This document shows positions 1-64,000 of a stretch of 64,000 nucleotides of DNA, piece by piece. The DNA lies in contig CAXXOA010000002.1 of assembly GCA_963666275.2 (NCBI GenBank), positions 352,001 to 416,000 of the forward strand. Direction: 5' to 3'. This DNA is from Oceanispirochaeta sp. Its GTDB lineage: Bacteria > Spirochaetota > Spirochaetia > DSM-2461. Within the stretch, counting starts at the first letter, position 1; every line of letters begins with the position of its first letter. Under the pieces are notes generated by a model that did no database searches, was not told the DNA's origin, and was given only the letters and a program-made list of their open reading frames with translations. The position numbers were made by a program, and so were the translations under genes.

Positions 1-159
1 CACAAGCAGAAAAGTGATCATCTTGAAGGATGGAGAGGATTCGGGAGTAACCAGAAGGTTAGCCCCGAAGAGAAAAATAAGAAAAAACCCGATCATCAGA
101 AAAATATTCAGTACGGTTCCGCCCAGCATAAACAGGACAGTGTTAATTTTTCTATTCAC
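1..159 (-). CDS. Small membrane protein, partial (runs off window edge)
   Basis: GTG at 159 overlaps the lspA end; open frame MNRKINTVLFMLAGTVLNIFLMIGFFLIFLFG... is hydrophobic; not in the ORF track. Confidence 0.65.
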   Translation of the reverse strand, partial: MNRKINTVLFMLGGTVLNIFLMIGFFLIFLFGANLLVTPESSPSFKMITFLLV

Positions 160-664
160 CCTTTTTCCCCTTGAGCCAGAGGCTGATAAATAAAAGGATT
201 CCACAGACAACAATGGCTGAATCGGCCACATTAAATGTGGGAAACCTCTCCATACCCAGAAATCCGTAAAATCTGAAATCCAGAAAATCCACAACCCCGT
301 CGGGTCTGAAAATCCGGTCGATCAGATTTCCCAGACCGCCGCCGACGATCCCCCCCAGACAGAATTTCTGCAGGACCGACTCTTCTCTGGAATGGATCGT
401 ATAATAGGCCAGGTATCCCAGTATCAGCAGAGGCAGAATAATAAAAAGAATAATTCTGAGAAAACCCGGGAGCTGATCTCCCATACTGAAGGCGACACCT
501 GTGTTTTTGACAAAAATAAGGCGAAAAAAATCATTCCACACAGAGAGTGCGACTGATCTGTAGGGAATGAACATGACAACAAGAGCTTTTGTTATCTGAT
601 CTACGAGTATAATCCCCCCGGCGAGTAGCAGAGGGGAGTATTTTTTCAGGGATTTTTCTGACAT
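152..664 (-). CDS. lspA: Lipoprotein signal peptidase II
   Basis: DQITK, NTGVAFS, GNLIDR, VVDF and FNVAD motifs. Confidence 0.97.
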   Translation of the reverse strand: MSEKSLKKYSPLLLAGGIILVDQITKALVVMFIPYRSVALSVWNDFFRLIFVKNTGVAFSMGDQLPGFLRIILFIILPLLILGYLAYYTIHSREESVLQKFCLGGIVGGGLGNLIDRIFRPDGVVDFLDFRFYGFLGMERFPTFNVADSAIVVCGILLFISLWLKGKKGE

Positions 665-676
665 GTCACCACAATA

Positions 677-1438
677 TCAGAGTCCTGTGGGAACATCAAT
701 AAAAACTGTTTCCAACTCCAGTTCATTACGGACCTTTTCCATCACAGCCTTCACACCGGTGGTCTCCGTCAGATAGTGGCCGCCGAAAAGGACATTGATC
801 CCCGCTTCCAGACTCTGATGATAGATCGTATGAGCGGCATCTCCCGTTATATACAGATCCAGCCCCAGGGCGATAGCCTCTTCTACTTCTTTTGCTCCCC
901 CACCGGAGATCATTCCAACGGTTCTGATCTTGTCGGGACCGAAGGGCAGAATTTTTACGGACTGATCCCACCCTCCAAAGAGTTTCATTACAAGATCATC
1001 CCTTTTAATCGGTTCCGGCAGGACGCCTTTCACGCCGATTTTGGTCCCCTTGTATTCTCCAAACCCTTCCTGCTCTACCAGGCCGAGGATGTTTGCCAAC
1101 CCCGCATTATTCCCCCAGAGGGGATGCATATCCAGAGGCAGGTGGACGGCATACAGAGCCAGATTGTTCCTGATCAGAGTTTCTACACGGGAATAGTGGT
1201 CTCCTGTCACCGCCAGGGGCTTTCCCCAGAAAAGACCGTGATGTACAAAAAGGAGATCAGCCTTTTCCTCCGCCGCTTTTTTAAAAGTAGCCAGACAGGC
1301 ATCCACTGCAAAGGCTATCTTTTTTACTTCCCTTTCAGCCTCTCCCACCTGCAGTCCGTTCATTGAAAAATCACGGCCTTCCATAAGATCGATATCCAGA
1401 AAAGACCGGCACCAGTCATCAAATTTTTTTATATTCAT
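677..1438 (-). CDS. Nif3-like dinuclear metal-centre protein (DUF34)
   Basis: NGLQV, VHHGLFW, HLPLDMHP and GHYLTE motifs. Confidence 0.93.
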   Translation of the reverse strand: MNIKKFDDWCRSFLDIDLMEGRDFSMNGLQVGEAEREVKKIAFAVDACLATFKKAAEEKADLLFVHHGLFWGKPLAVTGDHYSRVETLIRNNLALYAVHLPLDMHPLWGNNAGLANILGLVEQEGFGEYKGTKIGVKGVLPEPIKRDDLVMKLFGGWDQSVKILPFGPDKIRTVGMISGGGAKEVEEAIALGLDLYITGDAAHTIYHQSLEAGINVLFGGHYLTETTGVKAVMEKVRNELELETVFIDVPTGL

Positions 1439-1494
1439 TTCTTAATTCTAAATAAAAAAGTGAAGAAAATCGAGACTCATTTTTAATCGTTTGC

Positions 1495-1522
1495 TTGACA
1501 ATAAAAGAAGTGAGACTATAAT
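1495..1522 (+). promoter_or_regulatory. sigma70-type promoter for the HDOD gene
   Basis: TTGACA-N16-TATAAT, both hexamers consensus. Confidence 0.7.
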
Positions 1523-1570
1523 TTTAATATGCTATAAAAAGTATACTTTTGCAAAAATTAAGGACTAACC

Positions 1571-3049
1571 ATGCCCTCTACCGACATATCCGAAAAAATT
1601 AAAATTGCGATACAGAAATCAGTCCCTGTAACCATTACCACCTATAAGCTGAATCATGACACGGAAGTCTATGTAGAGGAAATCCTTAGCATATACCTGA
1701 AGGAGCTCGGTCAGGAAGCTCTGATCGACCGTTTGGCCTACTGTCTGAAAGAACTTGCGGTGAATGCCAAAAAAGCCAACACGAAAAGGGTCTATTTTGA
1801 AGAGAAAGGTTTGAGTCTCAACAGCAAAGAAGACTATGCCGAAGGCATGAAACACTTCAAGACAGAAACAATGGATCATATTGATCACTATCTTGAGCTG
1901 CAGAAGAAGCAGGGCCTTTACGTAAAAATTTCTTTTCACACCTTCAGTTCCAATTTCCGTATTTCCATCAGAAACAATGTGGAAATCAACAGAAAGGAAC
2001 AGATGAGGATTTACGACAGGATTGCCCGTTCACGGGCCTTTGACAGCATGGAAGAGGCTTTTTCTGAAGTTCTTGACGACTCGGAAGGAGCCGGACTGGG
2101 AATTGTAATCCTTATTCTGATGCTTAAAAAAATGGGGCTCGATGAAGAGTCTTTTGAAATTGAAGGGGAAAACGGCGAAACCACAGCATCTCTGACTATC
2201 CCCATTTCAGATATCAAACTGGAAGAGATGGATCTGCTGACCTCCCGGATTGTCAACGAGATAGACGCCCTGCCCCAGTTCCCCGAAAATATCACTGTGA
2301 TTCAGCAGCTTATCAATGATCCCGATTCGGATATCAACGAAATTGCCCGCCGGATCAGTACCGACCCCTCTCTGACCGCAGACCTTTTACGGGTTGTCAA
2401 TTCAGCTCAGTTCATGCTCCCCAACAGGGTGGATAATATTGCGGATGCTGTAAAAATGGTTGGTCTGAGAGGACTGAAGAACCTCCTCTACTCCTACGGA
2501 TCAGAAAAGATCCTGAACCTTCCCCAGAAAAAAGAGCTCTGGGATCATGCTCACAGGACAGCCTTCTACGCCTTCAACCTGGCCAGGAATGTGAGGCTCA
2601 AGAAAGATTTTATCGATGATGCCTACGTGGGTGGAATCCTTCATGATATGGGAAAGATTGTTTTTTCAAGCATCCATCCGGAGCTTCTTGAAAAAATCAA
2701 AGGATTTTCTTCAGAGAAACAGCTCTCTTCCGGCCTTTTTGAAGATCTGGCGGGAGGCTACAATCATGCTGAGATCGGAGCCAAAATTGCAGAAAAGTGG
2801 AATTTTTCCCAATCCCTGATAGAAGCGATCCGGTATCATCACGAACCCAATCAGAGCACTCCGGAATTCCGGAAGGTTGTCTATTGTGTCTATCTGGCAA
2901 ATGCCCTCTGCGATCTGGAAAAAGAGTTCATCAGCTATGAACAGCTGGATGCCAATGCTCTGAAATTCTTCAGAATCACATCCGAGGATCAGCTGGATAC
3001 CATAAGGGACAGACTGTCTCAGGCGTTCATGACAGAACTCATGGTTTAA
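1571..3049 (+). CDS. HDOD-domain signalling protein with N-terminal HATPase-like domain
   Basis: ELAVNA and EGAGLG boxes in the N-half; LPQFP, DPSLTADLLRVVNSA, LHDMGK, HAEIGA and IRYHH in the C-half. Confidence 0.85.
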   Translation: MPSTDISEKIKIAIQKSVPVTITTYKLNHDTEVYVEEILSIYLKELGQEALIDRLAYCLKELAVNAKKANTKRVYFEEKGLSLNSKEDYAEGMKHFKTETMDHIDHYLELQKKQGLYVKISFHTFSSNFRISIRNNVEINRKEQMRIYDRIARSRAFDSMEEAFSEVLDDSEGAGLGIVILILMLKKMGLDEESFEIEGENGETTASLTIPISDIKLEEMDLLTSRIVNEIDALPQFPENITVIQQLINDPDSDINEIARRISTDPSLTADLLRVVNSAQFMLPNRVDNIADAVKMVGLRGLKNLLYSYGSEKILNLPQKKELWDHAHRTAFYAFNLARNVRLKKDFIDDAYVGGILHDMGKIVFSSIHPELLEKIKGFSSEKQLSSGLFEDLAGGYNHAEIGAKIAEKWNFSQSLIEAIRYHHEPNQSTPEFRKVVYCVYLANALCDLEKEFISYEQLDANALKFFRITSEDQLDTIRDRLSQAFMTELMV

Positions 3050-3101
3050 CTCTCTTACATTCAGATTCCAGGCCTTTTTTCAAAAAACAGAATCTTATGA
3101 A

Positions 3102-3130
3102 TTGACATCACAAAACATTACTATTATATT
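3102..3130 (+). promoter_or_regulatory. sigma70-type promoter for the glutaredoxin gene
   Basis: TTGACA-N17-TATATT; AAGGAG SD before ATG 3168. Confidence 0.6.
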
Positions 3131-3167
3131 ATATATACATTTTCATATATAAGGAGATTATATAGAT

Positions 3168-3398
3168 ATGGCTGTCACAATTTATTCCACTCCGTCCTGC
3201 GGATACTGCAATATGGCAAAAGATTATTTTAAAAAGAACAGCATTCCCTTCACTGACTTTAATGTGGCCACTGATCCCGCCAAAGCGGAAGAGATGGTTA
3301 AGAAATCAGGTCAGATGGGAGTTCCCGTCATTGATGTAAATGGAAGAATTATCGTCGGATTCAATCAGGGTGCCATAGAATCAGCTCTTAAACGCTGA
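3168..3398 (+). CDS. Glutaredoxin (NrdH/YruB-like)
   Basis: CGYC active site, GVPVI, IVGF. Confidence 0.92.
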   Translation: MAVTIYSTPSCGYCNMAKDYFKKNSIPFTDFNVATDPAKAEEMVKKSGQMGVPVIDVNGRIIVGFNQGAIESALKR

Positions 3399-4179
3399 GT
3401 CTCTGAACCCACCGGTTCATAACCACACCAAATGCCACAGAGACATTAAGAGACCCTTTCCAACCATAAAGAGAAATTGAGGCTCTCCCGAGAGACCGGT
3501 CAGCAAGACTGAGACATTCGGGAGAGACCCCGACTTCTTCAGACCCTAAAACAAGAATCCCTTTTTCAGGGAATTGAAAAGTTTCCACAGGAGTTCCGCC
3601 TAGTTCCAGAGCAAAAACAGGGCGGTTCAGATTCATAAGTTCCTGATAATCCATCCGGCGCCAGGGCAGCTTTTCAACACAGCCCATGGAAGTCCTTTCT
3701 GCCCGGGGATGAAGAGGATCCGCTGTACCGGGAGAAAGATAGACTTCACTCACCCCCATACTCTCGGCCGTCCTGAAAATGGACCCCACATTGAAGGGAG
3801 AGCGGATCTCATCAAGATATACGGAGACTCCGGAAAAACAGATCCTCTCACCCTCTCCGGATTGATCCCCGGGGTGTATAAAATCCCAGTCGGCCTGGGA
3901 AATTTCCAGCTGATTTAGCAGAGAATGTCTCAGAGAATTGACTCCCCGCCTGAGGGCTGTACTGTCAGAGCCAAAACTCTGCCTCAGCTTGCGGACCTGT
4001 TCGCGTACCGGTTCTGATAGATCGGGATCCTCGGTCATACCCGTAAGAAGCCCCGAAAAATAACCATCCTCTGACCGGACCTCATTGAGAAGAGACTTTT
4101 CCCACTCCTCCAGAAGGCGTACAACTTTTCTGAGTCTTGTTCCGGTTTTGAGAGTATATAGTTTTTTGACTGTAATCAT
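3388..4179 (-). CDS. TrmH/SpoU family RNA 2'-O-methyltransferase
   Basis: PFNVGSIFRTA, LGSEEVGV and SLNVSVA SPOUT motifs. Confidence 0.9.
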   Translation of the reverse strand: MITVKKLYTLKTGTRLRKVVRLLEEWEKSLLNEVRSEDGYFSGLLTGMTEDPDLSEPVREQVRKLRQSFGSDSTALRRGVNSLRHSLLNQLEISQADWDFIHPGDQSGEGERICFSGVSVYLDEIRSPFNVGSIFRTAESMGVSEVYLSPGTADPLHPRAERTSMGCVEKLPWRRMDYQELMNLNRPVFALELGGTPVETFQFPEKGILVLGSEEVGVSPECLSLADRSLGRASISLYGWKGSLNVSVAFGVVMNRWVQRLSV

Positions 4180-5307
4180 TTACCAGCTGTCTTTGAGGAT
4201 CTGAAAAAGCTGATCCACCGTGATTCCCCCGATTTCCAGGCGGCTCATCATTTTACCGGTGGTTTCAGCGGCCACAGCCAGCTGATCCATAGGGATTCCG
4301 ATACTCCTCAGCTGCGAGGGCATAGAGTAAAATCCAATGGCTTCCCGGATCCCTTCAACAAGATCCTCCGGCCGGTCCGGTTTGTCATCCAGGCCTTTGA
4401 GAGATCCCAGAAACTCCTTCATTTCATTGTAGGAGGTCTCCATCAGATACTCCAGGATATAGGGAAGCATGACCATGGAGACGACAGAACGGGCGACCTG
4501 AAAGTGTCCGCTCACAGAGTGCACCAGCAGCCCGGGCCAGAAGAAACTGACTTCATCCTGGGCCAGAGAGGTCAGAAAGCCTGCCTCGGAAAGGGAAACC
4601 ACAAGACTGAGATCCCATTTTTTTATCAGTTGTTCTCTCACGGGCCAGAATTTTTCAAATGCCCCTCGGCTGTGAGCCCCTGTCAGAAAAGATCTCCTGG
4701 GGTGAATGACCGCCGTAAGGCTGAACAGAAGCATTTCAAAGTAGAGGGGAATCCTGTATCTTTCGGGCATTCCCAGCGAAAGAGCGGGATCCTGAATCAT
4801 GGTATCGGCGAAATGGCGTTCTCCCCTTACCATTGTTGTCAAAAGTCCGCGGCTTTCTGTCAGGGGAAAACAGCTCTGGAGCAGATAGGGTGTCCAGAAA
4901 GGAGTGGGAATTTCCACGTAGGGAAGACAGTTATCCTGTGTCAGCCCCTCCGCAAAAAGTGTATCCGGGTGAAGATTACCGGGAAGGGAGGCGGCAACCG
5001 CTCTGGCAACCGAAAGGATCTGGCTGCCTCCGAACCCTATGATCGATTCCACATAGCTGCCTTTGGCCAGGTTGATACAGGTTTCGATGGTAAAGGAGGT
5101 TCCGTGCTGTACTTCTTCGTTGAAAAGAATGGTTTTGGCTCCGTGCGATTCCAGAAGCCCCTGAAGTTTCCACAAGGGATCTTTAAGCCGGGAATCTGCA
5201 ATGATGAGAACCCTGTTTCCCAGGCGGTTGATCTCAATGCCGGCCCGGTTGATCTCATTGATTCCCATAATTATTTTTGATGGAATTCTAAAAAAAAGTT
5301 CTGCCAC
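4180..5307 (-). CDS. Iron-containing alcohol dehydrogenase-fold protein (degenerate)
   Basis: FRIPSKIIMG N-terminus, IIGFGG, EIPT, DPALS, MPSQLRSIGI; GTG start; metal-ligand motifs altered. Confidence 0.7.
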   Translation of the reverse strand: MAELFFRIPSKIIMGINEINRAGIEINRLGNRVLIIADSRLKDPLWKLQGLLESHGAKTILFNEEVQHGTSFTIETCINLAKGSYVESIIGFGGSQILSVARAVAASLPGNLHPDTLFAEGLTQDNCLPYVEIPTPFWTPYLLQSCFPLTESRGLLTTMVRGERHFADTMIQDPALSLGMPERYRIPLYFEMLLFSLTAVIHPRRSFLTGAHSRGAFEKFWPVREQLIKKWDLSLVVSLSEAGFLTSLAQDEVSFFWPGLLVHSVSGHFQVARSVVSMVMLPYILEYLMETSYNEMKEFLGSLKGLDDKPDRPEDLVEGIREAIGFYSMPSQLRSIGIPMDQLAVAAETTGKMMSRLEIGGITVDQLFQILKDSW

Positions 5308-5490
5308 CCTCTACTCCAGTAAAACAACTGTGCTGCTGCAGGATCAAAGATCCCCTTCGTACAATCCTGAAAGGTGAGTTTTTATCTGACGCCGGGCAAT
5401 GACACTACCGGCAGCGTTGTGTAGCTTGTCTACATGAGCCGTCCGGACAGGAAATTGATACGCCATCAGGATCAAAGAACCCGTTCAGGT

Positions 5491-5524
5491 AAAAAAAAGA
5501 CAGGATTATTTAAAAACCCTGTCT
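5491..5524 (-). terminator. Intrinsic terminator after flgM
   Basis: AGACAGG/CCTGTCT stem followed by T8 on the minus strand. Confidence 0.65.
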
Positions 5525-5545
5525 GAAATATACTACGAATACTCT

Positions 5546-5830
5546 TTAAATTCCAAAAAGATCCATCAGCTTGTCTGCGACTGAATTGACAACCGTGTCG
5601 TTAATATAATTGGGATCCTGCAATTTCGCTTTTACTTCGGCAATTCTATCTTCACGAACATCGGGAGCAGTCTTAACAGTTTCCATGGCCTGAAAAAGTT
5701 CTGCGCTTTTTCTAGCTTCCAGTGAAACATCTACAGAGTCAGCTTTTTCTTTGTTTTCAACCCGCGCCGTTTTCTCAGTTTTATTGTACCGGGATAACGG
5801 ATCAATCGGACCAATTCTATCTATCGTCAT
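5546..5830 (-). CDS. flgM: Anti-sigma28 factor FlgM
   Basis: DSVDVS and PDVREDRIAEVKAKL...Y...VADKL signature; 94 aa; sigma28-like promoter upstream. Confidence 0.88.
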   Translation of the reverse strand: MTIDRIGPIDPLSRYNKTEKTARVENKEKADSVDVSLEARKSAELFQAMETVKTAPDVREDRIAEVKAKLQDPNYINDTVVNSVADKLMDLFGI

Positions 5831-5857
5831 GTCAGCTCCTTTGCTCTCCTATATTTA

Positions 5858-5884
5858 ATATCGACACGCCTGCTATAATATTAA
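5858..5884 (-). promoter_or_regulatory. sigma28 (FliA)-type promoter for flgM
   Basis: Minus strand TTAA-N15-GTCGATAT versus consensus TAAA-N15-GCCGATAA. Confidence 0.6.
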
Positions 5885-6561
5885 CCTTTTTTCTCTCCGG
5901 AAACAAGTAAAGCAAACTCCCCTTTTACATGATTTTGCGTTTCCAGATGATTAATTAACATATCGGCAGTTCCCTCGGGATATTCTTCAAATTTTTTTGT
6001 CATTTCTCTTCCGAGGAGACAAATTCTTTCAGAATCCAGTTCTGCGAGCTCCTGAAGAAGTTTGATGATCCTGTAGGGAGACTCGTAAACCATAAAAGTC
6101 TCCTCAGATTCGAGGAGCTGTGACAGCCTTTTTTTTCTTTTTCCCGATTTCTGGGGAAGGAAGCCCTCAAAATGGAAGGATTTACCCGGGAATCCGGAAA
6201 CGCTGACCAGAGCTGTAAAAGCCGAGACACCCGGTACGGGCAGGACTGTATACCCCGCATCCCGGACTGTCCTTATAAGGATCTTCCCGGGATCGCTCAT
6301 AACCGGTGTTCCCGCATCTGAAACATAGGCCACATCATTGCCTTCCTCCAGAAGCTTGAGGATACCCGGGGCACTCTGCTTTTCATTCCGTGCCCGGCAG
6401 CTTATGAGATGCTTTTTTATTCCATAATGGTTTAAAACCTTGGCGGACTCTCTTGTATCCTCGCAGGCAATGACATCCACTGCCTTGAGAATCTCCACGG
6501 CCCGGTAGGTCATATCCTGTAAATTTCCGATAGGCGTTGCCACCATATATAATGTTGCCAT
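5881..6561 (-). CDS. rsmI: 16S rRNA C1402 2'-O-methyltransferase
   Basis: LYMVATPIGNLQD, CEDTR, VSDAGTP..SDPG, YESPYR, REMTKKFE. Confidence 0.96.
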   Translation of the reverse strand: MATLYMVATPIGNLQDMTYRAVEILKAVDVIACEDTRESAKVLNHYGIKKHLISCRARNEKQSAPGILKLLEEGNDVAYVSDAGTPVMSDPGKILIRTVRDAGYTVLPVPGVSAFTALVSVSGFPGKSFHFEGFLPQKSGKRKKRLSQLLESEETFMVYESPYRIIKLLQELAELDSERICLLGREMTKKFEEYPEGTADMLINHLETQNHVKGEFALLVSGEKKG

Positions 6562-6619
6562 AGAATAGATGGTATTATGAATCGGGCTTCTTGGCTAGCT
6601 CAGTTCTGGGAGGAAGGAT

Positions 6620-7036
6620 CTGTTCGCTGAAATTTCAATTATTATCCTGCTGACGGGAGTTCTGGTTTTTCTGATTTTCTCAACAATCCGTAAAAAGGAC
6701 AGGGAATATTATGAACCTGAGTTTGACAGCCTTCTTCCCGAGGGGGAACAGACAACGGAATGTCCCCTCTGCGGGCGGGGCCTGAGACGGGGAGAACGGG
6801 TTCATTCGGTGATCTATTCCCAGGGAGAGGACAGGCTTATGAATATTTTCGGCTGCCCCTGGTGCTATCCGGCCCACCCTGCCGGATACCATCCTCCCGG
6901 AAGAGACCGGTCCTGTCCCTCCTGCAAAACGCCCCTTAAAGACGGCAGCTTTGCTGTTGCCAGGGTATTCGAAAGGCCGGGGAAAAAGATCCATGTTCAT
7001 GTCCTGGGCTGTCCCGTCTGCCGAAACAGCCGCTGA
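6620..7036 (+). CDS. Membrane-anchored protein with four CxxC motifs (probable CTG start)
   Basis: Frame of track ORF 6809-7036 stays open back to about 6599; GGAGG at 6609-6613 then in-frame CTG at 6620; N-terminal TM helix; CPLC, CPWC, CPSC, CPVC. Confidence 0.7.
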   Translation: MFAEISIIILLTGVLVFLIFSTIRKKDREYYEPEFDSLLPEGEQTTECPLCGRGLRRGERVHSVIYSQGEDRLMNIFGCPWCYPAHPAGYHPPGRDRSCPSCKTPLKDGSFAVARVFERPGKKIHVHVLGCPVCRNSR

Positions 7037-7037
7037 G

Positions 7038-7349
7038 ATGGAGAATCCCGAAAGCTTTACAGACAGGGTAAGGGCTGTGATAAAACAGGTACCCTACGGC
7101 AGGGTTGTCAGCTACGGCAGGGTTGCCGTCCTCTCAGGCTCACCCCGCAGTGCACGGCAGGTGGCCTGGATCCTGTCCCGGGACAGTGAAAAATTCGATC
7201 TGCCCTGGCACCGTGTGATTAATGCTTCAGGCAGAATATCCCTTCCCGGCAGATCCGGAGATCTCCAGAAGGCTCTTCTGGAGGCGGAAGGGATCGTATT
7301 CTCTCCTTCCGGGACAGTCTCGCTGAAAAAATTCGGCTGGTCAGCCTGA
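7038..7349 (+). CDS. MGMT family alkyltransferase-like (ATL) protein
   Basis: VPYGRVVSYG, ARQV and PWHRV (Trp replacing the catalytic Cys, typical of ATL); ATG 7038 follows the upstream stop. Confidence 0.88.
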   Translation: MENPESFTDRVRAVIKQVPYGRVVSYGRVAVLSGSPRSARQVAWILSRDSEKFDLPWHRVINASGRISLPGRSGDLQKALLEAEGIVFSPSGTVSLKKFGWSA

Positions 7350-7391
7350 CCTGTTGGACAGCCCCGCAATTTCTCTGATATTCTAGGCCCT

Positions 7392-8675
7392 ATGAGTACG
7401 GTGACAATTCCGGGGATATCCCCGGACAGAAAGACAACAGGTCTGAAAGGGAGCCTCAGGATTCCCGCTTCAAAATCCCACACAATACGAGCACTGCTTA
7501 TAGGCTCTTTTGCAGATTCTCCCAGCAGGATAGACTTTCCCCTTTATTCGGAAGATACCAGGTCCTGCCTGAAGGCCTGCCGCACACTGGGTGCGGAGAT
7601 TGAGGAAACAGACCGGGGCTGGAATATCATCAAACCTGTCTCCCGGGAAACAGCTCAGTCCGAAGCCTTTATCGATACAGGCAATTCAGGAACAACCCTC
7701 TACCTCATAACAGCCATGGCGGCGCTGCTGGACAGAACCGTCCGGTTTGACGGGGATGATCAGATCCGCAGCCGCTCTGCGGCAAACCTGCTCAATGCCC
7801 TGAAAGATCTGGGAGCCGGAGTGACTGCTTCGGAGAATGGTTGTGCCCCCTACACGATTCAGGGGCCTATGACCGGTGGAGAGACTTCTGTGGAATGCCC
7901 GACAAGCCAGTATCTCTCAGCCCTGCTTCTGTCTCTGCCTCTTCTGAAGGAGGGACAGTCCAGCCTGGTGAAGGTCCCCCTCCTGATGGAAAAACCCTAT
8001 GTGGAAATGACCCTCCGCTGGATGGAGGAACAGGGGATAAACCTAGAAAACCGTAATTTCAGTGAGTTTCTCATTCCCGGAGGGCAAAGGTACAAAGGAT
8101 TCACAAGAGCTATCCCTTCGGACTTCTCCTCAGCCACATTCTTTCTCTGCGCCGCCGCCATCACAGGCTCCTCACTGACTTTTGAAGGGCTTGATATGAC
8201 AGACAGCCAGGGAGACAAGGCTGTGATTCCCATGCTGGAAGAGATGGGATGTTCCTATCGAGTGGACGGCGAAACCCTCCACTTTTCAGGAGCGCCGCTC
8301 AAAGGAACAGTCCTTGATCTGAACGATACCCCCGATGCCCTTCCCGCCCTGGCGGCAGCAGCCTGCTTTGCCTCGGGCGAAACCCATATAACCAATGTCC
8401 CCCAGGCCAGGATGAAAGAGACCGACCGGATTGCCGTTATGACAGAAGAACTCAGAAAAATGGGGGCGGATATAACAGAGCTGCCAGACGGCATGATCAT
8501 CCGACCATCGAAACTGAAAGGAGCCTCTGTAAAAGGACACGGAGATCACAGGGTGGTAATGGCCTTGAGCATTGCGGCCCTCATGGCGGAAGGAGAGACG
8601 ACAATTGATACGGCAGAAGCCGTGGATATTACCTTCCCCGGCTTTTTTCCCCTGCTGGAATCCCTGAGAGAATAG
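7392..8675 (+). CDS. aroA: EPSP synthase
   Basis: PASKSHTIR, GNSGTT, SQYLSALL, RMKETDRI, DHRVVM. Confidence 0.96.
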   Translation: MSTVTIPGISPDRKTTGLKGSLRIPASKSHTIRALLIGSFADSPSRIDFPLYSEDTRSCLKACRTLGAEIEETDRGWNIIKPVSRETAQSEAFIDTGNSGTTLYLITAMAALLDRTVRFDGDDQIRSRSAANLLNALKDLGAGVTASENGCAPYTIQGPMTGGETSVECPTSQYLSALLLSLPLLKEGQSSLVKVPLLMEKPYVEMTLRWMEEQGINLENRNFSEFLIPGGQRYKGFTRAIPSDFSSATFFLCAAAITGSSLTFEGLDMTDSQGDKAVIPMLEEMGCSYRVDGETLHFSGAPLKGTVLDLNDTPDALPALAAAACFASGETHITNVPQARMKETDRIAVMTEELRKMGADITELPDGMIIRPSKLKGASVKGHGDHRVVMALSIAALMAEGETTIDTAEAVDITFPGFFPLLESLRE

Positions 8676-8678
8676 CCC

Positions 8679-9974
8679 CTACCTCAGCTCCATATGGTTG
8701 AGATAGTCTGCTCTTGTAATGATCCCCAGCAGAGAGGACCCATTGGTGACAGGGATATGTCCTACATTGTATTTAAGAAAAAACCTTTCCAGGTCTTTGA
8801 CACCGTCATCCTTGCTGCAGGAGTGAACTTTTCTTGTCATATAGGATTTAACAGGAGCATTCATCTGATCGGAACGGCGGGCCTTACTAATATCCCGTAG
8901 AGTCAGAAACCCGCAGACTTCATCCTTTTCCGTGAGAACCGGAGCTCCCGTATGACCGACTTTCTCCAGAAAGAGGGACGCCTCCAGAACAGTCCAGTGA
9001 TCCCGGACACTCAGCACATCGGCTGTCATCAGATCTTCGGCTTTGATGGCAGGGCGGAGGGATTCTTTCAGACTTGATATAAACTTTTCATAGATATCCT
9101 CTCCCCACTGGCCTTTCAGCTGAGCCGAAGCCGCCCGAGTGTGCCCGCCTCCCCCGAAAGGAGAGAGAATTTCGCTGACATTAATGGATTCTTTCTGACT
9201 CCTGGCGATGATAAGGGTTTTTCTGGCTTTCTGAAGCCCGAAAAGGATAAAAATGGCATCGGCGTTTTCCACTTCAAAAACTTTTTCCACAATCGGAGCC
9301 AGACCACTGACCTGCTCTTTCATTTCAAAATAGCTGAGAATGATCGAATGACCGTGAATCTTCTTGTATACCAGCCTGTTGACCACCTGATGGAACAGGG
9401 AAATCTGATACTCCTGCTTCAGAGGTTTCAGGAACTGGCTCACAAGCTTCATATTGGCCCCCTGGGAGATCAGCCAGGAAGAGGCTTCAAAATCCTCTTT
9501 CACGACATTTTCATGAGTGAAATTCCCTGTATCCGCAAAGATACCTGTCAGACCGATGGTGGCATCCACAGGATCGATCTGCCCCCCCCTCTCTTTTATG
9601 GTCAGCGCCACAAGAGTGGTATTCGACCCGTAGGAGGCGGAGACAAGATTCGCTCCGGGGATATCGGATGTATCATTGATATGATGATCGTAAATTGTAA
9701 AAGCCCCGCTGTACTGGGGAAAAAAATCCAGATACTCCCTTATCCTGGCCCGTGACCTTGTATCAAAGATGATGAACTCGCTGACATCCTGATCCTTCAG
9801 ATCCCGTGAAGAGGTAAAATTCAGGTGATTTTTATAGAGATTGTACAAAGACTGGGCTACAGGATGCACAAGACGGCTTTTGACGATCAGAGCATCCGGA
9901 TAAAGATACTTACCAAGGGCGAGGGACCCGAAACAGTCCAGGTCCATATTTGTATGACCAATAAGCACTTTCAT
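8679..9974 (-). CDS. DHH/DHHA1 phosphoesterase with C-terminal CBS pair
   Basis: HTNMDLDC, YDHH, DTGNF, GGGGHTRAAS, two CBS repeats. Confidence 0.88.
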   Translation of the reverse strand: MKVLIGHTNMDLDCFGSLALGKYLYPDALIVKSRLVHPVAQSLYNLYKNHLNFTSSRDLKDQDVSEFIIFDTRSRARIREYLDFFPQYSGAFTIYDHHINDTSDIPGANLVSASYGSNTTLVALTIKERGGQIDPVDATIGLTGIFADTGNFTHENVVKEDFEASSWLISQGANMKLVSQFLKPLKQEYQISLFHQVVNRLVYKKIHGHSIILSYFEMKEQVSGLAPIVEKVFEVENADAIFILFGLQKARKTLIIARSQKESINVSEILSPFGGGGHTRAASAQLKGQWGEDIYEKFISSLKESLRPAIKAEDLMTADVLSVRDHWTVLEASLFLEKVGHTGAPVLTEKDEVCGFLTLRDISKARRSDQMNAPVKSYMTRKVHSCSKDDGVKDLERFFLKYNVGHIPVTNGSSLLGIITRADYLNHMELR

Positions 9975-10061
9975 AGAAGCAACTTCAACATTTTAATAAT
10001 TCCAATTTTCATCTTTTAGAGATCGGTATCTAAATTATTAACGCAACATAACCAATTAATC

Positions 10062-10097
10062 AAAAAAAAACTGCTCCCCCGGGGAGGAACAGTTTTT
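10062..10097 (-). terminator. Intrinsic terminator after htpG
   Basis: GC hairpin flanked by A9 and T5. Confidence 0.65.
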
Positions 10098-10116
10098 CTG
10101 AGAATCGACAGACCCC

Positions 10117-11991
10117 TTACAGAGCCTTCTCCATAATACGATTCAGCCGCAGAGCAAAATCATGGGGATTTTTCAGGGAAGCCCCCTCAACCAGGATAGC
10201 CTGGTCCAGAAGAAGCCAGCTGATATCGTCTATGAGGTCCTTATCAGAACTCTCTTTCAGACGTCCCACAATGGCATGATCGGGATTCACTTCCAGAATC
10301 GGCTTGATTTCAGGAAGATCCGTCTGCCCCATAGCCTTGAGCATCTGCTGCATCTGAGCTGTAGGATCACTTTCGTCAGCCACAATACAGCTGGGGGATT
10401 CATGAAGTCTGCTGGATGCCACAACGTCTTTGACTGAGTCGCCCAGAGCCTCTTTGATCTTTTTCAGAAGAGGTTCAACAGATTTTTCCTTCTCCTTATC
10501 CTCTTCGGTCTTCAGATCCTCACTGCTGCCGCTTTTGTTGACAGCTTTCATCTCTTTCTCTTTGTAGGTTCCCATCATGGGCGCGACGATCTCATCAATC
10601 TCATCATCCATGATCAGAACTTCTATGCCTTTTTTCTTATAGGCTTCCAGAAGAGGTGAATTTCTCAGGGTCGTTTCATTGTCACCGGTGATGTAATAGA
10701 TCCCTTTCTGGTCATCCACCATACGGTCTACATATTCGCTCAGGCTGGTCCAGCCTTCTACACTAGTCGATTTAAACCGGACAAGCTCCATCAGCTCGTC
10801 TTTATTGGCATAGTCGGAGTAGACACCCTCTTTCAGAGGTCTGTTGTACTGTTCGATAAATTCCTTATACTCCTCCTCTTTCTGAGAAAGGGTCTTCAGT
10901 TCACTCAGGATCTTCTTCACAGAAGCATTTTTGATATTTGTCAGAACCTTGTTCTTCTGCAGAATTTCACGGCTCACATTCAGGGGAAGGTCTTCAGAAT
11001 CGATAACACCCCGGATAAACCTGAGATAGGTGGGGAGAAGCTCTTTATCGTCATCAGTGATAAAAACTCTTCTCACATAAAGTTTCACACCCGGTTTATA
11101 GTCAGCCTGATACATATCAAAGGGTGCTTTTTTAGGAATAAAGAAGAGAGTATTGTATTCGAGGGTTCCTTCCGCTCTTGTATGGATCTTGAGAAGAGGA
11201 TCTTCCATGTCATTGGATATGGACTTGTAGAATTCGCTGTACTCTTCGTCTTTCACTTCCCGGGGGGACCGTTTCCATAGGGCCGATGCAGCATTGATCT
11301 GCTCAATTTTGTCTTCTTTGATCTCTTTCCTGTCATCGCCCTCTCCCTCGTAGCGGGAGGAGGTATAGTGGAGGTGAATGGGGAAGGCAATGTGATTGGA
11401 GTATTTCTTTATTATCTGTTCCAGATCCCATTTATTGGCATACTCTTTTCCCGCATCATTCAGGTGGAGAACCACAGTGGTACCGCAACCTTCTGACCTT
11501 TCCGCTTCGTCCAGAGAGTAGCTTTCACGACCGTCGCTGCTCCATTTCCAGGCCTGATCTTCTCCGGCTTTTCTTGTGATGACATCCACATGATCGGCCA
11601 CCATGAAAATGGAATAGAAACCGACACCGAACTGACCGATAAGATTGGAATCTTTCTGGGCATCTCCGGAAAGCTTGCTCATAAAGTTCTTGGTTCCTGA
11701 GCGGGCAATTGTTCCCAGAGAATCATTAAGATCGGCATCATTCATACCGATTCCGTTGTCTTTAATGACAATCGTCTCTTTTTTATCACCCTCCAGGACA
11801 ATATCAATCCGGGGGCTCCATTCCATATCCTTGAATTTTTCATCTGTCAGGGTTAGATACTTCAACTTATCCAGAGCATCCGATGAGTTGGATATGAGCT
11901 CTCTCAGAAAGATTTCGCTATGGGAATATAAGGAGTGAATCAAAAGATCCAGGAGTTGATTCACTTCGGTTTTGAACTTTTTTTTAGACAC
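10117..11991 (-). CDS. htpG: Chaperone HtpG (Hsp90)
   Basis: FLRELISNSSDA, DNGIGM, IGQFGVGFYS, LPLNVSREILQ; GTG start after AGGAG. Confidence 0.98.
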   Translation of the reverse strand: MSKKKFKTEVNQLLDLLIHSLYSHSEIFLRELISNSSDALDKLKYLTLTDEKFKDMEWSPRIDIVLEGDKKETIVIKDNGIGMNDADLNDSLGTIARSGTKNFMSKLSGDAQKDSNLIGQFGVGFYSIFMVADHVDVITRKAGEDQAWKWSSDGRESYSLDEAERSEGCGTTVVLHLNDAGKEYANKWDLEQIIKKYSNHIAFPIHLHYTSSRYEGEGDDRKEIKEDKIEQINAASALWKRSPREVKDEEYSEFYKSISNDMEDPLLKIHTRAEGTLEYNTLFFIPKKAPFDMYQADYKPGVKLYVRRVFITDDDKELLPTYLRFIRGVIDSEDLPLNVSREILQKNKVLTNIKNASVKKILSELKTLSQKEEEYKEFIEQYNRPLKEGVYSDYANKDELMELVRFKSTSVEGWTSLSEYVDRMVDDQKGIYYITGDNETTLRNSPLLEAYKKKGIEVLIMDDEIDEIVAPMMGTYKEKEMKAVNKSGSSEDLKTEEDKEKEKSVEPLLKKIKEALGDSVKDVVASSRLHESPSCIVADESDPTAQMQQMLKAMGQTDLPEIKPILEVNPDHAIVGRLKESSDKDLIDDISWLLLDQAILVEGASLKNPHDFALRLNRIMEKAL

Positions 11992-12222
11992 CTGAGAATC
12001 TCCTTGTTAACAGTGGAATTTTGTGACTATAAAATAATAAGAATCATAAAAAGGGACAACGAAAAAATTCGATTTTTAACTTTCATGTAAAAAAGCCCGA
12101 TTATTCCTCTAAATACAGGAAATACTGACAGTTATGGTTTATGATTAATGAGGAATCACTTTCATTCCTGCTGGGGAAGAAATCCTGCCCGTAAGGGATA
12201 ATCAGTTTACAGGGGCAATTGA

Positions 12223-13740
12223 TTATTCCGCTAACGTGATCGCTTTCCAGACTTTATTGTCGAAAAAGGCATCCACTTCCAAGGGCGGAAGATCTTCCCC
12301 TCTCATTTTCATGATAATTGATTTAGCCTTCTCAAAATCCAGAGCACTCCGGTAGGGACGGTCTGTTGTGAGAGCATCCCAGACATCACAGACCGACAGG
12401 ATTCTGGCAATCCGGGGAATACTGTCTTTTTCAAGTCCCTCGGGATATCCCTTACCGTTGAATTTCTCATGATGGTAGTACGCAGCCAGGATCACCTGAT
12501 CAAGATTGAGAAGACCGTCGAGGATTTCAATCCCCTGAACAGGGTGTTTTTTCATGACCCTGTACTCATCATCATTCAGAGGCCCATCCTTGTGAAGGAC
12601 ATCCTCGGGTACACCTATCTTTCCTATATCGTGAAGCTCTCCAGCCAGAAAGACAATTTCCTGCTCTTTTTTCTTCATTCCCAGCGCGGCAGCCAGGGCT
12701 TTCCCGTAAACTGCCACATGGACAGAGTGCTCCCTTGTGTAGGAGTCCCGTTCATCAAGAGCTCTGGCAAGAGTTTTCAGCACACCGGAAAATTCAAGAT
12801 TGTATTTTCTGATAACCCAGCTGATAAAGAGATTCATAAATGACATGGCGGCAAAGAATATCAGGGAGATATAGAGAGACTGCCTGTGAACCTGCCTTAC
12901 CGGCTCCGAATTGTCCACAAAAAAGAGGGCGCTCCCGGACTCCTCCATAAGGATTTCATCCTGTCTGATTTCTGAGATTCTCTCTTCTCTGTTTATATAG
13001 GTTGTATCTTCCATCTGAAAATAGAGAAGATCCTCATGTTCCTGAATAAATAGTCTGATTTTCTCCGGCCCGGGAGATGTGGCGGCCAGAACCTGGGCCT
13101 GAATGAAATCCGGAGAAACGGGAACTGTCTGCAGAATGCCCAGTCCGGAAATCATTATGTAGAGGAAAAGAAAGCTAATCATGGTACCATAGGAAATGAT
13201 TGTCTCAATTTTTTCCCAGATCTGAACCCTCTCCTTTCCCGTGAGCCTTTTGACAATACTCTGAGTCATCAGGCGGTCACCCCGATCCGTCGAAGCCCCT
13301 GTAAAAACGGCAATGAGAGCGGAAAGATGATCCGAAAGGAAGACCCTCAGGATCCTCATCATCCTTCCCAGCCGGGACACCAGGCGGATAAGGCGCATCA
13401 GCCTCATGGGAATGAGGGGAAACAGGGTATCCATATGAAGAAACAGGCCGTTTACAAACCAGTTCATATCCAGAAGCATTGTCAGATTGGCTGCAAGGAA
13501 AACCCAGAAGGTGAGCCTTTTATACCAGTCCCGATAGGCGATGGCGGTCAGAATCAGCTCCGACATGAGGAACAGAAAAGCCAGGGACATAAGAATTTCA
13601 AGTACCGGATCCGATGCAGGACTCAACCAGCCCTTGATGATATCTGTGAGGAAAACTGAGACAAGGACAAAAATGATAAGGATAGAACGGTATAGAGAAG
13701 AATCGAGAATTTTACGGCAAAAAAGAGAGACTCTCTTCAT
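12223..13740 (-). CDS. HD-GYP phosphodiesterase with N-terminal ion-transport/voltage-sensor-like membrane domain
   Basis: ERDSYTREHS, HDIGK, HHEKFNGKGYP, DVWDALTTDRPYR; about six hydrophobic segments including RLMRLIRLVSRLGRMMRILR. Confidence 0.85.
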   Translation of the reverse strand: MKRVSLFCRKILDSSLYRSILIIFVLVSVFLTDIIKGWLSPASDPVLEILMSLAFLFLMSELILTAIAYRDWYKRLTFWVFLAANLTMLLDMNWFVNGLFLHMDTLFPLIPMRLMRLIRLVSRLGRMMRILRVFLSDHLSALIAVFTGASTDRGDRLMTQSIVKRLTGKERVQIWEKIETIISYGTMISFLFLYIMISGLGILQTVPVSPDFIQAQVLAATSPGPEKIRLFIQEHEDLLYFQMEDTTYINREERISEIRQDEILMEESGSALFFVDNSEPVRQVHRQSLYISLIFFAAMSFMNLFISWVIRKYNLEFSGVLKTLARALDERDSYTREHSVHVAVYGKALAAALGMKKKEQEIVFLAGELHDIGKIGVPEDVLHKDGPLNDDEYRVMKKHPVQGIEILDGLLNLDQVILAAYYHHEKFNGKGYPEGLEKDSIPRIARILSVCDVWDALTTDRPYRSALDFEKAKSIIMKMRGEDLPPLEVDAFFDNKVWKAITLAE

Positions 13741-13876
13741 GATTTATAATTCTTGCTTCCCGCCAAATAGCTGTCAAGTGAAAATAAATCTTGAAATAAA
13801 CAGATAATTAAGAAATAATCTTTTCTATGGATGACTCAGACCCTTTTTTATACCTTTTATCTCGGAAAAATAGCAG

Positions 13877-15121
13877 ATGACCTTTGAAATTCTCCTGTTA
13901 TTTCTCCTTTTCTCCCTTTCAGCAATTTTTTCAGCAACAGAAACTGCCTTTACCTCACTATCAACTCTTCAGATCCACAATATCATGGAAAAAGGCGGGA
14001 GAAGAGGCAGGGAAGTAAACAAACTGGCACGAAAGCCGGATGTCCTTCTCACCACGCTCCTTATCGGGAACAACCTGGCGAACATAGGTGCCACAGCCCT
14101 TGTCACCTCTCTGACGATCCGTCTTTTCGGCTCACAGACAGTGGCGGTAATGACGGGCCTGCTGACCCTGTTTGTTCTTATCTTCGGAGAAGTCACTCCC
14201 AAACAGATTGCTCTGGCAAAAAATGAAGCCATCTGTCTCAACATGGCCTATCCAATTTACTGGCTCTCCACAGTATTCCGCCCTTTCATCTGGATCATTT
14301 CCACGATCAGCTCTGTCATAACCAGGCTCTTTTCAGGAAAGGAACAGAAAACCCTGACCATTGAAAACCTCCTGCAGATGGTGAGGATCGGTGAAAACAT
14401 TGGTATCGTAGAAACCTATGAAAAAGAGATGGTGCAGAATGTTTTCAGGATAAACAATACTCCCGTCAAAGGGATCACCACCTACAGAACCAATGTTTTC
14501 TGCCTGGATAAGGAATCCTATATTGAAGATGTTCTGGATGAAATCATGGATCACGGATTTTCGAGGATACCCGTTTACGAGGAAAATTCCGAGCACATAG
14601 TTGGGATCGTCCTTATGCATGACATAATGAGAGCCATTTCCTCTGGAGAAAAAGCCTTCAAACTGAAAGAAAAAATGGTGGAACCTCTCTTCATACCCGA
14701 AACAAGGATGGTCCACGACCTGTTCCTCTACTTTAAAAAAGAAAAACTAAATATGGCTGTCGTCCTGGATGAATACGGGGGATTAACCGGTATTGTTACA
14801 AAGGAAGATGTCATAGAGGAAATCTTCGGCGAACTCTACGATGAGAATGAAGAGAAAGAGGCGGACAAGATCATTTCCCGGGGAGTCCGGGAGTGGCTGA
14901 TACAGGGTGACAGCTCCTTCTATCTGATTCAGGACAAGCTTGGCATCAACCTGGAGCACGATCAGAGAACCCTCACAGTAGGAGGTTACCTGATTGAAAA
15001 GCTCGGAGAAATACCTGAAGAGGGTACCACATTGAAAATGCCCGAAGGGACCTATGTGATAGGAAAGGTCAGTCAGAACAGAATTGAAGAAGTGGTATTC
15101 CGTCAGTCAGAAGAGAGTTAG
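13877..15121 (+). CDS. Hemolysin/CNNM family protein (DUF21-CBS-CorC)
   Basis: FSATETAF, LIGNNLANI, FGEVTPK, FSRIPV, DEYGG...EDVIEEIFGE. Confidence 0.92.
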   Translation: MTFEILLLFLLFSLSAIFSATETAFTSLSTLQIHNIMEKGGRRGREVNKLARKPDVLLTTLLIGNNLANIGATALVTSLTIRLFGSQTVAVMTGLLTLFVLIFGEVTPKQIALAKNEAICLNMAYPIYWLSTVFRPFIWIISTISSVITRLFSGKEQKTLTIENLLQMVRIGENIGIVETYEKEMVQNVFRINNTPVKGITTYRTNVFCLDKESYIEDVLDEIMDHGFSRIPVYEENSEHIVGIVLMHDIMRAISSGEKAFKLKEKMVEPLFIPETRMVHDLFLYFKKEKLNMAVVLDEYGGLTGIVTKEDVIEEIFGELYDENEEKEADKIISRGVREWLIQGDSSFYLIQDKLGINLEHDQRTLTVGGYLIEKLGEIPEEGTTLKMPEGTYVIGKVSQNRIEEVVFRQSEES

Positions 15122-16306
15122 CTGTCTCGAATCCTCCGGCCGCTGAACCCCGGCAACGGTTCGGCCTCCGTATTGATGGGAGACCCGCCTTTCATAGGCC
15201 ATCACTTTTTCGGGATCAGCTTCCACCTTTTCCATCTTTTCGATGTACAGCTGAAGCTGATGGAGTTTTTTCAGCCCCATCCGTTTCTCATCCCTGGGAA
15301 GAGAACTTTTCTGAACAGTCCCCGACAGGGTCTGAATGGTCCTGTCGTAAACCTTGAGTGGAACAGGAAAAGGATGCCCGTCCTTTCCTCCGTGGGCAAA
15401 AGAGAACCTTGCGGGATCTTCAAACCGGGCTGGTTCACCGTAGATGACTTCACTGACCAGGGCCAGGGACTGTAGGGTTCTCGGCCCCAGACCTTCCACA
15501 AGAAGGAGTTCGGAAAAGGTTTTTACTCCCCGTTCAGAAGCGACTGCCAGGACGGCGCCCAATCGCTTCGGATCCACATCTTCGTTTCTGACATTGTGCC
15601 GTGAAGGCATGAGCAGATGCCGCAGCTCCCTGGTCTGCTCCCCCGAAGTGCGGCCTGAAAAATCCAGAATGGCATCCCGGGCTTTCTCGGCTCTGGTTTC
15701 ACTCAGATTCACGAGCATTCCCTGATTGATTCCCGAGATTCCCGAGTGGGGATTCCGGACAAAAGACTTCACTCCCGGAGAGTGCCAGTGATACCGCCTT
15801 GCCATTCCGGCTCTGTCGTTCATCCCCTGCTGAACCACGGCCCACTCCCCCTCTCTGGTGAGGATAAAGTTATGAAGGTATATCTGGAAACCATCCTGAA
15901 TACAGGTATTATCCACTTTTGCACTCAGCCGGGAAGCCGCGACAAGATCCTCACCGTTCAAGCCCTCTTTTCCTGAAATACTCCGGATCTCATCCGGAGT
16001 CATCCGGGAGTACCGGCCTCTGCCGCCGCAGATATAGATTCCCAGCTCCCGGGAGAGAGGATTGATTCCCTTTTTCAGGGCTCCCATGACACTGGTTGTG
16101 ATTCCCGAAGAGTGCCAGTCCATCCCCATGACACAACCAAGGGCCTGAAACCAGAAGGGATCGCTCAGCCGGCTTAAAAAAGCGGAGGGCCCCTGTTCTT
16201 CCACCATAATTCTTACGATTTCTCTCCCCAGAAGGGCCATCCTTTCAGAAAGCCACCGGGGGACCCTGCCGTAATGAAGAGGCAGGTCTGCTGTTCCGCT
16301 TTTCAT
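15107..16306 (-). CDS. DUF763 family protein
   Basis: ADLPLHYG, DPFWFQ, DWHSSG, FAHGGKDGHPFPV. Confidence 0.85.
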   Translation of the reverse strand: MKSGTADLPLHYGRVPRWLSERMALLGREIVRIMVEEQGPSAFLSRLSDPFWFQALGCVMGMDWHSSGITTSVMGALKKGINPLSRELGIYICGGRGRYSRMTPDEIRSISGKEGLNGEDLVAASRLSAKVDNTCIQDGFQIYLHNFILTREGEWAVVQQGMNDRAGMARRYHWHSPGVKSFVRNPHSGISGINQGMLVNLSETRAEKARDAILDFSGRTSGEQTRELRHLLMPSRHNVRNEDVDPKRLGAVLAVASERGVKTFSELLLVEGLGPRTLQSLALVSEVIYGEPARFEDPARFSFAHGGKDGHPFPVPLKVYDRTIQTLSGTVQKSSLPRDEKRMGLKKLHQLQLYIEKMEKVEADPEKVMAYERRVSHQYGGRTVAGVQRPEDSRQLTLF

Positions 16307-16365
16307 CTGAACCTCATGATCCCATTATAAACCAACACAGGAAAAAGGCAAACAAATGTATAGAT

Positions 16366-16393
16366 AAAAAAAGGCTCCCGCAATTCGGGAGCC
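16366..16393 (-). terminator. Intrinsic terminator after nifU
   Basis: GGCTCCCG/CGGGAGCC stem then T7 on the minus strand. Confidence 0.75.
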
Positions 16394-16416
16394 CCTTGTT
16401 TTCCATCTGTGTTCTA

Positions 16417-17376
16417 TCAGCTGACAAGGACACGGATCGAATCGGAAATCTTCTCTCTCAGGCCATTCTCAATAAAATTGAGGGTTCCCGTCAGAGCGCT
16501 GCCGCAGCTCATACAGGCTCCCTGATAGGAAATATTGACCTTGGTCACACCCTCTTCATCCAGAATATCCAGGATTTCCACATCTCCCCCGTCTTTATGG
16601 AGGAGCGGTCTGATTTCGCCTTCAAAATAGGACTCGATGACTTTCATTTTCTGGAATGTCGAGCGCTCTTCAAAGGGTTTCTCCTTCTTGGCAGCAGCTT
16701 CCATTTCCATCTGGGCTCTGGTTTCCTTGAGGATGTCAACGAGATAGTACTTTTTCATCTCATGACCGCCGGGCTTCACACAGGATTTACAAAAAGCTCC
16801 GGCTTTGGTATAAGCAGTGATCTCTTCCACGGTTTTCAGATTATTGATCCGGATAACCTCCTGAATTGTCTTCAAGGTAACTCTGGCACACTCACAGACC
16901 ATTTCATCATCATCGAGGATCCCTTTCTCTACCCCCTTGTACAGAGCGGCAGCCTGTTTGATCACATCGTATGCCATAACGCTGCAGTGCATTTTCTGGG
17001 GGGGAACTGCCGGAATATCCGGTGTATCCCTTAAGGCCTCTTCCACATCCAGATTGGTAATCTCAATGGCTTCGTCCACGGTCTTACCCAGACAGAGTTC
17101 CACCATCATATCGCTGGAAGCAATGGCGGTACCGCAACCGAAACTTTTGAAAGATGCCTTAACAATTTTTTCGGAATCTTTATCAACAGCCCAATAGAGA
17201 CGGACAGCATCACCGCAGGACTCGGCGCCCCAGTCGGCAACGACCAGTTTGGCATTCATGGCCTCAGCGTCCTTTTCAGTAATTTCCCCCAGATACCGGG
17301 GATGATTCATTCTATCGGCGACTTTATCCGAATAGTTGTCCCAGAGCGATCCGCCCAGTAAATCATTCTTTGCCAT
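16417..17376 (-). CDS. nifU: Three-domain Fe-S scaffold NifU
   Basis: SCGDA, FGCGTA and KMHCS (U domain); CECARV...CKSC (BFD-like); DGGD..GACMSC (Nfu). Confidence 0.92.
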   Translation of the reverse strand: MAKNDLLGGSLWDNYSDKVADRMNHPRYLGEITEKDAEAMNAKLVVADWGAESCGDAVRLYWAVDKDSEKIVKASFKSFGCGTAIASSDMMVELCLGKTVDEAIEITNLDVEEALRDTPDIPAVPPQKMHCSVMAYDVIKQAAALYKGVEKGILDDDEMVCECARVTLKTIQEVIRINNLKTVEEITAYTKAGAFCKSCVKPGGHEMKKYYLVDILKETRAQMEMEAAAKKEKPFEERSTFQKMKVIESYFEGEIRPLLHKDGGDVEILDILDEEGVTKVNISYQGACMSCGSALTGTLNFIENGLREKISDSIRVLVS

Positions 17377-18558
<1,182 letters not shown>

Positions 18559-18707
18559 TCAGTCTCCTGTTTCAACTAATATACCTAATTTTTTCTATGA
18601 AGAAAATACCATGCTTCCTAATTACTACCAATTCTGTAACCTTTTTATTCATGAAAAACTTGTCTCTTGCACAATCCATGGTTATATTTTAGAAAAAAAG
18701 ATAACAT

Positions 18708-19592
18708 ATGAAAACAGAAATAACAGTCAGAGAAAAAACACTGGGCATGGAAGACCAGAGCGTTCTGGTACCTCTTTTAAGATCTATTGAGATTCCTCTT
18801 TCGGAATACTGCTTTGCGAATCTCTATTTTTTCAGAAATACCCATCAGTACCGGGTCATTTCAGACGGCAGCGATACATTCCTTGCCGGAGTGAGTTACG
18901 ACAGGAAAAGATATCTTATGCCGCTAATGGATCTGGAGAAAAATCCTGAATATCTGGAAAAACTGGTCCGTATGGGCAAAGATGACGGATATGACATGAT
19001 CTTTCCGGTTCCCGAAGCCTGGGTCCCTCTTTTTGAAGGGCATGATACGGTATCGGATTTTCTGGAACAGGATTCAGACTATCTGTACACCTCGGAAAAA
19101 ATGCAGACCTATCCGGGCAGAAAGCTCCATAAGAAACGGAACCTTCTGAAGCAGTTCAAGGAGAACTACCAAGCCTGTCTTAAACCTCTTTCAGAAGAGA
19201 ATGTGCATGAACCGCTGGAACTTCTGGATATATGGCAGGCCGCCTCCACCCAGGAGATGTGCGATTCCGACTACTACCAGTGCCGGGATACTCTGGTTCA
19301 CAGGGATTCCTTCAACCTGAAGGGAGCAGTTTTCTATGCCGATGAAAATCCCGTTGGATTTATGATCGGAGAAGCTGTCAGTCCGGAAGTATTCACCATT
19401 CACTTTGCCAAAGGGGATGTTTCCGCCAAAGGTGTGTATCAGTATATGTTCAACAGCTTTGCCGGAGAGTTCTGCAGAGACTACAGCATGATCAACCTGG
19501 AACAGGATCTCGGCATTGAAGGCCTGAGGAGAACCAAAAGGTCCTATCTACCCGATCAGATGGCCCATAAGTATCGAATCCATCTCAAATAA
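18708..19592 (+). CDS. Stand-alone DUF2156 (aminoacyl-tRNA transferase-like) protein
   Basis: SEYCFANLY, DYLY...GRKLHKKRN, IHFAKG, INLEQDLGIEGLRRTKRSY. Confidence 0.85.
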   Translation: MKTEITVREKTLGMEDQSVLVPLLRSIEIPLSEYCFANLYFFRNTHQYRVISDGSDTFLAGVSYDRKRYLMPLMDLEKNPEYLEKLVRMGKDDGYDMIFPVPEAWVPLFEGHDTVSDFLEQDSDYLYTSEKMQTYPGRKLHKKRNLLKQFKENYQACLKPLSEENVHEPLELLDIWQAASTQEMCDSDYYQCRDTLVHRDSFNLKGAVFYADENPVGFMIGEAVSPEVFTIHFAKGDVSAKGVYQYMFNSFAGEFCRDYSMINLEQDLGIEGLRRTKRSYLPDQMAHKYRIHLK

Positions 19593-19640
19593 CATAACAA
19601 ATCATTGATTCGAGTCCCTCTGTAATGGTAAAGTCTGGCT

Positions 19641-21422
19641 ATGGAAAAAATGAAGAGAACCGTTACCTGCGGAGGACTTACCGCAAAAAACGATGGCCAG
19701 ACTGTTATCCTCAACGGTTGGGTCCATAGAAACAGAGACCATGGAGGAATCCACTTTATAAATCTGAGAGACCGTTACGGCGAAACTCAGATTGTTGTGG
19801 ATGAAGATGCTCCGGCTGAACTCAGCGAAAAAGCCGGCAGTCTAAAGTTTGAGTACTGTGTAGCCGTGGAAGGCGTCGTAAGACTGCGGCCGGAAAGCAT
19901 GATTAATACCGAGATGGCCACGGGGGAAATTGAAGTTTCAGTCAAAGATATAAGCATACTGAACACCTGTAAAACCCTGCCGTTCATGATAGAAGATGAA
20001 ACTGATTCCAATGAAACAGCCCGTCTGAAATACCGTTATCTTGACATGCGTTCCAAAGGAATGCAGGACAGGATCATCCTGCGAAACAAGGTAACCTATG
20101 CAGTCAGAGAGTATCTTCAGAAATCGGATTTTCTTGAGATCGAAACTCCCACTCTGATTAAATCCACCCCCGAAGGAGCCAGAGACTTCCTTGTCCCTTC
20201 ACGGCTCCATGCGGGACGATTTTTTGCCCTTCCCCAGTCACCCCAGCTTTACAAGCAGCTTCTCATGGTTTCGGGGTTTGACAAATACTTTCAGATTGCC
20301 CGTTGCTACCGGGATGAAGATGCCAGAGGGGACAGACAGCTTGAGTTTACCCAGATCGACCTGGAAATGAGCTTTGTCTCCCGAGAGGATATTTTTAAAG
20401 TCACCGAAGGAATGATGCGTCATATTTTCTCGGAATCCCTGGGAGTGGAACTGCCGGTGCAGTTTGAACGGCTCTCCTATGATGACGCCATGAACCTGTA
20501 CGGAAGCGATAAACCCGACCTTAGATTCGATATGAAATTCCAGGACTTTGCCCCCTATGTAGCGGGCAGCGATTTCAGTGTCTTCAAGTCGGTACTCGAA
20601 TCTGAAGGAACTGTGAAAGCCCTGGTTGTTCCCGGAGCTGCGGCGGACTATTCCCGAAAAAAAATCACAGAGCTGGAAGAGACGGCCAAAACCTACGGTG
20701 CCAAAGGACTGGCCTGGATGAAGGTGACCGCCGACGGTCTGGATGGGGGTGTTTCCAAATTCTACGCCAATCAGGCGGAAGCCATCTGTTCCGGCCTGGG
20801 TGCCACCGAGGGAGATCTGATCCTTCTGATGGGTGCATCCTGGAAGACAGCCTGCACCTCCCTGGGTGCTGTCCGCTCCCGACTGGGAAAAGATCTGAAA
20901 CTGATAGACGAGAGCATCTTCAAATTTGTCTGGATCATAGATTTCCCCCTCTTTGAATGGAACGAAGAAGAGGAAGCCTGGGAACCGGCTCACCATATGT
21001 TCTCCATGCCCCAGGAACAGTACCTGGAAACAATGGAACAGGATCCGGGCCCCGTCAAGGGAGATCTGTACGACCTGGTTCTCAACGGTTACGAACTTGC
21101 CAGCGGTTCCATCAGGGTCCACGATCCGGAGTTGCAGCAGAGAATATTCAATGTCGTGGGATTTCCCAAAGAAGCGGCAGAAGAACGCTTCGGATTCCTT
21201 CTGGAATCTTTCCGTTACGGCGCGCCTCCCCATGGCGGAATGGCTGCCGGACTGGACCGTCTGGTTATGATCATGGCGGGAAAGGAATCCATCAAAGAGG
21301 TGATTCCCTTTCCGAAAAACAGCGCAGGCATGTCCCCCATGGATGAAAGCCCCGCCAGGGTAGATGAGATTCAGCTGAAAGACCTTCACCTGGATGTGAT
21401 TCTGCCGGAAGAGACAGAATAA
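19641..21422 (+). CDS. aspS: Aspartate-tRNA ligase
   Basis: RDHGG..FINLRD, STPEGARDF, LPQSPQLYKQ, APPHGG. Confidence 0.98.
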   Translation: MEKMKRTVTCGGLTAKNDGQTVILNGWVHRNRDHGGIHFINLRDRYGETQIVVDEDAPAELSEKAGSLKFEYCVAVEGVVRLRPESMINTEMATGEIEVSVKDISILNTCKTLPFMIEDETDSNETARLKYRYLDMRSKGMQDRIILRNKVTYAVREYLQKSDFLEIETPTLIKSTPEGARDFLVPSRLHAGRFFALPQSPQLYKQLLMVSGFDKYFQIARCYRDEDARGDRQLEFTQIDLEMSFVSREDIFKVTEGMMRHIFSESLGVELPVQFERLSYDDAMNLYGSDKPDLRFDMKFQDFAPYVAGSDFSVFKSVLESEGTVKALVVPGAAADYSRKKITELEETAKTYGAKGLAWMKVTADGLDGGVSKFYANQAEAICSGLGATEGDLILLMGASWKTACTSLGAVRSRLGKDLKLIDESIFKFVWIIDFPLFEWNEEEEAWEPAHHMFSMPQEQYLETMEQDPGPVKGDLYDLVLNGYELASGSIRVHDPELQQRIFNVVGFPKEAAEERFGFLLESFRYGAPPHGGMAAGLDRLVMIMAGKESIKEVIPFPKNSAGMSPMDESPARVDEIQLKDLHLDVILPEETE

Positions 21423-21442
21423 GTACAGACAAGAGAGAACAG

Positions 21443-21473
21443 AGGGGGGCGCGTCAATGCGTCCCCTTTTTTT
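21443..21473 (+). terminator. Intrinsic terminator after aspS
   Basis: GC-rich hairpin followed by T7. Confidence 0.7.
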
Positions 21474-21475
21474 AT

Positions 21476-22810
21476 TTAAATTGTAAGGTCTTTCGTTTCC
21501 TCTCCGGAACCGTCCTTCAGGGTCTGAACGATGAATTCATTGGTTCTCTGCAGACGGTTTGCCAGAAGACGACTTATAAACAGGCCGTACTGGGGATACC
21601 TTTTCAGGACCTGAATGAAAGATTTTCTCGGGATCCTGATAAGTTTCCCCGGGGTTTCCGCAATAACCGAGGCACTGCGGTTCCTGTTCAGCAGAAACGC
21701 CATTTCACCCATAAAAACATCATCCGGCTGTATTTTTCCCACTGTCTTTCCATGGTGGATAACATTGTACTGACCGCTGGAGATGTAGTAGATGGAATCT
21801 CCCGGATCTCCCGCCCGGACCACCACATCACCCGGTTTTACCGAAATCATCTCCTCGCCGGAGAATCCGGCGGGTGTCAGTTTTTCGTGGAGCTTTCGGT
21901 TATTCATGATCATAGAGACCTGAGTGCCTTTTTTATTGAAAAGAACTCTGTCGGCAACAATCCTGGAAAGGAGGATTCCTCTCCCGTTGCTGGAACCGGA
22001 GGAGGCATTCTGCAGAGACTTTTTAAAGGCTTCCACATCGAAGCCCTCCCCCTCATCGCTTATGATAAAACGGGATTCCTCATCCGAAAGGTCCCATTCC
22101 AGAAGAACTTTTCTGGAGCCGATCCTGGGATCTTTATTTTTTTCAATGATCATCTCGATCAGACTTGACCCCTGAGATAGCCCCTGGTCCCGCTCTTCTC
22201 TGGTAATCCCGCAGTTTCCGTGCTCGATTGCATTCAGCACCAGTTCCGACAGGGCCATCTGGAGTTTGAATCTCTCCTCGTTGGAGATCCTTCCGGACCG
22301 GACCATATTGATGGAAAGGATACCCGCATACACTGAGGCTACCGCATAGTCGCTGTTGCTGATGCTGAAGGCGCCGGAGAATTTATTGAGGATATTATCG
22401 GCCAGTTCATTCTGATAGATCAGCTGTCTGTTGGCATAGACAATCGAGAGGATCTTGCTGAAATGGGTTCTGATCTGGGAGTAGTCCATCATGGCCAGCA
22501 GATTCAGGTTCCGGTACTGATCCAAAAGACGGGATTCTTCATGCCGTCCCAGGTCATAAACACCAATGAGCCCCGAGCTGTGCAGCCAGGAGTCTTCCAT
22601 TATCTTTTCTTTCAGGAGGGTGAGATCAATTTTTTTGTCCGAAAGGTGAAGGATGGTGAGATCGGGCAGCTCGAAATTCAGGATATCCAGGGCCTCGGAA
22701 ACACTCTCTGTAAATCTGAGGTGAAAATCCCCCGGGAATTCATTCTGAATAACCCTCTCTATGCCCTGATTAATGATGGAGTCACTGCAGATAACTGCTA
22801 TGGTATTCAT
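21476..22810 (-). CDS. Pseudo-receiver + RsbW-like HATPase + cyclic-nucleotide-binding protein
   Basis: SELVLNAIEHGN, ISDEGEGFD, GRGI; FMGEMAF...RSASV cNMP motif. Confidence 0.82.
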   Translation of the reverse strand: MNTIAVICSDSIINQGIERVIQNEFPGDFHLRFTESVSEALDILNFELPDLTILHLSDKKIDLTLLKEKIMEDSWLHSSGLIGVYDLGRHEESRLLDQYRNLNLLAMMDYSQIRTHFSKILSIVYANRQLIYQNELADNILNKFSGAFSISNSDYAVASVYAGILSINMVRSGRISNEERFKLQMALSELVLNAIEHGNCGITREERDQGLSQGSSLIEMIIEKNKDPRIGSRKVLLEWDLSDEESRFIISDEGEGFDVEAFKKSLQNASSGSSNGRGILLSRIVADRVLFNKKGTQVSMIMNNRKLHEKLTPAGFSGEEMISVKPGDVVVRAGDPGDSIYYISSGQYNVIHHGKTVGKIQPDDVFMGEMAFLLNRNRSASVIAETPGKLIRIPRKSFIQVLKRYPQYGLFISRLLANRLQRTNEFIVQTLKDGSGEETKDLTI

Positions 22811-22889
22811 AATGCAAACTTTTCCTTATTAAAATCCCGTTCATTAATATTAAGAGATATCCCGGCAAAAACCAACTCTTTTTCTTTTT

Positions 22890-22917
22890 CCAAACTGTGA
22901 ATTAATTCACAGTTTGG
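22890..22917. promoter_or_regulatory. Perfect 28-bp palindromic operator (Rex/CRP-like)
   Basis: CCAAACTGTGAATT-AATTCACAGTTTGG between divergent genes; TTGCGG-N17-TATAGT promoter follows at 22920-22948. Confidence 0.75.
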
Positions 22918-22955
22918 TGTTGCGGTTTTTTTTCCCTCCCTGTATAGTCCGAAAC

Positions 22956-23594
22956 ATGAGGTCAGACAAGTTTTCACAGGCTTCCCGGTTAAGGATGATT
23001 CGTCTCTATATCTACCTTAAAAATCTTGATTACCAGTGGCTTGAAACGAAACAGACCTCCCGGGATCTGGCGGCTTCCATCGGCACGACCGGCACTTCTC
23101 TCCGAAAGGATCTGAGTATCCTGGGCTGTCAGGCAGAAGGCTGGGGCTACCGGGGAGCAGAGCTGATTCCCCAGCTTGAGAAGCATCTCCTTCTGGATCT
23201 CCGTGTTGTGGCGGGGATTGCCGGGCTGGAACCCTGGGGATCGGTGCTGCTCAGTAATCCGGAGCTTCTGCCGGGCCTTCATATTACTGCCGGTTTCGAC
23301 AGCAATATGAACCGCCTGGAAAGGATGAGTACAAATATTCCCCTGTACCCCTCCCATGAGATTCCGGAAGTTTTCAGGGAGAAAGAAATTAAACTGGGTG
23401 TTATCTCTTCCGGGGGAGGGATGATACAGAAAACAGCGGAACGCATGGTCAAGGGAGGCGCCCTGGCCATTCTGAATCTGACCCCCCGGATTCTGGATCT
23501 TCCTGAAGGGGTTTTCACCTATCAGGCAGATATTCAATCAGGTATTCTAATGCTCCTGTCACAGATAAACGGGAGCTCTAACCAAAAGGAGTAG
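22956..23594 (+). CDS. Rex-family transcriptional regulator (divergent)
   Basis: RMIRLYIYL, TSRDLA, SLRKDLS, GY, ITAGFD, AILNLTP; ATG 22956 preferred over the track's TTG. Confidence 0.75.
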   Translation: MRSDKFSQASRLRMIRLYIYLKNLDYQWLETKQTSRDLAASIGTTGTSLRKDLSILGCQAEGWGYRGAELIPQLEKHLLLDLRVVAGIAGLEPWGSVLLSNPELLPGLHITAGFDSNMNRLERMSTNIPLYPSHEIPEVFREKEIKLGVISSGGGMIQKTAERMVKGGALAILNLTPRILDLPEGVFTYQADIQSGILMLLSQINGSSNQKE

Positions 23595-23597
23595 AGT

Positions 23598-24776
23598 ATG
23601 TTTGCCATTCAGACATTGAACAAGATTTCCTCTAAAGGACTGGACCGGCTTCCCCGGGAAAAGTTCGAGACAGCCACCGAACTGACCCATCCGGATGCAA
23701 TCCTGGTGCGGAGCTATAAGATTCAGCCCGAGGAGATCTCAGAGACTGTAAAAGCGATCGGAAGAGCCGGAGCGGGTGTAAACAATATCCCCGTGGATTA
23801 CTGTACCGACAGGGGTGTGGTTGTCTTCAATACCCCCGGTGCCAATGCCAACAGCGTCAAGGAACTGGTACTGACAGGGCTTTTTCTCTCCTCCCGGAAT
23901 ATCAATGCCGGAATCAACTGGGTTCAGACCCTGAAAAAGGACGATGAAGTGTCCCGGCTTGTGGAAAAAGAGAAATCCCGATTTTCCGGCCCCGAAATTC
24001 AGGGCAAGAAACTCGGTGTTATCGGACTGGGGGCCATCGGAGTTCTTGTTTCCAATGCAGCTCTGAGCCTGGGAATGGAGGTAACCGGATATGACCCTTT
24101 TATCTCCATCAATGCCGCCTGGGGACTCTCTCCGGAAGTGAAAAAAGCTTCCTCTCTGGATCAGCTCATAGCCGGTTCAGACTACATAACTCTCCACATT
24201 CCCCTGACAGATAAAACAAGGGGGATTATGGATACCAATCAGTTTGAAATGATGAAAGACGGAACCAGGCTTCTGAACTTTGCCCGGGGAGGACTGGTAA
24301 ACAACGACAGCCTGAAACAGGCGATTGAAGACGGAAAAATCAGCTACTATATTACCGACTTTCCCGATGGAGACCTGCTGGGCAATCCAAGAATCATCAC
24401 GATCCCTCACCTGGGGGCGTCCTCTCCCGAAGCAGAGGAAAACTGCGCCATCATGGCGGCCAGTCAGGTACGTGACTTTCTTGAATCGGGCAAAATTGTA
24501 AATTCGGTCAACTTCCCCACCTGTTCCATGGAGTATGACGGAGGATACAGACTCCTGATCGCCAATAAAAATGTCCCCAACATGGTTGGTCAGATCTCGA
24601 CGACTCTGGCAGAAAACGGATTGAATATCCAGGATATGATGAACAAACACAAAGATGATATTGCCTACAATATCATCGATATATCCAATAAGGCCGACGA
24701 GGCTCTTCTCAGAAAACTGTCCGACATTGAAGGTGTTGTTATGGTAAGGCAGATCCTGCCCGAGGGAGAGGAGTAA
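23598..24776 (+). CDS. serA: D-3-phosphoglycerate dehydrogenase with ACT domain
   Basis: RAGAGVNNIP, NTPGANA, GLGAIG, PHLGAS, C-terminal NKNVPNM ACT. Confidence 0.92.
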   Translation: MFAIQTLNKISSKGLDRLPREKFETATELTHPDAILVRSYKIQPEEISETVKAIGRAGAGVNNIPVDYCTDRGVVVFNTPGANANSVKELVLTGLFLSSRNINAGINWVQTLKKDDEVSRLVEKEKSRFSGPEIQGKKLGVIGLGAIGVLVSNAALSLGMEVTGYDPFISINAAWGLSPEVKKASSLDQLIAGSDYITLHIPLTDKTRGIMDTNQFEMMKDGTRLLNFARGGLVNNDSLKQAIEDGKISYYITDFPDGDLLGNPRIITIPHLGASSPEAEENCAIMAASQVRDFLESGKIVNSVNFPTCSMEYDGGYRLLIANKNVPNMVGQISTTLAENGLNIQDMMNKHKDDIAYNIIDISNKADEALLRKLSDIEGVVMVRQILPEGEE

Positions 24777-24795
24777 CTTTTTACCCCGGTTTGAG

Positions 24796-24828
24796 GGAGC
24801 TGTTCTGAAAAGGACAGCTCCTTTTTTT
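24796..24828 (+). terminator. Intrinsic terminator after serA
   Basis: GGAGCTGT/ACAGCTCC stem then T7. Confidence 0.8.
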
Positions 24829-25531
24829 ATCTCCCGGGATAGTATTTAATCTGATCGATTCCGTAGAGAATCCTGACAAAGCTGTTATAGCTGCCTGACC
24901 CGAGAGTCAAACGGGGAGAATGGCTGAAACAGAGAAGTCCCGAGACCTCCCGGGGGCGATTATAATACTGCTGCCTGAGATCTTCCCGAACAGCCTCTTT
25001 CACCCCCAGCTCCATAGCCACCCTGCCGGCATCAGCGGTTGTCACAGGCTCGCTGGCTTTCCCGCCGGCGGCTCGGTAGCGGCTCATATGGAACTGCTCC
25101 ACCCGGCGGCTCTGAAGGGGAGAAAGCCAGTAGGAAAACTGAACTGTCAGGGTTCTGTAATCATCAAAGATGGTCTCCACTCTGAGGGAGGGATCCCCTT
25201 TTTCAATCAGAGCGACCGGCGTGAGGGTGAACTCATCTTCGATCTGCTGTTCCCGGGAGCCCGGGACATACCTGTAGTGAAAACCATAGATCATACCGGA
25301 AAAGATCCAGCGGGCTTCTTCCAGTAGGATTCTCACTGCCTTATCCCGGATCTCAGGATACTCCTCGGGACTGGATGCCGTTCCGTCATCGGAAAATTTC
25401 ATCAGATTGAAATCATGAAAGGAGAGATCTTCCGACAGCTCAACAGTAAGATACGGTTCTGATGCGGCATGGAGGGAAAGCCCTGTGAGACAGAACAGAA
25501 AAATGAAAAAAGAAACTCTCAATCGCACCAT
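24827..25531 (-). CDS. Exported hypothetical protein
   Basis: Signal peptide ending LHA; start overlaps the rhomboid stop. Confidence 0.7.
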   Translation of the reverse strand: MVRLRVSFFIFLFCLTGLSLHAASEPYLTVELSEDLSFHDFNLMKFSDDGTASSPEEYPEIRDKAVRILLEEARWIFSGMIYGFHYRYVPGSREQQIEDEFTLTPVALIEKGDPSLRVETIFDDYRTLTVQFSYWLSPLQSRRVEQFHMSRYRAAGGKASEPVTTADAGRVAMELGVKEAVREDLRQQYYNRPREVSGLLCFSHSPRLTLGSGSYNSFVRILYGIDQIKYYPGR

Positions 25532-26187
25532 CAGTTCCAGGGATTACCCCGGGAGTCTCTGAATACAGTGACAGGATCAGTTCCCAGGCGGACACGGAAA
25601 TAGAGGTAACCGAAGAGAAGTCCCGCCAGGTGGGTCATATGAGCCACCCCCCCCTGGAGTCCGAACACCATGGAGAACAGTTCGATTCCCGCATAGAGGG
25701 AGACCATTACCGGAGTTTTCAGGGGGATGATCCCCATCAGATAGACTCTGGAATGGGGGAAATAGACAGCAAATGCCAGAAGTACAGCAAATATGGCCCC
25801 GGAGGCTCCCATCAGAAATACTGTATAGGTCCCTGTCATCAGATATATGACAAGAGAGAAAACACCCGAAAGGATACCCGTAAAAAAGTAGTAGACCATG
25901 AACTCGGTGGACCCCATCCTCTCTTCCAGCTGAGGACCGAAGAAAAAAAGCCCCAGCATATTAAAAAGGATGTGATTCATACCCCCGTGGACAAACATAT
26001 ATGTTACCGGGGTCCAGTAGAAATGCCTTTGAAGAAAAAGGACCGGATTCATAGCCAGATACCCCTGCAGACGGGGCATCAGCATGGTTAGAAAAAAAAC
26101 GGTCACATTAATTCCAATCAGAATCAGAGAGTAATGAGAAAAATGATAGGCAAAAGGTTTTCTTAAACCGCGTCCGTGCTGTTTCAT
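25531..26187 (-). CDS. Rhomboid intramembrane serine protease
   Basis: MFVHG..HILFNM, GASG, AHMTHLAG. Confidence 0.93.
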   Translation of the reverse strand: MKQHGRGLRKPFAYHFSHYSLILIGINVTVFFLTMLMPRLQGYLAMNPVLFLQRHFYWTPVTYMFVHGGMNHILFNMLGLFFFGPQLEERMGSTEFMVYYFFTGILSGVFSLVIYLMTGTYTVFLMGASGAIFAVLLAFAVYFPHSRVYLMGIIPLKTPVMVSLYAGIELFSMVFGLQGGVAHMTHLAGLLFGYLYFRVRLGTDPVTVFRDSRGNPWN

Positions 26188-26256
26188 AAATATAAAGTAA
26201 TGCTCCCGAGGGGAAAGATCAATAAAATGCTCCTCCTGAAAGAGGGAAATCCACGA

Positions 26257-27852
26257 TTACTGAAGGGAAAAGAGGCGGACCCCTTTATTCTCCAGCTGAT
26301 CGATCAGAAGAGAGTTATCCGCAGAGAGATAGAGACTCCCCTGAGAGGATGTGAAGTCATATTCAACCACAGTCAGGACCTTGGAATCCTTTACAAATTC
26401 CCCGTAGTCTATGCGGATGGGAACGGGTTTGCTCCCGGGCTCAGGCCCAGTCGGACGATCCAGGCTGATCAGCGAAATGAGGATCCGGTTTCTTTCTCTG
26501 ATGATCCACCAGGCAAAGGATTCATCGGCCACAACCTTCAGCAGACGGCCCTTGGTGAATACAGAGGTATACCGGGTATAGACATCTTCAATCCGGTTCT
26601 GAATGTCCCCGAACTCCCTGTCGGTCAGGTAGGAGTTTCCCAGCAGCAGAGGCCGTCTGTACCCGCGAAGTCCGCTGAATCTTGTGAGAAAGTAAAACCG
26701 CAGAACCGAAGCGGGATCTCCTGATTCTGACGGCAGCAGAACTGTCCGTGAAAAGGGTATTTTCTTTTTGCTGTTAATGTCAAAGAGTCTTCCCAGGTTA
26801 TGAAACCAGTCATGGAAAGCCTGTTCATCCAGTGTTCCAATGGAGGAGAGAGGAGAACTCAGCAGATTGGTAATTTCCTGAAACCGCTGATCCTCTTCGC
26901 TTTCTGGATACTCGACAATCCATCCTGTATACTTTTTCAGATCCCCTTTCCCGGGGCTCTGAACAAGAAGAACCGTCTCTTCGGCTTCCCGGGGATTCAT
27001 GCCTTCCGGAAGAGAAAGGAATATGAAATCCAGGGAATACCGGCTCTGGAGATTCAGGAATATATCGGCAAAGTATTCGCGGCAGACAGGGTTTTCCAGG
27101 TTGAAGCAGGGAGTATCCTCCATGCTGCCAATGGTGGCTGCCGTCAGGGAGGCCCCATTCACCCTCTCCCGGATCTTCGGATAATCATAGAATCCGCTCT
27201 TCTGAAATTCTTCAGCCGTGATTCTTTCCACTTCTTTCAGGAGTGCCTGCCGGTCCCCGGGCTGCCTTCCGTTGAGGAGCCACTGAAAAAATTCGGGTTT
27301 TCTGTAGATCACAGCCGAATCGGGTGCCACCAGAGGGGAGAGATAGTACCCGACTTTAAGACCTGTCAGATGGGCGGCCGCCAGGAAAAGATGAAACTGC
27401 TCCTCCAGGGTGAGGCCGGCTGTTTCCATAAGAGGGTCCGAAAGATTCTTATCCAGCAGAGAGTGACTCACCGGATAGAGAGGAAACTCCTCCTGGATCT
27501 GGGTAACCGGCAGGAGAACCAGACCGTCAATTCTCAGATAGGGAAGAATTCTCAGAGCCTGAAAAAAAGATCCCGCATCCCTGAGCTGAAAAAATTGAAA
27601 ATTGCTTTCTCCCATCCATCGGGCATCCCGTCTCCGGCAGACAGGACTGGATGCGCTGCGGAGCAGTGAGAGCCTTCTGAAAAAATCAATGACTCCCCCG
27701 CTGCTGATCTCAGCCGAAGAGTAGTCCTCTTCATTGAGATACCCGCTGTGAGTATACTCTTTAAAGAGTTTGAGACCTTCGCTCTTTTCCGAATCTGATA
27801 AAGGATAAACAGCCGATAATCTTTGCCAGAGTTTTTTTCCTGATACTGCCAT
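26257..27852 (-). CDS. GH13/maltosyltransferase-like TIM-barrel protein, probably non-catalytic
   Basis: DGLVLLPV, LDKNLSDP...EEQFHLFLAAAHLTGLKV, KPEFFQW resemble GH13 N-terminal regions. Confidence 0.5.
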   Translation of the reverse strand: MAVSGKKLWQRLSAVYPLSDSEKSEGLKLFKEYTHSGYLNEEDYSSAEISSGGVIDFFRRLSLLRSASSPVCRRRDARWMGESNFQFFQLRDAGSFFQALRILPYLRIDGLVLLPVTQIQEEFPLYPVSHSLLDKNLSDPLMETAGLTLEEQFHLFLAAAHLTGLKVGYYLSPLVAPDSAVIYRKPEFFQWLLNGRQPGDRQALLKEVERITAEEFQKSGFYDYPKIRERVNGASLTAATIGSMEDTPCFNLENPVCREYFADIFLNLQSRYSLDFIFLSLPEGMNPREAEETVLLVQSPGKGDLKKYTGWIVEYPESEEDQRFQEITNLLSSPLSSIGTLDEQAFHDWFHNLGRLFDINSKKKIPFSRTVLLPSESGDPASVLRFYFLTRFSGLRGYRRPLLLGNSYLTDREFGDIQNRIEDVYTRYTSVFTKGRLLKVVADESFAWWIIRERNRILISLISLDRPTGPEPGSKPVPIRIDYGEFVKDSKVLTVVEYDFTSSQGSLYLSADNSLLIDQLENKGVRLFSLQ

Positions 27853-27859
27853 AGGGATA

Positions 27860-28909
27860 TTATAGCATCTTCTTCAGAAATGTCTCCACCATATCGATTT
27901 GAAGGGTTAATGCCTCACAGGGATCAAAGAGCCCTTTCAGATTTTTCAGGGCTTCATCCATCATGGCTCGCGCAATGTCACCGGCTTTTGCGATCGAACC
28001 GGACTGATCCATAAAGGCGATGGCTTCTTCCACAATATCCCGGCCCTCAGCCATCCCTTTTTCCCCGGCCTGACGGAACAGGTCCGCCAGTGCAGGATAT
28101 TCTCCGGGATTGTCTCTGTGAAACAGAATGACAGGGAGGCTCTTCTTGCCTTCCACAATATCATCCCCTCTCTGCTTGCCGGGATTTCCCGTGGTGAGGT
28201 TCTTCACGTCATCCAGAACCTGGAAGCCCACACCGATCCGCTCCCAGACATCACCGGCCAGGTCCGCTTTTTCAGCAGATTCTCCGGCGATAAGGACCCC
28301 GGCCTGAGCAGCGAACCGGGCAAGAGCTCCGGTTTTGAAACGGCACATCTGAAGGTAGATCTCTTTATCCGGGATATCCCTGTGATTGTTATGCCACTGG
28401 ATATCCAGTCCCTGACCGAAATGAAGACGTCTCAGATTCTCGCAGTACGAATCCAGAAGGGCAAACTTCAGGGCGGCCGGTTTATCAAGTCCGGCAACCA
28501 GGCCGGTGGCATTGAAGTACATAAGGTTCCCCGCATTAATCGACAGATCCTCTCCATAGAGGAGATGAACCGCCGGTTTTCCCCGCCTCTCCACGGACTT
28601 GTCTTCAATATCATCAATGATAAGGGAACCGTTATGGGCCAGCTCCACCATGGGGGTCAGGGGGTATACATCGTCGGGATCCCCTCCGGCGGCTTCGCTG
28701 GACAGGACCATAACAAGAGGACGCCAGCGCTTGCCGCCCCGGTGCAGAAGCTCCACTCCGGGAGCATGGAATGTATCTATCATTCCCCCGGGGATTTCAG
28801 TTTCACGGGACCTTGTCATCCCGTCCATCCAGGCAGGAGGGCAGGTTTCGGGCATGACCCGGAACAGAGCCTCTTCAATTTTTTCCAATCTCAATCTATT
28901 ATGGTCCAT
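27860..28909 (-). CDS. Polyprenyl diphosphate synthase
   Basis: GGKRWRP, IIDDIED...RRG, GQGLDI, KTG, FQVLDD. Confidence 0.94.
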   Translation of the reverse strand: MDHNRLRLEKIEEALFRVMPETCPPAWMDGMTRSRETEIPGGMIDTFHAPGVELLHRGGKRWRPLVMVLSSEAAGGDPDDVYPLTPMVELAHNGSLIIDDIEDKSVERRGKPAVHLLYGEDLSINAGNLMYFNATGLVAGLDKPAALKFALLDSYCENLRRLHFGQGLDIQWHNNHRDIPDKEIYLQMCRFKTGALARFAAQAGVLIAGESAEKADLAGDVWERIGVGFQVLDDVKNLTTGNPGKQRGDDIVEGKKSLPVILFHRDNPGEYPALADLFRQAGEKGMAEGRDIVEEAIAFMDQSGSIAKAGDIARAMMDEALKNLKGLFDPCEALTLQIDMVETFLKKML

Positions 28910-28952
28910 AATTCATCCTTTTGAAAAACATTATAGTCAGGGAGCTGCCACA

Positions 28953-29552
28953 ATGTCCAACCGAAGCCGACCGGACTTCTATTCACAAAAAGCCAAACGC
29001 GAGGGCTACATGGCCCGATCGGTCTATAAGCTTGAAGAGATCCAGAATAAAACCAGTCTTATCAGACCGGGAGATACTGTTCTTGATATCGGAGCCTCGC
29101 CGGGAAGCTGGACGCAGTACGCTCTGAAGCTCCTGAAAGGACGGGGCCGTGTTGTAGGGGCCGATCTGAAACCTCTGGGAAACTTCAAAGCCAAAGGGGA
29201 CCTGAAATTTATCCAGGGAGATATCTTCTCCGATGAGGTCACAGGCCTTCTCTCCGAACTGGGACCTTTTCAGGTCATAATAAGCGATGCCGCTCCCTCC
29301 ACCTCTGGAAACAGACTGATGGATACCCGGCGTTCCTACGATCTGGTCGAACGGATCCTTGAGTTTACTCTTAAATGGCTGGAACCGGGAGGAAATTTTG
29401 CGGTGAAGGTATTTCAGGGCGGAGATGAACAGGAGCTTTTTGATAGAATGAAACTGGAATTCGCCCAGGTAAAAAGGCTTAAGCCCAAGGCTGTGAGAAA
29501 AGAGTCTTTTGAAACCTACTTTATTGGACTGGGAAGAAACAGCACGGACTGA
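28953..29552 (+). CDS. rlmE: 23S rRNA U2552 methyltransferase (FtsJ/RrmJ)
   Basis: ARSVYKL, DIGASPGSW, SDAAP, KVFQG, KPKA.RKES.E; ATG 28953 after GGAG. Confidence 0.93.
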   Translation: MSNRSRPDFYSQKAKREGYMARSVYKLEEIQNKTSLIRPGDTVLDIGASPGSWTQYALKLLKGRGRVVGADLKPLGNFKAKGDLKFIQGDIFSDEVTGLLSELGPFQVIISDAAPSTSGNRLMDTRRSYDLVERILEFTLKWLEPGGNFAVKVFQGGDEQELFDRMKLEFAQVKRLKPKAVRKESFETYFIGLGRNSTD

Positions 29553-30548
29553 TCAGACAGCCCGGCGCCCCCGTGCGGAAGAAAAACCCGAGATCAGCCT
29601 GGTAAGATAGAGCTGAAAGGCGATCACCTGCATCTCCTTTTTCATCTCCCGGAGGGTTCTGTCCAGCCTCTCCCCCTCCTGCTGGGCTTTGACAAGCTCT
29701 TCCAGATGGTACTTCCGCAGACCTTCACTGGTGACTCTCTGATTCTTCTTGCCTCTCACACCGTACATCTGAAAGGCTGTCTGCAGGGTCTCTCCCTCGG
29801 TGACAGCCGTTTTAACCCTCAGGACCCGGCGGATCTGTCTGAGAAAGCCTCCGATAAGGAACACAGGGTCCACATCTCCCGAGAGGATGATTGTGGAAAA
29901 GACCTCCAGAGCCGGATTCAGCTCCTTCAGCAGGACTTTTTCAAAGAGGGTGAATACATTTTCATCCTTGCTGTGATAGACAAACGTATCAATATCCTCT
30001 TCTGAGATCTGATCGCCTATATTGAAGTAGAAAGAGAGTTTACTGCAGGCTATCTTCAGATCGCTGGTGTTGTTCTCCACCATCTCCAGGAGCATATCCA
30101 CTGCCCCTGAGGTAATTTTCATTCCCTGGTCGGAAAAGAACTTAATAATCCAGCTTTTCTTCTGGTTATCAAACATTTCCCAGAATATTTTCTTCTGAGC
30201 CGCAGGCACCAGCTTTTCAACCTTTTTATCGATGGAGATCCCGTCACTGAGAAGAATCAGGGTCACATCCTCCGGCATATTGCCACAGAACTGGGCAAGA
30301 AGCTTTATATCCGCCGCTTTTTTAAGCTCCTCCATATTGTTGATGATAGCCAGCTTGTGAGCAGAAAAAAGTGATCCGTTCCGCAGGATGGAAAGGATCT
30401 GACTCATATCAGAGTCAAAGGGATAAAATTTGTGGGATTCAGGATCCTCACCCAGTTTTTTTTTCAGAGACTGCCTGATATTCGTTATGAACTGGTCTTT
30501 CTGACCTTTTTCAGGTCCCAGGAGAAGGAAAAGTTTGTCTTTAGCCAT
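29553..30548 (-). CDS. holA: DNA polymerase III delta subunit
   Basis: LFLLLGPE, SLFSAHKL, ENVFTL; size and context. Confidence 0.85.
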   Translation of the reverse strand: MAKDKLFLLLGPEKGQKDQFITNIRQSLKKKLGEDPESHKFYPFDSDMSQILSILRNGSLFSAHKLAIINNMEELKKAADIKLLAQFCGNMPEDVTLILLSDGISIDKKVEKLVPAAQKKIFWEMFDNQKKSWIIKFFSDQGMKITSGAVDMLLEMVENNTSDLKIACSKLSFYFNIGDQISEEDIDTFVYHSKDENVFTLFEKVLLKELNPALEVFSTIILSGDVDPVFLIGGFLRQIRRVLRVKTAVTEGETLQTAFQMYGVRGKKNQRVTSEGLRKYHLEELVKAQQEGERLDRTLREMKKEMQVIAFQLYLTRLISGFSSARGRRAV

Positions 30549-31143
30549 ACTGTCTTATTATTGTAATGAGTTTTCCCAGAACTTTTACGTCCTGAGTGAA
30601 TATTGATGGGTAAGCCGCATTTTCAGCCTGCAGACGCACCCGGTTTTTCTCTTTGAAAAATCTTTTTAAAGTGACGGCATCGTCCACCATGGCAACGACG
30701 ATCTCTCCGTTTTCAGCCACAGGCTGCTGAACAAATACAGCCAGATCTCCGTCAAAGATACCGGCTCCGGTCATACTCTCCCCTTCCACTCTCAGAGCAA
30801 AAAGGTTTCCCTTTCTCAGCACATCCGATGGTAGCGAGACTGTTCCGTCGTAGTTCTCCTCTGCAAAAAGAGGCAGACCCGCGGCCACATTTCCCAGTAT
30901 GGGGATTTTCTGTGTTTCGTTCTCCTCATCCTTTTCAGGAACCAGGGAGATAGCCCGGGATTTATTATGACTGATGGAAATAACCTGTTTTTTCTCCAGG
31001 GCTTTGACATGGTCATAAGCCCCTTTCACAGAAATACTGAAGTACCGGCCGATCTCCCGGATGGAAGGGGGATACTGATTATCCTGTATGAAAGTGCGGA
31101 TAAAACTGAGAATTTCGTTCTGCCTTTTAGTTAAGGTTTTCAT
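30541..31143 (-). CDS. lexA: SOS repressor LexA
   Basis: LTKRQ, PPSIREI, VAAG cleavage site, GESM (Ser), TLKR (Lys). Confidence 0.96.
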   Translation of the reverse strand: MKTLTKRQNEILSFIRTFIQDNQYPPSIREIGRYFSISVKGAYDHVKALEKKQVISISHNKSRAISLVPEKDEENETQKIPILGNVAAGLPLFAEENYDGTVSLPSDVLRKGNLFALRVEGESMTGAGIFDGDLAVFVQQPVAENGEIVVAMVDDAVTLKRFFKEKNRVRLQAENAAYPSIFTQDVKVLGKLITIIRQYG

Positions 31144-32501
31144 CTTTTAATTTCCAATCCGTACTTTTTAATCTTGCTGTGCAGATTACTGGGATATATC
31201 CCCAGATCCTGTGCCGTTTTCGCTATATTGAATCCGTTCCGTTCCAGTCTGTCCTGAAGGATCTCCGCTTCAAAAAGGTCTTTGGCCTCATTCAGCTTCA
31301 TCTCGCCGAATTTTTCAAGCAGGGGTGAGCGCCTTATGACTTTCTTCTCCCCCATAAACTTCCTGACCGTTTCCAGGGAAATAATATCCCCTTCGGACAT
31401 AATGTTAATTCTTTCGATGAAATTTTTCAATTCCCTGATATTCCCCGGCCAGGGATAGGAGACCATCTCCTCCATTCCTTCGGGAGAAATGGTTCGTCCG
31501 GCACTTTTTTCAGGCTTGAACTGGGCCATGAAATGTTCAACAAGCAGGGGGATGTCATCGACACGGTCTTTCAGGGCCGGTACATTTATGGGAACCACAT
31601 TGAGACGGAAATAGAGGTCCTCCCGGAATCTTCCCGCGTCAATCTCCTGAAGGATCTCCTTATTGGTCGCCGCTATAACTCTCACATCCACTGTGATCTG
31701 TTCGGTTCCGCCTATCCTGTCGAATTTCAGCTCCTGTATCGCCCGGAGAACTTTAGCCTGCGCACTGAGGGACATGTCCGCCACCTCATCCAGAAACAGG
31801 GTCCCCCCGTCGGCCAGTTCGAATTTGCCTTTTTTGGAACCTGCGGCTCCCGTAAAAGCCCCCTTCTCATAACCGAAAAGTTCGCTTTCTATGAGATTTT
31901 CAGGGATAGCGGCGCAGTTGATCTCTACAAAAGGGCCGTTTTTCCGGGGACTCTTATTATGAATAGCCCGGGCCACCAGCTCCTTGCCAGTACCGTTATC
32001 ACCCAGGATAAGCACCCGGGCATCGGAAGAAGCGCTCTGCTGGATCAGTTCCCGGATTTTCTGGATTCCCCGGCTCTGACCGACCATCTTTTCCTCGACG
32101 GCGGGAGTCCGTTTCAGATTCCGGTTTTCCCGTCGGAGTTTCTCCAGTTCCAGTGCATTCCTTGTGAGCGTCAGAACTCTTGTGAGGTCCAGAGGTTTCT
32201 CCAGGAAATCAAAGGCTCCTATTTTGATGGCTTTTACAGCAAGATCCACATTGGCATGGCCGGAGATAATGATGACCGAAACCACAGGAAAGTCTTCCTT
32301 TATTTTTTTCAGAACATCCACGCCTCCCATATGGGGCAGCCAGATATCCAGAAAAACAAGGTCAAAGGATTCGGTCTTCATCATATGAAGCCCTTCAATC
32401 CCGTCTTTTGCGGTGAGAACTTCATAGCCTTCATCTTCCAGAATATCCGTCAGGACCTCCCGGATAGAGGCTTCATCATCAATTATCAGTATTCGTTCCA
32501 T
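31140..32501 (-). CDS. sigma54-dependent response regulator (NtrX-like)
   Basis: IIDDE, LDIW, GDNGTGKE, GAFTGA, LFLDE, WPGNIREL, C-terminal HTH. Confidence 0.92.
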   Translation of the reverse strand: MERILIIDDEASIREVLTDILEDEGYEVLTAKDGIEGLHMMKTESFDLVFLDIWLPHMGGVDVLKKIKEDFPVVSVIIISGHANVDLAVKAIKIGAFDFLEKPLDLTRVLTLTRNALELEKLRRENRNLKRTPAVEEKMVGQSRGIQKIRELIQQSASSDARVLILGDNGTGKELVARAIHNKSPRKNGPFVEINCAAIPENLIESELFGYEKGAFTGAAGSKKGKFELADGGTLFLDEVADMSLSAQAKVLRAIQELKFDRIGGTEQITVDVRVIAATNKEILQEIDAGRFREDLYFRLNVVPINVPALKDRVDDIPLLVEHFMAQFKPEKSAGRTISPEGMEEMVSYPWPGNIRELKNFIERINIMSEGDIISLETVRKFMGEKKVIRRSPLLEKFGEMKLNEAKDLFEAEILQDRLERNGFNIAKTAQDLGIYPSNLHSKIKKYGLEIKR

Positions 32502-34257
32502 GCAATTCCTCATAGGGAAGGTCGATAAAAAAGGTTGTTCCCTCTCCTACTGCCGACTCCACCCAGATACGTCCCCGGTGATCAAAGACAATTCTTTCCA
32601 CGATAGAGAGTCCCAGACCGGTCCCCTCTTCTCTTGTTGTGTAATAGGGATTGAATATCTTTTCCTGATTCTCCGCATTAATTCCGGGGCCCGAATCGGA
32701 TATCTGTATTCTACAGTAAACAGAATACCCTTTCTTCACAAGATCAGCCCGGATTATAATCAGGCCGTTCCCTTCCATGGCCAGTATGGCGTTTGTAATC
32801 AGGTTGTTGAAGACCTGCCGGAACTGAGGGATATCGAATTCAAGCATCAGATCAGAAGAAACATTCTCGGTAAGAATGGAAACATCGGGATAGGATGCCT
32901 CGTAGACCTCTGTAATTTCATGCAGGAACTGCCGGAAGTTGCTGGCTTCCAGGACGGGTGGACGCTGCCGGGCAAACTCTCTGAACTCAACAAGAAGATT
33001 GTTCAGGTTGTCCACCTCCATCAGGATCCGGTTCATGGATTTTTCTATCATTCCCCGGGGAACAACCTCCTGATCCAGTTTTGTCAGAACTCTCTGGGAG
33101 TAGAGCCGGATGGGTGTGAGGGGATTCCGTATTTCATGGGCCAGCCGCTGGGCGATCTCCTGCCAGGCTGAAACCTTCTCGGTCTGCAGGATTTCACGGC
33201 GGGTCACATCCAGCTCTTTCATCATGGAATTAAAGGAGTCTGACAGAAAGGCAAAATCGTCATCCTCCCGGGAAAGGAAGCGGAAGGAGTAGTCTCCCTG
33301 CGTAACCCTCCTTGTGGCTTCTTCAAGCCGCAGAAAGGGCGAGATCAGTCTCTGACTGATCACAAGAGCCAGAACGAATCCCAGAAAGAGCATGGGCCCC
33401 AGAAAAATCGCATAAAAAAGGAGAAGTCCGATTTTGAAAAGCCGGCTGTAGTGGGTATACTGGCGGAATTTCTCTATCATTTGCGTCAGGTTCCTGGCAT
33501 TCCTGTCGAACTCTCTGGGAATGATCCTGTATATGACAATCCGGAATGACTCTCCCCGGACCTGCATCTCCTTGAGAAATCCAATGATACTGAAGTTCAG
33601 TCCGGTCCTTTTGGGAATCAGGCCGGGCGAAAGAGCCAGCAGATCCTGCCGGGTATAGTTGAGTCGGGGATCCCCGAAGAGGATCACATCGCTTGCGGTT
33701 ACAATCTGTATCCCGTCCAGACGGGGATAGAGCAGCTTCAACTCCTTCCAGGCGTCTTCGGGATCTGATCCCACCCGGCTGGCTGTGAGGGTAAAATAGG
33801 GACTTTCCCCGATATCCTCCAGCTGCTGATTCAAATCGTAGTAGTACTCCAAAGCGATATCGAGACCGCTGTTCAGAGCAATTCCCACATCATCGCCGAA
33901 CCACTTGTCGAAAACCATGTCCATAAAGCGGATGGACAGAACTGTCTGGGGAAGAGAAACAAGGACGACGATCAGCAGTATCAGCATGACCAGTTTGAGT
34001 CTGAAGTGATAGCTGCTGTGACGGTTTTTTATACGAACCCTGAGGTAGTAGATGCTATAGATCACAGTGAAAAGGATAATGACGGGAATGGTCATAAACA
34101 GAGCCATGAGAGTTCTGTTTTCACTGATGCTTTCCGGATCCAGCCCTTCCAGAATGGTGGATGAGAAAAAGAGAGTCAGGATGATTATGATCAGGTACAG
34201 GAGAACGATGGTGATGACACTGTTCTGCAGCAGCTCCCGAAAACGTGTCAGGTTCAC
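32479..34257 (-). CDS. Membrane HAMP sensor histidine kinase (NtrY-like)
   Basis: AWQEIAQRLAHEIRNPLTPI, NLITNA, DSGPG, GTGLGL. Confidence 0.92.
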   Translation of the reverse strand: MNLTRFRELLQNSVITIVLLYLIIIILTLFFSSTILEGLDPESISENRTLMALFMTIPVIILFTVIYSIYYLRVRIKNRHSSYHFRLKLVMLILLIVVLVSLPQTVLSIRFMDMVFDKWFGDDVGIALNSGLDIALEYYYDLNQQLEDIGESPYFTLTASRVGSDPEDAWKELKLLYPRLDGIQIVTASDVILFGDPRLNYTRQDLLALSPGLIPKRTGLNFSIIGFLKEMQVRGESFRIVIYRIIPREFDRNARNLTQMIEKFRQYTHYSRLFKIGLLLFYAIFLGPMLFLGFVLALVISQRLISPFLRLEEATRRVTQGDYSFRFLSREDDDFAFLSDSFNSMMKELDVTRREILQTEKVSAWQEIAQRLAHEIRNPLTPIRLYSQRVLTKLDQEVVPRGMIEKSMNRILMEVDNLNNLLVEFREFARQRPPVLEASNFRQFLHEITEVYEASYPDVSILTENVSSDLMLEFDIPQFRQVFNNLITNAILAMEGNGLIIIRADLVKKGYSVYCRIQISDSGPGINAENQEKIFNPYYTTREEGTGLGLSIVERIVFDHRGRIWVESAVGEGTTFFIDLPYEELHGTNTDN

Positions 34258-34817
34258 TCTGAAACCTCCGGAATTTTCATCCAGCCGCTTCGGCTGATAT
34301 ACCGCCCGGGAATCAGATACAACAGATTCAGAGGAGCTACAAATTTTTTATACACAACTTCCACCCTGTAGCGGATATCAGGTACCTCTCCCTCAAGACC
34401 GGAGACTTCAAGAGGAAAGTCCACCAAATGGGTAAGAGCCTGTTCGAAAGGTTCCCAGGACCTGTAGGTTCCTCTCTCGGATCCATTCATCAGGAGAATA
34501 AAATCGTCTGTGATAATATCCCGGAAGCCTGTACTGCGCAGAAGGATCTCTTTTGTCCTTAAAACCTGGGGATTCGTATTATCAGCAACCATTCTGGCTC
34601 TGAACGTATAGAGGATTTCGACCTTGCCCCCGTCCATGACACTGGCCTTAAGCCGTCTGGCATCCAACTGGGGTACAGCAACAGAAACGGCAATGGAATT
34701 GTTGCTGCCAATAGAGAAAAAACCTGTTTCCGGGGTCTGCGCCAGCAGAACTCCGGGTATTAAAAACCAGAGAAGAAAGCCCGGCAGATGAGAAAAGGAG
34801 ACGGATCTATTCCTCAA
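34254..34817 (-). CDS. Exported hypothetical protein in the NtrY-associated (DUF4390-like) position; start uncertain
   Basis: Signal-like segment ending LLA-Q; stop overlaps the kinase GTG. Confidence 0.55.
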   Translation of the reverse strand: MRNRSVSFSHLPGFLLWFLIPGVLLAQTPETGFFSIGSNNSIAVSVAVPQLDARRLKASVMDGGKVEILYTFRARMVADNTNPQVLRTKEILLRSTGFRDIITDDFILLMNGSERGTYRSWEPFEQALTHLVDFPLEVSGLEGEVPDIRYRVEVVYKKFVAPLNLLYLIPGRYISRSGWMKIPEVSE

Positions 34818-35070
34818 ATCTCGATTCAAACAGCTCAATAAGAGCGTTAACCGCGTTTTCCTCATCCGAACCTTCTGCGGAAATAGCAAGTTCCGTTCCG
34901 TAGGCGGCTCCCATTGTCAGAAGCCCCATGATGGACTTGGCATTGATTTTCTCAGAGTCTTTTTCAATAAAAACAGTGGCCTCAAACTGGCTGGCTGTCT
35001 GAACTATAAGAGCTGCCGGCCTGGCATGGAGACCGGCTCTATTCATAACTTTTGTATCTTTTCGGATCAT
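34807..35070 (-). CDS. ptsH: Phosphocarrier protein HPr
   Basis: GLHARPA (His15), NAKSIM (Ser46). Confidence 0.95.
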   Translation of the reverse strand: MIRKDTKVMNRAGLHARPAALIVQTASQFEATVFIEKDSEKINAKSIMGLLTMGAAYGTELAISAEGSDEENAVNALIELFESRFEE

Positions 35071-35073
35071 AAT

Positions 35074-36063
35074 TTATTCCTGTTTATTCAAGTAGTTATC
35101 CTGATACATATTTCTGGCGTTCTCACTTTCCAACCATTGTATCAGATTTTTGTTAAATTCTTTAGCAGAATAATGACCTTTCTTTTTTAATCTCTCATTA
35201 AGGGCAGCCGACTCAATAATAATCGGAATATTTCTTCCCGGTTTGACAGGTATATTAAAAATAGGAATCTTCACTCCCAGAATTTCCGTTGTTTTTATAT
35301 CTGTACCCAAACGGTCGTAATTTTTGTTCACATCCCACTCTTCCAGGTTGATCACAAGCTGAACCTGCTTTTTATCACGGATTCCACGGACTCCGAATAT
35401 CTGGGAAATGTTGATAATACCCAGGCCCCGGATCTCCATATGATGACCCAGAATTCTGCTGTCACTGAAACCCATAATTATTTTACCACTGAAACACTTC
35501 ATAAGTACAGAATCATCCGCAATTAAACGGTGTCCCCGTTCTATAAGCTCCAGGGCGGTTTCGCTTTTTCCAACCCCGCTCTCGCCTTTAATCAGAACTC
35601 CCACACCATACACTTCCACCAGAACCCCGTGTTCCGTTTTCTGGGGAGCAAAAATATCTCCCAGAGTTCTGATGATCCTGATGGAGAATTCCGAAGACTG
35701 GAGATTTGTCTGAAGGATGGGTACCCTGGCTTTTTCCGCTTTTTCCAGAAACCATTCGGAAGGCTCCAGATCCCTGCAGAAAACACAGAAAGGTATATCA
35801 TAGGTAAAAAGCCGATCTACCGAAGAGTAATCCTTCTTCCTTTCCAGCTCTTTCAGATACTCATATTCAGCTCCGCCGAAAACCTGTATCCGGTTGGGTG
35901 TAAAGGTCTTGAAAAAACCTGTCAGCGCCAGCCCCGGGCGGTTAAGCTCTATGTTGTCTATATTATGTATCAGCCCTTTTCTGCCTGCCAGACATTTTAT
36001 CTGCAGAGAGTTGTAATCCTGCAGATCCAGGTCGAGCAGATCCAGAACTGTAAACTTGGCCAT
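35074..36063 (-). CDS. hprK: HPr kinase/phosphorylase
   Basis: RPGLALTGF, GESGVGKSETALELI.RGHRLIADD, EIRGLGI, PGRN. Confidence 0.96.
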   Translation of the reverse strand: MAKFTVLDLLDLDLQDYNSLQIKCLAGRKGLIHNIDNIELNRPGLALTGFFKTFTPNRIQVFGGAEYEYLKELERKKDYSSVDRLFTYDIPFCVFCRDLEPSEWFLEKAEKARVPILQTNLQSSEFSIRIIRTLGDIFAPQKTEHGVLVEVYGVGVLIKGESGVGKSETALELIERGHRLIADDSVLMKCFSGKIIMGFSDSRILGHHMEIRGLGIINISQIFGVRGIRDKKQVQLVINLEEWDVNKNYDRLGTDIKTTEILGVKIPIFNIPVKPGRNIPIIIESAALNERLKKKGHYSAKEFNKNLIQWLESENARNMYQDNYLNKQE

Positions 36064-36158
36064 TTGTATCCCCTGATGTACCGGTTCATTCACCGGCCTA
36101 ATGATTGTACAAAAAAAAACCGGATTCCGCCACCTTTTTGTTCGCTATTCCGGGGCAT

Positions 36159-36188
36159 AAAAAAAGGCTGCTCCCGGGAGCAGCCTTT
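36159..36188 (-). terminator. Intrinsic terminator after hpf
   Basis: AAAGGCTGCTCCCGGGAGCAGCCTTT palindrome with a T tract on the minus strand. Confidence 0.8.
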
Positions 36189-36207
36189 CCTATCTGTCAG
36201 AGATCAC

Positions 36208-36504
36208 TCAGTGAGCCTGGATTTTCTCCTTCTCTCTGGTACATTTTATCTCAATCTTATCAAAGCACAGGTCAATGGCTTTATACAGATCCCGGTCTTC
36301 CACTTTCACGTGAGCATTCTGACCCCATCGGAAATGAACATCCGAAGAGACAATATAATAACCCTTTTTTTCACGGGACAATGTCAAATGCAGGTCTACT
36401 ATCATTTCTTCTACATGTTTCAGTCGGCGGAGCTTTTTTTCAGTTAAATACTCCCTGGTCTTGTCGGTCACATCGTAATGAACACCTTTAATTTCTACTG
36501 TCAT
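36208..36504 (-). CDS. hpf: Ribosome hibernation promoting factor (short HPF/RaiA family)
   Basis: EIKGVH, DLYKAID, REKEK; directly downstream of rpoN. Confidence 0.88.
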   Translation of the reverse strand: MTVEIKGVHYDVTDKTREYLTEKKLRRLKHVEEMIVDLHLTLSREKKGYYIVSSDVHFRWGQNAHVKVEDRDLYKAIDLCFDKIEIKCTREKEKIQAH

Positions 36505-36522
36505 AGAAGCCTCCTATATAAA

Positions 36523-37893
36523 TTACCGCCTGAAAGAAGAATGGATATCCAGTTCTTTTCTGTATTTTGCCACTGTCCTCCTGGCGATATTTATCCCGCG
36601 CTTACTCAGAAGATCTGAAATCTTCTGATCTGATAATTTTTTCTCACCTGTATTCTCGGCAAGAATTTCTCTTATGATCTCCTTCACACCCTCTTTGGAA
36701 AACTTGGACCCTGTAGATCCTGCTCCCGAAATGGAGTTTGTGAAAAAATACTTCAACTCATAGATTCCCCATTCTGTCTGTACATACTTATTTGTGGTAA
36801 TTCTGGAGACAGTGGCTTCATGAACGCCAATCTCTGCGGCAACATCTTTCAGAGTCAGAGGGTTAAGGTATTTCGGCCCCTTTCTGAAAAACTCCCGTTG
36901 AAACTCCAGAATTGCGGTGGCAGTTTTCAGAAGAGTCTGATTACGCTGATTCACACTGTTGATAAACCAGCGGGCATCACGAACTTTTCCATTAACAAAC
37001 TGTTTTACCTGCTTATCTTCAGCGGTAACGCCTCCATCATGTATATCCTCGAAAAAGGAATTTATCCTCATAACAGGGATCTCTTCATCATTGAGAACAA
37101 TGACAAATTCCCCCTCTTTCTTTTTTACAACGATGTCCGGTATCACATAGTTGTAAGACGCATCAGAATAATCACTTCCCGGATAGGGGTTGAGGGTCTG
37201 AAGGAAATGAATCATTTCATCCCACTCCTCCCGGGTGATTTTCATCTGCTTTATAATTTCATTATATTTCCCTTTCTCCAGCAATTCAAAAAAATCTTTG
37301 AGTAATCGGTCAATGCCCTCAGGCATATCCTCCCGGAGATGGGCCTGAACCAGCAGAGAATCCAGATGATCTCTGGCACAGACTCCCTGGGGATCAAACT
37401 CCTGGACGATGTGAATCATATGTTCCAGAAGATCATATTCTTTCTCTTCTACAAGGGAGTGGGGATCTTCCAGATGAAAACCGTTGGAATCCAGATTTCT
37501 GATCAGAAGTTCTCCGATTTCAATCTCCCTCTCGGAGAGGACTGTGACATGGAGCTGCCAGAGAAGGTGATCCTGCAGAGATTCCTTACGGGAAACAGCC
37601 CCTTCCAGAAATTTCCGCTTCGTATCTTCCCCCGTATCGGGTGCCCGGGTATAACCGGGATCGGAGGAATTTTCAAAAGGATCATAATCATCACTTTTAC
37701 GGACGGGAATATCATCCAATGAGAGAGTTTTACTGTTTTCTACCAGTTCAAGAGCAGGGTTTTTTTCAATTTCCTCAGCAATTTTCTGCTGAAGGTCCTG
37801 TATGGGTAAAGCCATCAACTGTATTGACTGATACAGTTGGGGGCTCATTTTCAGTCTTTGTTCCTGCGTCAGAACAGGTCTTTGAATCTGCAA
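36523..37893 (-). CDS. rpoN: RNA polymerase sigma54 factor
   Basis: HEATVSR, ARRTVAKYR RpoN box; TTG start after AGGAGG. Confidence 0.97.
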   Translation of the reverse strand: MQIQRPVLTQEQRLKMSPQLYQSIQLMALPIQDLQQKIAEEIEKNPALELVENSKTLSLDDIPVRKSDDYDPFENSSDPGYTRAPDTGEDTKRKFLEGAVSRKESLQDHLLWQLHVTVLSEREIEIGELLIRNLDSNGFHLEDPHSLVEEKEYDLLEHMIHIVQEFDPQGVCARDHLDSLLVQAHLREDMPEGIDRLLKDFFELLEKGKYNEIIKQMKITREEWDEMIHFLQTLNPYPGSDYSDASYNYVIPDIVVKKKEGEFVIVLNDEEIPVMRINSFFEDIHDGGVTAEDKQVKQFVNGKVRDARWFINSVNQRNQTLLKTATAILEFQREFFRKGPKYLNPLTLKDVAAEIGVHEATVSRITTNKYVQTEWGIYELKYFFTNSISGAGSTGSKFSKEGVKEIIREILAENTGEKKLSDQKISDLLSKRGINIARRTVAKYRKELDIHSSFRR

Positions 37894-37959
37894 AGGATCC
37901 TCCTGACAATTAAAATTGTATCATTATTCCGTATTAAAGCAATAGCATCCGATTATATA

Positions 37960-38718
37960 CTACATTGAGAAATCGTGTCCCAGATAAATAGTCCGGGCCA
38001 ATTCGCTTTTCAAAAGTTCCTCTTTTGAGCCGCTGACAATGATCTCACCAAGGTTCGTAATATAGGACCGGTGGGTTATCTCAAAAGTGTCCCGTACATT
38101 GTGATCGGTAATGAGGATTCCAATCCCCCGTCCCGACAGCTGTTCCACAATTTTCTTTATTTCATAAACCGCAATGGGATCAATCCCGGCAAAAGGTTCA
38201 TCCAGCAGCAGAAAACGGGGATCCGTCGCCAGAGAACGGGCGATTTCAGTCCTCCGCCGTTCGCCTCCCGACAGGGTAAAGGCCTTCTGGTCCCGGACTT
38301 TCTGTATGCCCAGATCTTCAATAAGCTCCTCCATCTTTTCGAGCTTTTCGGCTTTACTGAGATTTCTCCTTGTCTCCAGGATTGCCCAGATATTCTCTTC
38401 CACAGTCAGTTTTCTGAAGACTGAGGGTTCCTGGGGCAGGTAGGAGATCCCCAGCCTGGATCTCAGGTACATGGGTTCATGGGTGATCTCTTTATCATCC
38501 AGAAGAATTTTACCTGCGGTGGCCTTGATAAATCCCGCAATCATATAGAAACAGGTTGTTTTCCCTGCTCCGTTCGGCCCCAAGAGACCCACAATCTCTC
38601 CCTGGTGCATGGAAAAGCTCATGGTCTTTACGGCAGTTTTTTTTCCGTAGACCTTCCGGACATCCTCCACCCTGAGAGTGCAGGCGGGTTTCATGGAAAT
38701 GTTATCATTCTCCTTCAT
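37960..38718 (-). CDS. lptB: LPS/lipid export ABC ATPase
   Basis: GPNGAGKTT, YLPQEPSVFRKL, LSGGERRR, DEPFAGIDP, TDHNVR. Confidence 0.94.
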   Translation of the reverse strand: MKENDNISMKPACTLRVEDVRKVYGKKTAVKTMSFSMHQGEIVGLLGPNGAGKTTCFYMIAGFIKATAGKILLDDKEITHEPMYLRSRLGISYLPQEPSVFRKLTVEENIWAILETRRNLSKAEKLEKMEELIEDLGIQKVRDQKAFTLSGGERRRTEIARSLATDPRFLLLDEPFAGIDPIAVYEIKKIVEQLSGRGIGILITDHNVRDTFEITHRSYITNLGEIIVSGSKEELLKSELARTIYLGHDFSM

Positions 38719-39376
38719 CCTGATCCTCCCCGGGGTCCTCGCTCTGAGAATCCTCTTCTGTATCTTTCTTTTCCTCAGAAAGTAGGGATCCCTGAACATC
38801 CCCTTCCATCTTGATTTCATCCGTATCCAGGTTCACTGTGATTCTTGACGCCCTGAAGACATCCTCATTCCTGAAAACAACGGGAAGTCCTGTCAGCTCC
38901 AGCAGATTCTGATCCCTGTAATACACGGCGAACTCACTCCGGCAGGCCAGATCCTCCTTCAGAATTCTAACACCGATCTGAAGGAAAATAATATTCTCCT
39001 CCTCCCGGTTCTCCATATAGCCGCTTTTGATGATAAGCTCGTTCTTTCTGTCCTCCATTATGGAGGGACCGTTGATCCGGATGATTTTTTTATCGTTATC
39101 ATAGAGAAAGACCTGTGAAGTCAGGGTAAAGTCATTTTCAAGATCTTTAACCTCCACGTCCCCTTGGCACTGAAAAATCGAAAAATTCTTCCCCAGAAGT
39201 TCCGCCTTCTCAGACCGGATGATCTTTGTTTCCGAAGAGATCTCCACTTTCCCCTCCAGTACAGTGACCTCACGTCCTTCCGCCATGACAGACTTGAGAT
39301 AGTCGCTGGAGAAATTGTAGTTCTCCGGGAAGAGAGACAGGGGAAGCAGAAAAAGGAGAAGGAGAAACCTATTCAT
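38705..39376 (-). CDS. lptA: LptA/OstA family periplasmic protein
   Basis: Signal peptide, beta-jellyroll-like sequence, position between lptC and lptB. Confidence 0.75.
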   Translation of the reverse strand: MNRFLLLLFLLPLSLFPENYNFSSDYLKSVMAEGREVTVLEGKVEISSETKIIRSEKAELLGKNFSIFQCQGDVEVKDLENDFTLTSQVFLYDNDKKIIRINGPSIMEDRKNELIIKSGYMENREEENIIFLQIGVRILKEDLACRSEFAVYYRDQNLLELTGLPVVFRNEDVFRASRITVNLDTDEIKMEGDVQGSLLSEEKKDTEEDSQSEDPGEDQDEGE

Positions 39377-39923
39377 CAGCATCTCCCGGTGAAGTTTCAA
39401 TACTGCCGTTCACATCAGAGGAAAAACCGATTGTATTTGAGTAGAAATCGGCATTGAAACCCCGGCCTTTCAGAACAGATCCGTCATCCATGGAAATCTC
39501 CACCCGTTTTTCGTCTGTACTTTTCAAGATTCTCGTTTCGTCCTCCCACTGGAGAGATTCCGCAGTCATAGAAGCTTCATTCTGAGAGGAGTATCCTGAA
39601 ATATTCCCCTGAATCGTGGCATCATTGTTCTTATTGATAAGAAGATAGTCGGCTGTTCCTTCCGTAAGGATTCCGCGGCTGCTGTCGTATTCCAGGAATT
39701 TGACATCAAACAGTTCCGTGTCCTCCCGTTCCTCCCAGATCTTTGCCTCTTCCGCTGAAAAAGAAGCCCGGGGAACGCCGTTTTTCACCTGCACCCGGGA
39801 AACATCATAAAGGATTGATGATGGAATGGTATCGGAGAGCTCCTCTTTTACAGAAGTATCATAATCCAGAGAACAGGAGAAAAGAAAAATCGTTACTGTT
39901 AAGGAAAATATTAGAATCTTCAT
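39369..39923 (-). CDS. lptC: LptC family lipoprotein
   Basis: LFSC lipobox, AESLQW, LKGRGFNAD; operon position. Confidence 0.72.
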   Translation of the reverse strand: MKILIFSLTVTIFLFSCSLDYDTSVKEELSDTIPSSILYDVSRVQVKNGVPRASFSAEEAKIWEEREDTELFDVKFLEYDSSRGILTEGTADYLLINKNNDATIQGNISGYSSQNEASMTAESLQWEDETRILKSTDEKRVEISMDDGSVLKGRGFNADFYSNTIGFSSDVNGSIETSPGDADE

Positions 39924-40065
39924 TCTGCGAAAAATTATCTTTTTATCATCCTTCCCTGTCAATCGACATTTTACCAATTATTCTCGCAGTTGAACACTTT
40001 TATATACTATAATGAAAATTCAGATCCGATAATAGATTGAGCGACTGCAGAATTATCCGTTTTTA

Positions 40066-40095
40066 TTGACAGCCATATTCTGTTGGAATTAGACT
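40066..40095 (+). promoter_or_regulatory. sigma70-type promoter for cheRB
   Basis: TTGACA-N18-TAGACT. Confidence 0.45.
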
Positions 40096-40127
40096 CTGTA
40101 TAGTTAAAAAGGAAAGGAAAACCCCGA

Positions 40128-40946
40128 ATGTCTGAATTTTTAAATGATCAAGATTTTCAGAAAATCAGAGATCTCATTTATAACGAAAGCGGTATACATT
40201 TTTCAGACTCGAATAGAACAATTCTTGAGAGCCGGTTGAAAGAGAGACTCAAACTGCTGAATCTTTCCAGTATTATGGATTACCATAGAAAACTCACAAG
40301 CGACGGGGGAGAACTGAAAGACTTTCTTGATTCGGTTACGACCAACCTCACCCGCTTTTTCAGAAACAACGCCCATTATGATACATTCATAAATTATGTC
40401 ATTCCCGATCTGGTCGCCCTGAAAAGAAAACAGGGAAAGAAGAAGATAACTTTATGGAGTGCGGGATGTTCAACAGGAGAGGAACCCTATACAAATGCCA
40501 TGGTTCTGAAGGAACATCTCCCTCCTGATTTTGAAATTGAAATTACAGCATCAGACTTGAGTCTGAAGTCTCTTATGAAAGCCAAAGAGGGATTTTATCC
40601 CAAGAACAGAGTGACTGGTGTTGAAGATAAATATCTGAACAAGTATTTTGCCCCTCAGGATAACGGTTATAAAATAAAACCGGAAATCGGAGGCCTTATA
40701 CGGTTTGATTATCATAATCTGAAATTTGGCAGCCCTTTAAAAAATCTGGATATTGTTTTCTGTAGAAATGTCCTCATCTACTTTGATGAAGCGGCACAGA
40801 AGAATGTTATTGACAATTTTTACGATGCAATGTCAAATCATTCCTACCTGTTCATAGGACATTCCGAATCCCTATTCGGAATGGACACCCAGTTTAAATT
40901 CATCAAAACAGACTGGGCCTGTATCTACGGTAAAATATTAGACTAA
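40128..40946 (+). CDS. cheR: Chemotaxis methyltransferase
   Basis: TTNLTRFFR, WSAGCSTGEEPY, FCRNVLIYF, GHSES. Confidence 0.96.
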   Translation: MSEFLNDQDFQKIRDLIYNESGIHFSDSNRTILESRLKERLKLLNLSSIMDYHRKLTSDGGELKDFLDSVTTNLTRFFRNNAHYDTFINYVIPDLVALKRKQGKKKITLWSAGCSTGEEPYTNAMVLKEHLPPDFEIEITASDLSLKSLMKAKEGFYPKNRVTGVEDKYLNKYFAPQDNGYKIKPEIGGLIRFDYHNLKFGSPLKNLDIVFCRNVLIYFDEAAQKNVIDNFYDAMSNHSYLFIGHSESLFGMDTQFKFIKTDWACIYGKILD

Positions 40947-40961
40947 TAGAAAGAGGCTTTT

Positions 40962-42092
40962 GTGTCAGTCAATAAAATATCTGTTATGGTCATAGACGAT
41001 TCCGCCCTGATGAGGAATCTCATATCCAAACTCATAGAAAAAGATAATAATCTGGAAGTTGTCGGAACGGCTATGAACGGCCGGTTCGGACTAACTAAAA
41101 TGCCCCGGCTGAATCCGGATGTCATAGTTCTTGATCTTGAAATGCCCGAAATGAACGGCATTGAATTTCTGAAAGAACTCCAGAAAAAGAATATCAAAAT
41201 CCCTGTGGTCATCCTTTCGTCAATTGCGACAAAAGGAGCCAAAGTAACAATGGAAGCCCTCGCATTGGGAGCTTCGGATTTCATTACCAAACCCAGAGGG
41301 GGAGACTCCGACGAACTGGATCAGATTGGAAAGCACCTCAGGGACCTTTTGACCGTTTATGGCAACAATCACAGAAAGAACAAGGGAAGCACACCGGTTA
41401 TGCCTGTGGAAACACCTCTTGAGAAATCCTACTCAACAACAGCTCTCTCGTCTGATAAAAATGGTATATCCGCCCCTTCCAGCGACTGGGAGGCTATAAC
41501 ACCCAGAAGGCGTCCGGGAAAAACTGAAATCATTGCCATCGGGATTTCCACGGGAGGTCCCAATGCCCTGAGGCAGGTGTTCTCCCAGATTGATCCGGAG
41601 TTGAAGATTCCGATCCTGGTTGTTCAGCATATGCCGGCGGGGTTTACCAAGGAATTTGCCGCCAGCCTCGACAGAATCTGTCCTCTGGAAGTCAAGGAAG
41701 CCCAGGAAGGGGATATTATAAAACCCGGAAGGATCCTTATCGCTCCGGGAGATGCCCATATAGAAGTGGAGAAAAAATCCCTCGCCGCGATTATCCGGCT
41801 GGATAATACGGAACTTGTTAACGGTCATAAACCTTCGGCGGGTGTTCTGTTCAAATCCATAGCCAAAAATTACGGCAGCAATGCCATGGCTGTTATTATG
41901 ACAGGAATGGGAAAAGACGGAGCCAGAGAGATAGGAGAAGTCCTCAGGGAAGGGGGAATTACCATTGCCCAGGACCAGCATTCCTGCATTGTCTACGGAA
42001 TGCCCCGGGTTGCGATCGAACACAACTATATCTCACATATAGTTCCGCTTCCCGAGATGGCTTCAAAAATTTCTGAATTGATTGTCGAGTAG
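40962..42092 (+). CDS. cheB: Chemotaxis response-regulator methylesterase
   Basis: DDSALMR, LDLEMP, GISTGGP, VQHMP, TGMGKDG, VYGMP. Confidence 0.96.
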   Translation: MSVNKISVMVIDDSALMRNLISKLIEKDNNLEVVGTAMNGRFGLTKMPRLNPDVIVLDLEMPEMNGIEFLKELQKKNIKIPVVILSSIATKGAKVTMEALALGASDFITKPRGGDSDELDQIGKHLRDLLTVYGNNHRKNKGSTPVMPVETPLEKSYSTTALSSDKNGISAPSSDWEAITPRRRPGKTEIIAIGISTGGPNALRQVFSQIDPELKIPILVVQHMPAGFTKEFAASLDRICPLEVKEAQEGDIIKPGRILIAPGDAHIEVEKKSLAAIIRLDNTELVNGHKPSAGVLFKSIAKNYGSNAMAVIMTGMGKDGAREIGEVLREGGITIAQDQHSCIVYGMPRVAIEHNYISHIVPLPEMASKISELIVE

Positions 42093-42094
42093 GC

Positions 42095-42562
42095 TCAGCC
42101 GCAGCCTTTACAGCTTGTACAGGCACTGTTGCAGCTTTTCCACTTCTGAATATCCGCCTGAGAGAGAATCTTCTCAATGTGAGGCATCTCTCCGGGGCCT
42201 TTATATTTTCTGATAAGAGCGATAATACCGAAACCGCCGGCAAGACCGGCCATGCCCAGCAGATAGAGGAGTGCTTCTTTCTGCAGGATCAGTTCTCCCA
42301 GTTTATAGGCTGCAAAAAAGCAGACAAGAGGAAATATAAACATCAGGAAAGCCGCTCTGACAGCTCCCGACGGGTCGACCATAATCTCAACCATATCTCC
42401 TTCATGGAGGTCCAGACTCTTACTGTTGCTGGCGGGGAAATTCTTTTCTTTGACTCCCCAGAAAGAGCGGGATGTATTGGACTTTTCAGATTTAGGATTG
42501 GGCAGGTGCACCTGTACAATTCTATGATCCTGTATACTTTCAACTATTACTGGCTGTTTCAT
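42095..42562 (-). CDS. RseC/MucC-like membrane protein with C-terminal Cys cluster
   Basis: EGDMVEI, AAFLMFIFPL, two TM helices, CNSACTSCKGCG tail. Confidence 0.7.
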   Translation of the reverse strand: MKQPVIVESIQDHRIVQVHLPNPKSEKSNTSRSFWGVKEKNFPASNSKSLDLHEGDMVEIMVDPSGAVRAAFLMFIFPLVCFFAAYKLGELILQKEALLYLLGMAGLAGGFGIIALIRKYKGPGEMPHIEKILSQADIQKWKSCNSACTSCKGCG

Positions 42563-43358
42563 TGGGAACCTCCGTACATGGTATTCTTAAACTTTCAATC
42601 GATTCAACTTTTCCATTGCTGTTCAGATCCATCACAACGCCCTGGAGCTCCAGATTCTCAAAACAGTCTTTGGAACGTTCGGGCACCTGGGTCATGAATT
42701 TTCCCAGCTCAATTTCAGGATCAAGCCCCCCCACGGAAAAGAGGCTCCCGGTTCTTCCCGAATCGGTAATGATAGCGGTTCCTTTGGGCATGATCCCGCA
42801 GTCTGCCGTTATGGCCCGGGTTCCCGAACCTATCACCGCAGAGACTTTTCCGTCTATCAGATGGAACATTGTCTGTTTTTCCGCTGTTGTGGTGGCATGA
42901 AAATTCACAATAATGGAATCTGTACTGCTCCTGAGTTTGCTCACAATCTCAGGCAGATAGGAAAAAGGGTTGGACAGGTGAACCCTGTAATAACCGGACT
43001 GACCCATTATATTGATCACTCCGATCTTCTGATCCCCCACATTGAAAACCCCCCAACCCCTGCCGGGACTGCCGGGAGGATAATTGGCAGGACGGAGAAC
43101 AAAGGACGCCTTGGATATAAAGCCGACCATATCTTTTTTATAATAGACGCACTCACCTGAGGTAATGAGATCAAGACCAAGCTTTTTCAACTGGAGAGAG
43201 TGATTCTTTCCCATACCGAATCCACCGGCGACACCATTACCATTGGCAATGGTAAAATCGATCCCGTACTCTTTTTTAATCCTGGGAAGCATTCGTTTTA
43301 CAGTAAAGACACCTGCTTTACTGACAATTTCACCGATGAAGAGAATTTTCATTATCAT
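42540..43358 (-). CDS. TIGR00282/YmdB-family metallophosphoesterase (degenerate ligands)
   Basis: MKILFIGEIV, IANGNG, LRPANYP, FHATTTAEK, TDSGRTG. Confidence 0.85.
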   Translation of the reverse strand: MIMKILFIGEIVSKAGVFTVKRMLPRIKKEYGIDFTIANGNGVAGGFGMGKNHSLQLKKLGLDLITSGECVYYKKDMVGFISKASFVLRPANYPPGSPGRGWGVFNVGDQKIGVINIMGQSGYYRVHLSNPFSYLPEIVSKLRSSTDSIIVNFHATTTAEKQTMFHLIDGKVSAVIGSGTRAITADCGIMPKGTAIITDSGRTGSLFSVGGLDPEIELGKFMTQVPERSKDCFENLELQGVVMDLNSNGKVESIESLRIPCTEVPNETASNS

Positions 43359-43436
43359 AAAATACAAAATTTGACCGCAAGAAACAATCGCCCGGCCCTC
43401 TTATATTCAATTGTTTTACTCCCATAAAGAGGGTTA

Positions 43437-43465
43437 TTGACAAAATGAATGAGGCTACCTATACT
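43437..43465 (+). promoter_or_regulatory. sigma70 promoter of tRNA-Leu copy 1
   Basis: TTGACA-N17-TATACT. Confidence 0.8.
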
Positions 43466-43477
43466 AAGCCCACGTCT

Positions 43478-43561
43478 GCCTGGATGGTGAAATTGGTAGA
43501 CACGCTAGTTTCAGGGACTAGTGCTCGCAAGGGCGTGGAGGTTCGAGTCCTCTTCCAGGCA
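43478..43561 (+). tRNA. tRNA-Leu (CAG), copy 1; CCA not encoded
   Basis: GCCTGGA/TCCAGGC acceptor stem, CTAGT-TTCAGGG-ACTAG anticodon arm, long variable arm, GGTTCGAGTCC T arm. Confidence 0.97.
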
Positions 43562-43565
43562 TAAA

Positions 43566-43597
43566 AGATCCAATCTGTTGATTGGGTCTTTTTTTTT
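43566..43597 (+). terminator. Terminator after tRNA-Leu copy 1
   Basis: AGATCCAATC/GATTGGGTCT stem then a T run. Confidence 0.85.
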
Positions 43598-43666
43598 GCT
43601 TAAAACTTACGATTTCATCTTTAAAACTGTTTGCTATTTTTAAGTCATAACTCCGAATTGACTGAT

Positions 43667-44869
43667 TCAATTTCCGTTTTGAGCCCAGAGTCGTTTATAT
43701 AGGACTTCCGGTTCGACAGTATCAGCCGGAAGCACCTGGATATTTTCAATACCACTGCAAATATCCAGAAGATTATCCTTCCCGTAGCAGAGAAAGACCC
43801 CCATCGAATCCCGATAGAAGTTATCTGACTCCAGGATGGAAGGCCTGACAGGAAGCATTCCACCCGGGCTCATATGCAGATAGGATAAATAGACATCTTC
43901 TCTATAAAAAAAGTTGATAAACTTCTTAACCAGGTCCGGACTGATACCTGTATTGAAAATCCCCCATCCGCTCACACTCCCAAAACTTTTCACATCATCT
44001 CCATAGGAGAGAGCACTGATAAAACCGGTTTTTTCGAGAAGCCCTTTGCTGCTGTCAGTTCCGGTAAGATCAGAAAAATGTTTTCCAGTCAATGAGTCAG
44101 CCCCTATACTGTCAATTGCCAGATCATCCATAAGATGAGTAGAATAGATCAGCATGGGAGCTCTGTTCTGAAAGTAATAATCTCTGGCTCTGGAAGTTAG
44201 TTCCCCTTTCGGTGCTGATGCAGCCAAATTCCTGTAGAGTGCGAAAGTCTTCTCATTCAGCCTTCCACCTGACATCTGGTAGAATGACTGCTGGAGATAT
44301 CGGTCTTCAGCTGTGCCGATGATACATCCATAATCCATAATTCCGGAATTTATAATTAAGCGGGCAGTCTGCAGGATACTTTCCGGATTCTCCGGAACCG
44401 CAATTCCCAGATTTTGAAAAACATCTTTTCGATACCAGATAAGCTGGAGCCAGGCAGTGAAGGGGATTCCAATATATTCTGATGCCTCAACGGGGTCTTT
44501 AAAAGCGGATAATGCACCGGCATAAAATGGTTCACTCATCAATTCATTGAGAATATCTGTCGACAAAAACCGGTTCAGAAATCCTTTGTCAGCAAACATA
44601 TGAAGAATGGGAGAATCTGCAATTAAAATATCTGCCACAGGTGTGCCCTGGTCACCGATTAAACTCATTGGGGTTTCATCGCTAAAGGGAATAATTTCAA
44701 CTTCAATGGAAGGATAATACAATTCAAAAGCGTCACATAGGTATCTCAGCTCAGCCAACCTTTCCGTTTGCGTATTGGATGTGGCAAAACGGAGAACCTC
44801 AGAACTCAAAGGTGAGAAAGCCCATACCAGCAAAATCCCGGCTATGAATAATAAGCGAAACAGCTTCAT
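43667..44869 (-). CDS. Extracellular solute-binding protein (family 1-like)
   Basis: Signal peptide, GIPF...IWYRKD, YSTHLMDDLA, HMSPGGMLP; ATGA overlap with the cyclase. Confidence 0.78.
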   Translation of the reverse strand: MKLFRLLFIAGILLVWAFSPLSSEVLRFATSNTQTERLAELRYLCDAFELYYPSIEVEIIPFSDETPMSLIGDQGTPVADILIADSPILHMFADKGFLNRFLSTDILNELMSEPFYAGALSAFKDPVEASEYIGIPFTAWLQLIWYRKDVFQNLGIAVPENPESILQTARLIINSGIMDYGCIIGTAEDRYLQQSFYQMSGGRLNEKTFALYRNLAASAPKGELTSRARDYYFQNRAPMLIYSTHLMDDLAIDSIGADSLTGKHFSDLTGTDSSKGLLEKTGFISALSYGDDVKSFGSVSGWGIFNTGISPDLVKKFINFFYREDVYLSYLHMSPGGMLPVRPSILESDNFYRDSMGVFLCYGKDNLLDICSGIENIQVLPADTVEPEVLYKRLWAQNGN

Positions 44870-47001
44870 TTGCTATCCATCCATCTGTGAGGAGACCATT
44901 CCTTCCGGGTATCCATAAGCTGCTCCCGACAGATCGCAATTAAACGAAGGGTATTATAATCATCGTTCTTCAAAAAGACGGCAGACTCAAAGAGAACAAG
45001 CGCTTTTTCCAGTTTCCCTTTCAGATACTCTTCAAATCCCTCGCAGATCATTTCAGCGAAATCACAGGTTCTGGTATCTCTGCTTCCCGGCAGATCCATC
45101 AGCTCATAAATAATCAGAGGTTGGCTCCTGCCTTTCACAACAACCGAATCCATGGGGCGAATAATAAATGGATGGGTCAAACTCTCTTTTGTTCCCTCAC
45201 CGATAAGAATCTGTGTCCTGAAATATTTATTCATTCCTTCAATTCGACTGGCAAGATTGACTGTATCGCCGATAACCGTATAGTTCATTCTCTGCCGGGA
45301 GCCAATATTTCCGACCATGGCATTCCCCGTTTCGATTCCTATCCTTGTAAAAAACTCAGGCATCAGCGTTTTGTTCCAGAACTCGTTCATCCGGGATAAA
45401 ACACCCTGCATTTCCAGGGCGGCATAGCAGGCCAGATCTGCATGATTATGTTTGATTTCAGGAGCATTCCAGAATGCCATAATCGAATCTCCGATGAACT
45501 TGTCGATGGTACCGCCTCTGTTTTTAATTTCACCCAACAGAGCTTCGAAGTAATATGAAAGCTGCGTAAAGAGCTCCTCTGGATTTAGATTTTCAGAAAT
45601 ATTTGTGAAGTTCTGTATGTCAGAAAACAGAAAAGTCATTTCTCTCTGCTCTCCCTCCAGATTAACATCATTTGAAGAGTTGAGTAGCTGTTTGACAAGA
45701 TCAGAGGGAACATAGGAAGAAAAGTGACGGAGACCTTTTTTCATAACACCTATTTCGGTACTTAAAAGATGGATCTCTGTTATGGCTGTGTTGATTTGAA
45801 CATCATCGTCAAAATGGAATTCACCGATTTTTTTCGCTTCTTCCATAAGGCTGAGGATCGGCCTGCTTATTAATTTGGATATATAGAAAATTCCGGGAAT
45901 AGATGCCAGGAGAATCAGAAGGGAAATCAGAACGGTGATTCTAAATGTTCTAATGAAAGGAAGAAGTATCTGATCTTTTGACACGGCGACAAAAAGGAAC
46001 TCGTTTTGACTCCAGGGAACTGTATTGATCTTGATAATGAACTCTTCTTTTTCAGCAAAGACCGAATAGTTTTTATTGAAATCCAGATTATCAATACCGT
46101 ATTCTTCCATAAAAGCCTGAATCACCAGGTTATGAGAGTTCTCAAGGAGGGGCATCGTATTCATCCGGTAGGAAATCAGGGCATCCATGGGAAATGCGAC
46201 ACACTCGCCGTCACTGTTGAAAATCAGAGTCAGAGCCTGTTTGCTCTTGCCCAGTTCATCCAGATACTCATTCATTTCAGAAAGCAGCATATCAACTCCC
46301 AGAACTCCCCCTATGCTACTTGAGAACCCTTTTGAGACTGTGATTCCGGGAACTGTGATGTTTGAAAACATATAGGGCCCTGTTCTAACCGGTTCATTCT
46401 CATTAACGGCCGCTTTATACCAGATCCGGTCACGGGGATCGTACCCCCGATCCTTTTCCTTCCGCGATCCGATAGTCTGTCTTGAAGAATTCAAAAACTT
46501 CCATAACCTGACAGGCTTCTCTGAAGAACCTATATAAAACTGACGCAATATGGCATAGGCGGCCCCTTCAGGTGCCCCCAGATTAAAGACAGGACCCTCA
46601 TAATCACTGGCGGCTAGAGAGTAAATTTCAAAGAAAGTACCATCTTCATACCCCACATATATAATTCGAAGCTGTGGGTACCGATCCATGGAGTTCATAA
46701 TAAAATCTTCATAGGGATGGCTCTGAAGACTTGGTTTCTCAGCAATTCCTGGTAGGGATGAAGCCTGATCTGCTATGAAAAATGCCGGCTCATGCAGACT
46801 CTGCATTTCCATTACCACTTTCTCAGTTTTTTCAGAAATAGTAACTTCCGAAAGATCTATCGCGTATGCGACACTCCTTCTATACTGCAGTAATGTCACC
46901 GCTCCCACAATAGAAACGATGAGAACAGTAAACATAAAAAATATTGTCACCAGGATAGGAATACCAGAGTTTTTTTTCCCTTTAAAAAAATCTTTCTTCA
47001 T
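44866..47001 (-). CDS. Membrane class III adenylate cyclase with Cache-like sensor and HAMP
   Basis: YDPRDRIWY, FSDIQNFT, DKFIGDSIMAFW, NYTVIGDTVNLASRIEG. Confidence 0.92.
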   Translation of the reverse strand: MKKDFFKGKKNSGIPILVTIFFMFTVLIVSIVGAVTLLQYRRSVAYAIDLSEVTISEKTEKVVMEMQSLHEPAFFIADQASSLPGIAEKPSLQSHPYEDFIMNSMDRYPQLRIIYVGYEDGTFFEIYSLAASDYEGPVFNLGAPEGAAYAILRQFYIGSSEKPVRLWKFLNSSRQTIGSRKEKDRGYDPRDRIWYKAAVNENEPVRTGPYMFSNITVPGITVSKGFSSSIGGVLGVDMLLSEMNEYLDELGKSKQALTLIFNSDGECVAFPMDALISYRMNTMPLLENSHNLVIQAFMEEYGIDNLDFNKNYSVFAEKEEFIIKINTVPWSQNEFLFVAVSKDQILLPFIRTFRITVLISLLILLASIPGIFYISKLISRPILSLMEEAKKIGEFHFDDDVQINTAITEIHLLSTEIGVMKKGLRHFSSYVPSDLVKQLLNSSNDVNLEGEQREMTFLFSDIQNFTNISENLNPEELFTQLSYYFEALLGEIKNRGGTIDKFIGDSIMAFWNAPEIKHNHADLACYAALEMQGVLSRMNEFWNKTLMPEFFTRIGIETGNAMVGNIGSRQRMNYTVIGDTVNLASRIEGMNKYFRTQILIGEGTKESLTHPFIIRPMDSVVVKGRSQPLIIYELMDLPGSRDTRTCDFAEMICEGFEEYLKGKLEKALVLFESAVFLKNDDYNTLRLIAICREQLMDTRKEWSPHRWMDSK

Positions 47002-47189
47002 ACCAGCTTGTTCAACTACTGTAAAATGAATTGAAAAGTATCCAAAAGAATATTCTCCGGTCCAAACATATAGATACTTTTTACTCCTGAAAAAAGTCTA
47101 TATGTTTGATTTTGGGAAATCAAGATTTTTTTACTGATTGATTATTTTTATGCTCTCCAGAAGAGATTCCGTATAAAATTCAGCACAAC

Positions 47190-47576
47190 CTATCGTCTCA
47201 GCAGCAGAGGCGTCATATCCTTCTCATCCTGGACATACCAGGTTTTCCCAAAGCTGAGCTCCGGATGGATATCATCTTTTTCCGGGCACACAAAGACTTC
47301 GTCCACCCGGGTTGGTCTCCAGAGAGTCAGGATATGGTGATACACTTCTCCTTTATGAATAAACCACTCCTCCCAGAAAAGACGATTCTGTTTTGCCCGG
47401 GGAGGTATGGCATTGATTACCGTATACTCATCGTTTTCCTTGAGGACCCATTTGTGTTCTTCATAGGGATTGCCGAAATCCGTGTCCGAATAGAAAAGGA
47501 TCTCCGGATCCAGGTCCAGTCTTCTGAAATAGTCATAGCAGCCGTTTGCCGATAAAGTTCTTCGTAAGCTATTCAT
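47190..47576 (-). CDS. Hypothetical protein
   Basis: 128-aa ORF with GAGG SD filling the gap; no recognised motif. Confidence 0.65.
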   Translation of the reverse strand: MNSLRRTLSANGCYDYFRRLDLDPEILFYSDTDFGNPYEEHKWVLKENDEYTVINAIPPRAKQNRLFWEEWFIHKGEVYHHILTLWRPTRVDEVFVCPEKDDIHPELSFGKTWYVQDEKDMTPLLLRR

Positions 47577-47660
47577 GTAACGCCTCTCACAATTTCATTT
47601 CTTCCAGTATGAATTTTAAACTAAATCGGATGAGGGAGCCATAGGAGAAGCGGGAAAAAA

Positions 47661-49319
47661 TCAGCGCCGCATATATCCGCCTGCCATGGCTGAAGCCGCG
47701 GTAGCCTGAAATATACCCAGAATTCCCGGGAGCTTTTCCTGTTTACGGGAGATCTCTTTCCGTCGTTGTTCAAAATCCACCCCCAGGGCTTCTATGATTC
47801 TTGAAGGTATATCGATCCTGATCCTGTCTCCATCTTTCAGAAGCCCGATCTCTCCCCCTTCTGCCGCCTCGGGGGAGACATGCCCTATACAGGGGCCTTT
47901 ACTGGCTCCGGAAAACCGGCCGTCCGTGATAATGGCTGTGGATGAAACAAGCTCCGGGTCCGCACAGAGCGCTTCGGTCGTATAGAACATCTCGGGCATG
48001 CCGCTCCCTTTGGGCCCCGCATAGGCAATAACAACAACATCCCCCGGCTGGATCCTGCGGGTCAGGATAGCATCCCGGGCATCCAGTTCTGTATAGAACA
48101 CCCTGGCAGTCCCTGTAAAGGTGTGCATCTTTTCATCCATGCCCACATATTTAACCACAGCTCCGTCCCGGGCAATGTTTCCTTTCAGTATGGCAATAGC
48201 ACCGGAGTCATTGAGCTTTTTTATGACATCCTTTTTACTGACGCTGTAATTTGCCAGAAACCCTTCTTTCTCTTTCAGGTATCCGCTTCTTTCCATCTGC
48301 TCCAGATTCTCACCCAGAGTCTGCCCTGTCACTGTGAGGACATCCAGATTGAGATGTTCCTTCAGAATAATCATCAGGGCGGGAACACCGCCGGCATACC
48401 AGAACATATCCGTAGCATAACGTCCCACTGGCCGGGTATTCACAAGGAAGGGAATTTGTCTCTGAATCCTGTCGACCTCATCCGCATAAAAGGGAATTCC
48501 CGCTTCCTCGGCAATTGCGGGAAGGTGAATGAGGGCATTGGTGGATCCTCCGATAGCCCCGTGAATGACCAGAGCATTGTGCATGGATTCTGGAGTCAGG
48601 ATATCCCGCACCCGGATACCTTTTTTCTGCAGTTCCACCAACCGGGCTCCGGCCTGCTTCGCCATATTCTGAATATCCGTGGACGATGCCGGCATAACCG
48701 CACTGTGGGGAAGAGACAGACCCATAGCCTCTGCCATGATCTGCATAGTTGCCGCGGTACCCATGAACTGGCAGGCCCCGCCGGAAGGACAGGCGCTGGC
48801 CTGGCAGATGCGGAATGTCTCTTCACTGATGATATTTTTCTTGAACCCCGCATTCACATTGCCGATCTGTTCCAGGGTAAATCCGTTGGGTCCGCTGGGC
48901 ATCACCCCTCCGGGAACAAAGATACCGGGCAGATTGAGCCGGGCCAGAGCCATCAGATGGGCCGGAACAGCCTTGTCGCAGGAAGAGATGCAGACCAGGC
49001 CGTCAAAGGCACTGGCTTTGGCATGGACTTCCACCATACCGGCTATGAGTTCCCGGGAAACAAGGGAGTAGTTCATGCCCTCATGTCCCTGGGCTATGCC
49101 GTCGCAGATATCTGTTGTGGTGTAGGACGAGGGCTTGGCTCCCCTGAATTTGATCCCGTCCGCGGCCATGTTCACCAGTTTATCCAGCCCCACACTCCCG
49201 GGGTGACTGTCTCCGAAGGTGCTTTCCACAAGGATCTGTTTCCGTTCGATATCTTCTTCATCCCAGTGCATGCCCATTCTGAGGGCATCCATTTCCGGGG
49301 CATTCGTGTTAATTCCCAT
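47661..49319 (-). CDS. IlvD/Edd-family dehydratase (probably a sugar-acid dehydratase)
   Basis: DICDGIAQG, SCDK, GACQFMGTA, GGSTN, GMPEM, TDGRFSG, HVSPEA. Confidence 0.9.
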   Translation of the reverse strand: MGINTNAPEMDALRMGMHWDEEDIERKQILVESTFGDSHPGSVGLDKLVNMAADGIKFRGAKPSSYTTTDICDGIAQGHEGMNYSLVSRELIAGMVEVHAKASAFDGLVCISSCDKAVPAHLMALARLNLPGIFVPGGVMPSGPNGFTLEQIGNVNAGFKKNIISEETFRICQASACPSGGACQFMGTAATMQIMAEAMGLSLPHSAVMPASSTDIQNMAKQAGARLVELQKKGIRVRDILTPESMHNALVIHGAIGGSTNALIHLPAIAEEAGIPFYADEVDRIQRQIPFLVNTRPVGRYATDMFWYAGGVPALMIILKEHLNLDVLTVTGQTLGENLEQMERSGYLKEKEGFLANYSVSKKDVIKKLNDSGAIAILKGNIARDGAVVKYVGMDEKMHTFTGTARVFYTELDARDAILTRRIQPGDVVVIAYAGPKGSGMPEMFYTTEALCADPELVSSTAIITDGRFSGASKGPCIGHVSPEAAEGGEIGLLKDGDRIRIDIPSRIIEALGVDFEQRRKEISRKQEKLPGILGIFQATAASAMAGGYMRR

Positions 49320-49347
49320 TTCTCTCTTACAATCCTTTCTCAGTGTA

Positions 49348-50130
49348 TTAAACAGTGGCCCTGGTGGCTCCCGTAGAGATCCCGCCATCCACCAGAAGGC
49401 ACTGACCGGTTATGTATTCACTGGCATCCGAGGCCAGAAATACCACAGCCCCATCCAGATCCCGGGGATGGCCCGGACGGTTCAGGGGGATCCTGTCCTC
49501 TATGTATCTCACCCAGTCCGTGTTCTCATAAAGGACCCGGTTCTGTTCGGTTTTAAACCAGCCCGGTGCCAGGCAGTTGACTGTCACACCATAGCCGCCC
49601 CATTCATCGGCCAGACTCATGGTCATCTGCTTGATCCCTCCCCGGCTGGCACAGTAGGGGGTGATCCCGGCGTAGCCGAATACACTGGTAACGGAACCGA
49701 TATTGATAATACGTCCCTTCCGGGCTTTTATCATGCCCTCCGCTATAGCCTGGGCTACGAAAAAAGGCCCTCTCAGGTTCGTATCCAGTATGGTATTCCA
49801 TTCCTCCCATGTCACATCCAGGGCCGGTTTTCGAATATTGCACCCGGCGTTATTCACAAGGATATCAATGGCATCAAACTGGCTGTGAACCTGCTCTGCC
49901 ATCTGCCGGATGCTCCGGGGATCTGTCACATCCAGCTCAACAGGAAAAACCTGCCTTCCCATAGCGGAGATTTCTTCAGAGAATGCCTGCAGACTATCCA
50001 GACGCCGGCTTGTGATGACAAGGTCTGCTCCGGCTTCTGCCAGCGCCCGACCCATATACTGCCCCAGTCCCCGGCTGGCACCGGTGACAAGAGCTGTTTT
50101 CCCTGATAGATCAAAGAGTGTTTGTTTCAT
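49348..50130 (-). CDS. SDR oxidoreductase (gluconate 5-dehydrogenase/KduD-like)
   Basis: FDLSGKTALVTGASRGLG, NNAG, YCASR, VDGG. Confidence 0.88.
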   Translation of the reverse strand: MKQTLFDLSGKTALVTGASRGLGQYMGRALAEAGADLVITSRRLDSLQAFSEEISAMGRQVFPVELDVTDPRSIRQMAEQVHSQFDAIDILVNNAGCNIRKPALDVTWEEWNTILDTNLRGPFFVAQAIAEGMIKARKGRIINIGSVTSVFGYAGITPYCASRGGIKQMTMSLADEWGGYGVTVNCLAPGWFKTEQNRVLYENTDWVRYIEDRIPLNRPGHPRDLDGAVVFLASDASEYITGQCLLVDGGISTGATRATV

Positions 50131-50144
50131 AGTATTTCCTTTTT

Positions 50145-51179
50145 TTACGGGAGTAGAATCACTTTCAGCAGACTTGCCGAACCTTTTTCAAGAAGTTCCA
50201 TTCTGGAAGCCCCTTCGGAGAGAGGAACAGCCTGGGAGATCAGTTTTGAGACATCGATCCGGCGGCTGCGGATCATATCAATACAGATCTGATACTCTCC
50301 GGCAGAGGCGTTGGACCCCTGAAGGCGGAGCTGCCTGGCAACCACAGCCTGCAGAGGAATATCGATGTCTGGAGAAAAATTCCCTATCATTGTCAGGGTC
50401 CCTCCCCGGCCCAGGGTTTGTAGCCCCGAATTGGCTGTCACAGACAGACCTACCGCATCGATAGCGCAGTCCGCGCCCCTGCCTCCGGTCAGGGCAAGGA
50501 TCTCCCGGGGTACATCTTTTTCCGCCGAATTGAAAACGCCTGCGGCTCCCAGTTCCCTTGCGATATTCAGTCTCTCCTCATCCAGATCCGCCACAAATAC
50601 CCGACTGCACCCGGAGGCGAGGAGAACCTGCAGAGTCAGTAATCCGATCACTCCCGCTCCGAAGACTATTGCCGTATCTCCCAGGGATACTGGTGTGATA
50701 TTTACAGCATGAAGAGCGATGGAAAGGGGCTCTATCATGGCGCCCTCCTGAAAACTCAGCTCATCGGGTAATCTGTAGAGAATCCTCTCGGGAACACAGA
50801 TGTACTCAGCAAAGGTCCCGTCCCGGGAATACTCATCACAGCCTACGCCCAGAACTTTCCTGTTTTGGCAGAAGTTGATTTTTCCCTGACGGCAGTAGAA
50901 ACACTCTCCGCAGTAAATGGTGGAATCAAAGGTGACCCTGTCCCCGTTCTGAAACTCTTTCACGTTCTTTCCTGACGCTTCAATGATCCCCGCAGCTTCA
51001 TGCCCCATTATCAGGGGAGGAATCCTCCGGCCTGTACTGCCGTTGAATCCATGAACATCGCTGCCGCAGATCCCCGTAGCCCGGATCCGGATCAGGACTT
51101 CATCAGGCCCGGGAACAGGCTTTTCCACCCGGGAGAGAACAAGATTTCCATAACTCTTCAGCACCAGAGCATCCATCAT
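50145..51179 (-). CDS. Zinc-dependent polyol/sugar-acid dehydrogenase
   Basis: GICGSD, GHE, CGECFYC...C, GAGVIG. Confidence 0.9.
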   Translation of the reverse strand: MMDALVLKSYGNLVLSRVEKPVPGPDEVLIRIRATGICGSDVHGFNGSTGRRIPPLIMGHEAAGIIEASGKNVKEFQNGDRVTFDSTIYCGECFYCRQGKINFCQNRKVLGVGCDEYSRDGTFAEYICVPERILYRLPDELSFQEGAMIEPLSIALHAVNITPVSLGDTAIVFGAGVIGLLTLQVLLASGCSRVFVADLDEERLNIARELGAAGVFNSAEKDVPREILALTGGRGADCAIDAVGLSVTANSGLQTLGRGGTLTMIGNFSPDIDIPLQAVVARQLRLQGSNASAGEYQICIDMIRSRRIDVSKLISQAVPLSEGASRMELLEKGSASLLKVILLP

Positions 51180-52174
51180 AAGGCAACCCCTCCCACCGCA
51201 TAGGCGGGAGTCTCCCCCCGGAGAAAAGAGACCACTGATTCGACAGACATCTGCTGCATCCGGAGTTTTCCCATATCCGTATCGGATCCCACATGGGGAG
51301 TGGCTATTACATTCAGTGAATTTTCAAGGGGGAGGTCTGGATACTCCCAGGGTTCATCCAGACAGAATCCGCGCAAACCGCCGGACCGGACAGCCTGATA
51401 GGCCGCCCGGTTATCAGTGAGCCCTCCCCGGGCACAGTTGATAAGACAGGCGGATCTTTTCATAAGTCTGATCTCCTCCTGGCCTATAATCCTCTGTCCC
51501 CCCGAGGCATGGAGAGTAATAAAATCGGAGACTTCGCAGAGCCGGGGCAGATCCACATATTCCACTCCCGCCTCCTCCGCCCAGAGTCTGTCGGGAAAGA
51601 GGTCAGAGGCAAGGATCTTCATTCCGAATCCACTCATCAGAGAGACAACCTCTCTTCCGATGGCTCCTGTCCCCACGATGCCCATGGTTTTTCCTTTCAC
51701 ATCCAGCCGGGACACGCCGCTTTTAAGCTTCCCCTGACGGCCTCTGGCATTCTGGTGGATCATACGCCCTGCGGTACCCAGCAGGCAGGAGACAGCCCAT
51801 TCCGCTGTGGACTGGGCGCTGGCCAGGGGTGTATTGGTAACTGTTATTCCCGCCTCTGCGGCAGCAGCAATATCCACAGAGTTATATCCGATGCCGTACC
51901 GGGCGATAAGGCTCAGATCTCCCCCGTAGGTTCTGCCGGCCCGCCTGAGAAGGGCGGATTCCCAGGGCTCCAGATCTGCAATCACAGCTATAGCGCCCTG
52001 TATCTCTTCATGGGTTACAGGTTCGGAAGGATTCCGGTCACAGCGGTATTCAATATCCACGGAAGCCTGCCTGGCAGCTTCTTCCAGCAGCCTTGCGGGC
52101 TCTCCCTCTCCGGATGGATGGGAAGTCAGTTCGTCCAGAAAACTTGTGGCAAAGACAAGGACTTTCTTGTTCAT
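51176..52174 (-). CDS. D-isomer-specific 2-hydroxyacid dehydrogenase
   Basis: ARYGIGYNSVD, GTGAIG, INCARG, TPHVG. Confidence 0.88.
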   Translation of the reverse strand: MNKKVLVFATSFLDELTSHPSGEGEPARLLEEAARQASVDIEYRCDRNPSEPVTHEEIQGAIAVIADLEPWESALLRRAGRTYGGDLSLIARYGIGYNSVDIAAAAEAGITVTNTPLASAQSTAEWAVSCLLGTAGRMIHQNARGRQGKLKSGVSRLDVKGKTMGIVGTGAIGREVVSLMSGFGMKILASDLFPDRLWAEEAGVEYVDLPRLCEVSDFITLHASGGQRIIGQEEIRLMKRSACLINCARGGLTDNRAAYQAVRSGGLRGFCLDEPWEYPDLPLENSLNVIATPHVGSDTDMGKLRMQQMSVESVVSFLRGETPAYAVGGVAL

Positions 52175-52323
52175 CAGGGGTTCCTCTTTTTTCTCAATCC
52201 AGGATTGATCTCTTTGATCTCATCTTAAATTGCCCTCAGAAGAACACAAGAAAATTGCGGCCAGCAGTATTATCCCGGGATGAACCGGAAATGACAGCTG
52301 TGAGCGGTATGGGAATATGTGAA

Positions 52324-53076
52324 TCAGACCCGGAGGCCCATCCTGATTTTGAAGTCTTTCATCCTTTCCCGGCTGACCTGGAGGGATGAGGAGTTTTCGA
52401 GGACCACAGCCAGCCGTCCCTGTCCCCAGGGCATAAGACGGAGAATCTTTTCGAGGTTGACAATGGCATTCCGGTGGATACGCATAAACGTCCGGGGATC
52501 CAGCCGTTTTTCAAACTGGTTCAGAGTTGTATCCGTCTGAAATTCCCTCTCTTTTGTCTGTATATAGACAAGACCTCCCACTATTTTAAAGCAGAGGATC
52601 TCTTCAACTGGAATGATGGCATAGACATGCTTATCCCTGACGCTGACTCTCTGGAGATAGTCCTCTGCTGAACTGAGACTGTCTACTGCGCTTCTGGTCC
52701 TGTCCTTGTAGTCATCCGGATCGACAAGGACTTTTTTCAGCTGATCGATAGACTGCCTGAACCTGTCCTTGCTGAAGGGTTTAAGAAGATAGTCCAGGGC
52801 ATGAACATTAAAGGCCTCTATGGCGTACTCATCGTAGGCTGTGGTAAAGACAACAATGGCATCATGAGTCAGCGCCCTGACGACTTCAAAACCATCCATC
52901 CGGGGCATCTGAATATCCAGAAAGAGGACATCCGGCTTCAGCTCATTGGCCATACCCACCGCGTCCGCTCCGTTGGAGGCCTCTCCGAGGACCTGGATTT
53001 CATCGTATTCCGCCAGAAAGGACAGAAGCCTCTCTCTGGCCGGCTGCTCATCATCCACCACAATGACTTTAATCAA
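52324..53076 (-). CDS. LytTR response regulator
   Basis: VVDDE, FLDIQMP, YLLKP, FMRIHRNAIVN, VSR; TTG start after GGGGAG. Confidence 0.93.
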   Translation of the reverse strand: MIKVIVVDDEQPARERLLSFLAEYDEIQVLGEASNGADAVGMANELKPDVLFLDIQMPRMDGFEVVRALTHDAIVVFTTAYDEYAIEAFNVHALDYLLKPFSKDRFRQSIDQLKKVLVDPDDYKDRTRSAVDSLSSAEDYLQRVSVRDKHVYAIIPVEEILCFKIVGGLVYIQTKEREFQTDTTLNQFEKRLDPRTFMRIHRNAIVNLEKILRLMPWGQGRLAVVLENSSSLQVSRERMKDFKIRMGLRV

Positions 53077-55117
53077 AATACTCCCCCTTAACGGGGATTC
53101 TGATCCTGACAAGCAATCCCCGTGTCTCCTTTTTTTCAAACTCCAGATTTGTTCTGTACAGGGTGAGAAGCCTCTGGTTCACATTTTTAAGCCCTGTCCG
53201 GCTGTTGTTCAATAAACCCTCCAGCTCCACCTTTTCCGTGCCGTTATCGGAGATTTCAATAACAAGATCAGGCCGGCTGAACCGTATTTCCAGCTTCAGC
53301 TTGATCCTCCCTTCGGGATCCCCGCCGTACTTGATGCCGTTTTCGATAATAGGCTGCAGAAGCATAGGGGGAATCATCACTTCCATGGCGGAATCATCAA
53401 TGAGGTAATCCACATTCAGGCTGCTGCCGTGACGGATCCCTTCTATTTCCAGGTACTCTTTTATATGAAGGATCTCCTCGCTCAGGGGAACGGTCTTCCT
53501 TTTGGTGGAGATAAGAGAGTAACGGAACAGTCCCGCCAGTTTTTCCACCACTCCCACCGCGGTAGAGCTGTCGGTTTCTATGAAGTGGGCAATGGTATTG
53601 AGAGTATTGAAAAAGAAATGGGGATTGATCTGGGCCCGCAGAGCCCTCAGCTCCGCTTCTACAGCCTGGGCTTCCAGTTTTTCCCTTTCCCGGCCCATCC
53701 TGACCCGGATGGATTCATTGGAGAACAGAAGCAGTACCCCGTCGGGATCCCGCCCGTTGTCCGAAAGGGGACGGGCATTGAGCTTTACAGGAAGGACCTC
53801 GCCGCGGCAGGTGTACAGATCGCAATAGAAATCGGTCACAGCTTCACCGCAGAACATCTTTTCAATAAGCCGAGGATTCAAGGCGGAGAGCTGCCCCAGA
53901 GGATCGCACTGATCAAGGTCCTCCTGGGATTCCACCCCCACGAGATTCAGAAATCTATGATTGGTCTCCACGATACGTCTGTCCATTCCGAGTAGAAGGA
54001 TACCTTCATCGATAACTTCAAACATGCTGGTCAGAGTAGAGATCTTGTCGGCAATTTCCCGGGACATAAAGTTAAAACTCCTGGCAAGCACATCCTGGGG
54101 GGATTTCAGTGCAACCTCCATGCCGTACTGTCCATCCCTGATCCAGTCGGCTGTGACGGCAAACTCCTTCATATAGGCGGCGACCTCTTTCAGGGCGTTT
54201 CCCACAACACCCTGCCGGGGTAGATCCAGCAGGGAGGTTTCAATATGGCCTGTGGCAAGACGCCGGGCCAGACGGGAAAGATGGGTGTAATGGGTTATCA
54301 GGTCATCCACCGACTGCTCCAGCAGCAGCAGTTCATCCTCCGGATCGCTCCTCTGGGGTTCCACGCTTTTTCCTATAAACCCTTTCAGTTTTTTGCTGAG
54401 GTTCACAATGGGCAGAGAGAGAGCATTTGTAAAATGTCCTGTAATAAGAAACAGGCTGATCAGGAAGATTATAAAAAAGGCTATACTGAAAGAGTTCTGC
54501 AGAGCCTGAAGCCTGCTGTACTCCCGATCCATCAGCTGCAGGATCACGGCAAATAGATAGTTCATTGTATCGCTGTAGATGGGGAAGAATTCCACACCGT
54601 CGATATACTCTTTCAGTGCATAGGCGGAAAAAAGGTTCTCCGGATCCTCCCGGGAGATCAGCTCCATGTAGATGGGATACATCCTCTGCAGTCCCGGCTC
54701 CTGTATAAGAAGCTCTTCGATTCTCACAAATCCCTCGCTCTCCCGGATTTCCTCCAGGCGCTGAAGATTCACTATGGCCAGCTGCCAGACATGATTCAGA
54801 TTGGCCACGTATTCCTGAATATCCCGGCCGTAGAGGGATCCCTCTCCCGACTCCTCCACCAGGGCGGAGAGCCTTTCATTAAAGGTATCTTTATTGCGGC
54901 TGAACTTTCTGTAGGTCTCCCCGTCATTCCAGTTACTGACGGTTTCATTCATAAAGATAAGGATATCACCCCAGAGAATATTCACTTCCAGAAGGGCGTT
55001 TTTATCTTTCTCCATGGAGAGGCGGAAAGAACTCAGGAAAAAGGAAAGTGCCACATAGAAAAGAACGATGAGGATAACAATGATATAGGAGCGGAAAATC
55101 CTTCGCCGGATATTCAT
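53069..55117 (-). CDS. LytS/YehU-type sensor kinase (2 TM, HAMP, PAS-like)
   Basis: LRAQINPHFFFNTLN, QPIIENGIKYG, DNG, GLKNV. Confidence 0.92.
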   Translation of the reverse strand: MNIRRRIFRSYIIVILIVLFYVALSFFLSSFRLSMEKDKNALLEVNILWGDILIFMNETVSNWNDGETYRKFSRNKDTFNERLSALVEESGEGSLYGRDIQEYVANLNHVWQLAIVNLQRLEEIRESEGFVRIEELLIQEPGLQRMYPIYMELISREDPENLFSAYALKEYIDGVEFFPIYSDTMNYLFAVILQLMDREYSRLQALQNSFSIAFFIIFLISLFLITGHFTNALSLPIVNLSKKLKGFIGKSVEPQRSDPEDELLLLEQSVDDLITHYTHLSRLARRLATGHIETSLLDLPRQGVVGNALKEVAAYMKEFAVTADWIRDGQYGMEVALKSPQDVLARSFNFMSREIADKISTLTSMFEVIDEGILLLGMDRRIVETNHRFLNLVGVESQEDLDQCDPLGQLSALNPRLIEKMFCGEAVTDFYCDLYTCRGEVLPVKLNARPLSDNGRDPDGVLLLFSNESIRVRMGREREKLEAQAVEAELRALRAQINPHFFFNTLNTIAHFIETDSSTAVGVVEKLAGLFRYSLISTKRKTVPLSEEILHIKEYLEIEGIRHGSSLNVDYLIDDSAMEVMIPPMLLQPIIENGIKYGGDPEGRIKLKLEIRFSRPDLVIEISDNGTEKVELEGLLNNSRTGLKNVNQRLLTLYRTNLEFEKKETRGLLVRIRIPVKGEYFD

Positions 55118-56442
55118 TCCTTCTCCTCCCTTTCCTCTTTCAGCTGCCGGTTCAGCAGCTCCGATGCTTTGAAGGCACTCTCTGTCAGACTGTCATTGAG
55201 GATGGATGCGGTGATGAGAGTACTGACTGATTCTCTGGCCCGGTTTATATCCAGAACCGGGGGATTCCAGTTGGTGACAGCGCTGTCATAACTGAGCAGA
55301 GAGGCATCGATCCACTCCCGGGAGAGCCCCTCGGAACTCTCTGCCAGATCTTCCCAGGCACTCCTTCTGGCTGCGGGGATCCCCTTGCGAAGGCCCTGCA
55401 GGGCAATATCCCTGCCTGTAGCCCATTGGATAAAGTACCAGGCGGCTTCTTTCCGGGAAGAGCCCGAATTGAGGGAGAGCCCCCATATGGAGGCATGGGG
55501 AACCGCACCGGCAGGACCCCGGGGGATCATGGCATAACCGACCTTCCCCACAACCTGGGAAACCTGAGAGTTCTCGTAATTGGACTTGAATACATTGGCG
55601 TCATAGATCATGGCGGCCCGTCCCTGCATAAACAGGGAAGTACTGCCGTACCAGTCATTGGATGGAGCGCTGGAGGGGCCGTAGAGCCTGAGAAGCCGCC
55701 CGTAGAATCGGGACGCTTCCAGCGACTCGGGCGAGTGAAGGGCCGCCCGGCCCCGGGAATCCAGCCAGTCTCCTCCGAAGGAGTGGACAAAGTCGATCCA
55801 CTGGCTTGTGGAAGCCCCCCTCTTTCCCCTCATGGTGATGCCGGAAATCTGACCCTCCGACTCCACATAGACTTTACGGGCAGCCTCCTCCAGCTGCTCC
55901 ATGGTATGGGGAACCTCGAGTCCGAACTGATCCAGGATCAATTTGTTGTAGGCCAGAAGGCTGGTCTCCATCATAATGGGAAGGACATAGGTTTTGCCCT
56001 GGCGGATTCCCGCATTCAGGGCGGTTACGATGATATCTTCCGGGTCATAACCGGGCCAGGAGAGACTCGTATTTCTCATTAGGGGAGTCAGATCGTCAGA
56101 CCAGCCTTCCTTTACATAGGAATCCAGGCTGTTTCCGGGCATCATCATAAAGACATCCACCCGGGAAACTCCGGAAAGCATCTCCACCATCCTTTTGATC
56201 CTGAACTGATCCTCCGGATAGACTTCGAGAGAGACCTCTATTCCGGTTATGGCAGTAAACTGGGATAGCCGGGGCTTGATCAGATCCACCCAGGGATGCT
56301 TGTTGGCCAGGACAACCAGTTTTTCTCCTTCAAACTGCCTCAGCCCCGTCTTGTCGGTAACGGACGGACTCTCCTTCCAGCCGCAGCCTGCCAGCAGAAG
56401 AAGAGCCAGTATCAGGATAAGATTTTGTCGGAGTCGTAACAT
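55114..56442 (-). CDS. Sugar-type solute-binding lipoprotein
   Basis: LLAGC lipobox, LAYNK, FMQGRAAM, AAWYFIQWAT; ATGA overlap with the kinase. Confidence 0.88.
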   Translation of the reverse strand: MLRLRQNLILILALLLLAGCGWKESPSVTDKTGLRQFEGEKLVVLANKHPWVDLIKPRLSQFTAITGIEVSLEVYPEDQFRIKRMVEMLSGVSRVDVFMMMPGNSLDSYVKEGWSDDLTPLMRNTSLSWPGYDPEDIIVTALNAGIRQGKTYVLPIMMETSLLAYNKLILDQFGLEVPHTMEQLEEAARKVYVESEGQISGITMRGKRGASTSQWIDFVHSFGGDWLDSRGRAALHSPESLEASRFYGRLLRLYGPSSAPSNDWYGSTSLFMQGRAAMIYDANVFKSNYENSQVSQVVGKVGYAMIPRGPAGAVPHASIWGLSLNSGSSRKEAAWYFIQWATGRDIALQGLRKGIPAARRSAWEDLAESSEGLSREWIDASLLSYDSAVTNWNPPVLDINRARESVSTLITASILNDSLTESAFKASELLNRQLKEEREEKE

Positions 56443-56498
56443 AATAATCTGCCTCTCTCGGAAGAGAGGATTATACCACCTTTCCGGGATTAGGGTGA

Positions 56499-57776
56499 CT
56501 AAAACAGGTTCGGTATAAACATAACCAGACCGGGAAAGAAGATCAGCAGAACAAGAACAAACAGCAGGGCTCCCAGAAAAGGAAGGAGCTGTTTCACCAG
56601 CTGCTCCATCTTTACATTGGCCACACCCGACGCCACGTAGAGCACTGTTCCCACCGGAGGAGTGACAAGTCCGATCCCCAGGTTAATACTCATTATAACA
56701 CCAAAATAGACAGGATCGATGCCGACTTCCATCATAACCGGTGTCAGAATAGGCGCCAGGATCAGAATCGCCGGCGTCAGATCCATGACAAAGCCGATCA
56801 GAAACAGAAGGAAGTTGCACAGCAGCAGGATCAGTATTTTTGAGTCTGTCAGCCCTGTGAGAAGATCAGCCAGAGAGGCGGGAACCCTTGCCCTGGTCAG
56901 CAGCCAGGCGGAAACCATGGCCATACCGCAGAGAAACAGCACAATCGCGGTGGTCTTTGCCGTAGACAGAAGGATCCTCGGAAGATCCCGCAGGGTAATC
57001 TGTTTGTAATAGAACAGCCCCAGAAGCAGGGACACCACAGCGGCCACAGCTCCGGCCTCGGTTGCGGTAAAGATTCCTCCCAGGATTCCCCCTACGATGA
57101 TGACGGGAAGAGTCAGGGCCGGCCAGACTTCCTTCAGGGCCTTCCAGACAGCGTGCATGGAAAAGGAGTTTCCCTGGTGGCTGTTTCCATAGCCATGCCT
57201 CCTGCTTGTAAAGTAGGTAACCACCATCAGAGCCAGACCGACGATGATCCCCGGGATGATCCCCCCCAGGAAAAGTTTGGCAATAGAGGTACTTGTAACA
57301 ATACCGAAAAGGATAAAGGGGATACTGGGAGGGATAATAATCCCGATCACAGCGGAGCTTGCTGTTACGGCAGCGGAATAGGAGGGCGGGTATTTCTGCT
57401 CCACCATGGGAGGAACCATCAGGCCTCCGATCGCTGCAGTATCGGCTATGGCCGAACCGCTGATACCGCCGAAAAACATACTGGCAAGTATATTCACATG
57501 CCCCAGGCCTCCGGTGATATGACCCACAAAAGCATCGGCCAGTTTAACGAGCTTTTTGGCTATACCGCCGTAATTCATAACCTCTCCCACAAACATAAAG
57601 AAGGGGATGGCCAGAAGGGGAAAACTATTCATTCCTGAAATCATCCGGCTGGGCAGTACCGTCATGGGCAGATCCATTAGAAAAAGCATGACAAGGTTAG
57701 CCAGACCCAGAGAAAAAACCACCGGAATGCCTATCGCAACCGAGGCAAATAGTATTAATAGAAAAATCCAAAGCAT
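56499..57776 (-). CDS. dctM: TRAP transporter large permease
   Basis: LLAIPFF, GISGSAIAD, IIPPSI, TATEA, TPPVG. Confidence 0.94.
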   Translation of the reverse strand: MLWIFLLILFASVAIGIPVVFSLGLANLVMLFLMDLPMTVLPSRMISGMNSFPLLAIPFFMFVGEVMNYGGIAKKLVKLADAFVGHITGGLGHVNILASMFFGGISGSAIADTAAIGGLMVPPMVEQKYPPSYSAAVTASSAVIGIIIPPSIPFILFGIVTSTSIAKLFLGGIIPGIIVGLALMVVTYFTSRRHGYGNSHQGNSFSMHAVWKALKEVWPALTLPVIIVGGILGGIFTATEAGAVAAVVSLLLGLFYYKQITLRDLPRILLSTAKTTAIVLFLCGMAMVSAWLLTRARVPASLADLLTGLTDSKILILLLCNFLLFLIGFVMDLTPAILILAPILTPVMMEVGIDPVYFGVIMSINLGIGLVTPPVGTVLYVASGVANVKMEQLVKQLLPFLGALLFVLVLLIFFPGLVMFIPNLF

Positions 57777-57785
57777 AATAATATC

Positions 57786-58289
57786 CTACTCAATTGAGGT
57801 AATAGAATTTTCGTGAAATTCATCGCTTGTAAAAAGGGATACAAGCTTGCCCAGGCCGATCACAAGCATCATAAAGCCGCAGACCGGTACAATCATATAG
57901 ACAAAAGACATGGGAATCGAAAGGGCCGGTGAAACATTCATCACTGTCAGTGAAGCCTGATATCCGTACCATGTAATGAAACCCAGCAGTATGTTTATCA
58001 GGATAAAGCGGAAAATGGCCATCAAACGGCGAATGCTCCTGGATTCAATCTTCTCCACCAGAAAATTCAGCCCCACGTGCTCATCATTTTTAAAGGTAAT
58101 CACAGCTCCCAGAAAGGCCGTCCAGATAAAAAGGAAGCGGGACAGTTCATCCGCCCAGCCTACGGACTGGTTGATAACGAAGCGCATGAAAACATTGTAG
58201 GTAACAGTCAGAAACATGGAAACTGTCAGAAGAATCAGCAATGAGTTATAGAGACTTTCCAGGTTTTGAAAAAAGCGTTTTGCTTTCAT
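57786..58289 (-). CDS. dctQ: TRAP transporter small permease
   Basis: WADELSRFLFIW..FLG, four TM helices. Confidence 0.92.
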   Translation of the reverse strand: MKAKRFFQNLESLYNSLLILLTVSMFLTVTYNVFMRFVINQSVGWADELSRFLFIWTAFLGAVITFKNDEHVGLNFLVEKIESRSIRRLMAIFRFILINILLGFITWYGYQASLTVMNVSPALSIPMSFVYMIVPVCGFMMLVIGLGKLVSLFTSDEFHENSITSIE

Positions 58290-58310
58290 CTTTTTTTAAC
58301 TCCTTAAAGA

Positions 58311-58353
58311 AATGGCCGGCCTGCGTGTTCATATCCCCGGAGAACCGGCCATT
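58311..58353 (-). promoter_or_regulatory. Stem-loop between dctP and dctQ (possible mRNA stabiliser)
   Basis: AATGGCCGG/CCGGCCATT inverted repeat. Confidence 0.5.
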
Positions 58354-58385
58354 GTGTCAAAGGGCTCTTACAGCTTCTTCAACCC

Positions 58386-59393
58386 CTAGAAATTGTCAAT
58401 TTCCGACAGAACACTGTCGATCAGATCCTGACCGATCACATCGGAATATTTGTCATACACAGGACGGACAGTGGCCTGAAAAGCCGCTCTCTGCTGGGGA
58501 GTCAGGACTGTCACAGTCATAACGTCTTTGAGTTTTTCCATGTACTCTTTGTTGTAGCTCCGGTTGAGTTCCCTGTTTTTGTCTCTCGAGGCTTTGGCCG
58601 CATCCATGACAACTTTCTGAAGATCAGAGGGAAGATCATCCCAGAACTTCTGGGCAATCATAAGAACAAAGGGAGAGTAGACATGTCCGGTGTCAGTGGC
58701 AAAGCCCTGGACTTCGGGGAAATTCTGAAGATAGATGGTTCCCCAGGGGTTTTCCTGACCATCCACAACGCCCTGCTGCATAGCGGAAAAAAGTTCTCCG
58801 AAAGCCATAGGGGTCGGATTGGCGCCCATGGCTCTCCAGGCATCCAGGTGCATGGGGTTTTCCATGGTTCTGACTTTCATACCTTTCACGTCTTCAGGAC
58901 TGCTGACGGCTTTCACACTGTTTGTCAGGTTTCTGTATCCGTTTTCCCAGTAGACAAGCCCTTTGATTCCGATAGCCGAAAGTTTATCCAGAAGATCCTG
59001 TCCGACTTCTCCGTCCAGAACATAGTCTGCCGCTTCGTTGGAAGGAAAGAGGAAGGGCAGGTCAAACACACCATACTGGGGAATAAAAGGAACAATCGGT
59101 GCTGTAGAAGGACAGGTCATCTCCTGCTCTCCCCTCTGCAGGGCTTCCATCATCTCCCTGTCATCACCCAGCTGACTGGAGTGATACAGCTCTACAGTGA
59201 TCCTTCCCTGGCTGTTTTTTTCCACCATTTCCTTGAAGAACTCCAGAGCTTCGTACTGGGCGGATTTGTCGTTGAGACCGATTCCGGCAGTAATCTTATA
59301 AGTCTCCTGGCTCCCTTTGTCTCCCTGCCCATTGGCAAAAACGCCAAATGTCAGAACGGTTAAAACGATCAATAAAACGAGAATCTTTTTCAT
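58386..59393 (-). CDS. dctP: TRAP substrate-binding protein
   Basis: QLG.DRE, FDLPFLF, ENGYR, GMKVR, LFSAMQQGVVDGQENP; AGGAGG SD before ATG 59393. Confidence 0.94.
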   Translation of the reverse strand: MKKILVLLIVLTVLTFGVFANGQGDKGSQETYKITAGIGLNDKSAQYEALEFFKEMVEKNSQGRITVELYHSSQLGDDREMMEALQRGEQEMTCPSTAPIVPFIPQYGVFDLPFLFPSNEAADYVLDGEVGQDLLDKLSAIGIKGLVYWENGYRNLTNSVKAVSSPEDVKGMKVRTMENPMHLDAWRAMGANPTPMAFGELFSAMQQGVVDGQENPWGTIYLQNFPEVQGFATDTGHVYSPFVLMIAQKFWDDLPSDLQKVVMDAAKASRDKNRELNRSYNKEYMEKLKDVMTVTVLTPQQRAAFQATVRPVYDKYSDVIGQDLIDSVLSEIDNF

Positions 59394-59593
59394 GATTCCT
59401 CCTTTTGAAAAAATGAAATATGCCTTAATTATCCCCAGCCGAAAATTCCCCGCAATCAAATTCCTGCCAACAGCCATATGAAGGATTAAGCGGTAATATG
59501 CCCCCTTAAAGGGCTGTACTTCCATCTGCTTTTTTGGCAGTTCAATTGAATAAAGATCCTTTCAGGCATTGAAAAAAAGGATTACAATGACCC

Positions 59594-60931
59594 ATGAACT
59601 CCCCGAAATGGTTTGAAAACGCCCGCATTTACCACATCTACCCTCTCGGTTTTACCGGTGCTCCCGAAATAAATGACTTCCAGTCTCACCCGGAATCCCG
59701 GATAGACAGGGTCAGAGAGATCCTGGATCACATAAGGTCCATGGGACTGAATACGATCTACTTTGGCCCTGTATTTGAATCAGTCAGCCATGGGTACGAC
59801 ACGGCGGACTATACCTGTATAGACAGAAGGCTCGGAACAAACGCCTCCTTCCGCCAGCTGGTGGATGATCTTCATAAGCAGGGAGTCCGGGTGGTTCTTG
59901 ACGGCGTGTTCAACCACGTGGGCCGGGAGTTTCAGCCCTTTCGGGATTTGAGAGAAAGAGGGAAAGACAGCCCCTTTATCGACTGGTTCGAAGAGGTGAA
60001 TTTTGAAGAGGACAATGTTTTTCATGACGGCTTCAGCTACAAAGGCTGGGAAGGCCATCTGGAACTTGTCTCACTGAATTTGAAAAACCCTGAAGTGAAG
60101 TCCTATCTTCTGGACTGTGTCAGAATGATGATGGAAGATCTGCAGATAGACGGACTGCGTCTGGATGTGGCCTACCTTCTGAACAGAGATTTTATTGCCG
60201 AACTGGCCCGGTTCTGCCGCTCCCTTAAAGAGGATTTCTGGCTCATGGGGGAGATTATCCACGGAGACTACAATGAGATCGCCGGGCCGGACCTGCTGGA
60301 TTCGGCTACAAACTATGAGTGCTACAAAGGGCTCTACTCCAGCCATAACGACTACAATCTGCACGAAATCGCCTGGTCCCTGAATCGGCAGTTCGGTGAT
60401 CAGGGAATCTACAGGGATCTGAAGCTCTATAACTTCCTGGACAACCACGATGTGGACAGGATAGCTTCGGTTCTTGAAAATCCAGGCCAGCTGCCCGCCC
60501 TTTATGCCCTTCTGTTCATGATGCCCGGAATCCCTTCGGTCTACTACGGATCCGAATGGCTGTACCGGGGTAAGAGGACCGGCTATGACGACAAAGCCCT
60601 GCGTCCCTCCATCGATGACATTCCGAAAGAGGACAGGTCTCTGGTGGATCAGATACGCCTTTTCTCCCATATCCGGGAGGAGCATAAATCCCTCTCTCTG
60701 GGTAAGTTCACTCCACTTGAAACAGAGTCGGAACAGATGATGTTTGCCAGACAGCACAAAGAGGAGACCCTTGTTTTTGCCATGAATATCTGCGGCTCCC
60801 GGGTTCTGATTCCTCAAAACCACTTCGACTGCCTGGAAAACCTTTTCGACCCGAGAGAAATGATCCCCCGGCAGGGGCAGTTCGAACTGTATCCCTACGG
60901 ATGGAAAATATTTAAATATCCCTGTTCCTGA
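59594..60931 (+). CDS. GH13 alpha-amylase family glycosidase (cyclomaltodextrinase-like)
   Basis: [30 protein letters not shown]. Confidence 0.92.
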
Positions 60932-61011
60932 CACCCTGGCTGTTTACCATCGTTTTTCTCTTCAGCTATAATTCCCCGAATTCAAATATTTGCTGTCAAA
61001 AAGGAAAAACA

Positions 61012-61569
61012 ATGAGTGACAACATGACAATTACTGACAGAACAGCCAACCCCGCTCCCCTGGGACTGATGGGTTTTGGTATGACAACAGTTCTGCTGAA
61101 CCTGCACAACGCGGGATTCTTCCCCCTGGATGCGATGATTCTGGGTATGGGAATTTTCTACGGAGGCCTGGCTCAGGTTATTGCGGGAATAATGGAATGG
61201 AAGAAGGGCAATACCTTCGGAACAACAGCTTTTACTTCTTACGGATTTTTCTGGCTCTCTCTGGTAGCCCTGAAAACCCTTCCAGCCATGGGACTGGCGG
61301 TAGCTCCGGGAATACCGGCTATGGCATCCTATCTGATTATGTGGGGAATTTTTACAGGAGTCCTTTTCGTGGGAACCTTGAAACTCAGCCGGGAACTGCA
61401 GGTAGTATTCGGGACTCTGACTCTCCTGTTCTTTCTCCTGGCTCTGGGAGATATCACAGAGAATCATGGCATAAAGACTTTTACAGGTTTTGAAGGGATA
61501 CTCTGCGGACTCTCTGCCATCTATGCCGGTCTTTCTCAGGTAATAAAAGAACTTTACAGCAAAAAGTAA
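61012..61569 (+). CDS. satP: Acetate/succinate uptake transporter (GPR1/FUN34/YaaH)
   Basis: [30 protein letters not shown]. Confidence 0.93.
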
Positions 61570-61587
61570 GGGATATCTTTTTAAATG

Positions 61588-61621
61588 AAAAAGGCTTCGA
61601 CCGGTGTCGAAGCCTTTTTTT
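61588..61621. terminator. Bidirectional terminator between satP and lepB
   Basis: AAAAAGGCTTCGAC/GTCGAAGCCTTTTT. Confidence 0.85.
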
Positions 61622-61622
61622 A

Positions 61623-63371
61623 TCAGGGGATTCCTATTCTGTGCACCGGGAACAACCGGAATATAACAAAACCTTCTATCCCCGATTCATCGATGGTAAT
61701 GGGATGAAGAAGGGAGCGGTAAACCAGGGAACTTTCTTCCTCTTTGATGAAGAACCTGTCTTCCGAGTGGAGGCCGTGGCGGAGATCCACAGAATTGTAT
61801 CTGTTGTCTCCCATCAGAAAGTAGTGGTCTTTCTGGATCAGGGCATTCTCAGGGAAGGGAGGCAGGTTTCTGAAATCATAGTACCGTATCAGGTATTTCA
61901 TGAATTCCCCCAGAGCCTCTTCCTGTTCGGCGATTGAGTCCTGCAGAGTAGTCAGGTCGTTATCGCTTCCGTTAATAAGGAACTCCAGGTATTCCAGATT
62001 TATAACCATCCACCGGCTTACCAGAGATTTGTACATCAGGTCTGTTTTAACAGAAATCTCCCGAAACATATCGTTCCTTCCGGGGTCTATATCCTTGGTA
62101 AGAAAACCCCAGCCTTCCATCCACAGGACAGAGTCGTCCATATTATAGAGGAAGTGAATCTGGTCCTCCCTCAGATACTCTACCTTCTGAAAAGGATGAA
62201 AATCTCTACTGACCGAAAGAGCTGCTGTATTCAGGCCGTTATACTGTCCCCGGAGGCCGCCTTTCACAGCATCCAGATGGTCCTGAACAAGCCGGGACCG
62301 GATAACATCGGCCTGAGATGCATACTCCCTGATCTGCCTTTCTGTCTCAATGATATTCAGGCCGGCAATTTTATCATCCCACTTGGTCAGAACATCCCGC
62401 ATGGTTTTATCTATGGGCAGATACCGAAGCTTCTCCAAAGTTTCATCGGGCAGTTCATACAGATCTGTTTCGGAGTGAATATTCTCTTCCAGAACTTCAA
62501 AATCACTATTCAGATCCCGTCGCACATAGATAACATCGTTGATGATCTGAAGCTGTTCACCCTCAACTCCCACGACCCTTTTTACAAGAGGATCGGCCTT
62601 TTCGTTGCCGAATTCGTCATACCGGTCCAGGTTTACCCCTGTAAAAGTCACCATATAGAGAAACTGGGAGAAAAGGTGCTTCAGTTCGCTCTCGACTGTT
62701 TTCTCGTATTTGGGATTCCTGAAGGTAACGATGTCACCTCTCTCGATCTTTTTCAGAGCGGGAATCCGGAATCTTGTAAAAGGAAGAGAGGGACCTCTTG
62801 TGATTTTATCAACCACCGGTCTGTCTTTGATCAGAAAGACAGGGTACATGGACTCCGAGGGGATACTGTAGATCTGAAACAGAAAAATATTGATCACAAG
62901 AACAAAGATCACCGCAGAAAGGAGGGCGTCGATCCAGCTGAACACTTCAACCACAGGATGCTTTTTCTTCTTCTCCGATGCTTTTTCAATTTTCTTCAGC
63001 TCCCGGGAGTAGATGAAAATCTGATAGGCATTAAAGAGCAGAACAGCCAGGAGAAGAAGTTCCAGAAGGAAAGGAGCACCCAGCACCTCCGGATCCGTTG
63101 AGATCATGGAAGCCTTCATACAGTAGGACATATAAAAAATAAATGTCGAAAAAAGAAGGTAGCTGTTATAGATCCTCAGAAGTCTATAGGAGAAATTCCT
63201 GGACAGATAGAAAAAGAAGAATATATTTCCTGACAAAACAAGGGCTGAAATAAGGACATAAACCGTCGCTTTCGATGAGGGATCCATTTTCCAGGAAAAT
63301 AACACCTGTATAAGGAAATAGAGTATGGTGCTTACAGCCAGTAAACGGCTGTATTTATTGAAGTTCTGCAT
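61623..63371 (-). CDS. lepB: Signal peptidase I (S26), unusually large
   Basis: YSIPSESM (Ser), LVKRVVG (Lys), MGDNRYNSVDLR; extra N-terminal TM helices. Confidence 0.88.
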   Translation of the reverse strand: MQNFNKYSRLLAVSTILYFLIQVLFSWKMDPSSKATVYVLISALVLSGNIFFFFYLSRNFSYRLLRIYNSYLLFSTFIFYMSYCMKASMISTDPEVLGAPFLLELLLLAVLLFNAYQIFIYSRELKKIEKASEKKKKHPVVEVFSWIDALLSAVIFVLVINIFLFQIYSIPSESMYPVFLIKDRPVVDKITRGPSLPFTRFRIPALKKIERGDIVTFRNPKYEKTVESELKHLFSQFLYMVTFTGVNLDRYDEFGNEKADPLVKRVVGVEGEQLQIINDVIYVRRDLNSDFEVLEENIHSETDLYELPDETLEKLRYLPIDKTMRDVLTKWDDKIAGLNIIETERQIREYASQADVIRSRLVQDHLDAVKGGLRGQYNGLNTAALSVSRDFHPFQKVEYLREDQIHFLYNMDDSVLWMEGWGFLTKDIDPGRNDMFREISVKTDLMYKSLVSRWMVINLEYLEFLINGSDNDLTTLQDSIAEQEEALGEFMKYLIRYYDFRNLPPFPENALIQKDHYFLMGDNRYNSVDLRHGLHSEDRFFIKEEESSLVYRSLLHPITIDESGIEGFVIFRLFPVHRIGIP

Positions 63372-63465
63372 GATTTCCAGAATATGTGAAATTCCCTGTT
63401 TCTTGCAAGCTGAAAAAGATGAAATAACAGGGTCTATTGAATTTTTATCACCCGCCTGAGCCATA

Positions 63466-63494
63466 TTGACAGATTTCCGCTATTTCGCTAATAT
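63466..63494 (+). promoter_or_regulatory. sigma70 promoter of tRNA-Leu copy 2
   Basis: TTGACA-N17-TAATAT. Confidence 0.7.
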
Positions 63495-63509
63495 CCTCGA
63501 GTACCAATT

Positions 63510-63593
63510 GCCTGGATGGTGAAATTGGTAGACACGCTAGTTTCAGGGACTAGTGCTCGCAAGGGCGTGGAGGTTCGAGTCCTCTTCCAGGCA
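63510..63593 (+). tRNA. tRNA-Leu (CAG), copy 2, identical to copy 1
   Basis: Same 84-nt cloverleaf sequence as 43478-43561. Confidence 0.97.
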
Positions 63594-63596
63594 AAA

Positions 63597-63629
63597 AGAT
63601 CCAATCTAACCGATTGGGTCTTTTTTTTT
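63597..63629 (+). terminator. Terminator after tRNA-Leu copy 2
   Basis: AGATCCAATC/GATTGGGTCT stem then T9. Confidence 0.85.
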
Positions 63630-63647
63630 GCTTACGTATACAAAAAA

Positions 63648-63774
63648 CCTGGGAGAGGACTCGAAACGCAGGTACGGCGCGAATACATGCAGCGCAAATC
63701 GGCACGATGCCGATTTAGAACCGAAGTCGGCCGGGACTGAAGCCACAGGACGTGGCGGAGGGGACGGCGAGTCC
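63648..63774. repeat. Multi-hairpin element beginning with an inverted copy of the tRNA 3' end
   Basis: 63648-63665 is the reverse complement (17/18) of 63574-63591; internal hairpins at 63696-63716, 63721-63730 and 63742-63756; closing GGACTCG/CGAGTCC. Confidence 0.7.
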
Positions 63775-64000
63775 GCTTTAATGCCTGAATGGCTGGATCA
63801 TACACCTTTTGATGAAATGGCCGATTTAAAATTGAAATTATCTCTATGTAGTAGTGAGCCTTTCTAATTCATTCATATACGTATTGAGCTTTTTTAATAC
63901 ATAATTTGCTATAATATGAGGCTCATCTTTATTTGTGTAATGAAACTCCATGCAGACTTGTTTATGAGGCATGTCGACGAAAATGTCTGGAATGACGTTT

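Follow-up and report, generated by a model that had tools for sequence, protein, structure and literature searches.

Weber et al. reportedly described, in 2004, a set of protozoan 'ion channel/enzyme' class III adenylyl cyclases that includes AC1-4 of Paramecium and AC-alpha of Plasmodium. Pore-less sensors on enzymes are known both from such cyclases and from the voltage-sensing phosphatases (VSPs), and HD-GYP phosphodiesterases with membrane sensors are also known. According to the available sections of a 2025 review, voltage-linked dual-function cyclases seem to be confined to protozoans (PMC12414865). Channels, the sperm exchanger and phosphatases are the bearers of voltage sensors named in another review, whose available text does not contain the word 'cyclase' (PMC13095418). 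In the open-access literature we found no description of a voltage-sensor domain (VSD) combined with HD-GYP, nor of the cyclase-type module in bacteria. None of the open-access matches listed linked a voltage-sensing domain with c-di-GMP, and the literature match for a voltage-gated or voltage-sensing cyclase or phosphodiesterase concerned mammalian cyclases only. The main text of Galperin and Chou (bioRxiv 10.1101/2021.11.05.467447), as distinct from its tables and supplements, contains none of the terms 'voltage', 'channel' and 'Ion_trans'. Both the joining of a VSD module to HD-GYP and the presence of that module in bacteria are apparently undescribed.

Such a combination is encoded on the minus strand of the window (the whole stretch of 64,000 nucleotides analysed here) by an open reading frame for a 505-residue protein, P0001 (Table 1). 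In common with the protozoan cyclases, P0001 displays S1-S4, TM5, an external domain with R259 and E262, and TM6, together with an S4 register containing a four-residue step and a glycine. It differs from them in its bacterial host and in its output, which is an HD-GYP domain with no class III cyclase domain, and it is predicted to degrade a messenger whereas the cyclases make one; its family also lacks the G[FY]G after TM6, the S3 Asp and two inner S4 charges. Like Ci-VSP/TPTE, it joins a pore-less VSD to a cytoplasmic enzyme, but the membrane part of a VSP is limited to four helices and its enzyme follows S4 directly, while in P0001 two more helices and the external domain lie between, and the enzyme is a metal-dependent HD-GYP, unlike the voltage-sensing phosphatase. 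With known HD-GYP phosphodiesterases (PmGH, 4mcw; PA4781, 4r8z; the MASE9-12 types) it shares the catalytic and substrate residues and the preceding helix, departing from them in its use of a VSD module as the N-terminal sensor and in a Tyr at the position of PmGH E185. When set against a six-helix voltage-gated channel (Ion_trans), P0001 is without pore helix and filter and has a four-stranded alpha/beta domain instead.

Table 1. Features of the P0001 gene and its upstream region (window coordinates; residue numbers refer to P0001).
Feature	Residues	Position	Strand	Remarks
Whole gene: VSD - TM5 - external domain - TM6 - coupling helix - HD-GYP		12223..13740	-	505 aa
Sigma70-type promoter candidate, TTGACA, 17 nt, AAGAAT		13749..13777	-	ends 8 nt before ATG
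S1	15-38	13627..13698	-	D33 and W38 each 19/19
S2	45-68	13537..13608	-	E48 16/19, E61 19/19
S3	76-100	13441..13515	-	W79 and D/E91 19/19
S4 ladder	R113-R132	13345..13404	-	R119, R123, R126, R129 invariant
S4-TM5 linker, two helices, cytoplasmic	134-178	13207..13341	-	mean identity 21.8%, low model confidence
TM5	179-203	13132..13206	-	begins at E179, 19/19
External (periplasmic) alpha/beta domain	204-285	12886..13131	-	acidic, 16 D/E vs 7 K/R
TM6	286-312	12805..12885	-	hydropathy and models
Coupling helix, TM6 to enzyme	313-331	12748..12804	-	family's most conserved segment, 66.2% mean identity
HD-GYP phosphodiesterase domain	332-495	12256..12747	-	Pfam, phmmer, PmGH mapping, structure

A search of 1.84 billion representative sequences with a profile built from residues 1-315 gave 178 matches at E<=0.001, and we used the best 150 of the 178. 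The alignment of the core family comprises 19 sequences, leaving aside the fragments P0007, P0019 and P0030 and the near-copy P0155. An HD-GYP domain is the output in all 16 non-fragmentary members, the other three being fragments or truncated. The survey of output domains that an earlier note on this DNA had suggested returns HD-GYP only for the core family (16/16), and cyclase, PDEase_I, RGS and GAF domains for distant relatives. Profile A4 gave no scoring match among 7,999 candidates for longer fusions (570-2000 aa), which is weak evidence for their absence. Invariant across the 19 are D33, W38, E61, W72, W79, R119, R123, R126, R129 and E179. Mean identity is highest, at 66.2%, in the helix that follows TM6, and stands at 60.8% for HD-GYP and 56.7% for S4; the other membrane helices lie at 34-45%, the external domain at 22.4% and the linker at 21.8%. 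Of 38 genomes of the taxonomic family (own genome included) 3 were found to carry the gene, all of one genus, as do 2/10 other genomes of that genus. It occurs in 4/401 genomes of the class and in 1/401 of an even draw of the phylum, the own genome being counted in both. The architecture of P0001 is thus real and conserved, and its family is rare. The fourth occurrence in the class is a 46-residue S2-S3 remnant from another family (L036:1501-1638; G596:C111:23302-23439), squeezed among unrelated genes as a decayed copy. At one related locus, that of a distant member, the neighbours are of bacterial type by eye.

The earlier note had listed an arginine ladder, a set of acidic residues and three enzyme motifs, and had pointed to the absence of a TVGYG filter. 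R113, R116, R119, R123, R126, R129 and R132 are indeed encoded at nt 13404-13345, D33, E48, E61 and D91 are in place, and HDIGK, HHEKFNGKGYP and DRPYR begin at residues 370, 423 and 460, with FWVF at 78. Neither TVGYG nor GYG is present in P0001, and a filter-like motif is absent from 18/18 core modules. Each of the 19 family members displays 6-7 basic residues in S4, and the arginines, whose conservation the note had wished to see checked, are kept. The S4 charges are matched by the counter-charges D33 (19/19), E48 (16/19) and D/E91 (19/19), for which an outer position is inferred from the topology, and by the inner S2 acidic residue E61 in all 19. Hydropathy peaks are consistent with S1, S2, a weaker S3 and S4, TM5 and TM6. 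Of the 13,281 frames that run from stop to stop in the genome and have a length of 100 aa or more, 11 contain a five-rung S4-like pattern. A strongly hydrophobic helix (Kyte-Doolittle >2) lies upstream of it in only 3 of these 11, namely P0001, a K+ channel that has TVGYG, and another sensor protein without a pore. Because the pattern and upstream helix are so rare together, the ladder of P0001 is more than a chance occurrence. Pfam and NCBIfam detect HD-type families only in P0001, with no match in residues 1-315; Pfam Ion_trans gives no match at E<=1, and matches 2/9 other family members, both below cut-off.

The sensor departs from the canonical form on its inner side. The caution in the earlier note about the S3 Asp proves real and family-wide: at position 81 the canonical inner Asp is replaced in 19/19 members, by Phe or Tyr in 15, whereas it is kept in 52/53 protist relatives and in 26/26 enzyme-less sensors of spirochaetes. 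With this residue absent throughout (0/19), we do not file the P0001 family as a canonical VSD. At position 58 of S2, in the charge-transfer centre, Phe is present in 13/19 members and Leu in P0001 and its 5 closest relatives. An aromatic residue occupies position 58 or 81 in 18/19, and Phe55 and Phe81 may serve as substitutes for the S2 aromatic. The protist S4 continues further inward, with R/K at position 135 in 48/53 and at position 138 in 43/53, and these two innermost basic rungs are absent from the P0001 family; the register between the two groups has just two anchors, G125 and the four-residue step. The S3 Asp and the two inner S4 rungs look like a matched loss, and we infer re-tuning of the sensor rather than decay.

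An AlphaFold2 model of P0001 was generated from a 14-row alignment (mean pLDDT 73.6). The pLDDT is about 75-92 in S1-S3 and near 70 in S4, and is low in the S3-S4 loop and the linker. In a wide structural search, the best match of modelled residues 1-133 is the sensor of Ci-VSP (4g7v; Z 12.3, rmsd 2.9 A, 129 of 136 residues aligned at 13% identity), a score within the range of up to Z 13 that helical bundles can reach with this tool, and the weight of the VSD assignment therefore rests on the consistency of the rows and on the sequence evidence. Nav1.7, CatSper, Cav2.2 and Kv2.1 follow with Z about 11. Of the best 50 rows, 33 are chains that bear a VSD, aligned over residues about 1-140, and the other 17 fall on the HD domain. 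In a Foldseek search with the full model, HD-GYP proteins alone appeared at E<=0.001 and channels at E 0.04 and weaker; HD-GYP proteins were likewise the only notable matches in a PDB sequence search, and the ESM Atlas gave no usable match for P0001. Residues 1-133 are predicted to adopt the four-helix VSD fold, which bears out the proposal of a voltage-sensor-like domain at the level of a model. The Arg-rich segment models as part of this fold, and neither of the contrary findings anticipated in the earlier note, a cytoplasmic amphipathic helix in place of a VSD or unconserved arginines, was encountered.

Loop charges agree with a topology in which the N-terminus is inside, the domain between TM5 and TM6 outside and the enzyme inside. 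The S4-TM5 linker is long and variable, unlike a tight mechanical coupler. At position 179, where TM5 begins, Glu is invariant in the family while 50/53 protist relatives have Ser, Thr or Ala; on this comparison, E179 appears to be a gain of the P0001 family. The six-helix layout with two helices flanking an 85-residue loop, as first proposed, holds for the helices but not for the loop, which is predicted to be a folded alpha/beta domain. Residues 180-315, modelled alone on 43 rows (pLDDT 93), comprise TM5, TM6 and, between them, an external domain in which four strands are combined with three short helices, and this model argues against an S5-S6 pore. No Foldseek match was found for the external domain in the 180-315 model at E<=0.001, and the wide structural search returned helical hairpins only (best Z 8.6). 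That the domain is Cache-like is a guess which these searches neither support nor contradict. R259 and E262 are present in 18/18 core modules and in 49 and 47 of 53 protist relatives respectively, and their retention from bacteria to protists fits a ligand site. One family member, P0160, has lost the whole external domain in frame with S4, TM5, TM6 and HD-GYP intact; it is a single metagenomic sequence, and represents either a natural deletion or an assembly artefact.

Pfam assigns HD_5 alone to P0001 (residues 323-482), and the closest solved relative of the enzyme part is PmGH (4mcw; phmmer E 1e-36). The HD-GYP residues present are D332, H338, H370, D371, K374, H399, H423, H424, G431-Y432-P433, D452, D455, R461 and R464. 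We mapped these by reading the phmmer alignment alongside the description of PmGH (available sections of PMC4159591): seven of the eight metal ligands of PmGH are kept, as are the equivalents of D183, K225 and D308, the GYP motif and RxYR. The metal ligands H338, H370, D371, H399, H423, H424 and D452 are present in 16/16 non-fragmentary members, K374 in 15/16 and the other mapped catalytic and substrate residues in 16/16, in agreement with the proposal of an intact HD-GYP domain. Tyr334 replaces PmGH E185 in all 16, which places the enzyme in the binuclear rather than the trinuclear (E/D-T-G) HD-GYP subfamily. R461 and R464 of the guanine-recognition motif RxY[K/R] are likewise found in 16/16, and this motif marks c-di-GMP rather than cGAMP according to the text of Galperin and Chou. 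RxYR in P0001 therefore favours c-di-GMP as substrate; of the two candidates originally put forward, cGAMP is disfavoured. With its active site apparently intact, P0001 is predicted to hydrolyse c-di-GMP, with pGpG as the likely product. The host genome contains 61 GGDEF matches over cut-off and 22 HD_5 matches, and a c-di-GMP messenger system is therefore present.

The likeness to ciliate and apicomplexan cyclases, pointed out in the earlier note, is recovered by profile comparison: hhalign aligns the family profile with a cyclase of Paramecium sonneborni at a probability of 96.3 (E 1.5e-9 over S1-S4). We scanned 59 of the about 140 distant matches listed with Pfam. Among these 59, 39 match the N-terminal half of Ion_trans, and the outputs comprise 19 class III cyclases, 5 PDEase_I, 4 RGS and 3 GAF domains, with 0 HD_5. 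The named species among 20 distant relatives looked up, Paramecium sonneborni, Pteridomonas danica and Rhodelphis marinus, are eukaryotic. An HMM of core residues 175-312 alone matches 10/137 distant proteins at E<=1e-3 (best 1.3e-11) and 0/13,279 own-genome frames at E<=0.1, in a test that is partly circular because the 137 were chosen by a profile including that region. These profile matches indicate that the six-helix module is homologous to the protist 'ion-channel' adenylyl cyclase module, beyond the sensor part. G[FY]G after TM6, proposed as a possible pore sign for the protozoan cyclases (available text of PMC3283738), is present in 15/20 cyclase-type relatives vs 0/19 family members. 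The scanned relatives in which the module is joined to RGS, GAF or class I phosphodiesterase domains (P0016, P0037, P0038 and P0055; P0018, P0020 and P0103; P0036, P0075, P0085 and P0108) are presumed to be eukaryotic, and suggest that the module is promiscuous in its outputs.

A tree was built from 44 rows (12/18 core, 22/53 distant and 10/26 enzyme-less), without an outside root. In it the core family is a single branch (support 100/100), grouped with the protist modules to the exclusion of the enzyme-less family (98/97), in agreement with FastTree on all 97 rows. The protist rows form one clade in 16% of bootstrap trees, and the AU test does not reject this clade (p 0.264); a long-branch join with P0055 was flagged. 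It is possible that the core family was transferred from a eukaryote. An origin from the host's own enzyme-less VSD protein was also considered, and is disfavoured (hhalign probability 30.9; tree support 98/97).

This enzyme-less protein, the second pore-less VSD protein of the same genome (G000:C1:2580985-2582103, minus strand; about 372 aa), is matched by the module HMM at E 1.4e-6. It shares S1-S4, TM5, a small external domain and TM6 with P0001, and differs in keeping the S3 Asp (26/26 in its family), in lacking an enzyme, in being widespread and in forming a separate, more distant branch; by eye it ends in a HAMP-like tail. Its family is matched in 99/201 genomes of the class, at loci that include L006:5986-7104 and L007-L033, and we found no published description of it. 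The small genomes of one taxonomic family (f20) contain degenerate copies in which few S4 charges are left. Two further pore-less VSD proteins, L027 (G544:C37) and L028 (G013:C1), are divergent, with longer, coiled tails at the C-terminus and only a weak likeness to the enzyme-less family (E 2e-8 and 1e-7). The K+ channel encoded in the same genome as P0001 (G000:C1:1300173-1301009, plus strand) is of the ordinary six-helix kind, with TVGYG as its filter.

Modelling and alignment show a VSD fold, S4 charges with outer counter-charges, six-helix topology, an enzyme placed inside and an intact active site. We propose, tentatively and at a little less than an even chance, that the binuclear HD-GYP c-di-GMP phosphodiesterase is controlled by an S1-S4 voltage sensor which is altered yet functional, the two forming a one-component membrane receptor-enzyme. 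At a strongly negative resting potential S4 would sit inward; a change of potential would move S4, the S4-TM5 linker would pass this on by shifting the TM5/TM6 hairpin, and through the conserved helix that follows TM6 the HD-GYP domains would be re-set, altering the rate of conversion of c-di-GMP to pGpG. The sequence would fit activation on depolarisation as well as on hyperpolarisation. By analogy with PmGH, which dimerises through a helix like that preceding the HD-GYP domain (available sections of PMC4159591), the HD-GYP domains are probably paired, a dimer being assumed. The external domain may contribute a second, chemical input. A fuller version seems to us only slightly less probable: a protist voltage-sensor cyclase module, possibly taken up from a eukaryote, was joined to a bacterial HD-GYP domain, the sensor was re-tuned as the S3 Asp and the inner charges of S4 disappeared, and turnover became S4-gated. 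Voltage gating is favoured by the standing of S4 as the best-kept membrane segment, by the strong conservation of the coupling helix and by P0160, which keeps S4 and HD-GYP without the external domain. Counting against it are the lack of the S3 Asp throughout the family, the change from Phe to Leu in S2 of the P0001 clade, the variable linker and the scarcity of Ion_trans matches. A review describes D316 of Shaker as the partner of the inner K5, and the effects of the inner cluster as charge-independent (available text of PMC7059764). A Paramecium cyclase is reported to respond to hyperpolarisation (PMC12414865, PMC10587447), but in the available sections of two reviews voltage control of cloned protist cyclases is described as not demonstrated (PMC10651576, PMC5746546), the case resting on work with native Paramecium and on knock-downs (these two and PMC10587447).

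The main alternative is a ligand receptor in which TM5, the external domain and TM6 control HD-GYP in the manner of a common two-helix periplasmic sensor and S1-S4 is vestigial, either locked or a tuning scaffold, its arginines kept for folding or lipid contacts. The same losses at S3 and at position 58 speak for such a protein, the external domain folds confidently in the model with R259 and E262 kept across kingdoms, and a layout of TM, periplasmic domain, TM, helix and HD-GYP is common (text of Galperin and Chou). Counter-charge pairs are needed for folding too (available text of PMC7059764). We nevertheless regard this arrangement as rather unlikely, in that S4 is conserved at more than twice the mean identity of the external domain, which is among the lowest in the protein, and P0160 has dispensed with the external domain in frame. 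Voltage-insensitive VSD-like domains, for example those of TRP channels, usually lack most S4 arginines, and the 6-7 residues kept in S4 of 19/19 members are unlike a loss of the TRP type. It is less probable again that the VSD is live but senses an input different from steady voltage, such as a gradient of pH or ions, the lipid state or tension in the membrane, with S4 setting the enzyme. The charge network is conserved yet non-standard, S4 may be saturated at a typical bacterial potential, and protist AC1/AC2 act in a mechanical response (available text of PMC10587447); no sequence feature indicates any particular other input, however, and a helix with so many basic residues in the membrane field would presumably feel voltage too. 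We consider it very improbable that P0001 is a channel-enzyme or proton-conducting VSD, regulated by ion flux through the protein. Homology with the protozoan 'ion channel/enzyme' cyclases and the invariant D33 of S1 would fit such a role, but the filter-like motif and the G[FY]G after TM6 are missing from the family, a soluble alpha/beta domain rather than a pore loop lies between TM5 and TM6, and an unbroken S4 ladder should not leak (available text of PMC10651576). The models indicate that no ions pass through an S5-S6 pore in P0001.

How bacteria convert membrane potential into behaviour is largely open, and a c-di-GMP phosphodiesterase gated by S4 would, if confirmed, provide a direct molecular link. 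For the cloned protozoan enzymes, the available parts of the reviews state that channel or voltage function was never confirmed. A 505-residue bacterial homologue with a simple enzymatic read-out makes both the voltage sensing of the module and the channel question testable in E. coli or liposomes. If voltage gating holds, the same module would serve cyclase, phosphodiesterase, RGS, GAF and HD-GYP outputs, as a general voltage-receptor module and not a K+ channel, and a working P0001 might become a part for voltage-controlled c-di-GMP tools.

The gene itself is unremarkable in GC content (0.47 vs 0.478). No obvious ribosome-binding site was found upstream of the ATG, either in P0001 or at the two orthologous loci (L002, L003), both of which keep TTGACAG and a -10-like box at similar spacing; at all three loci the boxes end about 8 nt before the start codon. 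The short distance from promoter candidate to ATG points to an mRNA that is probably leaderless. The two genomes with the closest orthologues belong to the same genus as that of the window. Two genes downstream lies a stand-alone phosphoesterase-like gene for a DHH-DHHA1-CBS protein (window 8679-9974, minus strand). Head-to-head with the P0001 gene and 136 bp away is a CNNM/CBS/CorC_HlyC gene (window 13877-15121, plus strand), and the same neighbour is found at both orthologous loci, which may be mere synteny within one genus.
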